A model generated the notes under the pieces. That model saw nothing but the letters and a program-made list of their open reading frames with translations. It was not told the origin of the DNA and searched no databases. The translations under genes and the position numbers were made by a program. DNA of 64,000 nt from Altibacter sp. (GTDB lineage Bacteria; Bacteroidota; Bacteroidia; Flavobacteriales; Flavobacteriaceae), in assembly GCF_019913785.1 (NCBI RefSeq), contig NZ_JAIOHK010000060.1, positions 1,826 to 65,825 of the forward strand, read 5' to 3'. Shown piece after piece: positions 1 to 64,000 of the stretch. Each line of letters opens with the position of its first letter. Within the stretch, counting starts at the first letter, position 1.

Positions 1-92
1 TGATGCAAAAGTGAATTTTCCTCTCCTAAATTGTGGATTTTCATTTTGAACGAATTTACCCTAAATGTAGCAAATTATTGTTTGGGTTCAGT

Positions 93-104
93 TGATATTT
101 ATCA
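93..104. promoter_or_regulatory. FNR/FixK-like box TGATATTTATCA
   Basis: Perfect TGAy-N4-rTCA. Its centre is 64.5 nt upstream of the DUF302 start. Confidence 0.6.
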
Positions 105-162
105 TAGTATCTTTTGGTGTTGCGGTCTAATTTTGTCATGAATACATAAAAAACCAAATAGT

Positions 163-558
163 ATGAGTTATTATATATCCACCACGCTTCAGAATAGTTC
201 ATTTGACGAAGCAATAGAAAGAATCACAGCGGAACTTAAAAAAGAAGGCTTTGGCATTCTAACAGAGATTGATATCAAAGCGACTTTACAAAAAAAATTG
301 GATGTCGATTTTTATAACTATAAAATTCTTGGAGCCTGTAATCCGCCCTTTGCCTATAAGGCATTACTAGCTGAGGATAAAATAGGTACCATGTTGCCGT
401 GTAATGTAATTGTTCAGGAAAAGAAGCCGGGAACTATTGAAGTTTCGGCTGTAGATCCAGTGGCTTCAATGGTTTCGGTGAAGAATGAACATTTGGGAGA
501 ACTGGCACTAGAAATTCAGAAAAGATTAGAGAAGGTGATTAACAGTCTTCAGAAATAG
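163..558 (+). CDS. DUF302-family small protein
   Basis: 131-aa ORF. By-eye resemblance to DUF302 proteins (..GFGILTEIDIKATLQKKL.., ..LPCNVIVQE..). FNR-like box at 93..104 lies upstream. Confidence 0.5.
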   Translation: MSYYISTTLQNSSFDEAIERITAELKKEGFGILTEIDIKATLQKKLDVDFYNYKILGACNPPFAYKALLAEDKIGTMLPCNVIVQEKKPGTIEVSAVDPVASMVSVKNEHLGELALEIQKRLEKVINSLQK

Positions 559-578
559 GTTTAAACGAAGGGGAGCAC

Positions 579-590
579 TGACGAATATCA
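579..590. promoter_or_regulatory. FNR/FixK-like box TGACGAATATCA
   Basis: Centre is 64.5 nt upstream of the hpf start. Confidence 0.6.
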
Positions 591-648
591 TATTTTAAAA
601 ACGCTTTCCGTAGTACTTTTATCCTACTAGTAATTAAAGATTTTAAAT

Positions 649-948
649 ATGACTATTCGAATTCAATATGTGAAAATACCTACTAGCGAAAGCATGTCGG
701 ATTATGTAACAAAAAAGCTCGAAAAATTGAGTGCTAAGTACAACTGGCTTATCAATGCCGATGTATATTTTAAATATGAGAACGACCCTACCGGTAAACG
801 AGACACTTGCGAAATTGAATTGAGCCTTCCCGGGCCTAGAATATTTGCAACCTCAACCGATAAAAATTATGAATCTGCTGTAAAAAAAGCGATTTCAGAT
901 TTAGAAAAACAGCTTAAAAAACGCAAAGCAACCTTTACAACTCATTAA
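649..948 (+). CDS. hpf: ribosome hibernation promoting factor (short HPF/RaiA, S30EA family)
   Basis: 99 aa. The N-terminus (IRIQYVKIPTSESMSDYVTKKLEKL) and C-terminus (AVKKAISDLEKQLKKRK) are typical of HPF/RaiA. Box at 579..590 lies upstream. Confidence 0.8.
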   Translation: MTIRIQYVKIPTSESMSDYVTKKLEKLSAKYNWLINADVYFKYENDPTGKRDTCEIELSLPGPRIFATSTDKNYESAVKKAISDLEKQLKKRKATFTTH

Positions 949-958
949 ATTCTAACCC

Positions 959-1795
959 ATGAAAAAAATACTTGTACCCGTCGATTTTTCCGAACATTCT
1001 GAATATGCGTTAGAAGTAGCTTCCGTAATCGCAAAAAAACAAAATGCCGAGATAATTGCCCTTCATATGATGGGACTATCTGAAGCTGTGATCAATAAAA
1101 ATGAAGCGAAGGAAGTATTTGAAGCCATGTATTATTTAAAACTGGCCGAAAAACGTTTCTCCGAATTTCTAGACAAAAAATTCTTGGAAGGAGTGAAGGT
1201 TACCGATACCGTTTACAACTACAAAAACTTTAGCGAGATCAATGATGTGGCAAAAGATCACGGTGCCGACTTAATTGTAATGGGATCACATGGTAGCAGT
1301 GGAATAAGTGAAGTATTTGTAGGTTCTAACACCGAAAAAGTGGTGCGTACCTCTGAAATTCCTGTGTTGGTGATCAAAAATAAGCCTAAGAACTTTACAT
1401 TCGAAAATGTAGTCTTTGCATGCGATTTTGAGAAAGAAAGTATCATTGCTTACCAAAAGGCCATGAAATTCTTTAAGCTATTTTCCGCAAATGTACACTT
1501 ACTACACGTCAATCTACCCAATGAGCGCTTTAGAAGTACTCCCGAGATTGAAGAAAAAGTGAGAGAATTCTTGTATCAGGGCGATCTAGGAAGCTTAGAT
1601 AGCTTGGGTAAAGTTGTATATGTGGATGACTATTCGGTTGAAGACGGTGTCTTTACCTATAGCAATAAGATCAATGCAGATGCTATTGCCCTGTCAACCC
1701 ATGGTCGTCGTGGCTTGGCGCATTTCTTCTTCGGAAGTGTTGGCGAAGATTTGGCAAATCACGCCGATATACCGGTACTCACATTTAAAATTTAG
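959..1795 (+). CDS. universal stress protein, tandem Usp domains
   Basis: 278 aa. MKKILVPVDFSEHS N-terminus and the ATP-binding-type motif MGSHGSSGISEVFVGSNTEKV, with a second Usp half. Starts 10 nt after the hpf stop, so it is probably co-transcribed. Confidence 0.85.
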   Translation: MKKILVPVDFSEHSEYALEVASVIAKKQNAEIIALHMMGLSEAVINKNEAKEVFEAMYYLKLAEKRFSEFLDKKFLEGVKVTDTVYNYKNFSEINDVAKDHGADLIVMGSHGSSGISEVFVGSNTEKVVRTSEIPVLVIKNKPKNFTFENVVFACDFEKESIIAYQKAMKFFKLFSANVHLLHVNLPNERFRSTPEIEEKVREFLYQGDLGSLDSLGKVVYVDDYSVEDGVFTYSNKINADAIALSTHGRRGLAHFFFGSVGEDLANHADIPVLTFKI

Positions 1796-1830
1796 CTGAT
1801 TACTAATTATAATAGGTTGGTAATAGGAAG

Positions 1831-1858
1831 AAGGGGTCTTTAAAAGGATCCCTTTTTT
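1831..1858. terminator. bidirectional rho-independent terminator between convergent usp and deoD
   Basis: AAGGGGTC / GGATCCCTT form an 8-bp stem (one G-U pair) with an ~8-nt loop, followed by TTTT on the + strand. Confidence 0.55.
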
Positions 1859-1860
1859 AG

Positions 1861-2562
1861 TTATGACAGCGTGTTTAGCGCAATATCGATCATCGTGCTA
1901 AACGTGCTTTCTCTTTCGGTTGCCGTAGTTTCCTTTTTGCTTATAAGTGAATCTGAAATGGTTAAAATTGCCAGGGCTTTTACCCTGTGTTTTGCGGCAA
2001 TGGTATATAGTCCTGCAGCTTCCATTTCAACACATAGGACTCCAAAATTGGCCCATTTCTTATACGAATCAAAAACATCGTCGTAATATTCGTCTGCAGA
2101 GAGTACATTTCCTGCTTTGATAGGAATTCCTTGATCCTGAGCATAGCGTGCCGCTTTCATAAACAACTCAAAATCTGCAGTTGGAGAGTAATCTGAATTG
2201 AAAAATCGCGAATTGTTAATCCCCGATGTAGACGAAGCCGCCATGGCAATCACGATGTCCCGAATCTTTACATCGGGTTGGTAAGAGCCGGCCGTCCCTA
2301 CACGAATGAGGTTTTTAACTCCGTAGTCATTGATAAGTTCGTGACAGTAGATCAAGGCCGAAGGAATGCCCATTCCCGTTCCTTGTACCGAAATTGGTTT
2401 CCCATTATAGGTTCCGGTATACCCTAACATACCACGCACATCATTATAACAGAAGGGATCCTTTAAAAATGTTTCAGCAATCCATTTGGCGCGCAATGGA
2501 TCTCCCGGCAATAAGACCGAGTCGGCTATTTCTCCTTTTTTCGCTTCAATATGTATACTCAT
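1861..2562 (-). CDS. deoD: purine nucleoside phosphorylase, DeoD type
   Basis: MSIHIEAKKGEIADSVLLPGDPLRAKWIAETFL.. and ..CVEMEAAGLY.. are typical of hexameric PNP. Start moved to ATG 2562, because the ORF-track start at 2622 would run into deoC. Confidence 0.85.
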   Translation of the reverse strand: MSIHIEAKKGEIADSVLLPGDPLRAKWIAETFLKDPFCYNDVRGMLGYTGTYNGKPISVQGTGMGIPSALIYCHELINDYGVKNLIRVGTAGSYQPDVKIRDIVIAMAASSTSGINNSRFFNSDYSPTADFELFMKAARYAQDQGIPIKAGNVLSADEYYDDVFDSYKKWANFGVLCVEMEAAGLYTIAAKHRVKALAILTISDSLISKKETTATERESTFSTMIDIALNTLS

Positions 2563-2566
2563 AGTG

Positions 2567-3211
2567 CTAGTTTGTGGTGACAATGACGATTCCGGAGGAG
2601 GTCCCAATCCTGCTAACACCAAGATCTATATAGGTCTGAGCCGTGACAGCATCTTTAATCCCTCCCGAAGCCTTTACTTTTAATTTACCATCCACGGCAT
2701 TCAGCATTAGCTTGACATCGTGAATGCTTGCTCCTCCCGTACCAAATCCTGTCGAGGTTTTTACGTAGTCTGCCCCCGCTTTCTCAGTAATATTACAGGC
2801 AATTCGTTTTTCATCGTCGGTTAAATAACAAGTTTCCAAAATAACTTTAAGGGTCTTGTCCCCGACTATTTCTTTGATGGCCGAGATTTCTTCGCGTACA
2901 CTTTTAAAAAGATTGTGCTTTAAGAAGCCAATATTCATTACCATGTCTATCTCGTGGGCACCTTCTTTTATGGCTCTTTTTGTTTCTGAACGCTTTGCCT
3001 TGGTAGAAGCGGTACCCAAAGGAAACCCAATGGTAGAAACCACTTTTATATCGGTGTTTAATAATTCGTTACTCGCTAAGAAAACATAGCAGCTATTCAC
3101 GCAGACACTGTGAAACTTATATTTTTTTGCTTCATCACACAGTTGCACTATATCATCGGGAGTGGCGGTTGGTTTCAGCAGTGTATGGTCTATGTATTTG
3201 TTTAACTCCAT
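2567..3211 (-). CDS. deoC: deoxyribose-phosphate aldolase
   Basis: 214 aa. IDHTLLKPTATPDDIVQLCDEAKKYKFHSVCVN and DYVKTSTGF (Schiff-base Lys context). Confidence 0.85.
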   Translation of the reverse strand: MELNKYIDHTLLKPTATPDDIVQLCDEAKKYKFHSVCVNSCYVFLASNELLNTDIKVVSTIGFPLGTASTKAKRSETKRAIKEGAHEIDMVMNIGFLKHNLFKSVREEISAIKEIVGDKTLKVILETCYLTDDEKRIACNITEKAGADYVKTSTGFGTGGASIHDVKLMLNAVDGKLKVKASGGIKDAVTAQTYIDLGVSRIGTSSGIVIVTTN

Positions 3212-3510
3212 TAGTTGTGGCTTCGTATTGCTGAAATAATTTCATTCTTTGGAAGGACTCCAGACTGTCTCCAAAGTTGTTTCCCTTGCTTAAAGATAAG
3301 CATGGTGGGAACTCCTTGAACCTGGAATCGAGAGGCGATGGATGGGTTTTTATCGACATCGATTTTTACAATTTTTACACTGTCTCCCATCTCATCTTTT
3401 ACCTGTTTAAGAATGGGTGCCAGTGCTTTGCAGGGGCCACACCAGTCTGCGTAAAAATCGATTAAGACCGGCGTTTCAGAATTAATTATATCGCTAAAGC
3501 TGCCTTTCAT
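3211..3510 (-). CDS. trxA: thioredoxin
   Basis: 99 aa. WCGPC active site and GVPTMLIFK motif. Confidence 0.85.
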   Translation of the reverse strand: MKGSFSDIINSETPVLIDFYADWCGPCKALAPILKQVKDEMGDSVKIVKIDVDKNPSIASRFQVQGVPTMLIFKQGKQLWRQSGVLPKNEIISAIRSHN

Positions 3511-3556
3511 TGGTTCGAGATTTAATGGTATTAAGATACTACTTTGTTTCTTGTTG

Positions 3557-4456
3557 TTAACTTATTAATGGGTTGAATTTGTACTTTCGGAGCACGGGTA
3601 GTAATCGCACCAAAGGGATCTTTATGGAATAGGTTCCCGTATACGAAGGACAGATTACACAATCGTCGAAATAGAATTCAACAAAGGTTTCGTCCACCAC
3701 AAAGTTGTTTTTATATTCGAAGAAATCTTCTTCAGAAATCTGCCAACAGTCATAGAAAAATTCTCCGGAAGCAATCTTTTCCTGTAGGAGTTCATTTAAA
3801 ATAACCCGCAGTTCTTCCTCCGAGCCATCGTTAAAAAAATCTTCATAATTCATAAACACGGCACGGTTGAGGTCGAAATTGAGGCAGTCAAACGTATAAG
3901 ATGGATGCATGGCACCGGAGTAGTAATTTTCCTTGTAGAACAAAACACTAATCAATTTTTCATTGATGTTATAAATCTTATAATCGACCAATCGTTTTTC
4001 ACGGTATCTGTTGGTACGCAGCGTGTCACAATACAATTCTTTATCTTCCAAAATTTGAGCCTCAACACCTTTTATATCGATATAATACTTTTGAACGTAT
4101 TCGTTAAAATTTCTATAGGAAGGTTTTAAGGCTTCATTGAGGTGAGGATATTTAAAGTCGAGTACATAAAGGTCTTCTTCTTTAAAAAAAGTCTTTGACA
4201 ATACCAGATCTTCTAATTGTACCCGTTCGTCTTCCTTCTTTATAAGTTCCTCCCGTTTTATTTGAATAGTTTGCTGTTTTCTCAAATCAATATCATGATC
4301 TGAAACTACCAACGAATCCTCAACAACATCGGTCACGTCTTCGATAGCATCGGTTTCCTTTTTTTGTGAATCATTTTTACAACTTATCAAAAGCCCAAAA
4401 ACAAGCAGGAGGGAAAGGTATTTCATAGATTTCATAGCGAGTGTATTATTGTTCAA
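3557..4456 (-). CDS. lipoprotein with DUF3298-like C-terminal domain
   Basis: Signal peptide plus lipobox (LLISC). YYSGAMHPSYTFDCLNFDLNRAVFMNYEDFF resembles the DUF3298/PdaC-C-terminal pattern. Several in-frame Met make the start ambiguous. Confidence 0.45.
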   Translation of the reverse strand: MNNNTLAMKSMKYLSLLLVFGLLISCKNDSQKKETDAIEDVTDVVEDSLVVSDHDIDLRKQQTIQIKREELIKKEDERVQLEDLVLSKTFFKEEDLYVLDFKYPHLNEALKPSYRNFNEYVQKYYIDIKGVEAQILEDKELYCDTLRTNRYREKRLVDYKIYNINEKLISVLFYKENYYSGAMHPSYTFDCLNFDLNRAVFMNYEDFFNDGSEEELRVILNELLQEKIASGEFFYDCWQISEEDFFEYKNNFVVDETFVEFYFDDCVICPSYTGTYSIKIPLVRLLPVLRKYKFNPLIS

Positions 4457-4850
4457 GTTCGAGTTTTAGTCTGGTGAGTAGGATTAATTCCGATTTGTTT
4501 TTTCCTGAAAAGGCATCGGCTATGGCATTGGCTGTAATCCAGATAAGTTTTTTTCGTTTCAAACTAAACAGACTAGGATGTTCTTTTTTAAAATATTTGA
4601 AATCCTTAAAACATGCATCTGCATCGAGCGAATTATAATCGAGCCAACCAAAGACAATTTCTATTTGATAGGCAGCGTCAGAGTGGAATTCGTCTTCATA
4701 GTCGTCCAGTTTAATCCAATGGCTATTCACAATGTCGATAAGTGCCTCGTATTCCGATTTTCGCACTACTTTATCCGCAGCCGCAACAGCATAGAACAAC
4801 TTACCAATAATTTGATAGAATTCTATTTCGGGTTTTGGTACTTCACGCAT
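4446..4850 (-). CDS. TerB-like hypothetical protein
   Basis: 134 aa. GKLFYAVAAADKVVRKSEYEAL resembles the TerB-type ADG-x-x-x-x-E motif. Weak by-eye call. Confidence 0.35.
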   Translation of the reverse strand: MREVPKPEIEFYQIIGKLFYAVAAADKVVRKSEYEALIDIVNSHWIKLDDYEDEFHSDAAYQIEIVFGWLDYNSLDADACFKDFKYFKKEHPSLFSLKRKKLIWITANAIADAFSGKNKSELILLTRLKLELEQ

Positions 4851-4905
4851 AACAATTCATTTAGAATTTATAAGTAAAATTACAGATAACACCTCACTTT
4901 TTTTA

Positions 4906-4917
4906 TGATAAAAATCA
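4906..4917. promoter_or_regulatory. FNR/FixK-like box TGATAAAAATCA
   Basis: Lies in the divergent region. Centre is 45.5 nt from the kinase start (4957) and 61.5 nt from the TerB-like start (4850). Confidence 0.6.
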
Positions 4918-4956
4918 GTTCTGAAAACCAGCAATAAAATTGTTACTTTTGGGGAC

Positions 4957-6180
4957 ATGAAGGTTTTTGAGGAGAAAAAAGGGAATATTTTTAAATTACT
5001 TTCTGAAGCTATTTCGGAAGGCATTATTATTGTGAATGTACAGCAAGAAATTGTCGCTTCCAATGGTGTTGCTAATGTAATGTTTGGCTACGAAGAAAAT
5101 GAGTTATTGGGTTCGCAACTTAATCGTTTAATTCCGAAGGATTATCGAAAAAAGCATACAGGTCATTTTGATAGTTTTATTGAAAAAAGCGACGTGAGGC
5201 AAATGGGGCATGGTCGCGATTTGTATGGTTTACGTAAGGATGGTACTGCTTTTCCCCTGGAAGCTGGATTAAATCCATTTGAAATTTATGAGAATCAATA
5301 TGTCATGGCTTTGGTGAGTGATATTACCATTCGGAAAAGGCAAGAACAGGAAATCAAAGAACTTAATGAGAGTTTAGAACTTCGTATTCAGCAAAGAACA
5401 ACAGAATTACGCCATAGTATTTCAGAATTAAAGGAAGAAGTGGCAAAGCGTAAGGAAGCAGAAAATAGAATAAAGGAATCACTTCGTAAGGAACGTGAAT
5501 TAAATGAACTTAAAACGAAATTCCTTTCATTGGTATCTCACGAATTCAAGACACCTTTAAGCGGAATTTTAACCTCGGCAACGCTGGTTGGAAAATACAC
5601 GTTGACAGAACACCAGGAAAAAAGAGATAAACACCTAAAGACGATCCAAAGCAAGGTTAAATATTTGAATAATATATTAGACGATTTTCTTTCTATTGAG
5701 CGCATTGAAACGGGTAAGGAAACGTATAAATTTAGTCTTTTTCCATTGAGTAAGGTGGTAAATGAGGTTATTTACGACGCTAATATGTTGTTGAAGGAAG
5801 GGCAAAAAATAAACTATCCTCAAAATATCGATGATATTATTGTTGAGTTTGATGAAAAAATATTGGAACTTGTTTTGACCAATTTAATTAATAATGCGAT
5901 TAAATACTCACCCGGAAATACCGCTATCGATGTTCGGGTTGATCAGAAAAAATCGAGCTTGTGTATTAGTATTCAGGATGAAGGCATGGGTATTCCAGCA
6001 AAAGAACAAAAGTTTATCTTTAACCGTTACTTTAGGGCAGAAAATGCCTTGTTGGATCAAGGTACGGGTATTGGACTCAATATTGCGAAAAGCCATTTGG
6101 AAAACCTAGGTGGGACAATTACCTTTACCAGCAAAGAAAATGAAGGAAGCATCTTTAAAGTAGAAATACCAATTAAGTAG
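4957..6180 (+). CDS. PAS-domain sensor histidine kinase (FixL-like PAS)
   Basis: N-terminal PAS (..KKHTGHFDSFIE..MGHGRDLYGLRKDGTAFPLEAGLNPF..), a coiled-coil linker, H-box SHEFKTPLS, N-box NLINNAIKYS, G1 DEGMGI and G2 GTGIGL. No TM segment, so it is predicted cytoplasmic. Confidence 0.85.
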   Translation: MKVFEEKKGNIFKLLSEAISEGIIIVNVQQEIVASNGVANVMFGYEENELLGSQLNRLIPKDYRKKHTGHFDSFIEKSDVRQMGHGRDLYGLRKDGTAFPLEAGLNPFEIYENQYVMALVSDITIRKRQEQEIKELNESLELRIQQRTTELRHSISELKEEVAKRKEAENRIKESLRKERELNELKTKFLSLVSHEFKTPLSGILTSATLVGKYTLTEHQEKRDKHLKTIQSKVKYLNNILDDFLSIERIETGKETYKFSLFPLSKVVNEVIYDANMLLKEGQKINYPQNIDDIIVEFDEKILELVLTNLINNAIKYSPGNTAIDVRVDQKKSSLCISIQDEGMGIPAKEQKFIFNRYFRAENALLDQGTGIGLNIAKSHLENLGGTITFTSKENEGSIFKVEIPIK

Positions 6181-6186
6181 ATACAA

Positions 6187-7245
6187 ATGAAAACAATCCT
6201 TATCATCGAAGATGATGCAGCCTTGCGAGAAAACACGGCAGAGTTGTTAGAACTTTCAAACTTTAATGTCCTTACGGCACCTAATGGGAAATTAGGGATT
6301 GAAGTGGCAAAAAAGGAGCAGCCGGATATTATTGTTTGTGATATTATGATGCCCGAGGTAGATGGATATGGCGTGTTAGAAGCGCTTAATTCGGATGCAT
6401 TGACCAATCAAATTCCGTTTATATTTCTTTCGGCAAAAACGGAACATAAAGAAGTTCGCAAAGGAATGGATATGGGTGCCGATGATTACCTCACAAAACC
6501 GTTTGATGAAGAAGAACTTATAAGTGCGGTTGAAAGTAGGCTGGCCAAAGCAAGTTTGCTTGAACAAAAGATTAAAAATCAAAATGCCCAAACGGTTCAT
6601 GAAAATGATGATGATAGCCTGCGAAACTTGAATGAACTTAAAAATTTCTTCGATGATTACGGCAGTATTTTAACTTTTAAAAAGGGAGCCAGTATCTATA
6701 AACTTGGGGAGCATTCCAATAATATTTTCCTTATTTTAAAGGGGGTTGTAAAAAGTCATAAGATGGATGAAAGCGGAAAAGAACTCACCACGGCATTGCT
6801 TAAAGCCGATGATTTTTTGGGTTTCACCTCCTTCGATGAGAATGTTCCCTATACCGAGTCGGCTACGGCGGTAGAAAATGTAGAGCTCGCTGCAATCTCA
6901 AAAATGCAACTTAAGGAAGTGTTGGGTAAAAGTCAGGGGGTATCACTCGAATTAATGAACGTACTTACCGATAATCTTTCAGAAATAAAGGAACATCTCC
7001 TTCAAATGGCCTATGGTTCGGTGCGTAAGAAAACTGCACAAACTATTCTTCAGTTTGCCGAAATACTGGGTAAAACATCGGAAGACACCATTAAAATTTC
7101 GCGTAACGATCTGGCCAGTGTAGCCGGAATTGCTACAGAAAGCCTTATTAGAACCTTGTCAGGTTTTAAGAAAGACGGCCTCATTGAAATTGAGGGGAGA
7201 AACATAAAAATTTTGGATCTTCAGCAACTTCAATTAATTGAATAG
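6187..7245 (+). CDS. response regulator with REC domain fused to Crp/Fnr-type cNMP-binding-like domain and HTH
   Basis: REC has D9-D10, phospho-acceptor D52 (IIVCDIMMP), LSAK and TKPF. It is followed by a beta-roll effector domain (FKKGASIYKLGEHSNNIFLILKGVVK) and a Crp-type HTH (ISRNDLASVAGIATESLIRTLSGFKKDGLI). Starts 7 nt after the kinase gene. Confidence 0.85.
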   Translation: MKTILIIEDDAALRENTAELLELSNFNVLTAPNGKLGIEVAKKEQPDIIVCDIMMPEVDGYGVLEALNSDALTNQIPFIFLSAKTEHKEVRKGMDMGADDYLTKPFDEEELISAVESRLAKASLLEQKIKNQNAQTVHENDDDSLRNLNELKNFFDDYGSILTFKKGASIYKLGEHSNNIFLILKGVVKSHKMDESGKELTTALLKADDFLGFTSFDENVPYTESATAVENVELAAISKMQLKEVLGKSQGVSLELMNVLTDNLSEIKEHLLQMAYGSVRKKTAQTILQFAEILGKTSEDTIKISRNDLASVAGIATESLIRTLSGFKKDGLIEIEGRNIKILDLQQLQLIE

Positions 7246-7263
7246 TCAATTAATTTGAAAAAC

Positions 7264-7275
7264 TGACCATTGTCA
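7264..7275. promoter_or_regulatory. FNR/FixK-like box TGACCATTGTCA
   Basis: Centre is 58.5 nt upstream of usp ATG 7328. Identical in sequence to the norC box. Confidence 0.6.
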
Positions 7276-7327
7276 TTCTTTGCCTTGTTACATCAGGATA
7301 CATTTGTTTTTATTACAATGTATTGAG

Positions 7328-8167
7328 ATGAAGCATATTCTTATCCCAACAGATTTTTCTGAAAACGCTCAAAATGCCATTAGCTATGCGCTGTCTTTTT
7401 TTAAAGATAGTGATGTAACGTTCTATTTGTTACATGTTTCTTTGATGGATGAAGTAGATGAAGATGAATGTTATTACAAGATACCGGAAGCGGTATTGGA
7501 TAAGAAGGTTGCTTACAAGCCTTCGGATAGATTAAAATTTGAATTGAAACATTTAAAGAAACACTCCAAAAATGCCAAACATCATTTTTTCGCAATTCAT
7601 GAATATATCCAATTTATCGAAGCCATGCGAAAACATGTATTGGAAAAGGAGATCGATTTCATTGTTATGGGAACCAAAGGAGCTTCCCAATGGAAAGGAG
7701 ATGTCATTGGCACCAATACCGGGAATGTGATTACCAAAGTGAAGTGTCCCATCTTGGTGATTCCCGAACAAGCTTCGTATAGTCAGGTAAAAAACATTGT
7801 TTTTCCTACCGACTTTAATATTTTTTTTAAGCACAGGATCCTCAATACATTTACTGAAATACTACACCATACAGGTGCATTGGCAAGCATTTTATATATA
7901 TCTAAAAAAGTACAGGACCTTACTGCCCTTCAGAAAAAGAATCGAAATTATCTGCAAGAACACCTAGAGGACAAGCCGCATAATTGTTATTTTATAACCG
8001 ATGAAAATATTGAAACAGCTATCGATACTTTCGTCGAATCACATCATGTCGATATGATTGCCATGGTAGCCAAAAACCTAAACTTTTTTCAACGCCTCTT
8101 GTTTAAGCCTACCGTAGAAAAATTAAGCTACTATACAAAGATTCCTTTCTTGGTATTACACGAGTAA
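7328..8167 (+). CDS. universal stress protein, tandem Usp domains
   Basis: MKHILIPTDFSENAQNA.. and VMGTKGAS..GDVIGTNTGNV. Start set to ATG 7328, because the ORF-track start at 7280 lies only 5 nt downstream of box 7264..7275, too close for that box to serve it as an upstream promoter element. Confidence 0.85.
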   Translation: MKHILIPTDFSENAQNAISYALSFFKDSDVTFYLLHVSLMDEVDEDECYYKIPEAVLDKKVAYKPSDRLKFELKHLKKHSKNAKHHFFAIHEYIQFIEAMRKHVLEKEIDFIVMGTKGASQWKGDVIGTNTGNVITKVKCPILVIPEQASYSQVKNIVFPTDFNIFFKHRILNTFTEILHHTGALASILYISKKVQDLTALQKKNRNYLQEHLEDKPHNCYFITDENIETAIDTFVESHHVDMIAMVAKNLNFFQRLLFKPTVEKLSYYTKIPFLVLHE

Positions 8168-8216
8168 TAGCTGCTTTCCTAGCTAGTTTCACACCTCGAA
8201 AAATCAGCTACTTAGC

Positions 8217-8228
8217 TGATAATTATCA
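8217..8228. promoter_or_regulatory. FNR/FixK-like box TGATAATTATCA
   Basis: Centre is 64.5 nt upstream of usp 8287, the first gene of the usp-usp-usp-ATPcone-MBL string. Confidence 0.6.
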
Positions 8229-8286
8229 TGTTTTTTCTGCTCCGGAAAACATAGCTTTGAACATAACCTCAAAATGAACAAAAACC

Positions 8287-9135
8287 ATGAGAAAGGTGTT
8301 AATTCCAACCGATTTTTCTGAGAACGCGATGAACGCGATTAAATATGCAATGGAGCTATTTAAATACGAGCGAAGCGAGTTTACAATTATGCATGCCTTC
8401 GCCGATGAGGTTTATGAAAACAACCTTGAAATGTCCCGCGAGCTTTTCGAAGAATACAAAGAAAAAGTGAAAGAGAGTTCCGACAAGGAATTGCAACAGG
8501 TATTAAGCGAAATGTTGGAAATTTCACCCAATCCTCGACACGAATATAATTTCATTTCGGTTTTTGGAAGTTTGGTAGATGAAGCCAATGATTTTGTAGA
8601 TAAGGAGAACATCGATGTTTTGGTTATGGGAACCAAAGGCGAAACAGATGATCGTAATCTTACGTTTGGCAGCAATACCTTGCAGGTAATTAAATATGTA
8701 AAATGTCCCGTATTGGCTATTCCGTCGACGTTTCACGATGTACATACAAAACGAATTCTCTTCCCAACAGATTACCTATTGCCTTTTCAAAGGCGAGAGA
8801 TAAAACTCCTGAGTACCATTGCCAAGAACTATGCGGCCACGATCAATTTTTTATATGTTTCCGATTTTAAAAAGATGTCCTTTAGACAATTGGATAATAA
8901 GTCGCTTATTGAATGTTATCTGGTTGATAACAATACTGCTTTTTATACCGAAGCCGGTACAGATATCACCAAGGGAGTCAATGAGTTTATTAAAAAGCAC
9001 AATGCCGATATGCTCGTAATGGTAAACACTAGACGATCGTATTTGGAAAATGTACTATACACCTCAACCATTCAAAAGATGGGATTGAACGTTCAAATTC
9101 CTTTTTTGGTGCTTCAAAATTTACCCCGATATTAA
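8287..9135 (+). CDS. universal stress protein, tandem Usp domains
   Basis: MRKVLIPTDFSENAMNAIKYA.. and VMGTKGETDDRNLTFGSNT. Paralogue of the neighbouring usp genes. Confidence 0.85.
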   Translation: MRKVLIPTDFSENAMNAIKYAMELFKYERSEFTIMHAFADEVYENNLEMSRELFEEYKEKVKESSDKELQQVLSEMLEISPNPRHEYNFISVFGSLVDEANDFVDKENIDVLVMGTKGETDDRNLTFGSNTLQVIKYVKCPVLAIPSTFHDVHTKRILFPTDYLLPFQRREIKLLSTIAKNYAATINFLYVSDFKKMSFRQLDNKSLIECYLVDNNTAFYTEAGTDITKGVNEFIKKHNADMLVMVNTRRSYLENVLYTSTIQKMGLNVQIPFLVLQNLPRY

Positions 9136-9151
9136 TGTTAAGTCAATTACA

Positions 9152-10003
9152 ATGAAAAAGATACTAGTCCCCACCGATTTTTCCGACAATGCCTACAACG
9201 CCATTCAATATGCCATGAAGCTTTTTGAAAAAGAAACATGTACCTTCTATTTGTTGAATACGTTTACTCCTGCTGCGTACAATGTGGGTGCCATGGCCGA
9301 CAGCTATTCGGCATTGCGCCTTCAGGAAATTGTTAAGGAAAATTCTGAAAATGAATTAGCCAGAATTGAAAAAAGCATCAAAAAAGAGTTTAACAATCCA
9401 AAACACAGTTTCGAAAAAATTGCCAGTTTCAATCTGCTGGTTATGGAAATTTTAGATATTATAGAGACTCATGATATAGATTTAATTGTAATGGGAACCC
9501 AAGGGGCTACAGGTGCTAAAGAAGTATTCTTGGGGACACATACTACATTCACTATTAAAAAGGTAAAATGTCCTGTGATAGCGGTGCCTTCCGGGTTTAC
9601 CTATGAAACCCCTAAAGAGATTTTATTTCCCACCGATTTTCGATTGAGTACGTCAAACAGATATTTGAAACTTATCAAAGATATCTGTGATTCGCATGTC
9701 GCCAGATTACATATTTTAAATGCCTATTACGAACCACTTGACGAAGAACAAAACAAGGTAAAGGACTTTTTGGATCAATACTTTAAAGGAAATGCCCACT
9801 TATTTCACTTGGCAGAAGATACAGATGTATTGGGGGCGATCGAAACCTTTCAGGTAAAACATAAGATCAATTTCTTAATTATGATCCACAATAAACATTC
9901 CTTCTTCGAAAACATGCTTTTTAAACCTGTTGTCAATCAAGTGGCCTACCATACCAATATTCCATTTTTAGTGATTCCTTCGGAACAACGAATGCTTCAC
10001 TAA
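9152..10003 (+). CDS. universal stress protein, tandem Usp domains
   Basis: MKKILVPTDFSDNAYNAIQYA.. and VMGTQGATGAKEVFLGTHT. Confidence 0.85.
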   Translation: MKKILVPTDFSDNAYNAIQYAMKLFEKETCTFYLLNTFTPAAYNVGAMADSYSALRLQEIVKENSENELARIEKSIKKEFNNPKHSFEKIASFNLLVMEILDIIETHDIDLIVMGTQGATGAKEVFLGTHTTFTIKKVKCPVIAVPSGFTYETPKEILFPTDFRLSTSNRYLKLIKDICDSHVARLHILNAYYEPLDEEQNKVKDFLDQYFKGNAHLFHLAEDTDVLGAIETFQVKHKINFLIMIHNKHSFFENMLFKPVVNQVAYHTNIPFLVIPSEQRMLH

Positions 10004-10018
10004 ATAAAACCAAGATAT

Positions 10019-10825
10019 ATGAAGAAGAGAATTCTAATCCCCACCGATTTTTCTAAAAATGCCTGGAATGCAATTGCATATGCCGCTGATCTGTACAAAC
10101 GAGAAGCAGTAGATTTTTATATTGTACACGCCTTCGGTAAATCAAGATCGAGCACAGCCGATCAACAGGCTGAAATCGGACTTCAGAAAACGCTAAAACT
10201 TCTCGAAATAAAAACAACATACCCTAACCATACTTATTTTACACTTGCTTTAGATATGCTACCACTTAGAGCAATCAAAGAAACCGTAGAGCGTAAAGAT
10301 ATCGAATTGGTCGTGATGGGGACCAAGGGAGAAACAGATGATAAGGATGTCTTCTACGGAAGCAACACGGTCGACGCCATGGAAAAGGTGCGAAACTGCC
10401 CGGTCTTAGCAATACCGGGAGACATTACATATCAAGACCCCAATGAAATTGTCTTTCCTACCAGTTATAAGACGCATTATAAAAGAAGAGAGCTGCGGTA
10501 TTTGTTTGAAATATCACGAATCACCAATGCACCTATTCGTATTTTGCACGTACAATCGGAGAAAAACCTGAGTCCATTGAAGCAAAGCAATAAGGAACTT
10601 TTGGAAAATTGTTTGGATGGGACTAATTATTCCTTTCATTGGTTGGAGAATGTGAGTGTGCAAGAAGGCCTTTTCAATTTTGTTTCTCAGCGAAATAGTG
10701 GTATGATTGCCTTTATAAATAAGAAACATCAATTCTTTGGCAGTATTTTTTCAAATCCTTTAGTGAAACAATTGGGGATGTATGCAACGATTCCGGTGTT
10801 GGCATTGCACGACCTTAGAAATTAA
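10019..10825 (+). CDS. universal stress protein, tandem Usp domains
   Basis: MKKRILIPTDFSKNAWNAIAYA.. and VMGTKGETDDKDVFYGSNT. Confidence 0.85.
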   Translation: MKKRILIPTDFSKNAWNAIAYAADLYKREAVDFYIVHAFGKSRSSTADQQAEIGLQKTLKLLEIKTTYPNHTYFTLALDMLPLRAIKETVERKDIELVVMGTKGETDDKDVFYGSNTVDAMEKVRNCPVLAIPGDITYQDPNEIVFPTSYKTHYKRRELRYLFEISRITNAPIRILHVQSEKNLSPLKQSNKELLENCLDGTNYSFHWLENVSVQEGLFNFVSQRNSGMIAFINKKHQFFGSIFSNPLVKQLGMYATIPVLALHDLRN

Positions 10826-10833
10826 ATAGCAGC

Positions 10834-11685
10834 ATGGGAAAAAAACAAGAGGAATCCATTGAGGTTGTAAAGTCATCGGGGCAAATCGTCCGGTTTTCAA
10901 TTGAAAAATTGAAAAATTCGTTACGTCGCAGCGGTGCCGATGAAAGCAGTGTTCAGCATATTGTGGATGTGGTACGGGATGAATTATATCAGGGTATTTC
11001 TACCAAAGAAATTTACAACCGAGCCTTTGCCTTATTGAAAAAGAAAAAATCAATTTACGCCTCGAAGTATAAATTGAAAAAAGCTATCTATGAATTGGGT
11101 CCCACCGGATTTCCTTTCGAAAAATTTGTAGCCTCTGTGTTGTTCTATTCAGGATACGGCGTTCAAACGGGTCAAATCTTACAAGGAAAATGCGTAACGC
11201 ATGAAGTAGATGTAGTGGCTCACAAAAATGGACAGTACATTGTGGCCGAATGCAAATTTCACAATGTGGAGGGAAGAAACTGTGATGTGAAGGTGCCGCT
11301 GTATATTCATTCTAGGTATCAAGACATTCTAAAATTTTATGAAAAGGAAATTCAACCGGGAAAGACCCCTAATGAAGGATGGGTGGTTACCAATACCCGA
11401 TTTACTTCAGATGCCTTGCAATACGGCAAATGTGTAGGTTTGAATCTGTTAAGTTGGGATTATCCTATTAACGATGGTCTAAAAGATCGTATAGACAGAT
11501 TAGGACTTTACCCCATAACCGTTTCCACCTTGCTTTCTCAACGAGAAAAGCAATTTTTATTAAGTAGAGATGTGGTGCTATGCAGGGAGTTGATAAATGA
11601 TGTGTTTTATTTGGATCACCTGGGAATTTCAGAAACTAGAAAGGCAAAAATCTTAAAGGAGATAAATATGTTATGTACTACTTGA
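10834..11685 (+). CDS. ATP-cone domain protein fused to PD-(D/E)xK (Mrr-like restriction-endonuclease fold) domain
   Basis: N-terminal ATP-cone-like segment (VVKSSGQIVRFSIEKLKNSLRRSGADESSVQHIVDVV..ISTKEIY). Then GFPFEKFVASVL..HEVDVVAHKNGQYIVAECKFH, which gives D..ExK nuclease-fold motifs. Confidence 0.65.
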   Translation: MGKKQEESIEVVKSSGQIVRFSIEKLKNSLRRSGADESSVQHIVDVVRDELYQGISTKEIYNRAFALLKKKKSIYASKYKLKKAIYELGPTGFPFEKFVASVLFYSGYGVQTGQILQGKCVTHEVDVVAHKNGQYIVAECKFHNVEGRNCDVKVPLYIHSRYQDILKFYEKEIQPGKTPNEGWVVTNTRFTSDALQYGKCVGLNLLSWDYPINDGLKDRIDRLGLYPITVSTLLSQREKQFLLSRDVVLCRELINDVFYLDHLGISETRKAKILKEINMLCTT

Positions 11686-11686
11686 T

Positions 11687-13057
11687 ATGGAATCGATTAA
11701 AATTCATTTTTTAGGAGCGGCCGGAACTGTAACCGGATCGAAATACTTACTGGAGACACCACAACAGAATATCTTGATCGATTGTGGTATGTTTCAGGGG
11801 CTTAAAGAATTGCGGGAGAAGAATTGGGAGCACTTGCCCATTGATGTAGCCTCTATCGATGTGGTCTTATTAACACATGGACATTTGGACCATACCGGAT
11901 ACTTGCCCAGATTGGTAAAACAGGGATTTCGCGGCAAAATAATTGGGACGGCACCTACTTTGGCTATTACAAAGATTATTTTGTTGGACAGTGCCAAGAT
12001 TCATGAAGAAGAGGCCCAAAGGGCTAACGAAGAAGGTTATTCAAAACACCATCCTGCCCAACCGTTTTATACCATCAAAGAAGCAGAAGTAACACTTGGA
12101 TTTTTTCAGCAGAAGGAAAAAGAGCAGTGGCATTCACTAACTGAAGATATTTCCTATAGGTTTTTGTACAACGGTCATATTATTGGAGCCACCTTTATCG
12201 AATTAAACCTCTTCGGAAAGCTATTCGTTTTTTCGGGAGATATTGGAAGAGAAAGTGATCTGTTATTGTTTCCGCCGGAACGCCCTACTCGGGCCGATTA
12301 TCTTTTTATTGAAAGCACCTATGGTAATAAATTGCACCCTGCGGAAAGCGTTTCAGAAAAACTGGTAGCGCTCATTTCACAAACCATTCATCAAAGAGGC
12401 GCCTTGATAATTCCTTCTTTTGCGGTAGAACGACTCCAAACTTTGATGTTTATCCTTTGGAAACTGTACAATGAAAATCGAATCCCTAACATTCCAATTT
12501 TTATTGACAGCCCTATGGGAAACAACGTACTATCTGTTTTTGAAAGCTTTCCCGATTGGCATAAAATTCCGCCGAAGGACTTTAGTGCCATGCAGCGTAG
12601 AATGAATATTATTACTTCCTACAAAGAAACCTGGGAAACTATTGACAATCCACAACCAAAAGTGGTGATTGCAGGAAGTGGTATGGTTACCGGAGGCAGG
12701 GTGTTAACCTATTTGCAGCAGCTTATAGATAAACCGGAAACGGCAGTTTTATTAGTTGGCTATCAAGCCGAAGGAACCCGCGGGCGGCAGTTATTGGAAG
12801 GAGCTCACGAATTAAAATTCTTCGGAAAGTATCGAGAAGTAAAAGCTCAGATTCATCATATTGAAAGTTTGTCGGCCCACGCAGATCAGCAAGGTTTGTT
12901 GGATTGGACGAGTCATATTAAAAACAATCCTGAAGATGTATTTTTAGTTCACGGTGAAGCTACTGCTCAAGATGCCCTTCGTGTTAAGTTTATGGATACC
13001 TATGGCTGGAAGGTGCAAATTCCGAAGCTATATGAAATAGTTGAGATTGAGATCTAA
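11687..13057 (+). CDS. MBL-fold metallo-hydrolase with beta-CASP / RNA-specificity domain (RNase J/CPSF-like)
   Basis: 456 aa. Motif LLTHGHLDHTGYLP (HxHxDH), FIESTYG, a beta-CASP segment and the C-terminal SAHAD motif (ESLSAHADQQGL). Confidence 0.8.
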   Translation: MESIKIHFLGAAGTVTGSKYLLETPQQNILIDCGMFQGLKELREKNWEHLPIDVASIDVVLLTHGHLDHTGYLPRLVKQGFRGKIIGTAPTLAITKIILLDSAKIHEEEAQRANEEGYSKHHPAQPFYTIKEAEVTLGFFQQKEKEQWHSLTEDISYRFLYNGHIIGATFIELNLFGKLFVFSGDIGRESDLLLFPPERPTRADYLFIESTYGNKLHPAESVSEKLVALISQTIHQRGALIIPSFAVERLQTLMFILWKLYNENRIPNIPIFIDSPMGNNVLSVFESFPDWHKIPPKDFSAMQRRMNIITSYKETWETIDNPQPKVVIAGSGMVTGGRVLTYLQQLIDKPETAVLLVGYQAEGTRGRQLLEGAHELKFFGKYREVKAQIHHIESLSAHADQQGLLDWTSHIKNNPEDVFLVHGEATAQDALRVKFMDTYGWKVQIPKLYEIVEIEI

Positions 13058-13071
13058 TTCTACCGAAGCTC

Positions 13072-13914
13072 TTAAAGCTTGCAAAGGTTTTTAACCTCTT
13101 CTAGAATACGTTCGATGCGCTGAGAGGAAACACCTATTTTATCCAGAATACTACTGACTTCAAAAAGTTCCTTGACTAGAATCACATCATTGTCAATAAG
13201 TTGTGTCTTTTCGCTTTTGGAAAGGGTGGTTAATGTTGTAATGGGATAAAGTCCAAATTTATCGACATTCTGTTTTATACCGCTATTTTTTGGATAGTCC
13301 CAGCTAAGTAAATGTAAGCCTACACATTTGGCATAGTCTATTGCATCTTGAGAAAAACGCGTATTGGTGATCAACCATCCTTGTTTTAAATGAGATGCTT
13401 TTTTAGGGTCTTTGTTCCATTGTTCTTGAATGTCTAAAAATCTGGAATTGATATACAAGGGAACTCTCACATTGCTCACCCCTTTGGGATCTGAGTGAAA
13501 CTTACATTCGATAGCGTATGTATTTCCATCTTTTTCAGCTAAGACGTCAATTTCGTGAGTAACACATTTACCCTTTAAAACGATTCCGACTCGAGTGGTA
13601 TAATCGTGTTGTTTAAGCAATGCGCTTACTAAGCGTTCAAATGGAAATCCAGTAGGGCCTAAATCGAATATGGCGCGTTTTAAACTGTAGCGCGATGCCG
13701 ATATTCTATTGTATTTTTTTAATATGGAAAAGGCTTTCTTATAGATTTCATTTGAAGAAATACCGTCATAAATTGAAGGTTGGATTTGAGTAATAATGGT
13801 GTCAACTTCATTATTAGTTGCCCCTGATGACTGAAGTGACTGTTTTAATTTTTGAACTGAAAATGGTTCAGCTTCTTCGGTGTTTTTCACAACAAATATT
13901 TCATTTTTAGACAT
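13072..13914 (-). CDS. ATP-cone + PD-(D/E)xK domain protein, paralogue of 10834..11685
   Basis: Collinear with 10834..11685 over the full length, roughly half the residues identical by eye (GPTGFPFE, KGKCVTHEIDVLAEKDGNTYAIECKFH, LLSWDYP, GLYPIT). Confidence 0.65.
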   Translation of the reverse strand: MSKNEIFVVKNTEEAEPFSVQKLKQSLQSSGATNNEVDTIITQIQPSIYDGISSNEIYKKAFSILKKYNRISASRYSLKRAIFDLGPTGFPFERLVSALLKQHDYTTRVGIVLKGKCVTHEIDVLAEKDGNTYAIECKFHSDPKGVSNVRVPLYINSRFLDIQEQWNKDPKKASHLKQGWLITNTRFSQDAIDYAKCVGLHLLSWDYPKNSGIKQNVDKFGLYPITTLTTLSKSEKTQLIDNDVILVKELFEVSSILDKIGVSSQRIERILEEVKNLCKL

Positions 13915-13959
13915 AGTGCATTGTTTTAGTATTTTAAGATTTCAGTAATTTTTAAAGGT

Positions 13960-13971
13960 TGGTCGATATCA
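13960..13971. promoter_or_regulatory. degenerate FNR/FixK-like box TGGTCGATATCA
   Basis: One core mismatch. Centre is about 51 nt upstream of the second ATP-cone gene start (13914, minus strand). Confidence 0.3.
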
Positions 13972-14071
13972 ATTTTAGGGTCATAACAGGATATTGTGCA
14001 GGTATTTAACCAATCAAGATCAAAAGCAACAAATCTTTATAATTGTTAAAAAAAGAGGTGTCAACCCGCTT

Positions 14072-14656
14072 TTATGCAAAGGCTATAAGTCCTTTTATCA
14101 ATGAATATATTATCGCTGTTACCAATCCCACTAAAAAAATGACCACCGAAAGGACCAATATTTTTTGTTTTAGAGCGATAGTCTTACCCAAAAAATAAAG
14201 ATCGTCTATCATTTCTTCATAGATCGTATGCCCTGTCTCCATAATACGTTTAAATTCAGATTTGAACTCTTCTAAGGATAGCGAAGAAAAATTTTCTGCA
14301 TATAAAACTCCTTTATAACCACTTTTTTTAAAAGCTCTGCCAAAGTAACGATGTGGGAGCATACTAAATAAGGCAAAAACCATAGAGAGCATACTACAAA
14401 TTAGTAATGCCCTAATGCCTAGTACAATTTTAAATCCATCATTATTCGGTGCTATAAATAGGACCCCCAATAATAGGGAAGTGATTATTGAGTTAACGGT
14501 GAGTACGATCCTTGCTTTATTATCAACCATTTTTAACAGATTATAATGATTTCGGGAAAGTGTTCTAAACAACGTTTGAACACCTCGGGAATCGTACTTG
14601 TCTTGCTTTCGTTTTTTTGGCTTACTTTCAGTGTTTGATTGTTTATCGTCTTTCAT
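14072..14656 (-). CDS. small membrane protein, DUF5706/PycTM-like (tentative)
   Basis: 194 aa. Basic N-terminus, then LLKMVDNKARIVLTVNSIITSLLLG and 3-4 TM helices. Resemblance to the Pycsar-effector TM family is by eye only. Confidence 0.35.
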   Translation of the reverse strand: MKDDKQSNTESKPKKRKQDKYDSRGVQTLFRTLSRNHYNLLKMVDNKARIVLTVNSIITSLLLGVLFIAPNNDGFKIVLGIRALLICSMLSMVFALFSMLPHRYFGRAFKKSGYKGVLYAENFSSLSLEEFKSEFKRIMETGHTIYEEMIDDLYFLGKTIALKQKILVLSVVIFLVGLVTAIIYSLIKGLIAFA

Positions 14657-14688
14657 AATATTTAATTTATTAAGAGAGAATGCTCACT

Positions 14689-16521
14689 CTATAGATCTTC
14701 ATTAAATTTCAATTTCGGTAAAATGGTTTTATTTCCTCTTTGAACATGTTGCATTTTACACAGTATTTTGTCCAACATTTTAACCGCTTTTTCTATGTAT
14801 GGCCCTTTGTTTAACATGACACATTCTGCTCGCTGAGCCATGGCAGCATCGGTGATTTCTGCCCTTGTGGGTATTCCTTTTTTTATCATGTTTTCTAAAA
14901 CCTGAGTTGCCCAAATATCAGGCAAATGAGCAGATTCGCAAAGCTGTAGTATTTCTTCCTGAATAATGGCGAAATTTTCCCACCCTGTTTCTATGGCTAA
15001 ATCACCTCGCGCTATCATAACACCAATTGGATAATTTTCCATGGCCTTTAATATGATGCCAGGCAGATTTTTATAGGCTTCTTGCGTTTCAATTTTTAAT
15101 ATAATACCAATATTAGCATTGAGACTTTTTAGTTCATTGAGTAAATTTTCAATATCCTGTTTGTCATTGATAAACGAAAAATTAACTACATCAGCATTTT
15201 TCACAACAAATTGTAAGTCCTTTTTATCTTTATCGGTCAACTCGCTAAAACTCAATTTACTTTTGGGTAAATTTATTCCCTTATCAGCTCTTAATTTGCC
15301 ACCTTTACTTTTGGTACCGGTAATTTCTATAATTAAATACTCTGTTTGAATTTCTTTGATGACCCCTTCAATTTTACCATCATCAAAATAAATTTGCTCT
15401 TTTTCATTGACCATATTAAAAACCTCGGGCAAAGTACATGAAACATGAGCCATTTCAGTAATACTACCTTCCTGGTCATATAGAGCAGGTTCTCCCAAAA
15501 TAGGCTCTTTATCAAGCCTCAATAAATCGCCTTCAGACAAAAAGATAACTTCTTCTAATGGTAATAACTTATTAGCAGTATGCTTTTCAGAAGCAGATCC
15601 TTTTCCAAAAAATACGTTTAGCGAAGTTCCGGAAACAATAAAGGCCGATTTTTTACAATTCCCCCAACGCCCATTATTTTCTAGTTTATCAATGATGATT
15701 TTACGCCTTTTACCCCGTGAATCTTTAAAAATAATATAGGAACCAATTTGTGTTTTTTGAAGCCAATTTTTATTTATCGGAATGATAGCATCCGCTTCTT
15801 CTCCCTGAGGAGGTTGAGTGCCGTAGGGTGCCATCCAAATTTTTGCAGGAGCTACTACTTTACCTAGATCATTTTTTTTTGGCTTTATATGAATAACCTT
15901 ATGACCAGGTTTCATTTTGCCGGTCCTAATTTTGGGCCCCGCCAAATCCATCGTGATTTTGCAGTTATTCTCATGGGCTCTAATGTTATTTATTATGCTC
16001 TTCCATGTAGTTTCATCATCATGTGCGCAATTAATTCTTGCACAATCCATTCCCAAATCTATAAGTGATTTAGTAAATTGTGCGTCACTTGCAGCATTCA
16101 ATGGCTGAGTAACCATAATGGCTGTTTTTCTTTTATTTTTTATCTTACCAAAGAGAGCTTCAAAATTTTCTTTCTGGATTTTCTTTGCTTCCTTATTGGT
16201 GAGGAATATTTTTTTATCATCAGATGAATCAGTCTTCAGTAAACTATTAATAATGGTTTTAAAACTTAAAATTCTATGTAAAATACTCCCTTTAAACTCA
16301 GGTGAATTCGGCAAACCAATTTCATCAATTTTTTTTTGTAAAATATCGATACTAAACGAACGTAAGGCCAAATAATGAATTAAATTCTTAGCGCTGTTAG
16401 TATAATTAGGGTGTACACTATCTATTTGTTGTTTATACTTAGCTTCAAATTCATAAATTTTAGCAAGTATTAAATCACTTGTGACTTCAATTTCTTGTAA
16501 TTTATTTTTCGGGTAGAGCAT
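14689..16521 (-). CDS. pyruvate kinase family protein with long N-terminal extension
   Basis: RINCAHDD, MDLAGPKIRTG and IMIARGDLAIE match the PK barrel motifs. The ORF-track start at 16548 is TTG, so ATG 16521 (MLYPKNK..) is preferred. Confidence 0.7.
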   Translation of the reverse strand: MLYPKNKLQEIEVTSDLILAKIYEFEAKYKQQIDSVHPNYTNSAKNLIHYLALRSFSIDILQKKIDEIGLPNSPEFKGSILHRILSFKTIINSLLKTDSSDDKKIFLTNKEAKKIQKENFEALFGKIKNKRKTAIMVTQPLNAASDAQFTKSLIDLGMDCARINCAHDDETTWKSIINNIRAHENNCKITMDLAGPKIRTGKMKPGHKVIHIKPKKNDLGKVVAPAKIWMAPYGTQPPQGEEADAIIPINKNWLQKTQIGSYIIFKDSRGKRRKIIIDKLENNGRWGNCKKSAFIVSGTSLNVFFGKGSASEKHTANKLLPLEEVIFLSEGDLLRLDKEPILGEPALYDQEGSITEMAHVSCTLPEVFNMVNEKEQIYFDDGKIEGVIKEIQTEYLIIEITGTKSKGGKLRADKGINLPKSKLSFSELTDKDKKDLQFVVKNADVVNFSFINDKQDIENLLNELKSLNANIGIILKIETQEAYKNLPGIILKAMENYPIGVMIARGDLAIETGWENFAIIQEEILQLCESAHLPDIWATQVLENMIKKGIPTRAEITDAAMAQRAECVMLNKGPYIEKAVKMLDKILCKMQHVQRGNKTILPKLKFNEDL

Positions 16522-16623
16522 GTTCCAAAATTTTAGTTTATAAAGCAAAATAGTTGCAAAAAGCCTAGAATTACTTGTAATTGAACCTCCATGAATTAGA
16601 GGTTAAAACAATTGCATTTAGAT

Positions 16624-17544
16624 TTAAAATCTTAATATTTCCGTCATAAGCCCAAATCGGATAATATTCAGTTGTTGTTGAAAATAGATATTATAATAAT
16701 CTGCACCGTGATATAATTGGACGAAAAACCCAATATCTTCTAAAAACTTCGGATGATAGTAAAAGGTAAGACTAGCATTGAATCTATCTAAATCAAAAAA
16801 GGCTAAATCATTAAAATTATCAAGCATTATGGTTGTTTCTACTTTTAACGAAAAATTAGCCGATCTTTTTTTACTGAAAAAATCGCGATCCATCGGAAGC
16901 TTATAGGCAAAAAATGAGTTATGCCATCGAAGCCCGCTGTACAGACCATGTAGTTCTTCTTGCGTCCAACTTTTAGGGTGTATTTCCAGAGCGCTTTTAA
17001 TAAATTTTACCGCGTTCACAGTAGTGCCGTATGATGTATCGATAAAGCCGAATTCAAAAAAATTGGTTGCAAAATTTCCAGATTGGAGATTAATTTTGGG
17101 TTCGTTAACATCTAATAAAGGACCGTCTAAATAAAAATTGCCATCCTGTCCATTTGAATGATGTGCTATTCGAGCAAATACTGTGGTATGATGTGCTAGC
17201 TCTGGATAACCCATCAAATAGTAGAACGAAATTTGCGGAATATAACTAGGGGTTTTTACGGGATACGATTCTTCATTATACATCCGAATCATAATTTGTG
17301 GGGTAAGCACCATCATCATTTTTGAATCACTGCGTTGACGGATGATAAAATTAGGATTGAGATTGGCTTCAAACATTAAAGGTGCTATGTTTCCAATATC
17401 TATGGGGAAAGTAATATAGCTATCACTTTGATTTATATGTGCTATTTTCGCTAGATCAAGTCGTGGTAGGGTATCATTTTTGGTTTGGGCATAGCCAAAA
17501 CTCAGAAGAAGACAAAAGAATATTAGATTTGTAGATTTAATCAT
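16624..17544 (-). CDS. outer-membrane beta-barrel protein, phospholipase A1 (OMPLA)-like
   Basis: Signal peptide, a C-terminal ..LRF, and a HHSNGQDG motif reminiscent of the OMPLA HxSNG catalytic motif. The catalytic Asn position was not confirmed. Confidence 0.35.
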   Translation of the reverse strand: MIKSTNLIFFCLLLSFGYAQTKNDTLPRLDLAKIAHINQSDSYITFPIDIGNIAPLMFEANLNPNFIIRQRSDSKMMMVLTPQIMIRMYNEESYPVKTPSYIPQISFYYLMGYPELAHHTTVFARIAHHSNGQDGNFYLDGPLLDVNEPKINLQSGNFATNFFEFGFIDTSYGTTVNAVKFIKSALEIHPKSWTQEELHGLYSGLRWHNSFFAYKLPMDRDFFSKKRSANFSLKVETTIMLDNFNDLAFFDLDRFNASLTFYYHPKFLEDIGFFVQLYHGADYYNIYFQQQLNIIRFGLMTEILRF

Positions 17545-17932
17545 GTTTTCTTTTTAGGTACTTGTAGAACAGAAGGGCAAAAAACAAGGTGATTCCGATT
17601 CTGAAAAACAAGGCGCCAATTGTTTTGGTTTCATATAAACCACCACTATTTATATGAAAAAACAAACCAATTACAGCAATTATTAAAACCACTACAGAAA
17701 CAATTAATATTTTGTAAGCTACTTTATTCATTTTAAAGAATTCATAAACAGCGATGAGGTAGAGAAGACTGCAAATTAAATTTGCCCAAACGACAAAAGG
17801 TACATAGTTGCCTTCTTTGGCTCTAATGCCAAACCAATCAAAAATCACAGAACTACTTAAGAATAAGGTGAGCAAAGCAAATAGTGCTAAGGCAATCGCA
17901 CTTACAGTATGGACAGTTTTTTTAGTTTTCAT
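17537..17932 (-). CDS. four-TM membrane protein, unknown function
   Basis: 131 aa with four hydrophobic helices. Overlaps the LOG gene by 4 nt and the OMPLA-like gene by 8 nt, which suggests translational coupling. Confidence 0.5.
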   Translation of the reverse strand: MKTKKTVHTVSAIALALFALLTLFLSSSVIFDWFGIRAKEGNYVPFVVWANLICSLLYLIAVYEFFKMNKVAYKILIVSVVVLIIAVIGLFFHINSGGLYETKTIGALFFRIGITLFFALLFYKYLKRKHD

Positions 17933-18687
17933 TTGGCGATTGATTTATTATTAGATTCTCCAAGCCACCATTTTGGCTTTATATGTTTTCTAACTAATTT
18001 GAATTTTTTTATGGCATGTGTTTCTATATGAGTAATTAAATCTTCCACAGAATCGGTTACAAAAAGCAGTTGCATGTCTTCCGGACTGATACTTTCTCTT
18101 TCTGCCATAATTTGAATATGTTCACATAATTCCTTGTGGTATTCGGAATCAAAAATAACTACTGGGAAATCCTCAATGACTTTTGTCTGTATCAAGGTTA
18201 ATGCTTCAAAGAGCTCATCGAGCGTACCGATACCTCCGGGCATGACTACAAAAGCGTACGAATATTTTACCAAAATTACTTTTCGCAGAAAAAAGTAAGG
18301 AATGTCAATCCACTTATGGAGATATGGATTTGGTTTTTGTTCAAAGGGTAGAATTATATTACAACCCACAGAATACCCCCCTGACTCATAAGCGCCCTTA
18401 TTGGCGGCTTCCATAATACCTGGGCCGCCACCTGTCATCACGGTAAACCCCAATTTTGAAAGTTCAGCTCCTATTCTCTCTGCATTTATATAATGTTCAG
18501 AATCGTTTGTAAATCGAGCAGAGCCAAAAACAGTCACACAGGGACCAATAAAATGCATTTTCCTAAAGGCTTTTATAAAGTTGAAAAACACCTTAAATGC
18601 AAAGGTAAATTCGTTAAAACGTGATAACGGACCGCGTACGAATAAAGATTCGTCCTTTGAAAGCTTAAATTTTTGTCGTCTTTCCAT
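17929..18687 (-). CDS. LOG family (TIGR00730) Rossmann-fold nucleotide-binding protein
   Basis: GGGPGIMEAANKGA and PGGIGTLDELFE signature motifs. Confidence 0.8.
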   Translation of the reverse strand: MERRQKFKLSKDESLFVRGPLSRFNEFTFAFKVFFNFIKAFRKMHFIGPCVTVFGSARFTNDSEHYINAERIGAELSKLGFTVMTGGGPGIMEAANKGAYESGGYSVGCNIILPFEQKPNPYLHKWIDIPYFFLRKVILVKYSYAFVVMPGGIGTLDELFEALTLIQTKVIEDFPVVIFDSEYHKELCEHIQIMAERESISPEDMQLLFVTDSVEDLITHIETHAIKKFKLVRKHIKPKWWLGESNNKSIAK

Positions 18688-18692
18688 AACTT

Positions 18693-19814
18693 CTAATTTG
18701 TCTTCTTATAACTCCAAACAGCCAGACCATTCATTACAAATGCAAAAACGGTAATAACAGAGAGTTGATAAATCACATCTATAAAACCGGAACCCTTCAG
18801 CATAACCATTCGAATTACTTCCACATAGTATCGAATAGGATTTAAAAGTGTTAGTTTTTGAGCCCAAGGTGGCATGCTTTCGATAGGTGTAAACAATCCA
18901 CTCATTAAAATAAAAATTACCATTAAAAACCATGCAATAAACATTGCCTGTTGCTGAGTTTCGGTGAAATTCGAAATAAAGAGCCCAAGACCTAAGATGA
19001 GTAGTATATATACTGCCGTGAATACGTAAATAAGTCCGATACTTCCAACAATGGGTACACTGAATACGATTTTGGCGATCACTAGCCCAACCGTTAAAAG
19101 CACCATTCCCAATACCCAAAACGGAAACAATTTACCAATGATAAATTGGCTTTTTCTAATAGGAGTGACGTTAATTTGCTCGAGAGTTCCTATCTCTTTT
19201 TCACGAACAATGTTCATTCCCGAAAGAAATAGTGTAATCATCGTTACTAATAACACCAATATCCCCGGAACCATGAATGTTTTATAATTCAGGGTATTAT
19301 TGTACCAAAACGCGGGGATGGCGAGGATATTAATTGGCCTTGCCACTTGATGGTCTGTTAGAGATAGACTTGCACTTAGGTGTTGATTGTATTCTCTAAT
19401 AATCTGGTTGATATACACGTTTTCAATGCCTGCTTTTGCCCCGTCAATGGCGTTGGTATAGACTGCGAGTTCGGCCTTTTTGTTCTTCACCAGATCTCTT
19501 TCAAAGTGCCTCGGAATATCTAAAATAACATCCACGGCGCCTTTTTCCATCGCTTGATCGGCTAGCTCTTTTGAAGTAAAATGTTCCAGTACATCAAAGT
19601 AGTTGGATGCTTCAAATTTGCTGATAAGTCCTCTCGAAGTTGAGGTTCTGTCGTTATCGATAAAGGAAAATTTAATATTTTTAACATCAAACGTAGCGGC
19701 ATTGGAGAGGATAAGCAACTGAATTAACGGCAACACAAAAATGATAGGCAACATGGCTTTGTTCCTGAATATTTGCAGAAATTCTTTTTGAACGATATAG
19801 CTTATAATTCGCAT
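18693..19814 (-). CDS. ABC-2 type transporter permease
   Basis: 373 aa. N-terminal TM, a large periplasmic loop and 5 C-terminal TMs, as in YbhR/YbhS-like proteins. Confidence 0.75.
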   Translation of the reverse strand: MRIISYIVQKEFLQIFRNKAMLPIIFVLPLIQLLILSNAATFDVKNIKFSFIDNDRTSTSRGLISKFEASNYFDVLEHFTSKELADQAMEKGAVDVILDIPRHFERDLVKNKKAELAVYTNAIDGAKAGIENVYINQIIREYNQHLSASLSLTDHQVARPINILAIPAFWYNNTLNYKTFMVPGILVLLVTMITLFLSGMNIVREKEIGTLEQINVTPIRKSQFIIGKLFPFWVLGMVLLTVGLVIAKIVFSVPIVGSIGLIYVFTAVYILLILGLGLFISNFTETQQQAMFIAWFLMVIFILMSGLFTPIESMPPWAQKLTLLNPIRYYVEVIRMVMLKGSGFIDVIYQLSVITVFAFVMNGLAVWSYKKTN

Positions 19815-20920
19815 TATTCTAATCGGATTTTATATTTCTTCACACTCAACACGATAAAAAAGACTGTCATTCCCAATAAAATTAGCGTTTCCTTCCACAG
19901 AAATTGTAGTCCAACACCTTTCAACATAATACCTTTTAAAATCACAATAAACCACTTGGCCGGGATGATATTGCTAATATATTGCAGCGGCAAAGGCATA
20001 CTTGAAATAGGAAAAATAAATTCCGAAAGTAGAATTACAGGGAGCATCAGACCCATTAGGGAGATCATCATTGCAGTTTGCTGCGTTTGGGAAATCGTCG
20101 AAATTAATATACCCAGAGATAATGCGGTAACTATAAAAAGGATCGTTTCAAAAGCGAGTAAAAGGTAACTTCCTTCGATGGGCATTTCAAAAACAAGAAA
20201 TCCAAGAACCAGAATCACCAAAGCATTGATAATTGATAAAAAGATATAAGGAAATACCTTGCCAATAATTACCTGAAAAGGTTTTAGAGGTGAAACGAGA
20301 AGTATTTCCATAGTTCCCAATTCCTTTTCTCTCGTAATCGAAATGGAAGTCATCATGGCAGAAACCAGCATTAATATGACCGTCATTACACCCGGGACAA
20401 AATTAAAAACACCCTTGAGTTCGGGGTTGTATTGTAATTGTGTTTGTACGCTAATTTGATATGGAATTCTAGCGTTTTTGTTTAAAAGCTGCTGATGATT
20501 TTGCAGGATAGACTGAACATAATTGGAAATAGTATTCGCCGTATTTGGATCGGTGGCATCGGTGATAATTTGAACATTGGCAAGTTTTTTGATTTCTAAT
20601 TTTTCAGCAAAATTTGATTCAAAGACTAGTATGGCCTTGACTTTTCCTTTTTTGAGAACCGTTTCTATATGTTTTTCTGACAGTACTTCAGTTTCGATAT
20701 TAAAATAGGGTGAGGCATTTATTTTTTGAATGATCTTCCTTGTTTCGTTGTCTTTCGAATTGTCCAAAATGGCGATTTCCACATTGTTAATTTCGTTGGT
20801 TATCGCAAATCCGAAGAGCAATATTTGTACGATAGGCATACCAAAAAGTATGAACATAGAGCGCTTATCCCGAAATATGTGGAAGAACTCCTTTCTGACA
20901 AAACCTATAAATCGCTTCAT
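19814..20920 (-). CDS. ABC-2 type transporter permease
   Basis: 368 aa, same architecture as the paralogue downstream. Confidence 0.75.
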   Translation of the reverse strand: MKRFIGFVRKEFFHIFRDKRSMFILFGMPIVQILLFGFAITNEINNVEIAILDNSKDNETRKIIQKINASPYFNIETEVLSEKHIETVLKKGKVKAILVFESNFAEKLEIKKLANVQIITDATDPNTANTISNYVQSILQNHQQLLNKNARIPYQISVQTQLQYNPELKGVFNFVPGVMTVILMLVSAMMTSISITREKELGTMEILLVSPLKPFQVIIGKVFPYIFLSIINALVILVLGFLVFEMPIEGSYLLLAFETILFIVTALSLGILISTISQTQQTAMMISLMGLMLPVILLSEFIFPISSMPLPLQYISNIIPAKWFIVILKGIMLKGVGLQFLWKETLILLGMTVFFIVLSVKKYKIRLE

Positions 20921-20935
20921 TTTTGAGCTTTCAGT

Positions 20936-21712
20936 TTATTCAACATTACGGGCAAGTTTTAGGAATACGCCGTCCATTGAATTAGTGTTGTACTGCTTTT
21001 TTAATTTCTTGGGGCTGTCGAGTGCCTCAATTTCTCCTTCCGCCATAATGGAAACACGGTCGCAATATTCGGCTTCGTCCATATAATGAGTGGTTACAAA
21101 AATGGTTGTGCCTTTATCGGCTTCAGCGTAAATTAATTCCCAAAATTGCCGACGTGTAATAGGATCCACACCGCCTGTAGGTTCATCTAGGAATACTATT
21201 TTTGGTTCGTGCAAAAGGGAGATCGAAAAAGCGAGTTTTTGTTTCCAGCCAAGCGGTAGGGATTTTACCAGTTTTTTTGATTCTTTCTGTAATCCTAAGC
21301 TTTCAATTAATCGCGCCGATTTTTGCCTAATCTGGTCTCTGCTCAATCCATAGATACCTCCAAAAAAATTGATGTTTTCCCGAATCGTCAAGTCGTCATA
21401 TAGGGAGAACCGCTGGCTCATATATCCTATACTTTTTTTGACCTTTTCGGTTTGGGTTGCAACATCCAATCCGGCAACGGTTGAAGATCCACTCGTTGGT
21501 TTTGAGATACCGATCAACATTTTCATGGCAGTTGTTTTTCCGGCGCCATTTGCTCCGAGAAAACCAAAAATTTCTCCCTTATAAACATCAAAAGAGATGT
21601 TCTTAACTGCCGTAAAATCGCCAAACATTTTGGTGAGATTTTGAACCGAGATGATCTTTTCAGTTTTCAATTGCTTCAGATTTAAAAGTTGATGCCAAAT
21701 CCATAAATACAT
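20936..21712 (-). CDS. ABC transporter ATP-binding protein
   Basis: Walker A GANGAGKTT, signature LPLGWKQKL, Walker B IVFLDEP. The start is uncertain: ATG 21712 overlaps the upstream ATPase by 53 nt, and TTG 21670 is an alternative. Confidence 0.8.
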   Translation of the reverse strand: MYLWIWHQLLNLKQLKTEKIISVQNLTKMFGDFTAVKNISFDVYKGEIFGFLGANGAGKTTAMKMLIGISKPTSGSSTVAGLDVATQTEKVKKSIGYMSQRFSLYDDLTIRENINFFGGIYGLSRDQIRQKSARLIESLGLQKESKKLVKSLPLGWKQKLAFSISLLHEPKIVFLDEPTGGVDPITRRQFWELIYAEADKGTTIFVTTHYMDEAEYCDRVSIMAEGEIEALDSPKKLKKQYNTNSMDGVFLKLARNVE

Positions 21713-22589
21713 CTTCTATGGTTGTAACTGCGGTATGTATATCAACGTTCTTGTGATTATTCTGAAGTAAATACGCTCGTAATTCTTCTGGTGAAAAACT
21801 AGATTTTGAATCTGTATAATGAATAAATTCTCCAAATGCATACACCGCCTCCTGCGTTGGGAATCTTTTCAAATCCTGAATCAGTCTATACGTATTCTCG
21901 GCGCTCACGTTGTAGATTATTTTTTGGTGCCTGTCGACAATGTTTTGAGGACTATCTACTTCCAGTAGCTTTCCGTGTTGTATCAATGCAATTCGATCAC
22001 ACAAGGCGGCTTCGTCCATATAGGGAGTTGAAACCAAAATAGTGATTCCGTGTTTATTAAGTCGTTTCAGCATATCCCAGAATTCTTTACGGGAAACTGG
22101 ATCGACTCCGGTTGTAGGCTCATCCAGAAATAGTACTTTGGGTTTGTGAATTAAAGCACAGCACAGGGCTAGTTTTTGCTTCATTCCTCCCGAAAGTTTT
22201 CCCGCCCGCCGATCTTTGAACGGCTCAATTTGGATATAAATATCTTTAATGAGCTCGTAATTTTCTTCAACGGTAGTTCCAAAAATAGTGGCGAAGAAAT
22301 TGAGATTCTCCAAGACGGTTAAGTCCTGATACAATGAAAACCGGCCGGGCATATACCCAACCGATTCTCGTATGCGCTTATACTCTTTCACGACCTCCAT
22401 ATTGGCAACTTTGGCCACACCTTCATCGGCAATTAGAAGGGTGGTAAGTATTCTGAATAGGGTTGTTTTTCCCGCGCCATCGGGACCTATAAGCCCAAAA
22501 AGTTCACCCTCATTTACCTCAAAAGAAATAGCATCTAGCGCCTTTATTTTGTCGTAGGATTTACTTAGGTTATGGACAGAAATACTCAC
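21660..22589 (-). CDS. ABC transporter ATP-binding protein
   Basis: Walker A GPDGAGKTT, signature LSGGMKQKL, Walker B VLFLDEP. Confidence 0.85.
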   Translation of the reverse strand: MSISVHNLSKSYDKIKALDAISFEVNEGELFGLIGPDGAGKTTLFRILTTLLIADEGVAKVANMEVVKEYKRIRESVGYMPGRFSLYQDLTVLENLNFFATIFGTTVEENYELIKDIYIQIEPFKDRRAGKLSGGMKQKLALCCALIHKPKVLFLDEPTTGVDPVSRKEFWDMLKRLNKHGITILVSTPYMDEAALCDRIALIQHGKLLEVDSPQNIVDRHQKIIYNVSAENTYRLIQDLKRFPTQEAVYAFGEFIHYTDSKSSFSPEELRAYLLQNNHKNVDIHTAVTTIEDVFMDLASTFKSEAIEN

Positions 22590-22607
22590 TTGTTTCGGGA
22601 TTTGATG

Positions 22608-23066
22608 TTAAGATTCGGTTTCGATTTTCGGAATCATCGTAACCTTCGATTTTACTGAATTTGTAATCAAACAGGCAGCTTCCGATTTTTCTAATACCTT
22701 TAAGGCTCTTTCACGGTCTTCTTCTCTTTTAATCACGACAGTTGGTTCAAGAATTACTTCAGACATTAGGTATTTTCTGTCAATTTGATCCAATATCCCT
22801 TTGGACTTACAACTAAAACTTACAAAGTCCAATTTCGAATTTTCAGCAATTGCCAAAAAAGTAGTCATTAAGCAGCTACTAACAGCAGCCGTGAACAAAT
22901 GTTCTGGCGACCAAATATATGGCATCCCTTTTGGGAATTGAGGCGGTGTAGCGACTTCAATACAGTTTGCGGATGGTGCGTTGGTCGGGTTTAATTCGGG
23001 AGAACACATTATCCCTTTGCGTTCTTTGTTCCATGTGATATCGACATTATATATATGTTTTTCCAT
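22608..23066 (-). CDS. OsmC/Ohr family peroxiredoxin-like protein
   Basis: 152 aa. Two conserved Cys contexts (AVSSCLMTTF, SEAACLITNS) typical of the OsmC fold. Confidence 0.65.
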   Translation of the reverse strand: MEKHIYNVDITWNKERKGIMCSPELNPTNAPSANCIEVATPPQFPKGMPYIWSPEHLFTAAVSSCLMTTFLAIAENSKLDFVSFSCKSKGILDQIDRKYLMSEVILEPTVVIKREEDRERALKVLEKSEAACLITNSVKSKVTMIPKIETES

Positions 23067-23082
23067 GATTTATGGGTATAAA

Positions 23083-23580
23083 CTATTTGAAATAATTGGA
23101 ATAGGCTTCTAGGTTTTCGATGATGCTTTCGACAATTTGATTTCCTTCATCTGTAGTCGAAACCTGTAAGAGCCCATCTATCTTTTCGATAAGCGGATGT
23201 AAGAAAATATGCAGGTTGTCGTGAGAGGGTCCAGTCATTGTACATTCCTTTACGACATAGTTTTTTTCTTCGTTTAGTTTTGCAGCCAGATCGTGATAGT
23301 CTTCTACAGTTTTTGGATCGCTTTGTTTTATCATACCGAGCATATTATCGACACCTTCGTTTGTTTCCAGATTTGCCACCCATTTCGCACCATTGTCGAG
23401 TGCTATCTCATTCACCCAGTTGTTGTTAAACGAATGTGAGGTTTTCAGATCAGTTTCCTCATGTTCATGAACCACTTCCGATGCTTCAACGGCTTCATGT
23501 TTCTCTTGTTTTTCTTGTTTTTCGTTACAGCTTACTAATAAAGCTGCTAGGATTGCTGTTGTAAAAATTACTTTTTTCAT
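23083..23580 (-). CDS. lipoprotein, unknown function (His/Glu-rich N-terminal linker)
   Basis: Lipobox LLVSC. No family recognised. Confidence 0.4.
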   Translation of the reverse strand: MKKVIFTTAILAALLVSCNEKQEKQEKHEAVEASEVVHEHEETDLKTSHSFNNNWVNEIALDNGAKWVANLETNEGVDNMLGMIKQSDPKTVEDYHDLAAKLNEEKNYVVKECTMTGPSHDNLHIFLHPLIEKIDGLLQVSTTDEGNQIVESIIENLEAYSNYFK

Positions 23581-23646
23581 AATGTATTATTTAGAATTTG
23601 TATTTGTTTTTATTTTAAGTTTCAGCGCGTGATTGCTTTAATCTTT

Positions 23647-24540
23647 CTATTCACTGTTCACACTAATCCACATTTCTGCTGGCATGCCAATTTTCAGGCT
23701 TCCATCGTTTTGTACGCGGACCTTTACCGCATAGACCAGGTTGACACGTTCCTCTTTGGTCTGAATTATTTTTGGAGTAAATTCGGCGGTTGAGGAAATC
23801 CAGAACACCGTACCTTCATAGGATTTCATTTCATTTTCAGTATCTATTTTGACCGTTACCGTCTGACCTTGATTAAGTCCGGCGAGTTGCGTTTCACTCA
23901 CATAAACACGTAGTGTCATCTCATTTAAATTTGCCAATTTGTAAATGGGTCTGCCAAAAGAAGTTACTTCACCCGCTTCGGTAAATTTTGTTAGAACAGT
24001 TCCGGCTATAGGATTCTTGATATTACTTTTCTTTATTTGGTCGTCAATTTGTGCGACTTTCGCCTTAATAGATTTCAGTTCGTTAACTATTGGTGCGTTT
24101 TGCGTTTCAACATTTTTTATTTGCTTCTTTAGCACACTCACCCGGCTGCTGGCTTCATCAGCTTGTCGTTGGGTTGCCGCATTTTCTGCAAACATTCCAT
24201 CTACTCGATCTTGCTCTGTTATCGCAGTTTTCAGCTGCTCTTCCAGAATGCCAATTTGTGACCAAACAGTACCAGATTTCGAAGCGATCGTAGTCATAGT
24301 TGCCTGTAGTTGACGCTTCGTTAAGTGAAGTTGCAGTGTGTCAATAAGCCCAACAATGGCATCCTTTTCTAAGAGGTCACCTTCCTCTACATTTAGAAAT
24401 TCAATTTTTCCGTTTGCTTCAGAAGAAACCGTGATTTCTGTTGCTTCAAAATTTCCATAACCATCGGCCTTTTCGCCATTAGTACAGGATAAAAAACTTC
24501 CGAAGATTATACCAAAAATTAATATTGTCGCTTTTTTCAT
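23647..24540 (-). CDS. HlyD-family membrane fusion (periplasmic adaptor) protein
   Basis: Lipoyl-like hairpin, a long coiled coil and a beta-barrel. The position between TolC and the ABC genes supports the call. Confidence 0.8.
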   Translation of the reverse strand: MKKATILIFGIIFGSFLSCTNGEKADGYGNFEATEITVSSEANGKIEFLNVEEGDLLEKDAIVGLIDTLQLHLTKRQLQATMTTIASKSGTVWSQIGILEEQLKTAITEQDRVDGMFAENAATQRQADEASSRVSVLKKQIKNVETQNAPIVNELKSIKAKVAQIDDQIKKSNIKNPIAGTVLTKFTEAGEVTSFGRPIYKLANLNEMTLRVYVSETQLAGLNQGQTVTVKIDTENEMKSYEGTVFWISSTAEFTPKIIQTKEERVNLVYAVKVRVQNDGSLKIGMPAEMWISVNSE

Positions 24541-24552
24541 TTGTCCTTTTTT

Positions 24553-25815
24553 TTATTCTGAAACCCCTTTAACTACCAAATAGTTTGCAGTTGTTAGGCC
24601 TAATTGGATTTCGTGTATTTGCTGATCTGTCTTTGCCTCATAGAGCATATTAAAATCGATAATATATTGTGAAGCGGTTATAACACCGTGTCTAAGCTGT
24701 GAGTTGGAAGCATCCAACACCTTTTCTCTTAAATTGATAATTTGAGAGTCGGTTAAAATGAGTTGCAGGTATTTATTTCGGTCATTTTCCAGCTCTTTCA
24801 ATTGAATTTCATTGTTTAAATTGAACGTTTCCCTTTCCGTATTAATTAATTGCTGTGAAATTGTTAATACCTTATCCTTTTCCTTTGTTTTACCCCAATC
24901 GAAAATATTCCAGTGGAGTTTAATACCCGCCATATAGAAATCTTGAAACGAATTATCCAGCATATTTAAACCTGGATTTCCATAACCGACTTGAGCAAAA
25001 CCCATGACTTTTGGATATTTTAATTTTGAATTCACTTCTTTAGAGGCTTCGATTTCTTGTTCTTTCAATTCAAATAATTTGAGTTCTGGCCTCTTTGATT
25101 TTGCTTCGAAACTAAGTGTAGATATGGGTTGACTTAAAATTATATCGTCGTCAAATGTCATGTTGATTAAACTAGATAGGTTGTCAAGGGCTTTCTTTCT
25201 GTCGAAATTGGCTTGTGAGATTTGTTGCTCAATTTTAAGAAGTTCAGCTTCTATTATTTGCCCTGCTGAAGCAAGTACAGCACCGAATTTAATTCCCGAA
25301 TTGACTTCTGCTAACCTTAGTGCTAGCTGTTCTTTTTTTGTATTGAGTAGTTCAAGGTGTTTCTGAAACAGCAATGTGCCAAAATAGTATTGATTGATTC
25401 TGCTTTTTAATTGATAGAGATTTACAACTACTTGTTGTTGCTGACTTTGCAATTCGGCGGTTTTCAATTGGGTGGTTGCCGCAATGATTCCGCCGTTGTA
25501 AATAAGCTGATTGGCGTCTAAAGTAGCGCGATATTGATCCTTATTTGGAGCTTCAATTGTTACATTTGGCAGTTGTAAAGGAAATTCAATAACATCTGAT
25601 TGATAGGTTGCCTGTGCGTTTAGATCAAGTTTGGGGTATTGTTCTTTTTTGATCGTATTAATTTCGGAGTCGATTTTATTTTTTAATAAATCGCTTTGTT
25701 GTGCTAAGGGATAATTCTTTTCAGCCAAATCATAACAGGTATCCAAATCCAATACTTGCTGTGCGTGTAGAAGTAGCGGGGATATTAATACTATTAGAAA
25801 TAAAAACTTTTTCAT
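24553..25815 (-). CDS. TolC-family outer membrane efflux protein
   Basis: 420 aa. Signal peptide and a two-repeat structure with coiled-coil segments. Confidence 0.8.
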   Translation of the reverse strand: MKKFLFLIVLISPLLLHAQQVLDLDTCYDLAEKNYPLAQQSDLLKNKIDSEINTIKKEQYPKLDLNAQATYQSDVIEFPLQLPNVTIEAPNKDQYRATLDANQLIYNGGIIAATTQLKTAELQSQQQQVVVNLYQLKSRINQYYFGTLLFQKHLELLNTKKEQLALRLAEVNSGIKFGAVLASAGQIIEAELLKIEQQISQANFDRKKALDNLSSLINMTFDDDIILSQPISTLSFEAKSKRPELKLFELKEQEIEASKEVNSKLKYPKVMGFAQVGYGNPGLNMLDNSFQDFYMAGIKLHWNIFDWGKTKEKDKVLTISQQLINTERETFNLNNEIQLKELENDRNKYLQLILTDSQIINLREKVLDASNSQLRHGVITASQYIIDFNMLYEAKTDQQIHEIQLGLTTANYLVVKGVSE

Positions 25816-25820
25816 TTTTC

Positions 25821-26417
25821 TTATATTTTGATAGAATCGATAATCTGGTCGGCGATTAAAGTCTTTCGCTCTTCCATAAGTGCTTCGAATTCTTCTTCGG
25901 AAATATTCAGCAAACCCTTTACCATCACAGGGGCGACAAAAGGAAAGGCAGAAAGTGCGAAAATATTCAAGAGCACTTGTTTCGGATTTATTTGTCTTAT
26001 AGTTCCGGCGGCAATTTCTTTGTTAAGTTGATCGATAAAAGGTTGTGGATTTGGTTTTCCGTCATGACTCATAAATTCTACGGCAAAATCTGGATTGTTA
26101 TTGAGCTCTTGAATTATAAATGATGGCAAGTATGGATTTTCTACTACAAAATCTATATAGTCTGCCGTAAACCATCGAATCTTTTCGAAAATTCCTTCAG
26201 TTCCACTAAATATGGCATTCAACTGAGGTGCTAGCTTTCCAAAGGCTTGCATAAATACAGCTCGAAATAGTTGCTGCTTATTCTTGTAATAATAGTGTAG
26301 CATCGCCTTATTGATGGCCGCTTCATCTGCTATTTCTTGCATGCGGGCTCCGGCATATCCACTTCTGTGAAATACATTTTTGGCAGCAACGAGTATTTGT
26401 TCTTCTGTCGATATCAT
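25821..26417 (-). CDS. TetR/AcrR family transcriptional regulator
   Basis: N-terminal HTH (ILVAAKNVFHRSGYAGARMQEIADEAAINKAMLHYYYKNKQQLF). Confidence 0.85.
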   Translation of the reverse strand: MISTEEQILVAAKNVFHRSGYAGARMQEIADEAAINKAMLHYYYKNKQQLFRAVFMQAFGKLAPQLNAIFSGTEGIFEKIRWFTADYIDFVVENPYLPSFIIQELNNNPDFAVEFMSHDGKPNPQPFIDQLNKEIAAGTIRQINPKQVLLNIFALSAFPFVAPVMVKGLLNISEEEFEALMEERKTLIADQIIDSIKI

Positions 26418-26419
26418 AA

Positions 26420-26449
26420 TTAACTAAATGGTTTAACCAAATGGTTAAC
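26420..26449. promoter_or_regulatory. putative TetR operator: two overlapping palindromes
   Basis: TTAACTAAATGGTTTAA overlaps TTAACCAAATGGTTAA (a perfect 7-2-7 palindrome). Both lie immediately upstream of the tetR start codon. Confidence 0.5.
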
Positions 26450-26574
26450 AAAGATAAAAAAAATATTGTTCTTTTCATCTTTTAAAAAATAATAATAATA
26501 GTGGAACTTTCTAACTAGCAATACTATTCAAAAAAATTCAAGCAAAATATACGGTACATCTCCCTTTAAAAAGC

Positions 26575-26586
26575 TGATAATTATCA
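26575..26586. promoter_or_regulatory. FNR/FixK-like box TGATAATTATCA (distal hsp20 box)
   Basis: Centre is 123.5 nt upstream of hsp20. Confidence 0.5.
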
Positions 26587-26621
26587 GTTGACATTCTTCG
26601 TTTGTAAACGCCAATGGAAAC

Positions 26622-26633
26622 TGATGGATGTCA
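26622..26633. promoter_or_regulatory. FNR/FixK-like box TGATGGATGTCA (proximal hsp20 box)
   Basis: Centre is 76.5 nt upstream of hsp20. Confidence 0.55.
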
Positions 26634-26703
26634 TAGTTTTCAATAGAGTTTCTCTGTATTTTTATGTTTAAGTAACTGAGTATTAACAAATAATTAAAAT
26701 GCT

Positions 26704-27147
26704 ATGTCACTTATTAAATTAAACCGAAGAAGATTTCCTTGGCTAAATGATGCGGTGCCCTCTTGGTTGGACACCGATGAATTTTTAGGAGATGATTTTT
26801 TTCTAACCGAAAGAAACATACCCGCGATGAATGTCAAGGAGCATGAAACCAATTTTGAGATCGAGTTGGCCGTACCTGGTTTTTCTAAAGACGAAATCGA
26901 AGTGGTTTTGGAAAATGACCTTTTACAAGTAAGCGCTAAAAAAAGCGAAGAAAAAAAGGAAGACAAAGAAGGATACAGTCGTAAGGAGTTTAGCTACAAT
27001 CAGTTTGAGAGAAAATTACAACTTCCTTCGAATGTTGATCCTTCAGAAAAGGTGAAAGCCGTTTACAACAATGGAATTTTAAAGCTTGAACTTCGAAAAA
27101 TTAAAGAAGCAAAGGCTACTCCTAAAAAAATAATCCAAATAGATTAA
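26704..27147 (+). CDS. Hsp20/alpha-crystallin small heat-shock protein
   Basis: Alpha-crystallin domain (PAMNVKEHETNFEIELAVPGFSKDEIEVVLENDLLQVSAKK ... AVYNNGILKLELRK). Confidence 0.85.
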   Translation: MSLIKLNRRRFPWLNDAVPSWLDTDEFLGDDFFLTERNIPAMNVKEHETNFEIELAVPGFSKDEIEVVLENDLLQVSAKKSEEKKEDKEGYSRKEFSYNQFERKLQLPSNVDPSEKVKAVYNNGILKLELRKIKEAKATPKKIIQID

Positions 27148-27155
27148 CCTATTGT

Positions 27156-27195
27156 GAAAAGCAGGAGATGAATGAGGAGTCGTTCTCTGCTTTTC
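27156..27195 (+). terminator. hairpin downstream of hsp20 (possible terminator/attenuator)
   Basis: GAAAAGCAG ... CTGCTTTTC forms a 9-bp stem. There is no long T-run, so this is uncertain. Confidence 0.35.
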
Positions 27196-27210
27196 TAGAA
27201 TCCTACCATC

Positions 27211-27654
27211 ATGGAAGTTAATAAATCAAATATTAAATACATTGAGTGGCGAAGTACAGAAGACCTTCATGAGGATATCCGAAATAGTATTTCCGAGTTG
27301 CGGTTTATAAAGGATGAGCAATTGTTTTTAGAAGATTTAATTAAAGGTCATACCATCCAACTCATATCCGGAAATACATACGAAGAGAGCAAAGAAGTGA
27401 TTTCAATGCTATCAAAACACAGTAAAAAGCTTCCGCAATTGCTAACTCAATTGATGACACACAGCAATAACCTTCAAATTCTTTTAGATGAACAAGAAGT
27501 GCCGGGTGAGATGCAAGATTATAAAGAAGTGCATTATAAGTTAATGTTCGATGTGATTGCGTATCACTCAAAATTCAAAAAAATAAAACGAAAAATATTC
27601 CTGCTTATTAAGCAATTAATGAAACAAGACCGACAAAAACGATTGTTGAAATAA
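27211..27654 (+). CDS. hypothetical helical protein
   Basis: 147-aa ORF with good coding look. No family recognised. Confidence 0.4.
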   Translation: MEVNKSNIKYIEWRSTEDLHEDIRNSISELRFIKDEQLFLEDLIKGHTIQLISGNTYEESKEVISMLSKHSKKLPQLLTQLMTHSNNLQILLDEQEVPGEMQDYKEVHYKLMFDVIAYHSKFKKIKRKIFLLIKQLMKQDRQKRLLK

Positions 27655-27689
27655 CAGGCTGATCTATGATTCCTAAACTTACATGTGTT

Positions 27690-28325
27690 ATGAAACTTTC
27701 TGTGCTTTTTTTAATTCTAGTCACGCTTAGCGGTTGTTCTTCAAGTAAAGTGATTGAACAATGGAAAAATGAGGAGACACCAACTTTTCAAGCCAATAAA
27801 GTATTGGTTATTGGTATCTCAGCGAATGCCGAATCACGAAGATTATTCGAACAGAAATTGGTTTCTGAATTAGCGAAGGAAGATGTCGTCGCTGTTAAAA
27901 GTATCGACTTCTTTGACGATTCGTTCACCAATGCCGAAAAAACAGAAAAAGAACTTAATAAAATTGAAAGTCAGTTGCTGGCAGCGGGTTTTGATGCGGT
28001 CTTATTTTCGAAGATCACGGGCTCTGCAAGTAAAGTCAACTTAGTCAACTCTTTCAATAATATCAATAGTAGCCTCAATAATTTCCGTGACTATTTTTAC
28101 GAGAATCAACATGTCTATTTTAGAGAGCACAACCAGGAGTACTACGACATTTATCATACGGAGACTTTATTATACTGTATCTGTCCGGATAAGGCACGAG
28201 AATTATTATGGAAAGGATCTATCGATATAATCGATCCTCAAAAACCCAAAAAGGCCGTGAGTGACTATGTAAAGACCTTATTGAGTCAATTGAAGGCACA
28301 ACAACTCTTGGTCGTGGAATTGTGA
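27690..28325 (+). CDS. lipoprotein, unknown function
   Basis: MKLSVLFLILVTLSGCSSS lipobox. ATG 27666 is an alternative start. Confidence 0.45.
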   Translation: MKLSVLFLILVTLSGCSSSKVIEQWKNEETPTFQANKVLVIGISANAESRRLFEQKLVSELAKEDVVAVKSIDFFDDSFTNAEKTEKELNKIESQLLAAGFDAVLFSKITGSASKVNLVNSFNNINSSLNNFRDYFYENQHVYFREHNQEYYDIYHTETLLYCICPDKARELLWKGSIDIIDPQKPKKAVSDYVKTLLSQLKAQQLLVVEL

Positions 28326-29320
28326 AAAAAAAGGTGTTAATATATAGTGCTAAGAATTTTGAAATTCCCTTTTTGAAAGCGGCAAATCGTCAAAATCATC
28401 AGGTGGTATTTACTTCAGAACGGCTGACTTCTAAAACGGCTCAAATAGCTATTGGATTTGAAATTGTATCTATTTTTTCTGCCGATGATGCCTCTCCTTT
28501 GGTCTTGGAAAAGCTGAAGGACTTTGGCGTGAGATATATTACGCTTAGATCTGCTGGACACGACAATATCAACATAAAGGTCGCGAAAAAATTAAAGTTA
28601 AAAGTCGCCAATGCACCCGGATATTCCCCAAATGCCATTTCCGAACACGCCATTGCCCTCCTATTGGCACTTAATAGAAAAATCTGTACCGCAGTTGGTC
28701 AAGTTAAAAGGCGAAACTTCACTTTAGATGCCTTGGTGGGCTTCGACGTGCAGGGGAAAACAGCAGGGGTTATAGGCACAGGTAAAATTGGCAGCGTTTT
28801 GGTGAAGCTATTATCAGGTTTTGAATGTGATATCCTCGCAAACGATTTGGTTAAAAGTACGGCCCTTGAAGCAGCATATAAGGTTCGCTACAAATCATTG
28901 GAAACCCTTTGCAAGGAGGCGGACCTTATTTTTTTATGCCTTCCCTTAACATCAGAAACACATTATTTGATTGACAAAAAACTACTTGCCTTTATGAAGC
29001 CGGAAGTTGTGTTAATAAATGTTGCCAGAGGAGCTATTGTAAACACCAGAGAGGTACTTCAAGCATTGGATTTAGGAAAAATTGGAGGCTATGCAACCGA
29101 TGTATATGAAAAAGAAAGCGGGATATTTTTTTATGACCATTCTGATGCTGAAATTAAGGATACTTTATTATTAGAGTTATTACAACATCCTAAAACAATT
29201 GTAACTCCACATCAAGCGTTCGTCACAAAGGAGGCACTTACAAATATTGCTAAAACTACCTTTTATAATATAGACGCTTGGAATAAGCAAAAAACACCTG
29301 TTACATCTTTAACAGAATAA
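28322..29320 (+). CDS. ldhA: D-lactate dehydrogenase / D-isomer-specific 2-hydroxyacid dehydrogenase
   Basis: NAD-binding motif GVIGTGKIGSV, and ARG..V and TPHQAF catalytic-region motifs. GTG start overlaps the upstream gene by 4 nt. Confidence 0.75.
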   Translation: MKKKVLIYSAKNFEIPFLKAANRQNHQVVFTSERLTSKTAQIAIGFEIVSIFSADDASPLVLEKLKDFGVRYITLRSAGHDNINIKVAKKLKLKVANAPGYSPNAISEHAIALLLALNRKICTAVGQVKRRNFTLDALVGFDVQGKTAGVIGTGKIGSVLVKLLSGFECDILANDLVKSTALEAAYKVRYKSLETLCKEADLIFLCLPLTSETHYLIDKKLLAFMKPEVVLINVARGAIVNTREVLQALDLGKIGGYATDVYEKESGIFFYDHSDAEIKDTLLLELLQHPKTIVTPHQAFVTKEALTNIAKTTFYNIDAWNKQKTPVTSLTE

Positions 29321-29330
29321 AAAATGTTTT

Positions 29331-30164
29331 CTACAGGCGCAGAATAAGTAGAGGTACACGGCTGTTATAACTTATTGCTGAAGTTTCAGAACCAAAAACA
29401 AAGCGATCCAAAAAGGATTTTTGCTCTACAATCAAAGCATGCAAGTCGACAGGGAATAATTGCTCGAATGCATCAATTGCAATAGGTATGGGGATGCCGG
29501 AAAGTAAGTAATAGTCATACGATAAATTACCCAATAAATCTTTTAACGAAGCTTCGGTTTCGGCAGATGTTACGTGGATGTTTTCTTCTTTAACATCAAG
29601 TACTTTTAACGTGGCCTTATATAATTTCAAAATCTCAATTAGCGGAGCTATCGAAGTAGTTGGGACGCCTTGATAGTTTATCGAAAACAAAACATTTTTT
29701 ATGTCCTTAAAGGTATAGGCTTCAGGCACTGCAATAAGCGGACAATTCACCTGGCGAATAACATTAAGCGTATTGCTGCCAAATAAAACCTCTTTTGCCC
29801 CTGTGGCTCCATTGGTTCCCATAATGATAAGGTCAATATTCTTTGTGACCACAGCCTGCTGCATTGCATCGGTAAAAACATCAAAATCTACTAGGCCATG
29901 AAAGGTATATTTTTCACCAACACATTCCTTTTTTAATTTTTCGATGAATTTATTGAGGCTTTTTTTATTGTCATCCAAAATGGCGCGATAAACGGTACTT
30001 CCAGAAGATCTTGACATAAGGTCCGCTGTAGTGTAATTTGAAGTTTTTTGAACATTAAGGACAAAGAAATCCACTTCAGAATTTTTAAAAAAGGCCATTG
30101 CATATCGAATAGCATTTAGAGAATTCTCAGAAAAATCTGTGGGTAGTAAAATGCGCTTCATCAT
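29331..30164 (-). CDS. universal stress protein, tandem Usp domains
   Basis: MMKRILLPTDFSENSLNAIRYA.. and IMGTNGATGAKEVLFGSNT. Box 30212..30223 lies upstream. Confidence 0.85.
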   Translation of the reverse strand: MMKRILLPTDFSENSLNAIRYAMAFFKNSEVDFFVLNVQKTSNYTTADLMSRSSGSTVYRAILDDNKKSLNKFIEKLKKECVGEKYTFHGLVDFDVFTDAMQQAVVTKNIDLIIMGTNGATGAKEVLFGSNTLNVIRQVNCPLIAVPEAYTFKDIKNVLFSINYQGVPTTSIAPLIEILKLYKATLKVLDVKEENIHVTSAETEASLKDLLGNLSYDYYLLSGIPIPIAIDAFEQLFPVDLHALIVEQKSFLDRFVFGSETSAISYNSRVPLLILRL

Positions 30165-30211
30165 TTGTGAAATTAGCTAATAAATGTAATAAAACATTTG
30201 TGTATACACCA

Positions 30212-30223
30212 TGATTTATATCA
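30212..30223. promoter_or_regulatory. FNR/FixK-like box TGATTTATATCA
   Basis: Centre is 53.5 nt upstream of the minus-strand usp start (30164). Confidence 0.6.
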
Positions 30224-30267
30224 TGAAGCAGAGGGTTTCAAAATAAAATACCAAACCATCTTAATTA

Positions 30268-30279
30268 TGACAATTGTCA
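30268..30279. promoter_or_regulatory. FNR/FixK-like box TGACAATTGTCA
   Basis: Centre is 64.5 nt upstream of the cyt c gene that heads the nos cluster. Confidence 0.6.
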
Positions 30280-30337
30280 TATTTTAAGAGAACCTCTGCT
30301 AGTACTTTTGACCCAGAAATATTAATCAACAAATACT

Positions 30338-30841
30338 ATGAAATACCTATTGAAATCGATCGCTTTACTTTTTGTAATCACTCTAGTAAGTTGTGGTGGT
30401 GGTGACGAAAAAAAGGAAAAAGAACAAGTTAAAATTGGCAGTTACAAAAAAGAAGAAACCAAAAAAACTTCTGAAACCACAACATCGGCAGAGGCTACAA
30501 TAGACTTGACCAACAAAGGGGTGGGACCTATTAAAAATTTGGAGCTTCCTGAAACTATTGACCAAGCAATGGCAGCAACAGGTGCCGAATTATTCAAAAC
30601 CAAATGTACCGCTTGTCATAAAACAGACAAGAAGTTCATTGGACCGGCTCCAACGGGTGTTACAAAAAGACGTTCGCCAGAGTGGATTATGAATATGATT
30701 TTAGATCCTGAGGGAATGACGCAGAACGATCCCATTGCAAAGGCCTTATTGATCGAATATAACGGATCGCCTATGGCAAATCAAAGTTTAACAGAAGTAG
30801 AAGCACGTAGCATCTTAGAATATTTTAGAACCTTAAATTAA
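30338..30841 (+). CDS. lipoprotein monohaem c-type cytochrome (probable electron donor of NosZ)
   Basis: Lipobox LVSC, a Lys/Glu/Thr-rich linker, and one CTACH haem motif with a downstream Met. Confidence 0.75.
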   Translation: MKYLLKSIALLFVITLVSCGGGDEKKEKEQVKIGSYKKEETKKTSETTTSAEATIDLTNKGVGPIKNLELPETIDQAMAATGAELFKTKCTACHKTDKKFIGPAPTGVTKRRSPEWIMNMILDPEGMTQNDPIAKALLIEYNGSPMANQSLTEVEARSILEYFRTLN

Positions 30842-30935
30842 AGAATTCTATACACTTAAATATTCACTTTTAAACCTAGTCGAACCAACTTCTATTTTAC
30901 AATAGTTGTTGGTTTGACACCAAAAAACACAACAT

Positions 30936-31508
30936 ATGAAGACCATATTTAAAATACTGTTTGTATCAGTTTTTATACTTCTTTCAAGTTGTAAAACTGA
31001 AACCAAAAATGAAACTACTTCAACGGAAGATCCAGCAGTTGAAGAAACCACGGATACCGAAAAGCAAGGACAGGCCTTTCTCAAAGACGACGAGTCCAGA
31101 CCTACTGTTTTACACATTGCCATTGGATCGCCAGATCATTCCACTTTAGTGGCGGCAGTTCAGGCTGCTGAACTTGAAAATGTACTGGTGAATACGGGAC
31201 CGCTCATGGTATTTGCTCCTACCAATGATGCATTTGCTGCATTGCCGGAAGGAACCGTGGAGGATCTCCTCAAACCGGAGAACAAAGAAAAACTAGCTTA
31301 TATATTAAAGCATCATGTAACTCCCGGAAATTATACCAAGGACTTTCTTAAGAAGTTTAAATCGTTGGGACAGGCCAGCAATGAGAATATCACAGTTGAA
31401 GTAAAAGGTGATGATGTATATGTAGGAGGTGCTAAGATTATTGCTAGCGTTCCGGCAGGGAATGGGATAGTGCACGTAGTGGACAAAGTGATTTTACCAG
31501 AAAATTAA
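30936..31508 (+). CDS. fasciclin (FAS1) domain lipoprotein
   Basis: Lipobox LSSC. The FAS1 motifs TVFAPTNDAF-like (MVFAPTNDAFAAL) and VHVVDKVILP are present. Confidence 0.75.
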   Translation: MKTIFKILFVSVFILLSSCKTETKNETTSTEDPAVEETTDTEKQGQAFLKDDESRPTVLHIAIGSPDHSTLVAAVQAAELENVLVNTGPLMVFAPTNDAFAALPEGTVEDLLKPENKEKLAYILKHHVTPGNYTKDFLKKFKSLGQASNENITVEVKGDDVYVGGAKIIASVPAGNGIVHVVDKVILPEN

Positions 31509-31536
31509 ACTAAAAAACAATTTAATTCAGATAATT

Positions 31537-33498
31537 ATGAAAAAACAATTAAATATTATGTTATCTCTCATCTTCCTTGTGGGATTAGTGAGTTGTAACA
31601 ACAGTGATGCTTCTAAAAAAAATAAAGGGGCACTAGGTACCAATGCTGCTGAAAAAGTATATGTAGCACCTGGAGAATATGATGAGTACTACGCCTTTAT
31701 TTCAGGAGGATTTAGTGGACAATTATCTGTTTATGGATTGCCTTCAGGGCGTTTGTTTAAGGTGATTCCCGTTTTCTCTCAAGATGCTGAAAAGGCCTGG
31801 GGATATAACGAAGAAACCAAACCCATGTTGAATACGTCTCACGGTTTTGTGCCTTGGGATGATTCTCACCACCCTGATATTTCACAAACCAATGGAGTTG
31901 TAGACGGTCGTTGGGTGTTTATCAATGGAAACAATACACCTCGTATTGCTAAAATTGATCTAACCACCTTCGAAACCACAGAGATTATTGAAGTTCCCAA
32001 TAGTGCTGGGAACCACAGTTCTTCATTCGTTACCGAAAACACAGAGTATGTAGTGGCGGGAACACGTTTTTCGATACCGGTGCCTCAACGAGATATGCCT
32101 ATAAACGAGTATAAAGGAAATTTCAAGGGAGCATTGTCCTTTATTAGTGTTGATCCGGAAGATGGAGGAATGGATATAAAATTTCAATTATTAATGCCTG
32201 GATTCGATTATGATCTTTCACATCCCGGTCGAGGAAAATCACACGGTTGGTTCTTCTTTACTACTTATAATACGGAAGAAGCGAATACGCTGTTAGAAGT
32301 AAATGCATCTCAAAACGATAAGGACTTTATCGCTGCAGTGAATTGGAAAATAATTGAAGAGTATGTGAACAATGGCGGCGGAACAAAAATGCCGGCCAAT
32401 TATGCTCATAATGTCTATGATGAAGAAACACATACTGCTACTTCAACCATGAAAAAGGAAGTATTGGTTGTAGATCCTTTAAAGGTGCCTGGAGCGGTTT
32501 ACTTCTTGCCTACTCCAAAATCTCCTCATGGTTGTGATGTAGATCCATCTGGTGAGTATATCGTAGGAAACGGAAAACTTTCAGCAAATTTAACGATTCA
32601 CTCGTTCACCAAAATGTTGGATGCTATCGAAAACAAGAAATTTGACGGAGAAGCCTATGGAATTCCAATTTTGAAATTCGAGGATGTATTGGCAGGTGTT
32701 GTAGAACAACCCGGATTAGGACCATTACACACCGAATTTGACGGTAAAGGAAATGCATATACTACCTTCTTTATTTCTTCTGAAGTAGTGAAATGGAAAT
32801 TAGGAACCTGGGAAGTGGTTGACAGACAGCCTTGTTATTATTCTGTGGGTCACTTAATGATACCCGGAGGAAACTCACGTGAGCCTTTTGGCGATTATGT
32901 ATTGGCAATGAACAAGATTACCAAAGACCGCTATTTACCAACAGGTCCGGAAGTCACTCAATCTGCTCAGTTATATGATATTAGGGGTGATAAAATGGAA
33001 TTATTATTGGATTTCCCAACTATTGGAGAACCTCATTATGCAGCCGGAATAAAAGCCGACATTATAATGAAGAACTCTAAAAAGATTTATAAACTGGAAG
33101 AGAACAAGCATAAATATGCAATTACTACCGAAGCCGGTGCGAAAGTAGTTAGAAACGGAAACGAAGTACATATTTATATGTCAATGATTAGAAGTCACTT
33201 TAACCCGGACAATATTGAAGGCGTGAAAGTGGGAGATAAGGTATATTTCCACGTAACGAATCTAGAACAAGATTACGATGTACCACACGGGATAAGTATT
33301 ATTGGTGCAAATACATCCGAATTGTTAATCATGCCGGGACAAACCGAAACTTTTGTTTGGGAACCTAAACAAGTGGGCGTATGGCCATTCTATTGCACCG
33401 ATTTCTGTTCGGCCTTACACCAAGAAATGCAAGGGTATGTAAGAGTATCCCCTGCCTCCTCTAGTATCGAGCTTAGCTGGTCTTTAGGAGAAGATTAA
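31537..33498 (+). CDS. nosZ: nitrous-oxide reductase, Sec-dependent (clade II type)
   Basis: 653 aa. Lipoprotein/Sec signal (LVGLVSCNN) with no twin-arginine motif. Beta-propeller His motifs and the C-terminal CuA site CTDFCSALHQEM. Confidence 0.9.
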   Translation: MKKQLNIMLSLIFLVGLVSCNNSDASKKNKGALGTNAAEKVYVAPGEYDEYYAFISGGFSGQLSVYGLPSGRLFKVIPVFSQDAEKAWGYNEETKPMLNTSHGFVPWDDSHHPDISQTNGVVDGRWVFINGNNTPRIAKIDLTTFETTEIIEVPNSAGNHSSSFVTENTEYVVAGTRFSIPVPQRDMPINEYKGNFKGALSFISVDPEDGGMDIKFQLLMPGFDYDLSHPGRGKSHGWFFFTTYNTEEANTLLEVNASQNDKDFIAAVNWKIIEEYVNNGGGTKMPANYAHNVYDEETHTATSTMKKEVLVVDPLKVPGAVYFLPTPKSPHGCDVDPSGEYIVGNGKLSANLTIHSFTKMLDAIENKKFDGEAYGIPILKFEDVLAGVVEQPGLGPLHTEFDGKGNAYTTFFISSEVVKWKLGTWEVVDRQPCYYSVGHLMIPGGNSREPFGDYVLAMNKITKDRYLPTGPEVTQSAQLYDIRGDKMELLLDFPTIGEPHYAAGIKADIIMKNSKKIYKLEENKHKYAITTEAGAKVVRNGNEVHIYMSMIRSHFNPDNIEGVKVGDKVYFHVTNLEQDYDVPHGISIIGANTSELLIMPGQTETFVWEPKQVGVWPFYCTDFCSALHQEMQGYVRVSPASSSIELSWSLGED

Positions 33499-33554
33499 TA
33501 GTTGTTAATACCGGAAATACAAAATAGCGTAGTGATTAGTAGTATTTCCACAAG

Positions 33555-33586
33555 AGACGGGAGTTTTCGACTGCTCCCGTCTTTTA
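33555..33586 (+). terminator. rho-independent terminator/attenuator after nosZ
   Basis: AGACGGGAG-(10 nt)-CTCCCGTCT is a perfect 9-bp GC-rich stem, followed by TTTTATT. Confidence 0.65.
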
Positions 33587-33602
33587 TTAAACCCAAATTG
33601 CA

Positions 33603-34196
33603 ATGAAGAATTCACGAATTATAATGACCCTTGGAGCGCTCTTAATTTTAGGATTATTTGTGTTTCCGCTTTGGAATATAACACTCGAAGCACCTCAATA
33701 TCCTATTCCCCTTGGAATGGATATTTATATCTACGATTTTGCAGATAAAAATCCACATGATATCAAAAATATTAATTTGATGAATCACTATGTCGGGATG
33801 AAATATATTCCGGAAAACATCCCTGAGTTTAAAATATTTCCTGCTGTTATCTTAGTGATGTCACTCTTAGGAATCATTTTAGGGCTTAAGGCAAATTATA
33901 AATGGTTTCTTGGTTGGTTTTTATTGATGGCCCTACTGGCTGCTGCCGGAATTTACGATTTCTATTTATGGGGGCACGACTATGGACATAATCTGGATCC
34001 AAAAGCTATCATGAAATTTACAAATCCGGATGGCTCGGTCATGGGCTTTCAGCCACCTTTATTTGGATCGAAAGATATTTTGAATTTTAGAGCACACTCA
34101 TATCCACAATTAGGAGCTTATTTCCTAGCTTTTGGAATGGTACTATCCGCGGTTGCCTTCTTTGTAGGGAGAAGAGCTTCAAAATCGAAAACATAA
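33603..34196 (+). CDS. membrane protein of clade II nos clusters (NosB-like)
   Basis: 197 aa with about 4 TM helices, immediately downstream of nosZ. This position matches the nosB gene reported for atypical nos clusters. Confidence 0.5.
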   Translation: MKNSRIIMTLGALLILGLFVFPLWNITLEAPQYPIPLGMDIYIYDFADKNPHDIKNINLMNHYVGMKYIPENIPEFKIFPAVILVMSLLGIILGLKANYKWFLGWFLLMALLAAAGIYDFYLWGHDYGHNLDPKAIMKFTNPDGSVMGFQPPLFGSKDILNFRAHSYPQLGAYFLAFGMVLSAVAFFVGRRASKSKT

Positions 34197-34207
34197 GTTC
34201 ATAAACC

Positions 34208-34639
34208 ATGAAAAATCTTATCACACTTGTCGCGTTGTTGGTTATCGTTGCATCCTGTAATGTCAAACCAAAGGAAATTAATTATGGAGAAGATGCTTGT
34301 CATTATTGCAGCATGACTATTGTCGACAGACAACATGCCTCTCAATTAGTTACCGATAAAGGGAAGGTATATAATTTTGACGCCATAGAATGTATGGTTA
34401 ATCACCTTTCGGAAGACACTACACCCATAGCACTTTATTTGGTTACCGATTACACACATCCCGAGGAGTTGATAGATGCTAAAAAGGCCACGTTCATTAT
34501 CTCACCAAATATTCCCAGCCCTATGAAAGCCAACCTTTCAGCCTTAGAGTCGAAAGCGAAAGCGGAAGAATTAAAAGCTTCAAAAGGAGGCGAATTGTAT
34601 AGCTGGGAAGCTTTGCTGGACCATTTGAATGAGGAATAG
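34208..34639 (+). CDS. nosL: NosL copper-chaperone lipoprotein
   Basis: Lipobox VASC. The CHYCSM metal motif and the following YNFDAIECM are typical of NosL. Confidence 0.75.
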   Translation: MKNLITLVALLVIVASCNVKPKEINYGEDACHYCSMTIVDRQHASQLVTDKGKVYNFDAIECMVNHLSEDTTPIALYLVTDYTHPEELIDAKKATFIISPNIPSPMKANLSALESKAKAEELKASKGGELYSWEALLDHLNEE

Positions 34640-34641
34640 CT

Positions 34642-34935
34642 ATGTATGAAAATGCGAAGACGATTCCAGATTCGGTTATGCAGCGATTAAAATCTCAGGA
34701 ATTCGCTTCAAAGGTTGGATGTGAAACACCTTTAATCTCCTTGCAAAAAGGGTTTGGGTTTTCGGAGTATTCGTCACCAAGAGATGCGTTACCTATTATG
34801 TTGGAAGGGGATATTAATTTCAGTATAAATCATACTGCTTATCAAGTACACACCTACCAACCATTTTAATTTCTGGCAGAGGAAAAGCACAAGGTCTTTG
34901 CCAACAAAAATTCCAAGTTTTTAATTATAAGATAG
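34642..34935 (+). pseudogene. cupin-like small ORF interrupted by an in-frame TAA (34867..34869)
   Basis: The 75-aa ORF ends ..MLEGDINFSINHTAYQVHTYQPF*. The same frame continues FLAEEKHKVFANKNSKFLIIR*, and together these read like the two beta-strand motifs of a ~97-aa cupin. Confidence 0.35.
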
Positions 34936-34970
34936 TTTTATCTTTATAGCCAAATTGCAATTCAGTGATA

Positions 34971-36212
34971 ATGATTAGCCGTTTACTTCTTTTTGTTTTC
35001 TTATGCCTGATTTCATTTTCAGTATATGGGAATACGCTTATCGTGTGCAACACTTGTTCGTACAAGACGATCAACGAAGCGTTGCAGCAGTCCAAAGCCT
35101 ATGACACCATCCTGATAAAAAAAGGAACTTATAAGGAGTACAACCTAATTGTGGACAAACCACTGACTATTCTTGGTGAAGATTTTCCTGTAATCGATGG
35201 TCAATCGAAAGGTGAAATTATCAAGATCATTTCAGACTATGTTACCTTGGATGGCTTATTTATTATTAATGTTGGAACAAGTTACACCGAAGACTACGCA
35301 GCAGTTCGCGTAGTTAAAAGCAAGTATTTTACCATTCAGAATTTGGTATTGGAAAAGTTGTTCTTCGGAATTTACCTCGAAAAAGCGAGCGATGGAAAAG
35401 TATATCACAATAAGATCGTGGGCGATGCCGAAGAAGAATACAATTCGGGCAATGGAATTCAACTTTGGCACTGCAGGAACATCGAAATCGATCAAAATAT
35501 AGTGACCCATGTTCGTGACGGAATCTATCTGGAATTCTCAGATTTCTGTACTATTACCAATAATATTAGTTCTCACAATATCCGGTACGGTCTTCATTTT
35601 ATGTTTTCGAACGATGACCTATACGAAAACAACACCTTTCAGAATAATGGTGCCGGCGTTGCTGTCATGTTTTCAAAAAAGATTGAAATGTACAATAATA
35701 CGTTTCGCGACAATTGGGGATCTGCCTCTTTTGGTATTTTACTGAAAGAAATCAACGATTCGAAAATAATAGGGAACTTGTTTGAAAGTAATACCATAGG
35801 AATCAACATTGAAGGCTCTAACAGGGTCGATTACAAGAACAACGATTTTATTAATAACGGATGGGCTATCAAGTCGAGAGGAGCGTGTTATGCCAATATT
35901 TTTACCAATAATAATTTTATGCATAACTCTTTCGATTTATCGTATAACAGCAAGCTTAATGATAATAAATTTGAGCATAATTATTGGAGCAACTATACGG
36001 GGTACGATTTAAATAAGGATGGGATAGGCGATGTCCCGTACCGACCTGTAAAATTGTTTTCCTATGTAGTGAATAGGACGCCCGAAGCTATTATTTTGCT
36101 CCGTAGTTTGTTTATAGATATTATCGATTTTTCAGAAAAAGTATCCCCGGTATTTACACCGGATAACCTCTTGGACAATGCGCCAAAAATGAAAAGAATT
36201 TCTCATGATTAG
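34971..36212 (+). CDS. nosD: NosD, periplasmic right-handed beta-helix (copper-binding) accessory protein
   Basis: Signal peptide and repeated NxxxxN/G parallel beta-helix repeats. Position upstream of nosF-nosY. GTG 34965 is an alternative start. Confidence 0.8.
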   Translation: MISRLLLFVFLCLISFSVYGNTLIVCNTCSYKTINEALQQSKAYDTILIKKGTYKEYNLIVDKPLTILGEDFPVIDGQSKGEIIKIISDYVTLDGLFIINVGTSYTEDYAAVRVVKSKYFTIQNLVLEKLFFGIYLEKASDGKVYHNKIVGDAEEEYNSGNGIQLWHCRNIEIDQNIVTHVRDGIYLEFSDFCTITNNISSHNIRYGLHFMFSNDDLYENNTFQNNGAGVAVMFSKKIEMYNNTFRDNWGSASFGILLKEINDSKIIGNLFESNTIGINIEGSNRVDYKNNDFINNGWAIKSRGACYANIFTNNNFMHNSFDLSYNSKLNDNKFEHNYWSNYTGYDLNKDGIGDVPYRPVKLFSYVVNRTPEAIILLRSLFIDIIDFSEKVSPVFTPDNLLDNAPKMKRISHD

Positions 36213-36915
36213 TGTACAAAATCTACATAAAAAATTTGGAAAGAACCTGGTGCTTCAAGGTGTTGATCTGGAAATTGAAGAAGGTGGCATCTTTGCCATT
36301 TTAGGACCCAATGGCTCTGGAAAAACTACCCTGATCAAATGTATATTAGGAATGGTAATTCCGAACAAAGGAACTATCGAAATTGAAGGGAAACGAATTA
36401 AACGAGATTGGAAATACCGACATAAGATCGACTACCTGCCCCAAATTGCAAACTTTCCCTCAAATCTTACCGTCGAAGAATTAATTAGAATGATCAAAGA
36501 CCTTCGCGGTAAACAAACTGTGGATGATCAACGTCTTATCAAACTCTTCAAATTGGAACCCTTCCTAAAGAAGAAGCTTGGAAATCTTTCCGGCGGGACC
36601 AAACAAAAGGTAAATATCGTGCTCGCCTTTATGTTTGATAGTCCGCTTATCATTTTAGACGAGCCCACCTCCGGGTTGGATCCTATCTCTTTAATTAGAC
36701 TAAAAAATCTTATTACCGAAGAAAAAGCAAAGGGTAAAACCATTCTAATTACATCCCATATTATGAGTTTTGTTGAACAGGTGACTAACGAAATTGTTTT
36801 TATACTTGAAGGAAAAATTTATTTTAAAGGAAGTATTTCTGAGTTGAAATCGAAAACAGCCCAACCCGATTTCGAACATGCCATTGCCTCTATTTTACAA
36901 CAAAGTTATGATTAA
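36205..36915 (+). CDS. nosF: NosF ABC transporter ATP-binding protein
   Basis: Walker A GPNGSGKTT, signature LSGGTKQKV, Walker B LIILDEP. Overlaps nosD by 8 nt. Confidence 0.8.
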   Translation: MISVQNLHKKFGKNLVLQGVDLEIEEGGIFAILGPNGSGKTTLIKCILGMVIPNKGTIEIEGKRIKRDWKYRHKIDYLPQIANFPSNLTVEELIRMIKDLRGKQTVDDQRLIKLFKLEPFLKKKLGNLSGGTKQKVNIVLAFMFDSPLIILDEPTSGLDPISLIRLKNLITEEKAKGKTILITSHIMSFVEQVTNEIVFILEGKIYFKGSISELKSKTAQPDFEHAIASILQQSYD

Positions 36916-37690
36916 GATATTAAAATATAGTTTTTACGATTTAATGCGAAGCCGTTGGAGTTACGTGTATTTTGCATTTTACCTCATGTTGGGAATTGTA
37001 TTATTGTTCTTAAACAATGATCTTTCAAAAGCAGTGATTACCCTCATGAACGTCATCATTATTCTGGTACCCCTCATAGGGACAATTTTTGGTGTGATGT
37101 ATTACTATAATTCGAAAGAATTCACCGAACTGCTATTAGCGCAACCCATCAAGCGCTCTTCCATCTTCCTGGGGCAATATTTGGGGGTGGCATTGTCGCT
37201 GTCCATGAGTTTGATCATTGGCCTTGGCCTGCCCTTTATTTTCTATGGAATTTTTAAATCATCGGCCATATGGGATTTCTCTTTGCTGCTTATTACCGGC
37301 ACCTTTTTGACGCTCATATTTACGGCCCTTGCTTTTAATATTGCCCTTTATAACGAAAACAAAATCAAAGGTTTCGGATATGCCATACTACTCTGGCTGT
37401 TTCTGGCAGTTATTTACGATGGAATATTCTTGATGTCTTTAATCGCTTTTGAAGAATACCCACTTGATACATTTTCATTGGTGGGAACCATGTTAAACCC
37501 AATCGATCTCTCCAGAGTTTTAATATTGCTGAAGCTGGACATTTCGGCCTTACTGGGGTATACTGGGGCTGTTTTTCAAAAATTCTTCGGAACCAATTTC
37601 GGCCTAATTATCTCCTCGGCTATGTTGTTGCTGTGGGTGATTATTCCTGCCTTTTTTATTCAACGGAAAGCAAAACGAAAGGATTTTTAA
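36908..37690 (+). CDS. nosY: NosY ABC-2 type permease
   Basis: 6-TM membrane protein after nosF. Start set to ATG 36908 (MIKILKYSFYD), which overlaps the nosF stop. Confidence 0.75.
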   Translation: MIKILKYSFYDLMRSRWSYVYFAFYLMLGIVLLFLNNDLSKAVITLMNVIIILVPLIGTIFGVMYYYNSKEFTELLLAQPIKRSSIFLGQYLGVALSLSMSLIIGLGLPFIFYGIFKSSAIWDFSLLLITGTFLTLIFTALAFNIALYNENKIKGFGYAILLWLFLAVIYDGIFLMSLIAFEEYPLDTFSLVGTMLNPIDLSRVLILLKLDISALLGYTGAVFQKFFGTNFGLIISSAMLLLWVIIPAFFIQRKAKRKDF

Positions 37691-37694
37691 TCTA

Positions 37695-37706
37695 TGATTT
37701 TTATCA
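37695..37706. promoter_or_regulatory. FNR/FixK-like box TGATTTTTATCA
   Basis: Centre is 53.5 nt upstream of the CoA-transferase start. Confidence 0.6.
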
Positions 37707-37753
37707 TTTGATTACTGCAGTCTTAGCCGAATCTTTGCTGAAAATTTATTGCT

Positions 37754-39046
37754 ATGAGTTTAACCAATACAAGCGAACTAAAAATTGTTACTCCCGCCGA
37801 AGCGGTTTCGGTGGTGAAATCGAATGACCGAGTCTTTTTTCAAGGCGCGGCAATGACACCTAATTTATTGATAGATACGCTCTGTGCGCGGTACACGGAA
37901 TTGGAAAACGTCGAGATTGTTCAAATTCATACACATGGCGATGCAAAATATACCCGAGCGCCCTATTGTGAGGCATTTAGATTGCAGAGTTGTTTTGTTG
38001 GTGATAATGTACGCAAAGGCGTAGATGAACGTAGAGGCGATTATATTCCTGTGTTCTTAAGTGAAATTCATTGGTTATTCAGAAGAAATATTCTTCCACT
38101 AGACGTGGCATTTATTCAGGTTTCACCCCCCGATAAGCACGGGTATTGTTCATTAGGTGTTTCCGTAGATATCACCTTACCGGCCATTCAGACGGCAAAA
38201 ACAGTAGTGGCATTAATTAATCCCCGGGTGCCTCGAACACATGGTGATGGCATTATTCATATAAAAAATATCGATTTCGGAGTTGAGATTGATACGCCAA
38301 TTCATGCGACTGCTTTAGGAGAACCCACTCACATCGAAGCTACCATTGGTAAGCATGTTGCAGGCCTCGTTGAAGATGGCGCTACCTTGCAAATGGGGAT
38401 AGGAAATATCCCAAATGCTGTTTTGAGTAACCTAACAAATCACAAGCGATTAGGCATCCATACCGAAATGTTTAGTGATGGAATTTTACCCCTAATAGAA
38501 CAGGGCGTGATCACCGGAGAGGAAAAGGAGATCAAAACCGGCAAGATTGTTACCTGTTTTGCCATGGGAACTCAGAAGTTGTACGATTTTATCGATGACA
38601 ATCCTATCGTCCATTTTAAAGAAGCGGGATATACCAATGATACCGCCATTATTCGGCAAAACCCAAAAGTAACAGCTATCAATAGCGCCATCGAGATAGA
38701 TCTAACCGGGCAAGTATGTGCCGATTCCATTGGTGCGTTTCAGTACTCCGGAGTGGGAGGGCAGATGGATTTTATTAGAGGGGCCTCACTTTCTGAAAAT
38801 GGAAAACCAATTATTGCGATGCCATCGGTCACAACAAAGGGTATATCTAAGATCACCCCTTTCTTAAAACAGGGTGCCAGCGTTACAACGACCAGAGCAC
38901 ATGTGCACTATGTGGTTACTGAATATGGGGTGGTGAATTTATTCGGTAAGAGTTTGGAGCAACGCGCCAAAGCGCTTATATCGATTGCGCATCCTGATCA
39001 TAGGGATGTTTTGTGCCAAGCTGCAATGCGAAGATTTAAGGTGTAA
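37754..39046 (+). CDS. acetyl-CoA hydrolase/transferase family protein (4-hydroxybutyrate/succinate CoA-transferase-like)
   Basis: 430 aa. LQMGIGNIPNAV, HTEMFSDG and GVGGQMDF motifs of the family. Confidence 0.8.
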   Translation: MSLTNTSELKIVTPAEAVSVVKSNDRVFFQGAAMTPNLLIDTLCARYTELENVEIVQIHTHGDAKYTRAPYCEAFRLQSCFVGDNVRKGVDERRGDYIPVFLSEIHWLFRRNILPLDVAFIQVSPPDKHGYCSLGVSVDITLPAIQTAKTVVALINPRVPRTHGDGIIHIKNIDFGVEIDTPIHATALGEPTHIEATIGKHVAGLVEDGATLQMGIGNIPNAVLSNLTNHKRLGIHTEMFSDGILPLIEQGVITGEEKEIKTGKIVTCFAMGTQKLYDFIDDNPIVHFKEAGYTNDTAIIRQNPKVTAINSAIEIDLTGQVCADSIGAFQYSGVGGQMDFIRGASLSENGKPIIAMPSVTTKGISKITPFLKQGASVTTTRAHVHYVVTEYGVVNLFGKSLEQRAKALISIAHPDHRDVLCQAAMRRFKV

Positions 39047-39143
39047 GCCACTCCAAATTCTGCATTAAAAAGCGGTCTGTTAATAACCTGTTTACAAACA
39101 AAACCGAAGCAAATAAAAATCACTTGATAAGTTCTATATTTTT

Positions 39144-39167
39144 ATAAAAGACAAAAAGGTCTTTTAT
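39144..39167. promoter_or_regulatory. perfect 9-6-9 palindrome ATAAAAGAC-aaaaag-GTCTTTTAT abutting the nrdG start
   Basis: Seen directly. Positions 39147..39166 share a 20-mer (19/20 identical) with the norC leader at 41605..41624. Confidence 0.45.
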
Positions 39168-39169
39168 AC

Positions 39170-39628
39170 GTGTATTATCAAAACTTTCAAGTAGTACTTC
39201 AAGAGGTTCCGGGAGAAATAAGTCTTTGTTTTTCTATTTCGGGCTGCTCTTTGCGTTGCGAAGGGTGTCATTCTTCATACTTATGGAAAGAAAAGCAGGG
39301 AACACGACTTACAGAAACCCATTTTCAGCAACTCATTAAAACTTATAAGAGTTTTGCGACCTGTGTTCTTTTTATGGGAGGAGAATGGCATACAAAGCAC
39401 CTCGCACGCCTTTTACAACTCGCAAAAGAGGAGGGATATAAAACCTGTCTGTATACTGGAGAAGAAGAAGTTTCTCCTAAAATTATGAGTCGCTTGGATT
39501 GGATTAAAACAGGTAGGTGGGAAGCTAATTTAGGAGGACTGGACAGCAAAAAGACCAATCAGCGATTTACTGAAATACGCACCAATAGAAACCTCAATTA
39601 TTTATTTACAAAAACCCAATATTTATGA
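39170..39628 (+). CDS. nrdG: anaerobic ribonucleoside-triphosphate reductase activating protein (radical SAM)
   Basis: CxxxCxxC motif (GCSLRCEGCHS) and small size. Overlaps nrdD by 4 nt. GTG is the only possible start, because there is an in-frame stop at 39128. Confidence 0.8.
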   Translation: MYYQNFQVVLQEVPGEISLCFSISGCSLRCEGCHSSYLWKEKQGTRLTETHFQQLIKTYKSFATCVLFMGGEWHTKHLARLLQLAKEEGYKTCLYTGEEEVSPKIMSRLDWIKTGRWEANLGGLDSKKTNQRFTEIRTNRNLNYLFTKTQYL

Positions 39629-41487
39629 TACGACTTTCAGATGCACAACTAGCCAAAAAAATTGACTTTATTGATCACTATATTAATTCATCCAATGCTG
39701 CGGACGGTTCTAAAGTAGATGCCAATGCCAATGTTACTTCAAAGAACATCGCTACCATGGAGGCAGAACTAAACAAGGATATTAATATTCAGGTGAACAG
39801 AGCATTAATTGCAAGAAAGATCGCATCTCTTTTTGGTGAGCATACGGCCAAAGAATACATTCGACAGATCGAAGAGCACGAGATCTATGTGCACGACGAA
39901 ACCTCTTTGAAGCCCTATTGTGTTTCTATAAGTATGTATCCGTTTCTTTTGGATGGACATACAAAAATGGGGGGCGAGAGTAGAGCTCCCAAACATTTGG
40001 AAAGCTTCTGTGGTGAGTTTGTCAATTTGGTGTTTGCAGTGAGTTCGCAGTTTGCAGGAGCCTTGGCTACTGTGGAATTTCTCCTGTATTTTGACCATTT
40101 TGCGCGCAAGGATTATGGAGATGCCTATCTCATCACTGACCAAAATATTATAGAAAATCATTTGCAGCATGTGGTCTATGCCATCAATCAGCCGGCTGCT
40201 GCTAGAGGCTACCAATCTGTTTTTTGGAATATTTCGCTATACGATGAGGCCTATTATAATAGTATGTTCGGTGAATTTGTTTTTCCGGATGGGGTATTGC
40301 CCAGTTGGGAGAGCGTTAAGAAGTTACAAGCTTTTTTTATGAAATGGTTCAATGAGGAACGTACCAAGGCTATACTAACATTTCCCGTGGTAACAGCCGC
40401 CATGTTGGTTAACGAAGGGAAACCTGTAGACACCGAATTCACCGAAATGTGCGCTCGAGAATTGAGTGAAGGCAATTCCTTTTTTATCTATCAATCGGAA
40501 AATGCCGATAGTTTGGCTTCCTGTTGTAGACTTCGAAACGAAATTAGTGATAATACCTTTAGTTATTCTTTAGGTGCAGGAGGTGTCGCCACCGGATCTA
40601 TCAATGTGATTACCCTCAATATGAACCGCTTGGTGCAAAAAGGAGCCGATGTAGTACAAGAAGTGAGAAAAATACATCAATATCAGGTGGCCTATCGAAA
40701 ATTAATTGAAGAATATGAAACTGCCGGTTTATTGCCGGTCTATGAGGCCGGATTTATATCTCTAAACAAACAATTCTTGACCATTGGAATCAACGGGATG
40801 GTTGAAGCGGCGGAAAGCTTAGGGATTGAAGTTAAAAACAACGACACTTATAAGAATTTCGTAAACAAATATTTAAAGGCAATTTATGATGAAAACAAAA
40901 AAGCGAAACAATCGTATGGGTATATGTTTAATACCGAATTTGTTCCGGCAGAAAATCTGGGAGTAAAAAATGCAAAGTGGGATCGCGAAGACGGCTTGTT
41001 TGTCCCTCGGGATTGTTATAATTCGTATTTCTATGTGGTGGAAGATGAGCAGACCAATTCCTTGGATAAAATTATCCTACACGGAAATGAAATTATCAAA
41101 TATCTGGATGGAGGATCGGCCTTACATCTCAATCTGGAAGAAACACCCAATAAAGAAGGGTTTATAAAGCTTATTCATGCAACTGCGGCAGCCGGATGTA
41201 ACTATTTTTGCTTTAATATTCGAATTACAATTTGTAATGACTGTAATCATATTGACAAGCGAACCCTATATCAATGTGGACATTGCGAATCGGTAAATGT
41301 TGATCACGCCACACGTGTGATCGGGTATTTAAAACGGGTTTCAAGTTTCAGTTCGGGGCGTCAAAACGAGCATCGATTACGCCACTACCACAAACAGAAA
41401 TACAGCAACAATCTTGTGAATCGAAGAGCTGAAGTTTTATTGAAAGCGAATGAAAAAACAATTCAAAAAATACCAACTTCTAACTAA
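39625..41487 (+). CDS. nrdD: anaerobic ribonucleoside-triphosphate reductase (class III)
   Basis: 620 aa. C-terminal Zn ribbon (CNDCNH..CGHCES) followed by the glycyl-radical motif region (ATRVIGYLKRV). Confidence 0.85.
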   Translation: MIRLSDAQLAKKIDFIDHYINSSNAADGSKVDANANVTSKNIATMEAELNKDINIQVNRALIARKIASLFGEHTAKEYIRQIEEHEIYVHDETSLKPYCVSISMYPFLLDGHTKMGGESRAPKHLESFCGEFVNLVFAVSSQFAGALATVEFLLYFDHFARKDYGDAYLITDQNIIENHLQHVVYAINQPAAARGYQSVFWNISLYDEAYYNSMFGEFVFPDGVLPSWESVKKLQAFFMKWFNEERTKAILTFPVVTAAMLVNEGKPVDTEFTEMCARELSEGNSFFIYQSENADSLASCCRLRNEISDNTFSYSLGAGGVATGSINVITLNMNRLVQKGADVVQEVRKIHQYQVAYRKLIEEYETAGLLPVYEAGFISLNKQFLTIGINGMVEAAESLGIEVKNNDTYKNFVNKYLKAIYDENKKAKQSYGYMFNTEFVPAENLGVKNAKWDREDGLFVPRDCYNSYFYVVEDEQTNSLDKIILHGNEIIKYLDGGSALHLNLEETPNKEGFIKLIHATAAAGCNYFCFNIRITICNDCNHIDKRTLYQCGHCESVNVDHATRVIGYLKRVSSFSSGRQNEHRLRHYHKQKYSNNLVNRRAEVLLKANEKTIQKIPTSN

Positions 41488-41556
41488 TTGCTAGTCTCAG
41501 TTGAGACATATTATTTCTTATTTTTTCCCAAGAAGTTATAATTCGTTAACTCAAAA

Positions 41557-41568
41557 TGACCATTGTCA
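41557..41568. promoter_or_regulatory. FNR/FixK-like box TGACCATTGTCA
   Basis: Centre is 86.5 nt upstream of norC. Confidence 0.6.
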
Positions 41569-41604
41569 TATTTTGATATTTAATAAAATCTGAATATTTG
41601 TAAT

Positions 41605-41624
41605 AAAGATAAAAAGGTCTTTTA
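41605..41624. promoter_or_regulatory. 20-mer AAAGATAAAAAGGTCTTTTA shared with the nrdG leader
   Basis: 19/20 identical to 39147..39166. Lies 25 nt upstream of the norC start and downstream of box 41557..41568. Confidence 0.4.
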
Positions 41625-41648
41625 ATATTAATTAACCAATCTATTTCT

Positions 41649-42098
41649 ATGTTATCAAAAAAACAGGCCCGAGCCTTCTTTCTCGGAGGAACATTAGTCA
41701 CTTTTTTAGTGTTCATAGGACTGACCATCTTCTCATTTAGCAAGGGGCAAGATCAAACCAATTACGAGGGTATTACCGAACAAGTTGTTCGAGGAAAGCA
41801 AATTTGGGAAGCCAACAATTGTATGGGATGTCATACTATTTTAGGCGAAGGCGCATATTATGCACCCGAGTTGACCAAAGTAATGGAGCGCAGAGGAGAA
41901 GGATATGTTAAAGCAGTCCTTATGACACCAAACGCATGGGCTCCTAACGGCCGTAAAATGGTGGCCTATGGTTTCTCGGAAGAGGAAGCCATGGACGTAA
42001 TTGCCTTTTTCGAATGGATAGGCGGTATCGATCTCAACGGTTTCGATCGAGTGGTATCACCGCTTGCAAAAGATGAAAAATCAATAGATAACAACTAA
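41649..42098 (+). CDS. norC: nitric oxide reductase small subunit (membrane-anchored cytochrome c)
   Basis: N-terminal TM anchor, CMGCH haem motif, and position directly upstream of norB. Confidence 0.85.
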   Translation: MLSKKQARAFFLGGTLVTFLVFIGLTIFSFSKGQDQTNYEGITEQVVRGKQIWEANNCMGCHTILGEGAYYAPELTKVMERRGEGYVKAVLMTPNAWAPNGRKMVAYGFSEEEAMDVIAFFEWIGGIDLNGFDRVVSPLAKDEKSIDNN

Positions 42099-42108
42099 AC
42101 TAACTACC

Positions 42109-43449
42109 ATGAAATACAAATCACAAAAAGTAGCATATTGGTTTTTTGCCTTATCGATGCTATTGCTCATTTTACAACTTACTTATGGATTCATCATGGG
42201 TTTTGCCAGAATTGGCATGGATGGCTTACACGATTTTATCCCCTTTAATACGGCCAGAGCGGTCCATACTAATCTATTGGTCGTTTGGCTATTATCCGGG
42301 TTTATGGGGGCTGCCTATTACATTATCCCCGAAGAGGCGCAGCGTGAGCTGGTTAGTGTAAAATTAGCATATGTTCAGCTTATATCTCTAGCTTTGGTAG
42401 GTGTTGCTGCTATTGTTGGCTACCACTTCAATTGGTGGGAAGGGCGGAAATTTTTAGAAATCCCTAGACAACTGGATTACTTGGTAGTAGCTAATGTCTT
42501 GCTATTTCTGGGGCTCATATTAACCACCTTGTTTAAGGGAAAACGAAAAACAACGACCGCCCTGGTGCTTTCTATGGGCTTGCTTTTTGCGGCCTTGTTA
42601 TATATACCGGGAATGCTGCCTTTCGATAGTCAGGTAACCGATTCATTCTTCCGCTGGTGGGTGGTGCACCTATGGGTTGAAGGCGTATGGGAATTGATTA
42701 TGGGAGGTATTCTGGCCTTCCTGCTAATCAAACTCACGGGAGTCGATAGAGAAGTCATTGAAAAATGGTTGTATGTAATCGTTGGTCTTACCTTTCTTTC
42801 AGGAATTTTAGGAACGGGACACCACTATTATTACATAGGAGTCAATAAAATTTGGCTTGTTGTTGGAGGTATTTTCTCGGCTCTAGAGCCGCTAGCCTTC
42901 TTGGCGATGGCTCTGTTTGCTGTAAATATGTATCGAAAAGGAGAAAAGAAACACCCCAATAAAATTGCTTTGTTCTGGACATTGGGATCTGCAATCGTAT
43001 CGTTTGTGGGAGCAGGATTATTGGGGTTTGCGCATACCTTACCACAAACCAACCTTTATACACACGGAACCTTGGTAACAGCTATGCATGGTCACCTTGC
43101 TTTTTGGGGGGCTTATGCCATGATTGTACTGGCTATTATAAGTTATTCATTACCTAATATGACCGGTAGAAAGCTTTACGACGGAGTTCGGGGTCGAATT
43201 GCCTTCTGGACCGCAAATATAGGAATGATAGGAATGACAGTAGCCTTTGGTGTAGCCGGCGTAGCGCAGGTATACCTAGAACGCAAGTTTAAAATGGACT
43301 TTATGGCTGTACAGGAAGAAATTAGCATTCATTTCGTGGTGCTTATTCTTTGTGCCTCATTGTTTACAATTGGAATTATTGCCTATATCATTGATTTTAT
43401 AAAACACGGCCGTCCAAACGACGAGGCTTTAGAAAAGATTGAAACTTAA
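42109..43449 (+). CDS. norB: nitric oxide reductase large subunit (cNOR NorB)
   Basis: 12 TM. Canonical ligands are all visible: AVHTN (helix II His), WWVVHLWVEG (FeB His and Glu), GTGHHYY and AMHGHLAFWG. Confidence 0.9.
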   Translation: MKYKSQKVAYWFFALSMLLLILQLTYGFIMGFARIGMDGLHDFIPFNTARAVHTNLLVVWLLSGFMGAAYYIIPEEAQRELVSVKLAYVQLISLALVGVAAIVGYHFNWWEGRKFLEIPRQLDYLVVANVLLFLGLILTTLFKGKRKTTTALVLSMGLLFAALLYIPGMLPFDSQVTDSFFRWWVVHLWVEGVWELIMGGILAFLLIKLTGVDREVIEKWLYVIVGLTFLSGILGTGHHYYYIGVNKIWLVVGGIFSALEPLAFLAMALFAVNMYRKGEKKHPNKIALFWTLGSAIVSFVGAGLLGFAHTLPQTNLYTHGTLVTAMHGHLAFWGAYAMIVLAIISYSLPNMTGRKLYDGVRGRIAFWTANIGMIGMTVAFGVAGVAQVYLERKFKMDFMAVQEEISIHFVVLILCASLFTIGIIAYIIDFIKHGRPNDEALEKIET

Positions 43450-43508
43450 ATTATGCTTGGCTAATTCAAAAAAAGGTCCGAAATAGGCATAGACTCATAC
43501 CTGATAAC

Positions 43509-43520
43509 TGACGTGATTCA
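43509..43520. promoter_or_regulatory. degenerate FNR/FixK-like box TGACGTGATTCA
   Basis: One core mismatch. Centre is about 51 nt upstream of norQ, so it could be an internal promoter. Confidence 0.25.
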
Positions 43521-43565
43521 TTTCATTGAAGTGTGCTTATCCGGGCCTTTTAAAAGTAAAATTAA

Positions 43566-44411
43566 ATGACACAGAATACAACTTCAGATATTGAAACAGT
43601 TCAAAATAAGAAGACTATGTACAATGCATCAAAAGATATTATTACACCCTTCTACAAGGCTATAGATCGTGAGATTGAAGTCTTTCAGCAATCCTTTGCA
43701 AATAAGCTGCCCGTACTATTGAAAGGCCCTACAGGGACCGGTAAAACAAGATTTGTTGAATTTATGGCACACGAACTCGATATGCCATTGATTACAATTT
43801 CATGCCATGAGGAAACTTCCTCCACAGATCTAATAGGTCGTTATATTATTAGGGGTGCCGAAACGGTTTGGATAGACGGACCATTAACACGGGCAGTAAA
43901 AGAAGGTGCAATTTTGTATTTAGATGAAATTGCCGAAGCACGTCCCGATGTGATTGTTGCTATCCATTCACTTACCGATCACAGAAAAGAATTATATATA
44001 GATAAATTAGGTGTTACTATTAAAGCCCATCCTAATTTTATGTTGGTGGCTTCTTTTAATCCGGGATACCAAAAAGGGTTTAAAGAACTAAAACCATCTA
44101 CAAGGCAACGATTTGTAGCACTTTCTTTTGCCTATCCAAAACCTAAAGATGAAGCCGAAATTGTTTCTGCCGAAACAGAGATCTCGTTAGATATAGCCAA
44201 GAAATTGGTGAACATTGCCAATAAAATTAGAAACCTAACCGAGTTAGGTCTTACTGAAACCGTTTCAACTCGTTTGCTCGTTGACGCAGCCAAACTAATT
44301 CATACCGGTTTGCCCAAACGCCTGTCTGTTAAAGTTGCCATAGTAGAGCCGCTTACCGATGATGTCGAAATTACACAGGCGCTCACAGATCTATGTGATT
44401 TAATGATTTAA
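43566..44411 (+). CDS. norQ: CbbQ/NirQ/NorQ-family AAA+ ATPase
   Basis: Walker A GPTGTGKT and Walker B ILYLDEI. Size and position fit the nor cluster. Confidence 0.85.
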   Translation: MTQNTTSDIETVQNKKTMYNASKDIITPFYKAIDREIEVFQQSFANKLPVLLKGPTGTGKTRFVEFMAHELDMPLITISCHEETSSTDLIGRYIIRGAETVWIDGPLTRAVKEGAILYLDEIAEARPDVIVAIHSLTDHRKELYIDKLGVTIKAHPNFMLVASFNPGYQKGFKELKPSTRQRFVALSFAYPKPKDEAEIVSAETEISLDIAKKLVNIANKIRNLTELGLTETVSTRLLVDAAKLIHTGLPKRLSVKVAIVEPLTDDVEITQALTDLCDLMI

Positions 44412-44421
44412 GCCCTGCTAT

Positions 44422-46191
44422 ATGTTTGAGCCCGATGAATTTCTGTTTTCTAAGGTTGCCAAATTCCTTAAAAATAAGCGAAAGAGTGCTAAAGAGGCCG
44501 AAAAGCACGCCATTCTCTTAGAACAAATAAAACCCAGACTTACATTACTGGCGCGGGCTGTAACCGGACATCCTATTGAGATATTTCCCGCCGAACGCGA
44601 AGGAGGCTATAAAAACAACAACTTTTTCTTGCCTATTCGCTTTGCGGAATTTGATAGTGCCGAAAAAAATACCCTGTTCTACCTGTTCAGGATATTGTAC
44701 TTGGCGATTCAGAAAAACGAGCGATTTAATTTTGTTTCGGGTCAGGAATACACGCTCGAGGATGCCCGAGACAATGCTTTGGAAACTTCCGAAAAAGTGC
44801 TTCAGGAATTATTCGATCAATTTCCTGTGACCGAAACAGTGCATGACGATTTAATACAATTATTTCAGAAAAAAGCTTCGGGTAAAAACCCGCCAGACTA
44901 TTCGTACATCTACGGAAAGTGGATGCAAAACGATCCGGAAGCGACCAAAAAGAAGGTGCTTCAGCAGATTTCAGAAAACGTAAAAACGGCCATTCAGGAA
45001 GAAATAAATACGATCTTGAAAGCGAATGCGGTAGAGGAGATTACCTCCTTAGAAATTGATAAAAAGGCGCAGGATGACTATGTGTTGACCCATAACTTCG
45101 AAAAGGTGGAAACTGCCGAAGAATGGGAAGGTGGCTGGCGCGATTTTGATGGAGACGATGAGTTGGACGATCATGCCAATGCCTTGGAGGATCTAAACAT
45201 GAAACATACGGTGAGAGTAGACGATCCTACTCATTCTATTTATCAAGCAGATTTTATTGAGAATACCACCATATCGGAGAGTGCTGAGGTGCCTTCTGAA
45301 GAATTTTATTATTCCTACGACGAGTGGAATTATGTAAAGCGCAACTATAAACCGAATTTTTGTAAGGTGTATCCAAAAACCCAAACCGAAACAGACGGCG
45401 CCTATTATAAAAAAACGCTTCAGGAAAATGGGTCAACACTTATGGGACTTCGTAAAATGCTCACTTCTGTCAACAATAAATACCGTCAACAAAGACGTCA
45501 GACCGATGGAGAGGAGTTTGATCTCGATGCCATAACCGATCTGTTTGTCGATGTGCATACCGGGCATACCCCTTCAGAAAAAATATACCTTTCAAAGCGA
45601 AAAAAGGAAAAGGATCTTTCCATCCTTATGCTATTGGACAATAGTCTGTCCAGTGACGGCTATGCCGCTGGAAATAAAGTGATCGATGTGGAAAAGCAGG
45701 TGTCTATTATTTTTGGAGAGATTTTAAACGAATTCAATGTGGATTTCGCTATTGACTGTTTTTATTCAAAAACCCGAAATTACAGTACCTATTTAACATT
45801 GAAAGGCTTTGATGAAGATTGGAACAAAGCCAAGCATCGCATAGGAGCCATTCAGCCCAGTGGATACACGCGCATAGGGGCAGCCTTACGGCATTCGGGT
45901 GCTTTAATGGATCAACGCAATACCAAGAACAAATGGGTTATCCTGCTTTCGGATGGAAAACCAAACGATTACGACAAGTACGAAGGGAAATACGGAATCA
46001 ACGATGTAAAACAGGCCTTACGCGAATTGAACCAACGCGGTATTAATTCGTATGCACTTGCAATTGAGGCACAGGCAAAGTATTATCTGCCACAAATGTT
46101 TGGACAAAATCATTATCAAATATTAACCACACCGGTAGAATTGTTACATGCCCTTGTAAAATTGTACGATAAAATTAAACACCAAAGCTAG
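44422..46191 (+). CDS. norD: NorD, von Willebrand factor A domain protein
   Basis: C-terminal VWA domain with MIDAS motif DNSLS. Follows norQ. Confidence 0.8.
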   Translation: MFEPDEFLFSKVAKFLKNKRKSAKEAEKHAILLEQIKPRLTLLARAVTGHPIEIFPAEREGGYKNNNFFLPIRFAEFDSAEKNTLFYLFRILYLAIQKNERFNFVSGQEYTLEDARDNALETSEKVLQELFDQFPVTETVHDDLIQLFQKKASGKNPPDYSYIYGKWMQNDPEATKKKVLQQISENVKTAIQEEINTILKANAVEEITSLEIDKKAQDDYVLTHNFEKVETAEEWEGGWRDFDGDDELDDHANALEDLNMKHTVRVDDPTHSIYQADFIENTTISESAEVPSEEFYYSYDEWNYVKRNYKPNFCKVYPKTQTETDGAYYKKTLQENGSTLMGLRKMLTSVNNKYRQQRRQTDGEEFDLDAITDLFVDVHTGHTPSEKIYLSKRKKEKDLSILMLLDNSLSSDGYAAGNKVIDVEKQVSIIFGEILNEFNVDFAIDCFYSKTRNYSTYLTLKGFDEDWNKAKHRIGAIQPSGYTRIGAALRHSGALMDQRNTKNKWVILLSDGKPNDYDKYEGKYGINDVKQALRELNQRGINSYALAIEAQAKYYLPQMFGQNHYQILTTPVELLHALVKLYDKIKHQS

Positions 46192-46194
46192 GGA

Positions 46195-46776
46195 ATGGAA
46201 CAACTTAAAATAGATTATAAAAATATTTACTACCCACCTGGCGGTATCTTGCTGTGGATCATTATTTACCTCGAACTGCTCACCTTTGGAATCGCCTTGG
46301 TTTTTATGGCGATAAATGCTTCGGAAACGCCCCAAGAATTTCATGAATCCCGTTTGCTCCTCAATACAACTTTTGGCGCGGTAAATACGCTGTTTTTGTT
46401 GAGCAGTGGATGGTGTATGGCGCAATCGGTTCATTTTTTTAAACGGAAGAATTTTAATAGAAGTCGGTTCTTTTTAAAACTTACAGTATTGGGAGGAATC
46501 CTATTCCTTCTCTTAAAAGGCGTGGAATATTACGAAAAGATAACCGCCGGTTTAACCATGAGCTTCGATACTTTTTTTTCCTATTACTGGATGCTGACCC
46601 TTTTTCATGTGGTACATGTATTGGTTGGAATTGTGATTTTAGGGAGTATGGGTAGGGGTTTGCGAAAACGCCCTAACGAAGTAAAAACAGAAGATTTTGA
46701 AGCCGCAGCCACCTTTTGGCACCTATGTGACCTCATTTGGTTATTGCTATTTCCCATCATTTATCTACTTTTTTAA
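46195..46776 (+). CDS. norE: cytochrome c oxidase subunit III-like protein (NorE)
   Basis: 193 aa, 5 TM, CoxIII-like (..WHLCDLIWLLLFP..). Confidence 0.7.
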   Translation: MEQLKIDYKNIYYPPGGILLWIIIYLELLTFGIALVFMAINASETPQEFHESRLLLNTTFGAVNTLFLLSSGWCMAQSVHFFKRKNFNRSRFFLKLTVLGGILFLLLKGVEYYEKITAGLTMSFDTFFSYYWMLTLFHVVHVLVGIVILGSMGRGLRKRPNEVKTEDFEAAATFWHLCDLIWLLLFPIIYLLF

Positions 46777-46778
46777 CA

Positions 46779-47012
46779 ATGGAAAAATCATTCAATTATA
46801 CCTGGCTCGCGCTAATGGCACTTACCGTCTTGTCAACCTTATGTGCATATCTCGAATTGCGTTATACCACCTTACTTATTGTAGGACTTGCATTTCTGAA
46901 ATTTATGGGAGTCGCATTCAATTTTATGGAATTAAAGAAGGCGCATCTCTTTTGGAAAATACTTGTACTTTTCTTTGTGGCGATCTTACTTGTTGTGATT
47001 GTACTAATTTGA
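46779..47012 (+). CDS. small prokaryotic cytochrome oxidase subunit IV-family membrane protein (NorF-like)
   Basis: 77 aa from ATG 46779 (MEKSFNYTW..), 3 nt after the norE stop. Predicted to have 2-3 TM helices. Confidence 0.55.
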   Translation: MEKSFNYTWLALMALTVLSTLCAYLELRYTTLLIVGLAFLKFMGVAFNFMELKKAHLFWKILVLFFVAILLVVIVLI

Positions 47013-49085
47013 AGTCGGGGCGTCCAAATCTTTTTCAATTTTAATCCGAACATCCACAGCCGTTATGGCTCGCTTCGTACCAATTAATGGATTGATGTCC
47101 ATTTCGACAATCTCGGGCGCGATACGCACCAGAGCAGATAGCCGAAGGATGATATCAATAAGTTGTGACTCTTGAATGCCTTCTTTTCCACGTAGGCCTT
47201 GCAGTAATTTATACCCACGCAACGACTGGATCATGGTAGTTGCTTCTTTTCTAGAAATAGGGCTCAGGCCGGCGGCGACATCATTTAAAACTTCAATAAA
47301 GATCCCGCCTAAACCACAGAGTATGGTATGGTCAAATCCGGGTTCTTTTACAACACCCACAAACAATTCTAAGCCAACAAGCTGTGGTTGTGCCATGACG
47401 GCCACAGCATCTTCAATTTCCATCAATTGGTCAAATATTACAGCTGCCTCTTCGGAAGAGGTAATATTTAAATGGACCCCTTTGGCATCCGATTTGTGTA
47501 TGGGTCCAACGACTTTCAACACCAATGGAAAGTCTATTTTTTTTATGGCCGAAAGGAATGCAGTTTTTGAGTTTTCTACTATTTCTAGCACTCTTGAGAT
47601 CCCCGAAGCATCGATGAGTTGTCCGGTTGTTTCCGGGTCCAGATAACCATTTGAAGCGGTGTTGATGATGCTTCGGATCTGTAATGTATCTAAAAGAGGC
47701 GTTTTAATTTCTTCTGAAGCCGGTTCGGGGGTGTTGTATACCTGTGCTAGTGCTTTCCCCAGAACTACTTCGTCCGGGAAGTTAACATTCCCTTTCGCTA
47801 AAAATGTCTGTATTTCCTTTTGTGCGTTGATTACCGATGGTAATACCGGAAAAATTGGTTTGGTACAAATGTCGAGTTTTACACTCAATACGTTATATAC
47901 GTTTTCTACATCGAACAGGCCAGGACTTCCAAAAACAACCACCATGGCGTCAATAAAATTGAATTTATGCTCACAGTAATCTATAATAATACTTAGTTGT
48001 TCGGCAGTACCTGTTGCCAGAAAGTCGATGGGATTTCCTACCGAAGAACCCGGATACAGAAACCCTTTAAGTGTTTGGGCTTCGGCCCCACTAATTTCCG
48101 GGACTTCTAGTCCTCCTTTTGAAAGTTCATCGGCCAACATAACAGCCGAGCCTCCTGCGTGAGTGATAATCGCGATGTTCTTACCCTTGAGGGGTTTGTA
48201 GTAAAAAATAGAGGCGACACTTAACAGTTGCTCCCTGCTGCTACAATATACTATACCCGCCTTATTAAACAGTGCACGGACGGTCATATCGCTGCTCGCC
48301 AAAGCGCCGGTGTGAGAAGTAGCAGCCCGACTACCCTCCTTTGTACTTCCTGCTTTAATCGCCGCAATCTTCGCTCCTTTATTAATTAAAGAGGAGGCGT
48401 GCTTAAGTAATTTTTTAGGATCCTTGATGGTTTCGAGATATAATAGTTTTACCCTAGGATCATTTGAAGGGTCAAAATGGATATCCATATATTCTAAAAC
48501 ATCCTCGGCACTGGTTTGAGACCCGTTTCCAATAGAAAATATATTGGCAAAGGTAACGCCCAACGCCATACCGGCCTCCATAATAAAAACAGCCGTCGCC
48601 CCCGATCCCGAGATAAGATCACAGCCTTTTTTATTGAAAACAGGAATGGGAGAGGTAAAGACCCCCTTATAGGTTTGTGTGATTACTCCGATACAATTTG
48701 GGCCAATCAAACAACCATTCACACTGTTTACCACTTCCGAAATTTGTTTCTCCAATTGTGAACCTTTGGCATCGGCTTCGCCAAAACCTGCGGAAATAAT
48801 GATAAAGGCTTTGGTTTTTTTTTGTTTCGCAAGTATAGTAACCGCTTCTAAACAATAGTTTGAAGGAATTGCCAAAATCGCGAGATCGGTTTCGGGCAAA
48901 GCTTCGGTACTAGCATAACTTTTTACACCTTGGACGTTTTTCTCTTTTGGGTTTACCACTGTCAATCTGCCCTTGTAACCGCCATCGATAATATTTTTCA
49001 GCATTTTCCCTCCCGGTTTTCTAATATTGTTGGAAGCGCCAATAACCGCAATACTTTTTGGAGAAAGAAGTTGTTCGTTCAGCAT
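47004..49085 (-). CDS. ADP-forming acetyl-CoA synthetase (acetate-CoA ligase family; CoA-binding + ATP-grasp)
   Basis: 693 aa. N-terminal CoA-binding motif (PKSIAVIGASNN..KPGG), a succinyl-CoA-synthetase-like ligase domain (SHTGALAS) and a C-terminal ATP-grasp domain. Confidence 0.8.
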   Translation of the reverse strand: MLNEQLLSPKSIAVIGASNNIRKPGGKMLKNIIDGGYKGRLTVVNPKEKNVQGVKSYASTEALPETDLAILAIPSNYCLEAVTILAKQKKTKAFIIISAGFGEADAKGSQLEKQISEVVNSVNGCLIGPNCIGVITQTYKGVFTSPIPVFNKKGCDLISGSGATAVFIMEAGMALGVTFANIFSIGNGSQTSAEDVLEYMDIHFDPSNDPRVKLLYLETIKDPKKLLKHASSLINKGAKIAAIKAGSTKEGSRAATSHTGALASSDMTVRALFNKAGIVYCSSREQLLSVASIFYYKPLKGKNIAIITHAGGSAVMLADELSKGGLEVPEISGAEAQTLKGFLYPGSSVGNPIDFLATGTAEQLSIIIDYCEHKFNFIDAMVVVFGSPGLFDVENVYNVLSVKLDICTKPIFPVLPSVINAQKEIQTFLAKGNVNFPDEVVLGKALAQVYNTPEPASEEIKTPLLDTLQIRSIINTASNGYLDPETTGQLIDASGISRVLEIVENSKTAFLSAIKKIDFPLVLKVVGPIHKSDAKGVHLNITSSEEAAVIFDQLMEIEDAVAVMAQPQLVGLELFVGVVKEPGFDHTILCGLGGIFIEVLNDVAAGLSPISRKEATTMIQSLRGYKLLQGLRGKEGIQESQLIDIILRLSALVRIAPEIVEMDINPLIGTKRAITAVDVRIKIEKDLDAPTSN

Positions 49086-49136
49086 GTGTTCGGTGTAATA
49101 ATCTGTAAAGCTAGGAAAGGTAAATTGACTGTAGCA

Positions 49137-49148
49137 TGATAAAAATCA
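49137..49148. promoter_or_regulatory. FNR/FixK-like box TGATAAAAATCA
   Basis: Centre is 57.5 nt upstream of the minus-strand ADP-forming acetyl-CoA synthetase start (49085). Confidence 0.6.
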
Positions 49149-49192
49149 TGTAAAGGAATAAAATAACTCTGAAATCAAACAGCTCAAATAAC

Positions 49193-49204
49193 TGATAAAT
49201 GTCA
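49193..49204. promoter_or_regulatory. FNR/FixK-like box TGATAAATGTCA
   Basis: Centre is 60.5 nt upstream of ATG 49259, the start of the NorC-like cytochrome gene. Confidence 0.6.
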
Positions 49205-49258
49205 TATTTGGAATTTGGCTATTTCTCTACTTTTAAAGCCCGATTACAGCTACTAAAG

Positions 49259-49690
49259 ATGCCGACCGATACTAAAAAGTACATTGTTATTATTGCAATA
49301 TTAATTGCACTGTTTTTAGTGTACAATTATATTATTTATACCAATGAAGGATATACTGCAAAGGTTGAGTTATCTCCAATGGCGATGGAAGGGCAGCTAT
49401 TATGGCAAAAAAACAATTGCTGGTCCTGTCATCAATTGTATGGCCTGGGAGGCTATTTGGGACCGGATCTTACCAATGTGTATTCTCACCCAGATAAGGG
49501 ACCGGTATATATTAATGCCTTTTTAAATAGTGGGGTAAAGACGATGCCCCAATTTCATTTTAATGAGTCAGAAAAAGAAGCCATCATCGAATATTTACGC
49601 ATAATCGATAAAACTGGATATTATCCCATTTTTGATGCTAGTATTGAGCCTTCGGGGTGGGTAAACATCAAGTATAAATATGAAGACTAA
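49259..49690 (+). CDS. NorC-like membrane-anchored monohaem cytochrome c
   Basis: TM anchor. CWSCHQLYGLGGYLGPDLTNV parallels NorC CMGCHTILGEGAYYAPELTKV. Start moved to ATG 49259, because the ORF-track ATG 49199 lies inside box 49193..49204. Confidence 0.7.
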   Translation: MPTDTKKYIVIIAILIALFLVYNYIIYTNEGYTAKVELSPMAMEGQLLWQKNNCWSCHQLYGLGGYLGPDLTNVYSHPDKGPVYINAFLNSGVKTMPQFHFNESEKEAIIEYLRIIDKTGYYPIFDASIEPSGWVNIKYKYED

Positions 49691-51005
49691 ACTTCCACTG
49701 TACTTTTTAGCTTTTGCCCTTATATCCTTGTTACTTGGAATCACTTTCGGTTTGTGTGCCTCCCTACAATATGTTTTTCCCGAATTTCTAAAAGAATACA
49801 TCCCCTTTTCAAAATTACGCCCTTTTCATGTAACCTCTGTAATTTCTTGGATTATACTTAGTGCTACAGGAAGTATTTACTTTTTTTTGGTGTATGTGGA
49901 GCGATTGAAGCTCTACTCAGACCGACTTTTAAAAGCACATTTTTGGATCTTTGCGTTAACGGGCTTGGCCATTTATATTTCGTATCTGGTAGGTTATACA
50001 GAAGGCCGAGAGTATTTTGCATTCGGTCCTGTCATCATGATTCCTATTCTATTGGGTTGGGTGCTGTTTGGGATTAACTATTTTAAAACACTTCGGAAAG
50101 CGGTTTCGGGATGGCCGGTATATTACTGGATGTGGGGTACGGGTATAGTTTTTATGATCTATCACCTCACCGAAGCTCATGTATGGGTTTTTGAATATTT
50201 CAGAGAGAATTTTATTAGGGATATGTCGGTGCAGTGGAAATCGTATGGCTCCTTTACCGGATCCTGGAATATGTTGGTATATGGAATTTCCATCTACGTG
50301 ATGTCTAAAATAAAGGGAGACCAGAAAATGGCGAAGAGTAAGACCGTCTTCTTTTTTTATTTTTTAGGACTGACCAATTTAATGTTTGGGTGGGCACATC
50401 ATACCTACTTTTTACCCATCCAACCGTGGATTCGCTATGTGGCCTATGCGGTAAGTATGACCGAATGGATTGTTTTGGCGTCTATCATTTATAATTGGAA
50501 ACGATCCTTACCAAAGGTTAAGCTCGAAAATCATCCAATGGCAACCCGGTTTATGATGTCTGCCGATGTGTGGATTTTATTGAACCTAATTTTGGCAATT
50601 CTATTTTCCATTCCGGCCATCAATTTCTTTACACATGGCACTCATATTACCGTGGCACATTCTATGGGAACAACCATCGGTATTAATACAACGATCTTAT
50701 TTTCGGCCCTTCTTTTTATATTGGGAAAGCTGAATCCCACATTCAACACCAATCAGTTTTCTTTGCGAAGAGGCCTGCAATTATTTAATATTACGCTTTT
50801 CTTTTTTTGGTGTTCCCTATTGACAGCAGGAATTAAAAAAAGCTATTGGATGTATTTTTCGAAAAAAGGCCTATTTTCTGAAATGCAGGATGCGATGATG
50901 ACAGTCTATATCTTAATTTTTGTTTTTGGGACAGGGCTTGTCATTGCTCTGTGCATGATCTCATTCCCAATTTTGAAGGAATTTTTGAGGAAGATAAAGC
51001 GCTAA
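49680..51005 (+). CDS. divergent haem-copper-oxidase/NorB-like subunit I protein with non-canonical ligand set
   Basis: 441 aa, 12 TM. Retains the helix II His (RPFHVTS), GWAHHTYF and THGTHITVAH. The helix VI His/Glu position reads Gly/Gly, and the HxH motif reads HSM. Confidence 0.65.
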   Translation: MKTKLPLYFLAFALISLLLGITFGLCASLQYVFPEFLKEYIPFSKLRPFHVTSVISWIILSATGSIYFFLVYVERLKLYSDRLLKAHFWIFALTGLAIYISYLVGYTEGREYFAFGPVIMIPILLGWVLFGINYFKTLRKAVSGWPVYYWMWGTGIVFMIYHLTEAHVWVFEYFRENFIRDMSVQWKSYGSFTGSWNMLVYGISIYVMSKIKGDQKMAKSKTVFFFYFLGLTNLMFGWAHHTYFLPIQPWIRYVAYAVSMTEWIVLASIIYNWKRSLPKVKLENHPMATRFMMSADVWILLNLILAILFSIPAINFFTHGTHITVAHSMGTTIGINTTILFSALLFILGKLNPTFNTNQFSLRRGLQLFNITLFFFWCSLLTAGIKKSYWMYFSKKGLFSEMQDAMMTVYILIFVFGTGLVIALCMISFPILKEFLRKIKR

Positions 51006-51014
51006 CTAAAACGA

Positions 51015-51461
51015 TCAAATTTCAAGCTCCTTTAGCGTAAGATACGTTCCTTTTTCAAGGGATTCGTCTGCATATTGCCCGATGGTTTTATCTCGGAAAT
51101 TTTCAAGTATTTGTTTCTTAAATGGTGACACGATTGCATGTGCCGGACATGGATTTACATCATTACACTCGGATAGGCCTAAAAAACACTGATTGAATTT
51201 TTCACCTCCGTCAATACATTTTATGATATCCCAAAGTGATTTCTTTCGGTTTTTTGCGCTTAAATAAAACCCTCCATGCGGACCTTTGGCAGATGAGACT
51301 AGCTTGTTAGTGGTTAATTGTTGTAATAATTTGGCTAAAAAAGACTGTGGGGTTTCTAGATCTTCTGCAATGACCTTCACACTTATTTTGTGATCTTCAG
51401 AACTATTTGTAGCCAAATAGAGGATGGATCGTATGGCATATTTAGATGCATTTGATAACAT
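51015..51461 (-). CDS. Rrf2-family transcriptional regulator (NsrR/IscR-like, three-Cys cluster motif)
   Basis: wHTH N-terminus (SNASKYAIRSILYLA). Cys triad CFLGLSECNDVNPC has Cx6Cx5C spacing. Confidence 0.8.
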   Translation of the reverse strand: MLSNASKYAIRSILYLATNSSEDHKISVKVIAEDLETPQSFLAKLLQQLTTNKLVSSAKGPHGGFYLSAKNRKKSLWDIIKCIDGGEKFNQCFLGLSECNDVNPCPAHAIVSPFKKQILENFRDKTIGQYADESLEKGTYLTLKELEI

Positions 51462-51573
51462 GTGATCTTGTTTTGTGATTTCAAATATAACTAAAAAGAG
51501 TGATTAGTCCTTTATTCTTTATGTATCCCTTGTAATTGCTTGTTATTATTGAATCTTTTGATTATCTAAAGTA

Positions 51574-51585
51574 TGATTTTTATCA
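51574..51585. promoter_or_regulatory. FNR/FixK-like box TGATTTTTATCA
   Basis: Centre is 67.5 nt upstream of nadA ATG 51647. Confidence 0.6.
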
Positions 51586-51646
51586 TATATTTCACCTGTA
51601 AATCTATTTAATTTTGCGGTTTATAGATTCTTAATCGATTTTGATA

Positions 51647-52573
51647 ATGAGTTTGGTAGATGATATATTACAGCTGAAAAAGGAGAAGAACGCAGTTATC
51701 CTCGCGCATTATTATCAGCAACCCGAAATTCAAGAGATAGCCGATTATGTGGGAGACAGTTTAGGGTTGTCCCAAAAAGCAGCTGAAACTGATGCTGATC
51801 TCATTGTCTTTGCAGGAGTGCATTTCATGGCAGAAACCGCAAAAATCCTAAATCCTTCAAAAAAAGTTGTACTCCCCGACCTGAATGCGGGTTGTTCCTT
51901 GGCAGATTCATGCCCGCCAAAAGCATTTTCAGAATTTATAAATGCACATCCCCATCATGTAGTGATCACATATATTAATTGCTCCGCAGAGATCAAAGCG
52001 ATGAGTGATATAGTTTGTACTTCTTCCAATGCCTTGAAAATTGTAAATTCAATTCCGAAAGAGGTACCCATTATTTTCGCACCCGATAAGAACTTAGGAA
52101 AATATATTCAGAAAGAAGCCGGTAGGGAATTGGTATTGTGGGACGGTTCGTGTATAGTCCATGAAGCGTTTTCCATTGAAAAATTACTCAGCTTGTACAA
52201 AGAACATCCCGGTGCGAAGATTATAGCACATCCCGAATCTGAAACCCATATCCTCGATACAGCAACCTATATAGGATCCACCGCAGGAATGATCAATTAT
52301 GTGAAGGAACATCCTTCTGAAAAATTTATCGTCGCGACCGAAGCCGGTATTCTTCATAAAATGCAGCAGGAAGTTCCTAATGCAGTGTTAATTCCCGCCC
52401 CTGCCGAAGAAGACAATACCTGTGCCTGCAGTGAATGTGCCTTCATGAAGCTAAACACTCTTCAAAAATTATACGACTGCTTATTGCATGAAACACCTCA
52501 AATTGAGGTACCTGAGGAGGTCAGAAAACGCGCCTTGCTTCCTATTGAACGTATGCTTGCCTTATCAAAATAA
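51647..52573 (+). CDS. nadA: quinolinate synthase
   Basis: [14 protein letters not shown] and the Cys ligand contexts (NAGCS, YINCSAE, CSEC region) are typical of NadA. Confidence 0.85.
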
Positions 52574-52574
52574 G

Positions 52575-54164
52575 ATGGTAGAAACTAATTTTCTTGTTAT
52601 AGGCTCTGGAGTGGCGGGATTGACGTTGGCAGTAAAATTGGCTTCAACTTTTCCAAATAAAAGGGTAACCATAGTTACCAAATCTAACGAATCTGAGTCC
52701 AATACCAAATACGCTCAAGGTGGTGTAGCTGCTGTCTTTAATGCAGAAGAGGACTCCTTTCAGAAACATATAATCGATACGCTTCAGGCGGGCGATGGCC
52801 TGTGTGATAAGAAAGTGGTGGAAATGGTGATAAAAGAAGGCCCCAAACGATTGTACGAGCTTATGGAATGGGGTGCGAGATTCGATAGGGATACTTCTGG
52901 AAAAGTCGCTTTGGGAAGAGAAGGAGGGCATTCCGAAGACCGGGTGCTACATCATAAAGACATGACCGGTTTCGAAATTGAACGTGCCCTGCTTGAAAAA
53001 GCACACCAACTTTCGAATGTGATACTTCTGCCGCATCATTTTGCCGTAGACCTTATAACCGAACACCATCTGTTGGATGCAAAAACAGATCGTATTTCCT
53101 GTTATGGCGCCTATGTGATGGATCAGATCTCAGGAAACATAATAACGATTAAATCGGATACCACAACCCTGGCGGCCGGTGGTTTGGGACAGGTGTATGG
53201 GCATACCACAAATCCTGCGGTAGCCACTGGCGATGGAATCGCTATGGCATATCGGGCAAAGGCTCGCATCAAGGATATGGAATTTATACAATTTCATCCA
53301 ACGGCATTGTATGATGGCAAAGAAGGTGCTTCCTTCTTAATCTCGGAGGCGGTTCGTGGTTTTGGAGCTTTGCTTCGAAATGGGAAAGGCGAACGATTTA
53401 TGTTGCGGTATGACCCCCGGGCCGAATTGGCATCGCGAGATATTGTTTCGCGAGCTATCGATTCTGAATTAAAAAAATTAGGAGATACCTGTGTGTATTT
53501 GGATTGCACGCATCTGAATATAGCTGAGTTTGAACATGAGTTCCCAACGATCTCCGAAACCTGCAAAAGTAAAGGAATAATACTTTCTAAAGATTGGATT
53601 CCGGTAGTACCGGCAGCGCATTATGTATGTGGCGGTGTTGAAGTTGATGTACACGGCAGGACTTCTGTATTAAATTTATTCGCTTGCGGGGAATGTTCGA
53701 GAACAGGTCTGCACGGTGCTAACCGACTCGCATCGAACTCACTTTTAGAGGCCTTAGTGTATGCGCATAATATCTTTGAATACCACTGTAAGTATTCGTT
53801 GTCTTCATCGACCATTAGCATTCCATATTGGAATGATGAGGGCGTTGTCTTCTTGGAAGAACATAAAATACTTCAAAAAAAGATAAAAAAATTACAAAAA
53901 TTAATGCGGCGATATGTCGGTATCCTGAGAAGTAATGCAGAATTACAAAAAGCATCAACAGAGCTGGATAAACTATATGTCGAAACCGAAAGGCTTTATC
54001 AAAAACACAAATTAAACACCTCCCTTTGTGAACTGCGAAATATGGTAAACGTAGCACACATGATTATTGATCAATCACTGAGTCGTACTGAAAATAGGGG
54101 AGGATATTTTAATATGGATAATTTAATAAAAAAGACAAAATCTTATGGAAAAATTGATCACTGA
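52575..54164 (+). CDS. nadB: L-aspartate oxidase
   Basis: FAD motif VIGSGVAGL, plus QGGVAA, HPTAL and GLHGANRLASNSLLE. Start set to ATG 52575 (MVETNF), 2 nt after the nadA stop. Confidence 0.85.
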   Translation: MVETNFLVIGSGVAGLTLAVKLASTFPNKRVTIVTKSNESESNTKYAQGGVAAVFNAEEDSFQKHIIDTLQAGDGLCDKKVVEMVIKEGPKRLYELMEWGARFDRDTSGKVALGREGGHSEDRVLHHKDMTGFEIERALLEKAHQLSNVILLPHHFAVDLITEHHLLDAKTDRISCYGAYVMDQISGNIITIKSDTTTLAAGGLGQVYGHTTNPAVATGDGIAMAYRAKARIKDMEFIQFHPTALYDGKEGASFLISEAVRGFGALLRNGKGERFMLRYDPRAELASRDIVSRAIDSELKKLGDTCVYLDCTHLNIAEFEHEFPTISETCKSKGIILSKDWIPVVPAAHYVCGGVEVDVHGRTSVLNLFACGECSRTGLHGANRLASNSLLEALVYAHNIFEYHCKYSLSSSTISIPYWNDEGVVFLEEHKILQKKIKKLQKLMRRYVGILRSNAELQKASTELDKLYVETERLYQKHKLNTSLCELRNMVNVAHMIIDQSLSRTENRGGYFNMDNLIKKTKSYGKIDH

Positions 54165-54762
54165 AGCTGTAAAGGCTGGAATGACCTATGCTGAATATAA
54201 CTCACTTTTTAAGCGATTGGTTGAGGCCGGCCGCACAACAGGCGAATCGACAACCGAAAAGATTACATACACAAAATTGAATTTTAGTAGAAGTAAACGT
54301 TTGGACAAAACCTTTTTCCTGACCGATATTCAAGCCAAGCAATTTAGGAGCCTGACACAAAAACAAACCTGGCTTGTTATTACAGAGCCATGGTGTGGTG
54401 ATGGAGCACAAACGCTCCCCTTATTGCACCGAATAGCAGAAACATCTCCACACATAGATTTGAAAATAGTACTTCGAGACGATTATCTCGATCTTATGGA
54501 CGCATTTTTAACCAATGGATCTCGATCTATTCCGAAGCTAATTATTTTGGACGAACATATGGAAGTGTTGGGGGACTGGGGACCGCGCTCAAATGCCGCA
54601 ACACAAATGGTAACCGATTACAAGACGACGCATGGAAAAATTGATGCAGCGTTTAAAGAAGAATTACAGCGCTGGTATAACCAAGACCGAGGACAGGCTA
54701 TAATTAAAGAACTACTGGCATTGATTCCTGTTATTGCAAAAGGCGCACTAAAAGAGGTCTAA
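54145..54762 (+). CDS. thioredoxin-fold family protein
   Basis: 205 aa. The WCGDG motif lies in a thioredoxin-like context. Overlaps the nadB end by 20 nt. Confidence 0.55.
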   Translation: MEKLITEAVKAGMTYAEYNSLFKRLVEAGRTTGESTTEKITYTKLNFSRSKRLDKTFFLTDIQAKQFRSLTQKQTWLVITEPWCGDGAQTLPLLHRIAETSPHIDLKIVLRDDYLDLMDAFLTNGSRSIPKLIILDEHMEVLGDWGPRSNAATQMVTDYKTTHGKIDAAFKEELQRWYNQDRGQAIIKELLALIPVIAKGALKEV

Positions 54763-55964
54763 CGATTTTTACTCGAAAATTGCGCCATAAAAACCCAGCC
54801 TATGGCCAAAACAAGGGATATACTGGCGAAAGTCAGAAAGTAGTGATAATTCGCGCTAAGTGACCCACCTATCCATACGAGGATACCCTTGTAGAAGATA
54901 AGTGTTTCGGTAGCTAAAAAACCAAAAAGGTATAAGGGAATACTCAGTTTCGGTATATAGATTAGTTTAGCTGAATTCAGAAAGGCTAATAATGCGACAC
55001 TCACAACTCCTAAAAATGTCCAATGGAGGTAGCTGATGACCAGATCGATATTGGCTGAAATAGATTGGGCTGCTTCAGGAAAGGCACCAATCAATTGCGC
55101 GATCAATTTTACCAGTAAAAAGATACCGGAAGCAATTAAGAGCCTTGTTATGGGTAAAGAAAGTTGTTCCTTTAACCGCTGGAACGATGTATATATTTTT
55201 CGGAATAATATTCCGAAGGCTGCCAGTTGTAAAACGCCTCCTACGCCTGCCAATATATAAAAGACAGGATGAGGTTTCATCCACAATACCGATAGGAAAA
55301 AGCTGAGTAGTACCCCCCAATTCAGCAATAGAAAAAAAACACGGAACGACTTTTTTGAAAGCGAGAGCTTATACCTCTCTAAGACTACAAATAAAAAACC
55401 ACAAAGCGCAACTATAAACCAGCCGTTATATTGAAAGTGTAAAAAGAAATAGATAGCGTTTCGGTACCAGGGAGAACTGCTTCCCAGAGTCGTCATAATA
55501 CCTCCCAAAGCCCAAGGGCCTATACTAGAAAGAATCATAAACCAGAGGGCAACACGAATTAATTTGAAGGATTGCCGCTGCTTTTGATCGGCATCTATTT
55601 GCTTCAGAAAAAAATAAGTAAACCAATAAGACGCCAGTAAGAAAAGGGTTGAAAACAGGATTGAGAAAAATGCATAGCCGGTAAAAGGAAAGGAAACCAA
55701 CATACCTACTATGGTAAGTTGTGTACTCCAAAAAATACGTCTGTATTTCTTAGCGATGGGTTTATCTTTTACATAGTGAAAGTAGAGCAGGGTCGTGATA
55801 GCCGTGTATACCCATCCTAATAGGGCGATATGTGAGTGGGTATGCACAACAAACCGATAATTGGCCGGAATATCCACCACTTGGAATAACCTTAGTACAA
55901 GCCCTAATACGGCTATGATTAAGAAATAGCCAAGCGCAATTTGTACGTGCTTTTTTAAATCCAT
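54759..55964 (-). CDS. 12-TM membrane protein with intramembrane His motifs (possibly NnrS-like)
   Basis: 401 aa. HTHSHIALLGW (TM2), FLHFQYNGW (TM6), YLHWTFLG (TM10). Family not securely recognised. Confidence 0.3.
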   Translation of the reverse strand: MDLKKHVQIALGYFLIIAVLGLVLRLFQVVDIPANYRFVVHTHSHIALLGWVYTAITTLLYFHYVKDKPIAKKYRRIFWSTQLTIVGMLVSFPFTGYAFFSILFSTLFLLASYWFTYFFLKQIDADQKQRQSFKLIRVALWFMILSSIGPWALGGIMTTLGSSSPWYRNAIYFFLHFQYNGWFIVALCGFLFVVLERYKLSLSKKSFRVFFLLLNWGVLLSFFLSVLWMKPHPVFYILAGVGGVLQLAAFGILFRKIYTSFQRLKEQLSLPITRLLIASGIFLLVKLIAQLIGAFPEAAQSISANIDLVISYLHWTFLGVVSVALLAFLNSAKLIYIPKLSIPLYLFGFLATETLIFYKGILVWIGGSLSANYHYFLTFASISLVLAIGWVFMAQFSSKNR

Positions 55965-56137
55965 GAGTTACTATACAAAACTAAAAAGAGGCGGTTTGAA
56001 AAGTTGTGTTTTTGTCAAATTGAACTTGATTCAGTTTCTAACAACTATTGGCAATCAATGCTATAAGATTCTGAATTAAATTCAGAATGACAAGTTTTTT
56101 CTTTTCGAGCAGCCTCTTTTTAAATTATATGTACATA

Positions 56138-56860
56138 CTAGTTTTTCAACTTTTCCTCAAGGCGTAGGGCTTTTGGATGTAGAATGTTGTTTTCTAGGTG
56201 AATGTGTTTGTGCAGATCTTGCTCAAATTCATCCAGCTTATCGTACAAGGCTCTAAATGTATTACAAGCTCCTTCCGGTGGGGTGTAATTATTTGTGAGA
56301 CGGGCAATTTCTTTAAAAATATCGCCAACTTCTTCGTGTTCACTTTCCATCATATGAATAGGGTTCTGAACGGATCCAAAGTGTGCATTGGGTGGGGTGC
56401 TATTTTCTTTTTCAGCCTTTACCAACTGCTTGATATAAGGGAATAGTACTAATTCCTCCTTTTTCATATGTCCGGCCAATTCCTTGGCAGCTAATTGAAA
56501 TAGTCTATCTATTTCTACAACCTCGGTATAATGGTGCCCATGCACTTTGGCTACCTTGGCAGCGTACAAAAGCAGCATCGGCGTGCTTTCTTCTACATAA
56601 TTGTGATGTACATTTTCGATATAGTCGATCAAAAAAGGAAGCGTCCATCGATTGTAATCGTTATTGTCTTCAGCAGACACATTCACTTCTTGTAGTTCTT
56701 GCAATAATGTATTGTAATCCAATCCTTTTTTCTCACAAACCTTTTCGATGGAAACACCACCGCCACAACAAAAGTCAATGTTGTATTTTTTAAATACATG
56801 AGAAGCTTTAATGTTTTCGGTAACTACCTGTGCTACGGTTTTATCTTTTGTAATATTCAT
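56138..56860 (-). CDS. ric: iron-sulfur cluster repair di-iron protein (RIC/ScdA/YtfE family)
   Basis: ScdA_N motif DFCCGG and hemerythrin-like His/Glu motifs (HH..VEE, EE..LFP, H..LEN). ATG 56878 is an alternative start. Confidence 0.8.
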   Translation of the reverse strand: MNITKDKTVAQVVTENIKASHVFKKYNIDFCCGGGVSIEKVCEKKGLDYNTLLQELQEVNVSAEDNNDYNRWTLPFLIDYIENVHHNYVEESTPMLLLYAAKVAKVHGHHYTEVVEIDRLFQLAAKELAGHMKKEELVLFPYIKQLVKAEKENSTPPNAHFGSVQNPIHMMESEHEEVGDIFKEIARLTNNYTPPEGACNTFRALYDKLDEFEQDLHKHIHLENNILHPKALRLEEKLKN

Positions 56861-56878
56861 AACTAACAATTTATGCAC

Positions 56879-57487
56879 TTAACGTGCGGTTTCAACAATT
56901 TTTTCAACAGTTTCCTTATTATTAACACCCAGACCTTCTTTTTGGTGTACGAGCTCACCTTTTTGGTTAAAAACGCTGATAATATTTGAATGCGAAAAGT
57001 CCATAGGTGATATTTTCTTGTAATTTACGGCCAATACGGCTGCAAATTCGCGGGTGTCTTCTTCAGTGCCCCGTAAGAAGATCCATTTTTCGTCATCCAT
57101 ATCATTTTCGATAGCGAATGCTTTTAGTCGTTGTGGTGTATCGGTAGCCGGATCGATACTTATAAAAACGTACTTGACATTTCCTTTTTTCGAATCGGGG
57201 ACTTGTGCTTCAATCGCCCGCATATCGGCAATCAGTCGAGGGCATGCGGCCGTGCAGGATGTATAGATCATAACCATCACCAACACATCTCCGTTCAATT
57301 CTTTTAGTTCAATCGCTTCGTTATTCTGAGTTGTCCAGACCGAGGGTAAATTGTAAATGGATAATTCAGAAATAGCTGTATCTGTAACTGAAGCTTCAGC
57401 GATTACTTCCGAATTTTTGTCCTTGCACGAGGTAAATAATGCGGGTATCACTAATATAAATAGAATATGTCTTATTATGTATTTCAT
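56879..57487 (-). CDS. SCO/SenC family copper chaperone (thioredoxin fold)
   Basis: Lipobox FTSC. CTAAC (CxxxC) motif and a downstream His (DFSHS). Confidence 0.8.
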   Translation of the reverse strand: MKYIIRHILFILVIPALFTSCKDKNSEVIAEASVTDTAISELSIYNLPSVWTTQNNEAIELKELNGDVLVMVMIYTSCTAACPRLIADMRAIEAQVPDSKKGNVKYVFISIDPATDTPQRLKAFAIENDMDDEKWIFLRGTEEDTREFAAVLAVNYKKISPMDFSHSNIISVFNQKGELVHQKEGLGVNNKETVEKIVETAR

Positions 57488-57502
57488 TTTTTTCCGAAAA
57501 AA

Positions 57503-58285
57503 TTAGGGTTGGTCCTCAACATCTTTTACACATCGAAAACCTAAATTTTTAATTGAATAATTTGCTTTAATACTCCCTCTGAAGGCATATCGCATAAAGG
57601 CGGCATAATTCATTAGATCTGAAGCACCTACAGCTGCACTTCCGCAAAAAAGATTACTATCCTTATCCACATCTTTCCGGGACTCCCCAGAAATAAGCAC
57701 CGAGTTGAAATCACTTGTCCATTCCCACACCAATCCGTGTAGATCGTAAATGCCCCAGTAATTTTTAAAAGTGGAGCCTATCGCTTCATTGTAGGTGTTT
57801 CTCCGTTCGTACCAGCCCAAAATAAATTGATTATAGCTTTTCTTTTTTCTTGCATCTGCCGTACTTTCATCGGCCATGGCAGCATATTCCCATTCATCGA
57901 TGGTTGGTAGTCGTTTCCCTTGGCATTCGCAATACTTTTTAGCTGCAAACCAAGAAATATTCGTCACGGGTGCATTGGGTTGTAATTGATCGCCAAAACT
58001 ATCGTCATTGGGCCAGCCGGTGAGATAACTTTTGTTTGCAAACAACCTTTTGACCTGACTCTTTTTCCAAGTTGGAAATTTTTGAACAAAGGCAAGGTAT
58101 TCGCTATTGGTAACAGGATAGACATCCATATGGAATGATGCTACTTTTACTGCCATAGAATCTACCCCATATAATGGAATATAAACCCCTTCCATAACAG
58201 TCACCATATTCTGCGGTTGCGCGACCCCGTTTCCGGAAAGAAAACCACAAATTAGAATAACGATTGTTTTTTGAAAGAGGTTCAT
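57503..58285 (-). CDS. nirV: formylglycine-generating-enzyme (SUMF1) family protein, NirV-like
   Basis: The FGE-sulfatase motifs NVSWF-like (NISWFAAKKYC), HGLVWEWTSD and GFRCV are present. Position directly downstream of nirK matches nirK-nirV pairs. Confidence 0.7.
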   Translation of the reverse strand: MNLFQKTIVILICGFLSGNGVAQPQNMVTVMEGVYIPLYGVDSMAVKVASFHMDVYPVTNSEYLAFVQKFPTWKKSQVKRLFANKSYLTGWPNDDSFGDQLQPNAPVTNISWFAAKKYCECQGKRLPTIDEWEYAAMADESTADARKKKSYNQFILGWYERRNTYNEAIGSTFKNYWGIYDLHGLVWEWTSDFNSVLISGESRKDVDKDSNLFCGSAAVGASDLMNYAAFMRYAFRGSIKANYSIKNLGFRCVKDVEDQP

Positions 58286-58297
58286 ATTATCATATAA

Positions 58298-59764
58298 TTA
58301 TTGTGCGTTTCGTCTGCTTTTTACCATGGCCGGTGTAACTTCTTTTTTCGAGTTGCCCCAGCTGTTATAGACATAGGTAAGTACATTGGCAACTTCATCA
58401 TCGCTGAGATTCTGCCGTGTCATTACACTGTTGTACTTTTGCCCGTTTACGGTTATTTCGCCCGTTAAACCGTTTAAGATAATATCAATAGCTCGATTCA
58501 CATCTGCGTTTAGATAATCCGATTTAGCCAGTGGAGGGAAGGCATTTGGTATTCCTTGTCCCTCGGCTTGGTGACATGCAAAACAGGTTTGCATATATGC
58601 TTGTTTACCAAATTCCATTTTTTCTTCAAAAGATTTTGCTGGAATTTCGGACGCTACAACTTCGCCAGTTTCAGGCATTTCTTGTATACCTGGTCCTTCA
58701 GGTAAGTAGATACCATCTTTAAGTTCACCGGAATATATTTTTTTATTTTCTTCACCTTCTACTTTTAGCATTCCTAAAGCACCTTTATTGAATGCTCTAA
58801 AGATGGAGTGATCAACTAGGATTAAAGTTCCGGGTACATCGACGCGAAATTCTACTATGGCAGCGCCACCAGCTGGAATTAAAGTGGTTTGTACATTTTC
58901 ATTGATCAAATCTCCTCCCTCAACATGTACTTTATCAAATATTTCACCAATAACATGAAAAGAAGATACTAAACCTGGGCCTCCATTTCCAACAAAGAGT
59001 CTAACGGTTTCGCCAACTTTTGCTGTAATGGCATTGTCTCCAGTAAGTGCTCCCACCTTGCCATTAAACACCACATAATCTGCTTTTTCATCTACAGCTT
59101 TTTGCATATCAAAGGGTTGCAAACCACGCTCGCCATTCGCACCTTTTGTATAAAAATCACCTTGCATGACGTAATACTCTTTATCTACAATTGATAAACC
59201 GCCTTCTGGTTCTACTAAAATCAAACCGTACATTCCGTTAGCAATATGCATTCCAACTGGAGCTGTTGCGCAGTGATAGACGTAGAGTCCAGGATTTAAG
59301 GTCTTAAAAGAAAACACTTTTTCATGACCAGGCGCTACAAAAGAGGATTCTGCACCACCACCGGGGCCTGTTACTGCATGTAAATCAATGTTGTGTGGTA
59401 ATTTATTATCTGGATGGTTTTGTAAATGGAATTCAACTTCATCGCCCACTCGGGTTCTAATAAAACTTCCCGGAACCGATCCTCCGAATGTCCAATATAC
59501 ATATCGAACCCCATCGGTCATTTCTCCTTCTTCTTCAAGGATTTCCATTTTAACGATCAGTTTCTTGGCTTTTCTTTTACCAACCGGTGTGGGTACATTG
59601 GGTGGTGAGGTTAGTTCGGCGATCATCTCCTGACTTACCGGAATATCCGCTTTGTCTTCATAAACTTTTTCTCCTTGTTTGTTAAAACAGGAAGAGACCA
59701 TAAATGCTAACAGGGTTGCAAATACGACTAAGGATGCTGAATTGTTTAAAAATTTTAGTTTCAT
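58298..59764 (-). CDS. nirK: copper-containing nitrite reductase fused to a C-terminal c-type cytochrome domain
   Basis: Lipobox VSSC. Cu ligand motifs HNIDLHAV and [16 protein letters not shown]. The C-terminal extension carries CFACH. Confidence 0.9.
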
Positions 59765-59774
59765 AAATCTTATT

Positions 59775-61049
59775 TTACGGGTTGGTTTTATTAGTTTCAG
59801 TCTTAAATAGTGTTGGGTGGATGGTTATCATTATCCAGCCCCAATTGTTGGTGTTATTATCGAAATTGTTTTTTATAATTTCAAGTCCTTCCGAAGCGAA
59901 CATATGTGAATATCCGGCTTTTAAATTAATATCCTTAGAAAATTGATACGAATACCCAAAATCAAGTTCCGTCCCAAGTTGTTTTGAATCTGTTCCCGGA
60001 ATATCAGCCGCTCCTAAAAAATAATGCAAAGCAACATCAAAGCTCGATTTTTCACTAGCAGATAGTTTTGCCTTGGCGAATAGATCAACGAGACCTACGT
60101 TGTTCATGTGATTCCCTACATAGAAATAATCCATGAAGCCATTAAATTTATGGTTGGTTCCATACAACGGTGTAAACGCATTGTTTTCTCCATTAGCAGG
60201 AACTCCATTGTCATTACCACTCTGTAGCTCACCGCCTAAACCCAAATTTACTTTCTGACTTATCTTATAGTTGGCCTCAATCCCTAACAAATAAGCACTA
60301 AGGTCCTTATTAGAAACGTCTTTTCCAAATTGGTAGTACAAATTCGAGTTCAAATGAAGATTTTCTCCTTTATACGTTAGATGTGAGCCAACAGTTTGGC
60401 TGTATCTGGTTTCGGTGTTCGATTCATTTTCAGCATCTATAAACTGGAGGCCGTTATTCAAAAATAAAAAACTGGCTCCAATGGCGTCCCAATCGTGATG
60501 TAACCAAGTATAGAATAGACTTTTATAGGTATTCACATTTAAAACATGTCCTGTCAACGCTTCTCCATTTTGATTAAAGGCATATCCGGCGTGGGCTTCG
60601 AATTTATTTTTCTGAAACTTTATAAGGGCGGCATCATGGCTACGTGCCTGCTGTGCCCATCCCACATTACCTAAAATTCGGTGATCATCATAAACAATTT
60701 CTTGCCGTCCTACTTTGGCTCTCCATTGTGGGCTAAATAAAAGTTCTCCCCAAGCCTCATGAACCGAAAATCCATTTTCGTCTGCGGTATTAAGTTGAGG
60801 GACATCTCCCCAAACTCGAACATCCTGAAGGCTGAGATAAAAGTTTAGCTTTTCGTTAGTGAAGCCTGCATTTAAGCGAGTACGTTGTGATACAAAACTT
60901 GCGGCATCCACATCGTCAGGAAAGAGCGTTTTGTAACCATGTCGGTACTCAAAACGAGGGCGAAGTTCCGCATCAACCGTAAGTTGAGCATAGGTGTTAA
61001 TACTAATGAAAAGGAATAAAATTTGAATCGAAAGTGCTGTCTTTTTCAA
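59775..61049 (-). CDS. outer-membrane porin (alginate-export/AlgE-like family)
   Basis: Signal peptide, RPRFEYRHG motif and alternating beta-strand pattern. First gene of the nirK operon. Confidence 0.55.
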
Positions 61050-61105
61050 AAGGACTAATTTAATATAATGGGTGCAAAAATTGACCTATATAAGGTCTTA
61101 AAAAA

Positions 61106-61117
61106 TGATATTTATCA
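61106..61117. promoter_or_regulatory. FNR/FixK-like box TGATATTTATCA
   Basis: Centre is 62.5 nt upstream of the porin start (61049, minus strand), which heads the nirK operon. Confidence 0.6.
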
Positions 61118-61264
61118 TAGAAATAACTCATTTATCTTTTACACATAGTTTCAAACATTTTCAGCTTGACAAGCTTTGTTAGTTTCGTATACGAAGATAC
61201 TCCTTTTGCTTTTAGTAGCTATAAGACAAAAAATAATTGTTGTCTAAATAAGGTTGTAGCCTTC

Positions 61265-61276
61265 TGATATTTATCA
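61265..61276. promoter_or_regulatory. FNR/FixK-like box TGATATTTATCA
   Basis: Centre is 48.5 nt upstream of ccoI. Confidence 0.6.
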
Positions 61277-61318
61277 TATTTTAGTAGATGAACAATTAAA
61301 ACCTTTGCACCGGGTATA

Positions 61319-63739
61319 ATGAGCAAATTAAATGGGATGGTTACGTGCTTTCATTGTGGAGACGAATGCTTAGATATAAAGATCGAACAAGACGAAAAGT
61401 CGTTTTGCTGCCATGGCTGTAAAACGGTTTACGATATACTGCACGAAAATGACTTAGGTTATTATTACGATCTCGAAAGTACACCCGGCACCTCACCTAA
61501 TTCGATAGAAGGGAAATTTGATTATTTAGACAACACGACGATTGCTGAAAAACTGCTGGAATTCAACGATCAAAACTTTCAGATAGTCTCCTTTACAATT
61601 CCATCCATACACTGTAGTTCATGTATTTGGGTTTTAGAAAATCTGAATAAACTTCAAAAGGCTGTACAAACCTCACAGGTTAATTTTCCTGAAAAGACAG
61701 TCAGAATTACATTCAATGCTGAAGAGATTTCGTTAAAAGAGTTAGTGATCCTACTGAGTAGAATAGGATATGAACCTACAATCTCCTTAGAAGATTCTCA
61801 AAAGAAGAAAAAGGAATATAACCGAAGCCTCACCTACAAATTAGGGATAGCGGGATTTGCGTTTGGAAATATCATGTTCCTGTCGTTTCCCGAATATTTT
61901 GAAGTGCAGGAATTTTGGCTTGATCAGTTCAAACACGTCTTTCGCTGGCTAATGTTCGCCTTTTCGCTTCCTGTTGTGTTTTACTCGGGACGCGGCTATT
62001 TTATTTCTGCCTACAAAGGACTCCGCTCGGGATTTTTGAATATAGATGTTCCCATCGCCATTGGGATTGCAGTTTTATTTATTAGAAGTACTATCGATAT
62101 TTTTTTCGATTGGGGTTCGGGTTTTTTCGACAGTCTCACAGGTTTAATTTTCTTCTTATTATTAGGAAAATTCTTTCAGCAAAAAACCTATGCCTTTTTA
62201 TCTTTCGAACGTGATTATAAATCGTATTTTCCAATTGCCGTAACCAGATTGCTGCGTTCTAAAAGCGGGTTGATTTCTGAAGAACAGGTGGAAGTGTATG
62301 AAATATCAAAAGGCGACCGACTGCTAATTCGCAATAATGAGATATTACCGGTGGATGCCATTCTTATTAAAGGAAATGCACTCATAGACTACAGTTTTGT
62401 AACCGGTGAGGCCGAGTTGGTGCGTAAAACGAGTGGGGATAAACTATTTGCCGGAGGAAAGCAACAGGCGGGAATTCTTGAAGTGGAAGTGCTTAAGCCC
62501 ATTTCACAGAGTTATTTGACACAGTTATGGAGTAACGAAGCCTTTAGTAGTGAAAAACCCAATCTGTTTCAATCGCTTACCGATAGTATTAGTAAGCGAT
62601 TCACCATTGGTGTGCTTTCTATTGCAGTGATTGCAACGGTTTTTTGGTTGCTGGTAGACCCGTCAAAGGCGTTCAATGTGTTTACCGCAGTGTTGATTGT
62701 GGCATGTCCTTGTGCCATAGCATTAGCATCTCCATTTACTCTTGGGAATATGTTACGCATCTTCGGTAGGAATAAATTGTACCTAAAAGAAGCCTCCGTC
62801 ATTGAACATATGGCAAAGGTAGATACGGTTGTTTTTGATAAGACTGGAACCCTTACCACCCATAAAAAAAATAGTATCACCTATGAAGGAATCTTACTTT
62901 CTGAAGAAGAAATAGTCCTTTTAACGAGTTCGCTTCGCGCCTCCAATCACCCATTGAGTCGTGCGCTGTATGCTATTTTGGATAAGAATAACATTCAGAC
63001 ATTGGATGCTTTTGAGGAAGTGACCGGGAAGGGAATTTCGGCAAGGCAGAACGGAATGCGCTTAAAGATTGGGTCGAAGGCTTTTGTGGAAAAGGATATT
63101 TCGATAGCTGCACCGATTTCCTCAGATAATCTAGCCAAAACAGCTGTGCATGTGAGTAGTAATGATGACTATAAAGGATGTTATATTTTTCAGAATAAGT
63201 ACAGAGAAGGCGTCTCCGAAATTTTCGAAACACTTCATCGGGGTAGCGAAGTGATTGTACTTTCGGGAGACAATGAAGGAGAGCGAGAACGATTAGAGCA
63301 GCTACTCCCAAAGGGCACGGAACTCTATTTTAATCAAAAACCGGATGACAAACTTGAATTTGTAAAAAACCTTCAGCAATTAGGAAAATATGTAATGATG
63401 GTTGGAGATGGTTTAAATGACGCCGGAGCTTTGAAGCAAAGTGATGTGGGGATTGTAATTTCAGAAGATATCAATGTGTTTTCTCCTGCCTGTGATGGTA
63501 TTTTAGACGCATCTCGATTTCAATACCTAACAAGCTATTTACAGCTTTCCAAGAAGGCGATCAAAATTATAAAATGGAGTTTTATACTATCGCTGGCCTA
63601 CAACTTAATAGGGTTGTCTTTTGCTGTTACGGGTAATTTAATGCCTGTAGTTGCGGCAATATTAATGCCTTTGAGTTCCATAAGTATTGTAGTTTTTACT
63701 ACCTTGGCAACGCAGTATGTGAGTAGAAATTTAAAATGA
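61319..63739 (+). CDS. ccoI: heavy-metal (Cu) translocating P1B-type ATPase, CcoI/FixI type
   Basis: N-terminal Cys-rich ribbon (CFHCGDEC..CCHGC), CPC motif (VACPCAIA), DKTGTLT and GDGLNDAGAL. Followed by ccoS. Confidence 0.85.
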   Translation: MSKLNGMVTCFHCGDECLDIKIEQDEKSFCCHGCKTVYDILHENDLGYYYDLESTPGTSPNSIEGKFDYLDNTTIAEKLLEFNDQNFQIVSFTIPSIHCSSCIWVLENLNKLQKAVQTSQVNFPEKTVRITFNAEEISLKELVILLSRIGYEPTISLEDSQKKKKEYNRSLTYKLGIAGFAFGNIMFLSFPEYFEVQEFWLDQFKHVFRWLMFAFSLPVVFYSGRGYFISAYKGLRSGFLNIDVPIAIGIAVLFIRSTIDIFFDWGSGFFDSLTGLIFFLLLGKFFQQKTYAFLSFERDYKSYFPIAVTRLLRSKSGLISEEQVEVYEISKGDRLLIRNNEILPVDAILIKGNALIDYSFVTGEAELVRKTSGDKLFAGGKQQAGILEVEVLKPISQSYLTQLWSNEAFSSEKPNLFQSLTDSISKRFTIGVLSIAVIATVFWLLVDPSKAFNVFTAVLIVACPCAIALASPFTLGNMLRIFGRNKLYLKEASVIEHMAKVDTVVFDKTGTLTTHKKNSITYEGILLSEEEIVLLTSSLRASNHPLSRALYAILDKNNIQTLDAFEEVTGKGISARQNGMRLKIGSKAFVEKDISIAAPISSDNLAKTAVHVSSNDDYKGCYIFQNKYREGVSEIFETLHRGSEVIVLSGDNEGERERLEQLLPKGTELYFNQKPDDKLEFVKNLQQLGKYVMMVGDGLNDAGALKQSDVGIVISEDINVFSPACDGILDASRFQYLTSYLQLSKKAIKIIKWSFILSLAYNLIGLSFAVTGNLMPVVAAILMPLSSISIVVFTTLATQYVSRNLK

Positions 63740-63757
63740 AACTAAATAAATCAAAGC

Positions 63758-63769
63758 TGATAAATATCA
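63758..63769. promoter_or_regulatory. FNR/FixK-like box TGATAAATATCA
   Basis: Centre is 56.5 nt upstream of ccoS. Confidence 0.6.
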
Positions 63770-63819
63770 TATTTTAAAGTGGAGCACGCTCCTAATTTTA
63801 CGGCTTAATTCGGGTAGGT

Positions 63820-64000
63820 ATGAGTATTATTTATGTATTACTAACAATTAGTGTCATTGTCGCATTGGTCTTCTTTGCGGCTTTTATTTTTTCAGTAAGA
63901 GCGGGTCAGTACGACGATACCTACACACCTTCTGTTCGTATGCTTTTTGAAGATGAACTAATAAAAGATCAGAACTCCCAAACTGTACAAAATCAAAAAC
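63820..64000 (+). CDS. ccoS: cbb3-type oxidase maturation protein CcoS/FixS (3' end runs off the window)
   Basis: My own translation gives MSIIYVLLTISVIVALVFFAAFIFSVRAGQYDDTYTPSVRMLFEDE.., that is one TM helix plus the GQ[FY]DD motif. Not in the ORF track because it is truncated. Confidence 0.7.
   Translation, partial: MSIIYVLLTISVIVALVFFAAFIFSVRAGQYDDTYTPSVRMLFEDELIKDQNSQTVQNQK

Follow-up and report, generated by a model that had tools for sequence, protein, structure and literature searches.

A conserved NorC/NorB-like gene pair with a rebuilt distal site in Altibacter, possibly a second NO-scavenging reductase beside cNOR

The 64,000-nucleotide stretch of an Altibacter sp. contig analysed here (the window) encodes a canonical nitric oxide reductase, norCB (41649..43449), together with a second, divergent pair of NorC- and NorB-like genes. 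The pair raises the question of which haem-copper oxidase (HCO) family it belongs to and what it reduces. Gene inventories are the basis on which NO and N2O turnover in soils and oceans is estimated, and in hundreds of genomes relatives of the larger protein carry the annotation "NorB" or "cbb3 subunit I". Since the family lacks residues considered essential for NorB or cbb3, it may be miscounted in such inventories. It also offers a natural experiment on what an HCO active site needs, with a helix-VI His replaced by Gly, a Lys one turn earlier, and a putative His/Met-ligated low-spin haem.

The first gene (49199..49690, forward strand) was called as an ORF for a membrane-anchored mono-haem cytochrome c of 163 residues that resembles NorC and carries a CWSCH motif. 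Its start had been put at 49193, which is 6 nt too early; Met21, at 49259, is an alternative start. The protein matched Pfam Cytochrome_CBB3 and Cytochrom_C, its best PDB match was NorC of P. aeruginosa (3o0r_C, E = 6.9e-13), and it was 31% identical to the window's NorC. The Met of an MPQF motif is the likely sixth haem ligand. The second gene (49680..51005, forward strand) overlaps the first by 11 nt and encodes a 441-residue homologue of HCO subunit I, scoring 108.7 bits against Pfam COX1 (PF00115; gathering cut-off 34.8), which makes it a member of the HCO superfamily. Its AF2 model (pLDDT 92.9) consisted of 12 long helices, and Foldseek gave TM-scores of 0.87–0.89 to cNOR NorB and cbb3 CcoN, and 0.70–0.76 to ba3. 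A NorC-type mono-haem cytochrome c thus lies immediately upstream of the HCO gene, as in the NorCB complex. The two genes adjoin each other in 75/80 loci, where this and all later counts out of 80 refer to the best 80 loci among at least 552 species genomes with a relative. The stop/start overlap is usually 11 nt across orthologous loci, and in family members of ~800 residues CcoO-like and other c-type cytochrome domains are fused to the HCO domain.

Relatives of the HCO protein in those ≥552 species genomes came from Flavobacteriales, Planctomycetota and Acidobacteriota, with 117 clusters at 50% identity matching at E ≤ 1e-30; Bacteroidota dominated the best 80 genome matches. In a neighbour-joining tree whose cNOR references comprised 2 PDB and 9 flavobacterial sequences, the family, cNOR and cbb3 were each separately monophyletic in 100/100 bootstraps. 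A position inside cNOR or cbb3 was looked for, and the protein fell in neither. The family profile matched only cNOR (114 and 90 bits), cbb3 (83) and qNOR (70) in the PDB, with no ba3 match at E ≤ 1e-3, and the protein was ~20% identical to the window's NorB by BLASTP. Together with the models and the NorC-like partner, the alignments bear out, family-wide, the view of a second divergent NorC/NorB-like pair. The HCO gene gave dN/dS values of 0.079 and 0.068 against relatives of 98% and 91% identity, and the cytochrome gene 0.063; the pair is under purifying selection, real and functional. A pseudogene or decaying paralogue is ruled out by dN/dS of about 0.07 and by conservation across phyla. 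Aequorivita, Flavobacterium, Tenacibaculum and Altibacter are culturable genera that carry the family, so the function of this sister family of cNOR is open to direct test.

The metal ligands were located in four ways: phmmer against 3o0r_B, BLASTP against the window's NorB, the family profile against PDB sequences, and L-INS-i alignment to cNOR and cbb3 sequences. Of the canonical six His, four are present (His50, His240, His241 and His327), and rigorous alignment did not restore the other two. His50, in the helix II motif RPFHVTS, corresponds to His60 of P. aeruginosa NorB (PaNorB) and is a predicted low-spin haem ligand; the other predicted ligand of that haem, at the second position of the HxH motif, is Met329, exactly at PaNorB His349. 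The first His of the motif is kept as His327 (PaNorB His347), assigned to the high-spin haem. The HH pair is conserved as His240/His241 (PaNorB His258/His259) in the metal-B site. In helix VI, the absence of His and Glu described in the original prediction stood: residues 178–212 contained no His in the alignments, Glu211, which cNOR alone has as an insertion of one residue, is absent here, and Glu215 is replaced by Asn197. The exact site did not stand. With the conserved Asp181 and the Gln-Trp motif as anchors, cNOR His207 aligned with Gly190 and not with Tyr189, a position that is variable in the family. This one-residue shift was the only disagreement with the four independent alignments, which rule out a shifted hand alignment. 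One helical turn before Gly190, at i−3, lies an invariant Lys187, the remaining residue assigned to the metal-B site. Glu262 retains cNOR Glu280, and Glu111, in a GREY motif, marks the Ca site. No Tyr was found at the cbb3 Tyr251 position, either with the family profile or in the L-INS-i alignment. Metal B would therefore be left with just two His, and His/Met ligation of the low-spin haem is probable, as had been predicted.

Both the His/Met substitution and the helix-VI change are family-wide and no local accident. Met329 was kept in 120/120 close homologues, in 117/117 middle-clade homologues and in 75 of 81 representatives. Lys187 and Gly190 were present in all 120 close homologues; in the middle clade Gly190 was found in 117/117 and Lys187 in 115, the other two having Arg. 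Among the 81 representatives, 63–64 carried the Lys187/Gly190 combination and 16 of the others, forming a far clade, carried His187 and Asp190. This co-variation between clades suggests that the two positions act together.

The pair lies in an island of the order nos-nrdDG-norCBQD-norE-(pair)-nadAB-ytfE-senC-nirV-nirK, which includes a complete nosZ-nosLDFY cluster. In 54/80 Flavobacteriales loci, at least one of nor, ytfE, nirK, nosZ, nrdD or M401 (described below) lay 10 kb or less from the pair. Within the same distance, ytfE was found in 42/80, norQ/norD in 22–23/80 and nosZ in 6/80, and at several loci norQ-norD-cox3-cox4 immediately precedes the pair. YtfE/RIC is a nitrosative-stress repair protein, and the gene in the window (56138..56860, reverse strand) encodes a di-iron protein of this type with ScdA_N and hemerythrin domains. 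In Planctomycetota, one locus (L110) has the order ACIII-cytochrome c-HCO-ytfE, where ACIII is Alternative Complex III and ytfE is co-directional, 10 nt downstream of the HCO gene; another has ACIII-cytochrome c-HCO with a hemerythrin as neighbour, and the pair also occurs close to NarG. Genes for molybdoenzymes of the xanthine dehydrogenase family are co-directional with the pair at three loci (L036/L037 and L117). Far-clade members lie in unrelated contexts in metagenome loci, which are uninformative on function.

A third HCO-like protein belongs to the same islands. M401 (54759..55964, reverse strand) is a membrane protein of 401 residues that gave no Pfam, NCBIfam or PDB sequence match; its AF2 model, built with database homologues (pLDDT 90.8), showed a cryptic HCO subunit-I fold, with Foldseek TM-scores of 0.72–0.78 to cbb3 CcoN and cNOR NorB (E about 1e-6). 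His41, His43, His45, His176 and His314 are invariant in it, the HH pair is absent, and hhalign against the HCO family gave a probability of 30.6%. In 29/80 loci it is no more than 10 kb from the pair, and at several Flavobacterium loci it lies just upstream, in the order M401-fasciclin-cytochrome c-HCO. We also observed that a Cys-rich protein of ~600 residues, with no Pfam, NCBIfam or PDB sequence match, often flanks the pair.

Upstream of the operon lies an FNR/CRP-type palindrome, TGATAAAAATCA (49137..49148). The window contains 11 copies of the motif TGAT-N4-ATCA where 1.83 would be expected, a count reached in 0/100 shuffles. All 11 sites are upstream of genes; the downstream genes that could be assigned are Usp genes, PAS-HK/RR-Crp, the nos cluster, nadAB and a Cu-ATPase gene. 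In 30 of 69 orthologous loci this box recurs ~66 nt before the cytochrome gene; TGAY..RTCA variants stand at other loci, and the box was missing where the pair directly follows nor genes. A Bacteroidetes-type −7 element was convincing after four other boxes and approximate only at the cytochrome c promoter (TAACTCTG, offset 21.5). Enrichment in the window and conserved position confirm the FNR-like box that had been proposed for the pair.

Convergent with the HCO gene, and divergent from nadA of nadAB, is a gene for a regulator of the Rrf2 family (51015..51461, reverse strand; 148 residues; Pfam Rrf2, 87 bits). The Cx6Cx5C motif reported for it was recovered as C92-x6-C99-x5-C105, three clustered Cys as in Fe-S-binding Rrf2 regulators. 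The label "NsrR-like" found no support: the protein scored 26 bits with the NsrR model (NF008240, cut-off 182), lower than with the IscR (54.9), SUF-regulator and RirA (45.7) models. The IscR, RirA and NsrR scores were all under the respective cut-offs, and among NCBIfam models only the Rrf2 superfamily cut-off was passed. The gene is near the pair in just 31/80 loci, and a regulatory link to the pair, whose genes are simply convergent with it, is putative.

Taken together, the gene contexts, on the one hand nor/nos/nirK/ytfE/nrdDG islands and on the other ACIII operons, point to a terminal reductase fed by cytochrome c, most likely an NO scavenger. Our tentative reading, to which we give a probability of roughly 45%, is that the pair is a cytochrome-c-dependent, NO-scavenging terminal reductase with a rebuilt distal site, the second such enzyme beside cNOR. 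It would be a membrane-bound, two-subunit complex of a distinct HCO family on the C-family/cNOR branch. Electrons would pass from the cytochrome c pool, or in Planctomycetota directly from ACIII, to haem c of the NorC-like subunit and then to a low-spin haem b held by His50 and Met329 in place of two His, the potential of which should be raised by analogy with nNOR. From there they would reach haem b3, high-spin and held by His327, and Ca2+ at Glu111 would bridge both b haems as in cNOR and cbb3. The distal site retains His240 and His241 and has Gly190 and Lys187 instead of the helix-VI His and both cNOR glutamates. The Lys187 side chain could fill the room of the missing imidazole, either as a third metal ligand or, if the site is poor in metal, by donating protons as a cation. 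Low oxygen may turn on the operon, and with it nos, nadAB and Usp genes, through the FNR/CRP-type box.

Several points tell against NO as the substrate. The FeB ligands His207 and Glu211 are considered essential in cNOR, and the pair has equivalents of neither. A further NO reductase would be redundant, because cNOR, NosZ and NirK are already in the window. In some contexts, the ACIII operons and molybdoenzyme neighbours fit a general sink resembling a terminal oxidase, the contexts of far-clade members are unrelated, and the sole published label of what is probably the same family is "N2O reductase", itself speculative.

It is unlikely that the pair instead carries out other N-oxide chemistry, such as nitrite reduction or the handling of hydroxylamine or HNO, at a haem whose distal side offers two His and one Lys, or that it is a non-catalytic NO-binding or sensor subunit. 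A distal set of two His with Lys, Asn or Gln is unprecedented among characterised HCOs, within the same genomes the protein has diverged faster than NorB (52–74% against 84–95% identity), and M401, more degenerate still, shares its islands. Nevertheless, the electron-input chain of haem c, haem b and Ca site is strictly conserved, which, with dN/dS of about 0.07, is expected of a working redox enzyme. The window also has NirK already, and no alternative substrate in particular gained positive support.

A low-oxygen terminal oxidase or O2 scavenger, serving as a cbb3-like respiratory sink, appears improbable. Its appeal lies in the position of the pair at the end of ACIII operons, the usual place of caa3 or cbb3 oxidases, in the co-directional molybdenum hydroxylases, which require a respiratory sink, in the FNR-type box, and in cbb3 features such as LRPxH, DxxxQW, Glu165 and the CcoO/CcoP-like fusions. 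However, a Tyr-His cross-linked cofactor is needed for O2 reduction by HCOs according to the text of Murali et al. (PMC11214002), and the protein has neither a Tyr at the Tyr251 position nor a helix-VI His to which it could be linked. Only two His remain for CuB, and the association with NO-stress genes is more frequent.

Equally hard to favour is a membrane-bound, NosZ-independent N2O reductase, which we consider very doubtful. The article text of Murali et al. (2024) describes an uncharacterised HCO family, "N2O red", on the C-family branch near cNOR and without the active-site Tyr, and connects it with a Bacteroidota organism, Flexibacter canadensis; the speculation rests on a membrane N2O reductase activity of that organism that is insensitive to sulfide and acetylene (PMC11214002). 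Our family fits this description as a separate C-branch clade next to cNOR without the Tyr, its best 80 genome matches are mostly from Bacteroidota, its rebuilt distal site argues for chemistry other than that of cNOR, and the FNR-like box is common to the pair and the nos cluster. Against this, the window already holds a complete nos cluster, nosZ is far less frequent near the pair than ytfE or norQ/norD, and the sharing of an operon with ytfE in Planctomycetota speaks for NO. The proposal is given in that text without sequence-level or biochemical support (PMC11214002), and identity with the "N2O red" family is putative. A bolder version is a long shot: a lineage with a His2-Lys second metal site (His2-His/Asp in the sister clade), or with no metal there, catalysing a reaction unprecedented among characterised HCOs, for instance respiratory N2O reduction independent of NosZ and copper, and forming an undescribed N-oxide module with M401 and the ~600-residue Cys-rich protein.

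With regard to known systems, the family is widespread and probably already catalogued, as the "N2O red" of Murali et al., whose description it matches. No "N2O red" motifs or sequences were found in the available text of PMC11214002, of its bioRxiv version or of the FIND preprint; a later user of the Murali et al. HMMs gave nothing on this family, and the Solitalea literature nothing relevant. Membership in one of the proposed families eNOR, sNOR, gNOR or nNOR, which had been raised as a possibility, is ruled out, as is bNOR: these families are described as related to the B family, with a cupredoxin-type (CuA-homologous) subunit II (PMC11214002), while our protein has a NorC-like partner and affinity to the C family and cNOR. 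A His/Met low-spin haem is described for nNOR too, and one active-site His is Asp in gNOR, as at position 190 of the far clade (PMC11214002); these resemblances are convergent and do not reflect membership. NOD, the putative NO dismutase derived from qNOR, is described as a clade inside qNOR with fused subunits I and II (PMC11214002; bioRxiv 592808). Like our family, it is related to NORs and has an altered non-haem metal site, which in its case led to proposals of new chemistry, but the pair keeps a strictly conserved cytochrome-c electron input in a separate subunit; membership is ruled out by this separate cytochrome c, by the length of 441 residues and by qNOR being the weakest NOR match.

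The protein shares with cbb3 CcoN (3MK7) the fold (TM 0.87), LRPxH, (T/R)DxxxQW, the helix-V Glu, the lack of a Glu211 insertion, the fusions to CcoO/CcoP-like cytochromes in some members and the position downstream of ACIII in Planctomycetota. In contrast to cbb3, it lacks Tyr251 and the helix-VI CuB His, so that the set of three CuB His and Tyr is incomplete; its low-spin haem would be His/Met ligated, its partner is nearer NorC than CcoO, and TIGR00780 scored 41 bits against a cut-off of 583. From cNOR it differs in forming a separate clade, in the replacement of the FeB His by Gly, His349 by Met and Glu215 by Asn, in the absence of Glu211, so that only Glu280 of the three glutamates Glu211, Glu215 and Glu280 is kept, and in the Lys at i−3; no norQ/norD dedicated to the pair was seen in the loci. 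What unites it with cNOR is the two-subunit organisation with a membrane-anchored, NorC-like haem c, a 12-helix subunit I, the GRE(Y/F) Ca-site Glu, the THGT motif, the HH pair, the Glu280 equivalent, the shared lack of a cross-link Tyr, and a place in denitrification islands, at times in the same operon as cNOR itself.

The pair consisted of two overlapping genes on the (+) strand, one encoding a 163-residue c-type cytochrome with a CWSCH motif (49199..49690) and the other a 441-residue haem-copper oxidase (HCO) protein (49680..51005; 11-nt overlap). A 148-residue Rrf2 regulator was encoded on the (-) strand, convergent with the latter gene (51015..51461). The 441-residue protein matched Pfam COX1 with 108.7 bits and reached no curated NCBIfam cut-off (ccoN scored 41 bits vs. 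the cut-off of 583). Its AlphaFold2 model, calculated from a family alignment of 79 sequences, showed twelve long helices (pLDDT 92.9, pTM 0.93). The top structural matches were cNOR NorB (3o0r_B and 4xyd_A, TM 0.87-0.89) and cbb3 CcoN (3mk7, TM 0.87), and the B- and A-family oxidases were clearly poorer. The cytochrome is NorC-like in sequence: its best PDB match was P. aeruginosa NorC (E 6.9e-13), and the window's own NorC was 31% identical. These ORFs and matches confirmed the second, divergent NorC/NorB-like pair of the original prediction, whose interpretation was essentially right.

Four independent alignments (phmmer with 3o0r_B, BLASTP with the window NorB, the family profile with PDB sequences, and L-INS-i with cNOR and cbb3) agreed on the ligand positions. 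His50 corresponded to H60 of P. aeruginosa NorB, an axial ligand of the low-spin haem; His240 and His241 to the metal-B ligands H258 and H259; and His327 to H347, which binds the high-spin haem. Met329 occupied the position of H349, the other axial ligand of the low-spin haem, which predicts His/Met ligation of this haem. No histidine was present in helix VI (residues 178-212). This loss had been predicted correctly, but at Tyr189, a variable position in the family; with the conserved Asp181 and the Gln185-Trp186 motif common to cbb3 as anchors, the canonical metal-B His position is Gly190, one residue away. Glu211 of cNOR, a cNOR-specific one-residue insertion, was missing, and Asn197 was found at the Glu215 position. 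Glu280 was retained as Glu262, and the Ca-site Glu as Glu111 within the GREY motif. The alignments with cbb3 placed no Tyr of the 441-residue protein at the cross-link position. All these residues were present in the window's canonical NorB (aligned with cNOR and cbb3), so the contrast falls inside one genome.

When all 1.84 billion representative proteins were scanned, 536 relatives were returned (117 at E ≤ 1e-30), and at least 552 species-level genomes carried a family member. The best 80 of these genomes were all Flavobacteriales; the hosts of the middle clade were Planctomycetota and Acidobacteriota MAGs. Across 318 members, His50, His240, His241, His327 and Glu165 were essentially invariant. 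Met329 was kept in 120/120 close homologues, 117/117 middle-clade sequences and 75 of the 81 representatives. Lys187 and Gly190 always co-occurred in the near and middle clades, and the far clade had His187 and Asp190, together with Ala262 and His242. Since residues 187 and 190 (i-3 and i), one turn apart on the same face of helix VI, covary, Lys187 may take the space of the missing imidazole, with covariation as the main argument. The far clade (e.g. proteins P0221-P0270, loci L082-L104), a sister clade known from metagenomes, carried QWHGxD and HHHY motifs, the third His following the HH pair; Glu262 was replaced by Ala, Met329 and the NorC-like partner were still present, and the gene contexts were unrelated to denitrification.

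Neighbour-joining with 100 bootstraps recovered three monophyletic groups, cNOR, cbb3 and the present family, each with 100% support. The family had LRPxH, DxxxQW and the absence of the Glu211 insertion in common with cbb3, and GREY/F, THGT, Glu280 and the NorC-like partner in common with cNOR. In some members of ~ 800 residues, CcoO-like and additional c-type cytochrome domains were fused to the HCO domain. The HCO gene is under strong purifying selection, with dN/dS of 0.079 and 0.068 when compared with relatives sharing 98% and 91% identity, respectively; the value for the cytochrome gene was 0.063. Orthologues encoded in the same set of genomes (L001-L079) shared 52-74% identity with the divergent HCO and 84-95% with the window's NorB (42109..43449), which reflects either much faster evolution of the new family or recent nor exchange among Flavobacteriales.

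The palindrome TGATAAAAATCA was located upstream of the cytochrome gene (49137..49148). TGAT-N4-ATCA occurred 11 times in the window (93, 4906, 8217, 26575, 30212, 37695, 49137, 51574, 61106, 61265 and 63758), where chance predicts 1.83; none of the shuffles reached this count. All 11 boxes had A/T-rich spacers and lay upstream of genes, those placed being Usp genes, a PAS kinase/RR-Crp pair, the nos cluster, nadAB and the Cu-ATPase gene. Of 69 orthologous loci, 30 had the same box ~ 66 nt before the cytochrome gene and many others had variants of it differing by one base, and the predicted FNR-like box of the pair was thereby borne out. At four boxes, a Bacteroidetes-type TAnnTTTG element started 29.5 nt past the box centre, a spacing as expected for class II activation. 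Upstream of norC (41487..41649) we found TGACcattGTCA instead; in place of the TGAT-N4-ATCA box, the canonical nor operon has the palindrome aTGACcattGTCAt, which suggests a separate, possibly NO-responsive, regulator. Given these distinct signals, the pair seems to be part of an FNR/CRP-type, low-oxygen regulon and not to share the promoter signal of nor.

The Rrf2 protein has the three clustered Cys residues that had been noted, and its proposed role as an NsrR-like NO sensor for the pair was not supported: it scored below every equivalog cut-off, NsrR being the weakest match, and its gene is only convergent with the HCO gene. It diverges from nadAB, which has its own box at 51574, and the regulator may instead control these Fe-S-dependent NAD-synthesis genes.

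By gene content, the window is an island of denitrification and nitrosative-stress functions. In this order, it contains cytochrome c and fasciclin genes and nosZ-nosL-nosD-nosF-nosY, followed by an acetyl-CoA hydrolase gene, nrdG, nrdD, norC, norB, norQ, norD, and norE-like cox3 and cox4 genes, of which only cox3 is norE-like. The gene of an ADP-forming acyl-CoA synthetase (-), the pair and the Rrf2 gene (-) come next, then nadA, nadB and the gene of a thioredoxin-like protein. M401 (-), ytfE/RIC (-), senC (-), a nirV-like gene (-), a nirK-cytochrome c fusion (-) and the Cu-ATPase gene follow. Among 80 Flavobacteriales loci, the best 80 of the at least 552 genomes, the cytochrome gene adjoined the HCO gene in 75; recurrent neighbours were nadA (56), nadB (53), ytfE (42), Rrf2 (31), M401 (29), norQ (23) and norD (22). 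The most conserved neighbours, nadA and nadB (51641..54164), encode quinolinate synthase and L-aspartate oxidase. In several genomes, norQ-norD-cox3-cox4 led directly into the pair, which lacked its own promoter box. A Cys-rich protein of ~ 600 residues, absent from the window and without a Pfam, NCBIfam or PDB sequence match, was encoded in 26 of the 80 loci (e.g. L063:11337-13142 (+)), often right after the HCO gene and in its orientation.

M401, a 401-residue membrane protein (54759..55964 (-)), had no Pfam, NCBIfam or PDB sequence match either. According to its AF2 model (pLDDT 90.8; Foldseek TM 0.72-0.78 to cbb3 CcoN and cNOR NorB), it folds as HCO subunit I, which brings the island's proteins of this fold to three, M401 being a cryptic one. 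His41, His43, His45, His176 and His314 were invariant, and the HH pair was absent. Most of its 1699 homologues are named "hypothetical" and two UniRef entries "NnrS family"; several Flavobacterium loci had the order M401-fasciclin-cytochrome c-HCO.

The strict conservation of the electron-input chain (haem c, haem b, Ca site and high-spin haem) in the family, together with the selection, speaks for a functional reductase that depends on cytochrome c. The contexts recurring most often and across phyla were genes of NO production or NO damage (nor, nirK, ytfE, nrdDG, NarG). On two Planctomycetota metagenome contigs, operons for Alternative Complex III (ActABCDEF) ended with the pair; in L110 a ScdA/YtfE gene of the same orientation came 10 nt further downstream, and in L108 a hemerythrin gene was adjoining; in other Planctomycetota loci NarG lay a few genes away. 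Because of this recurrence, we tentatively favour, at a probability of roughly 0.45, an NO-scavenging reductase, in which the distal site would have been rebuilt. Some other chemistry, or a non-catalytic role, is unlikely. O2 reduction would suit the Alternative Complex III operons and a minority of loci, from two unrelated lineages, in which xanthine-dehydrogenase/CO-dehydrogenase-family molybdoenzyme genes are co-directional with the pair (downstream of HCO in L036/L037; upstream and overlapping the cytochrome gene in L117:3373-7186), hinting that a dehydrogenase module can use the pair as its electron sink; however, the Tyr-His cofactor is missing, and we regard this activity as improbable. 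N2O reduction is the least probable, as a full nos cluster co-occurs with the pair and the linkage of the pair to nosZ is weak. The contexts of some other loci were uninformative. The hosts are culturable, making the function directly testable and the family worth attention.

As described in the accessible text of Murali et al. 2024 (PMC11214002), eNOR, sNOR, gNOR and nNOR are B-family derivatives with cupredoxin-type partners, and we rejected membership of the pair in these families on that ground. We found no description of the Gly190/Lys187 and Met329 pattern in that text. The same authors briefly mention, without detail, a family on the C-family branch, "closely related to cNOR" and devoid of the active-site Tyr, labelled "N2O red"; the name reflects their speculation that it could be the N2O reductase of Flexibacter canadensis, a membrane-bound activity insensitive to sulfide and acetylene. 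Compared by description, "N2O red" fits the present family in phylogenetic position, partner and dominant phylum, and the two are probably the same, which would make our gene a new member of a catalogued, biochemically uncharacterised family. The pair is a real member of a widespread, uncharacterised HCO family that has probably already been named.
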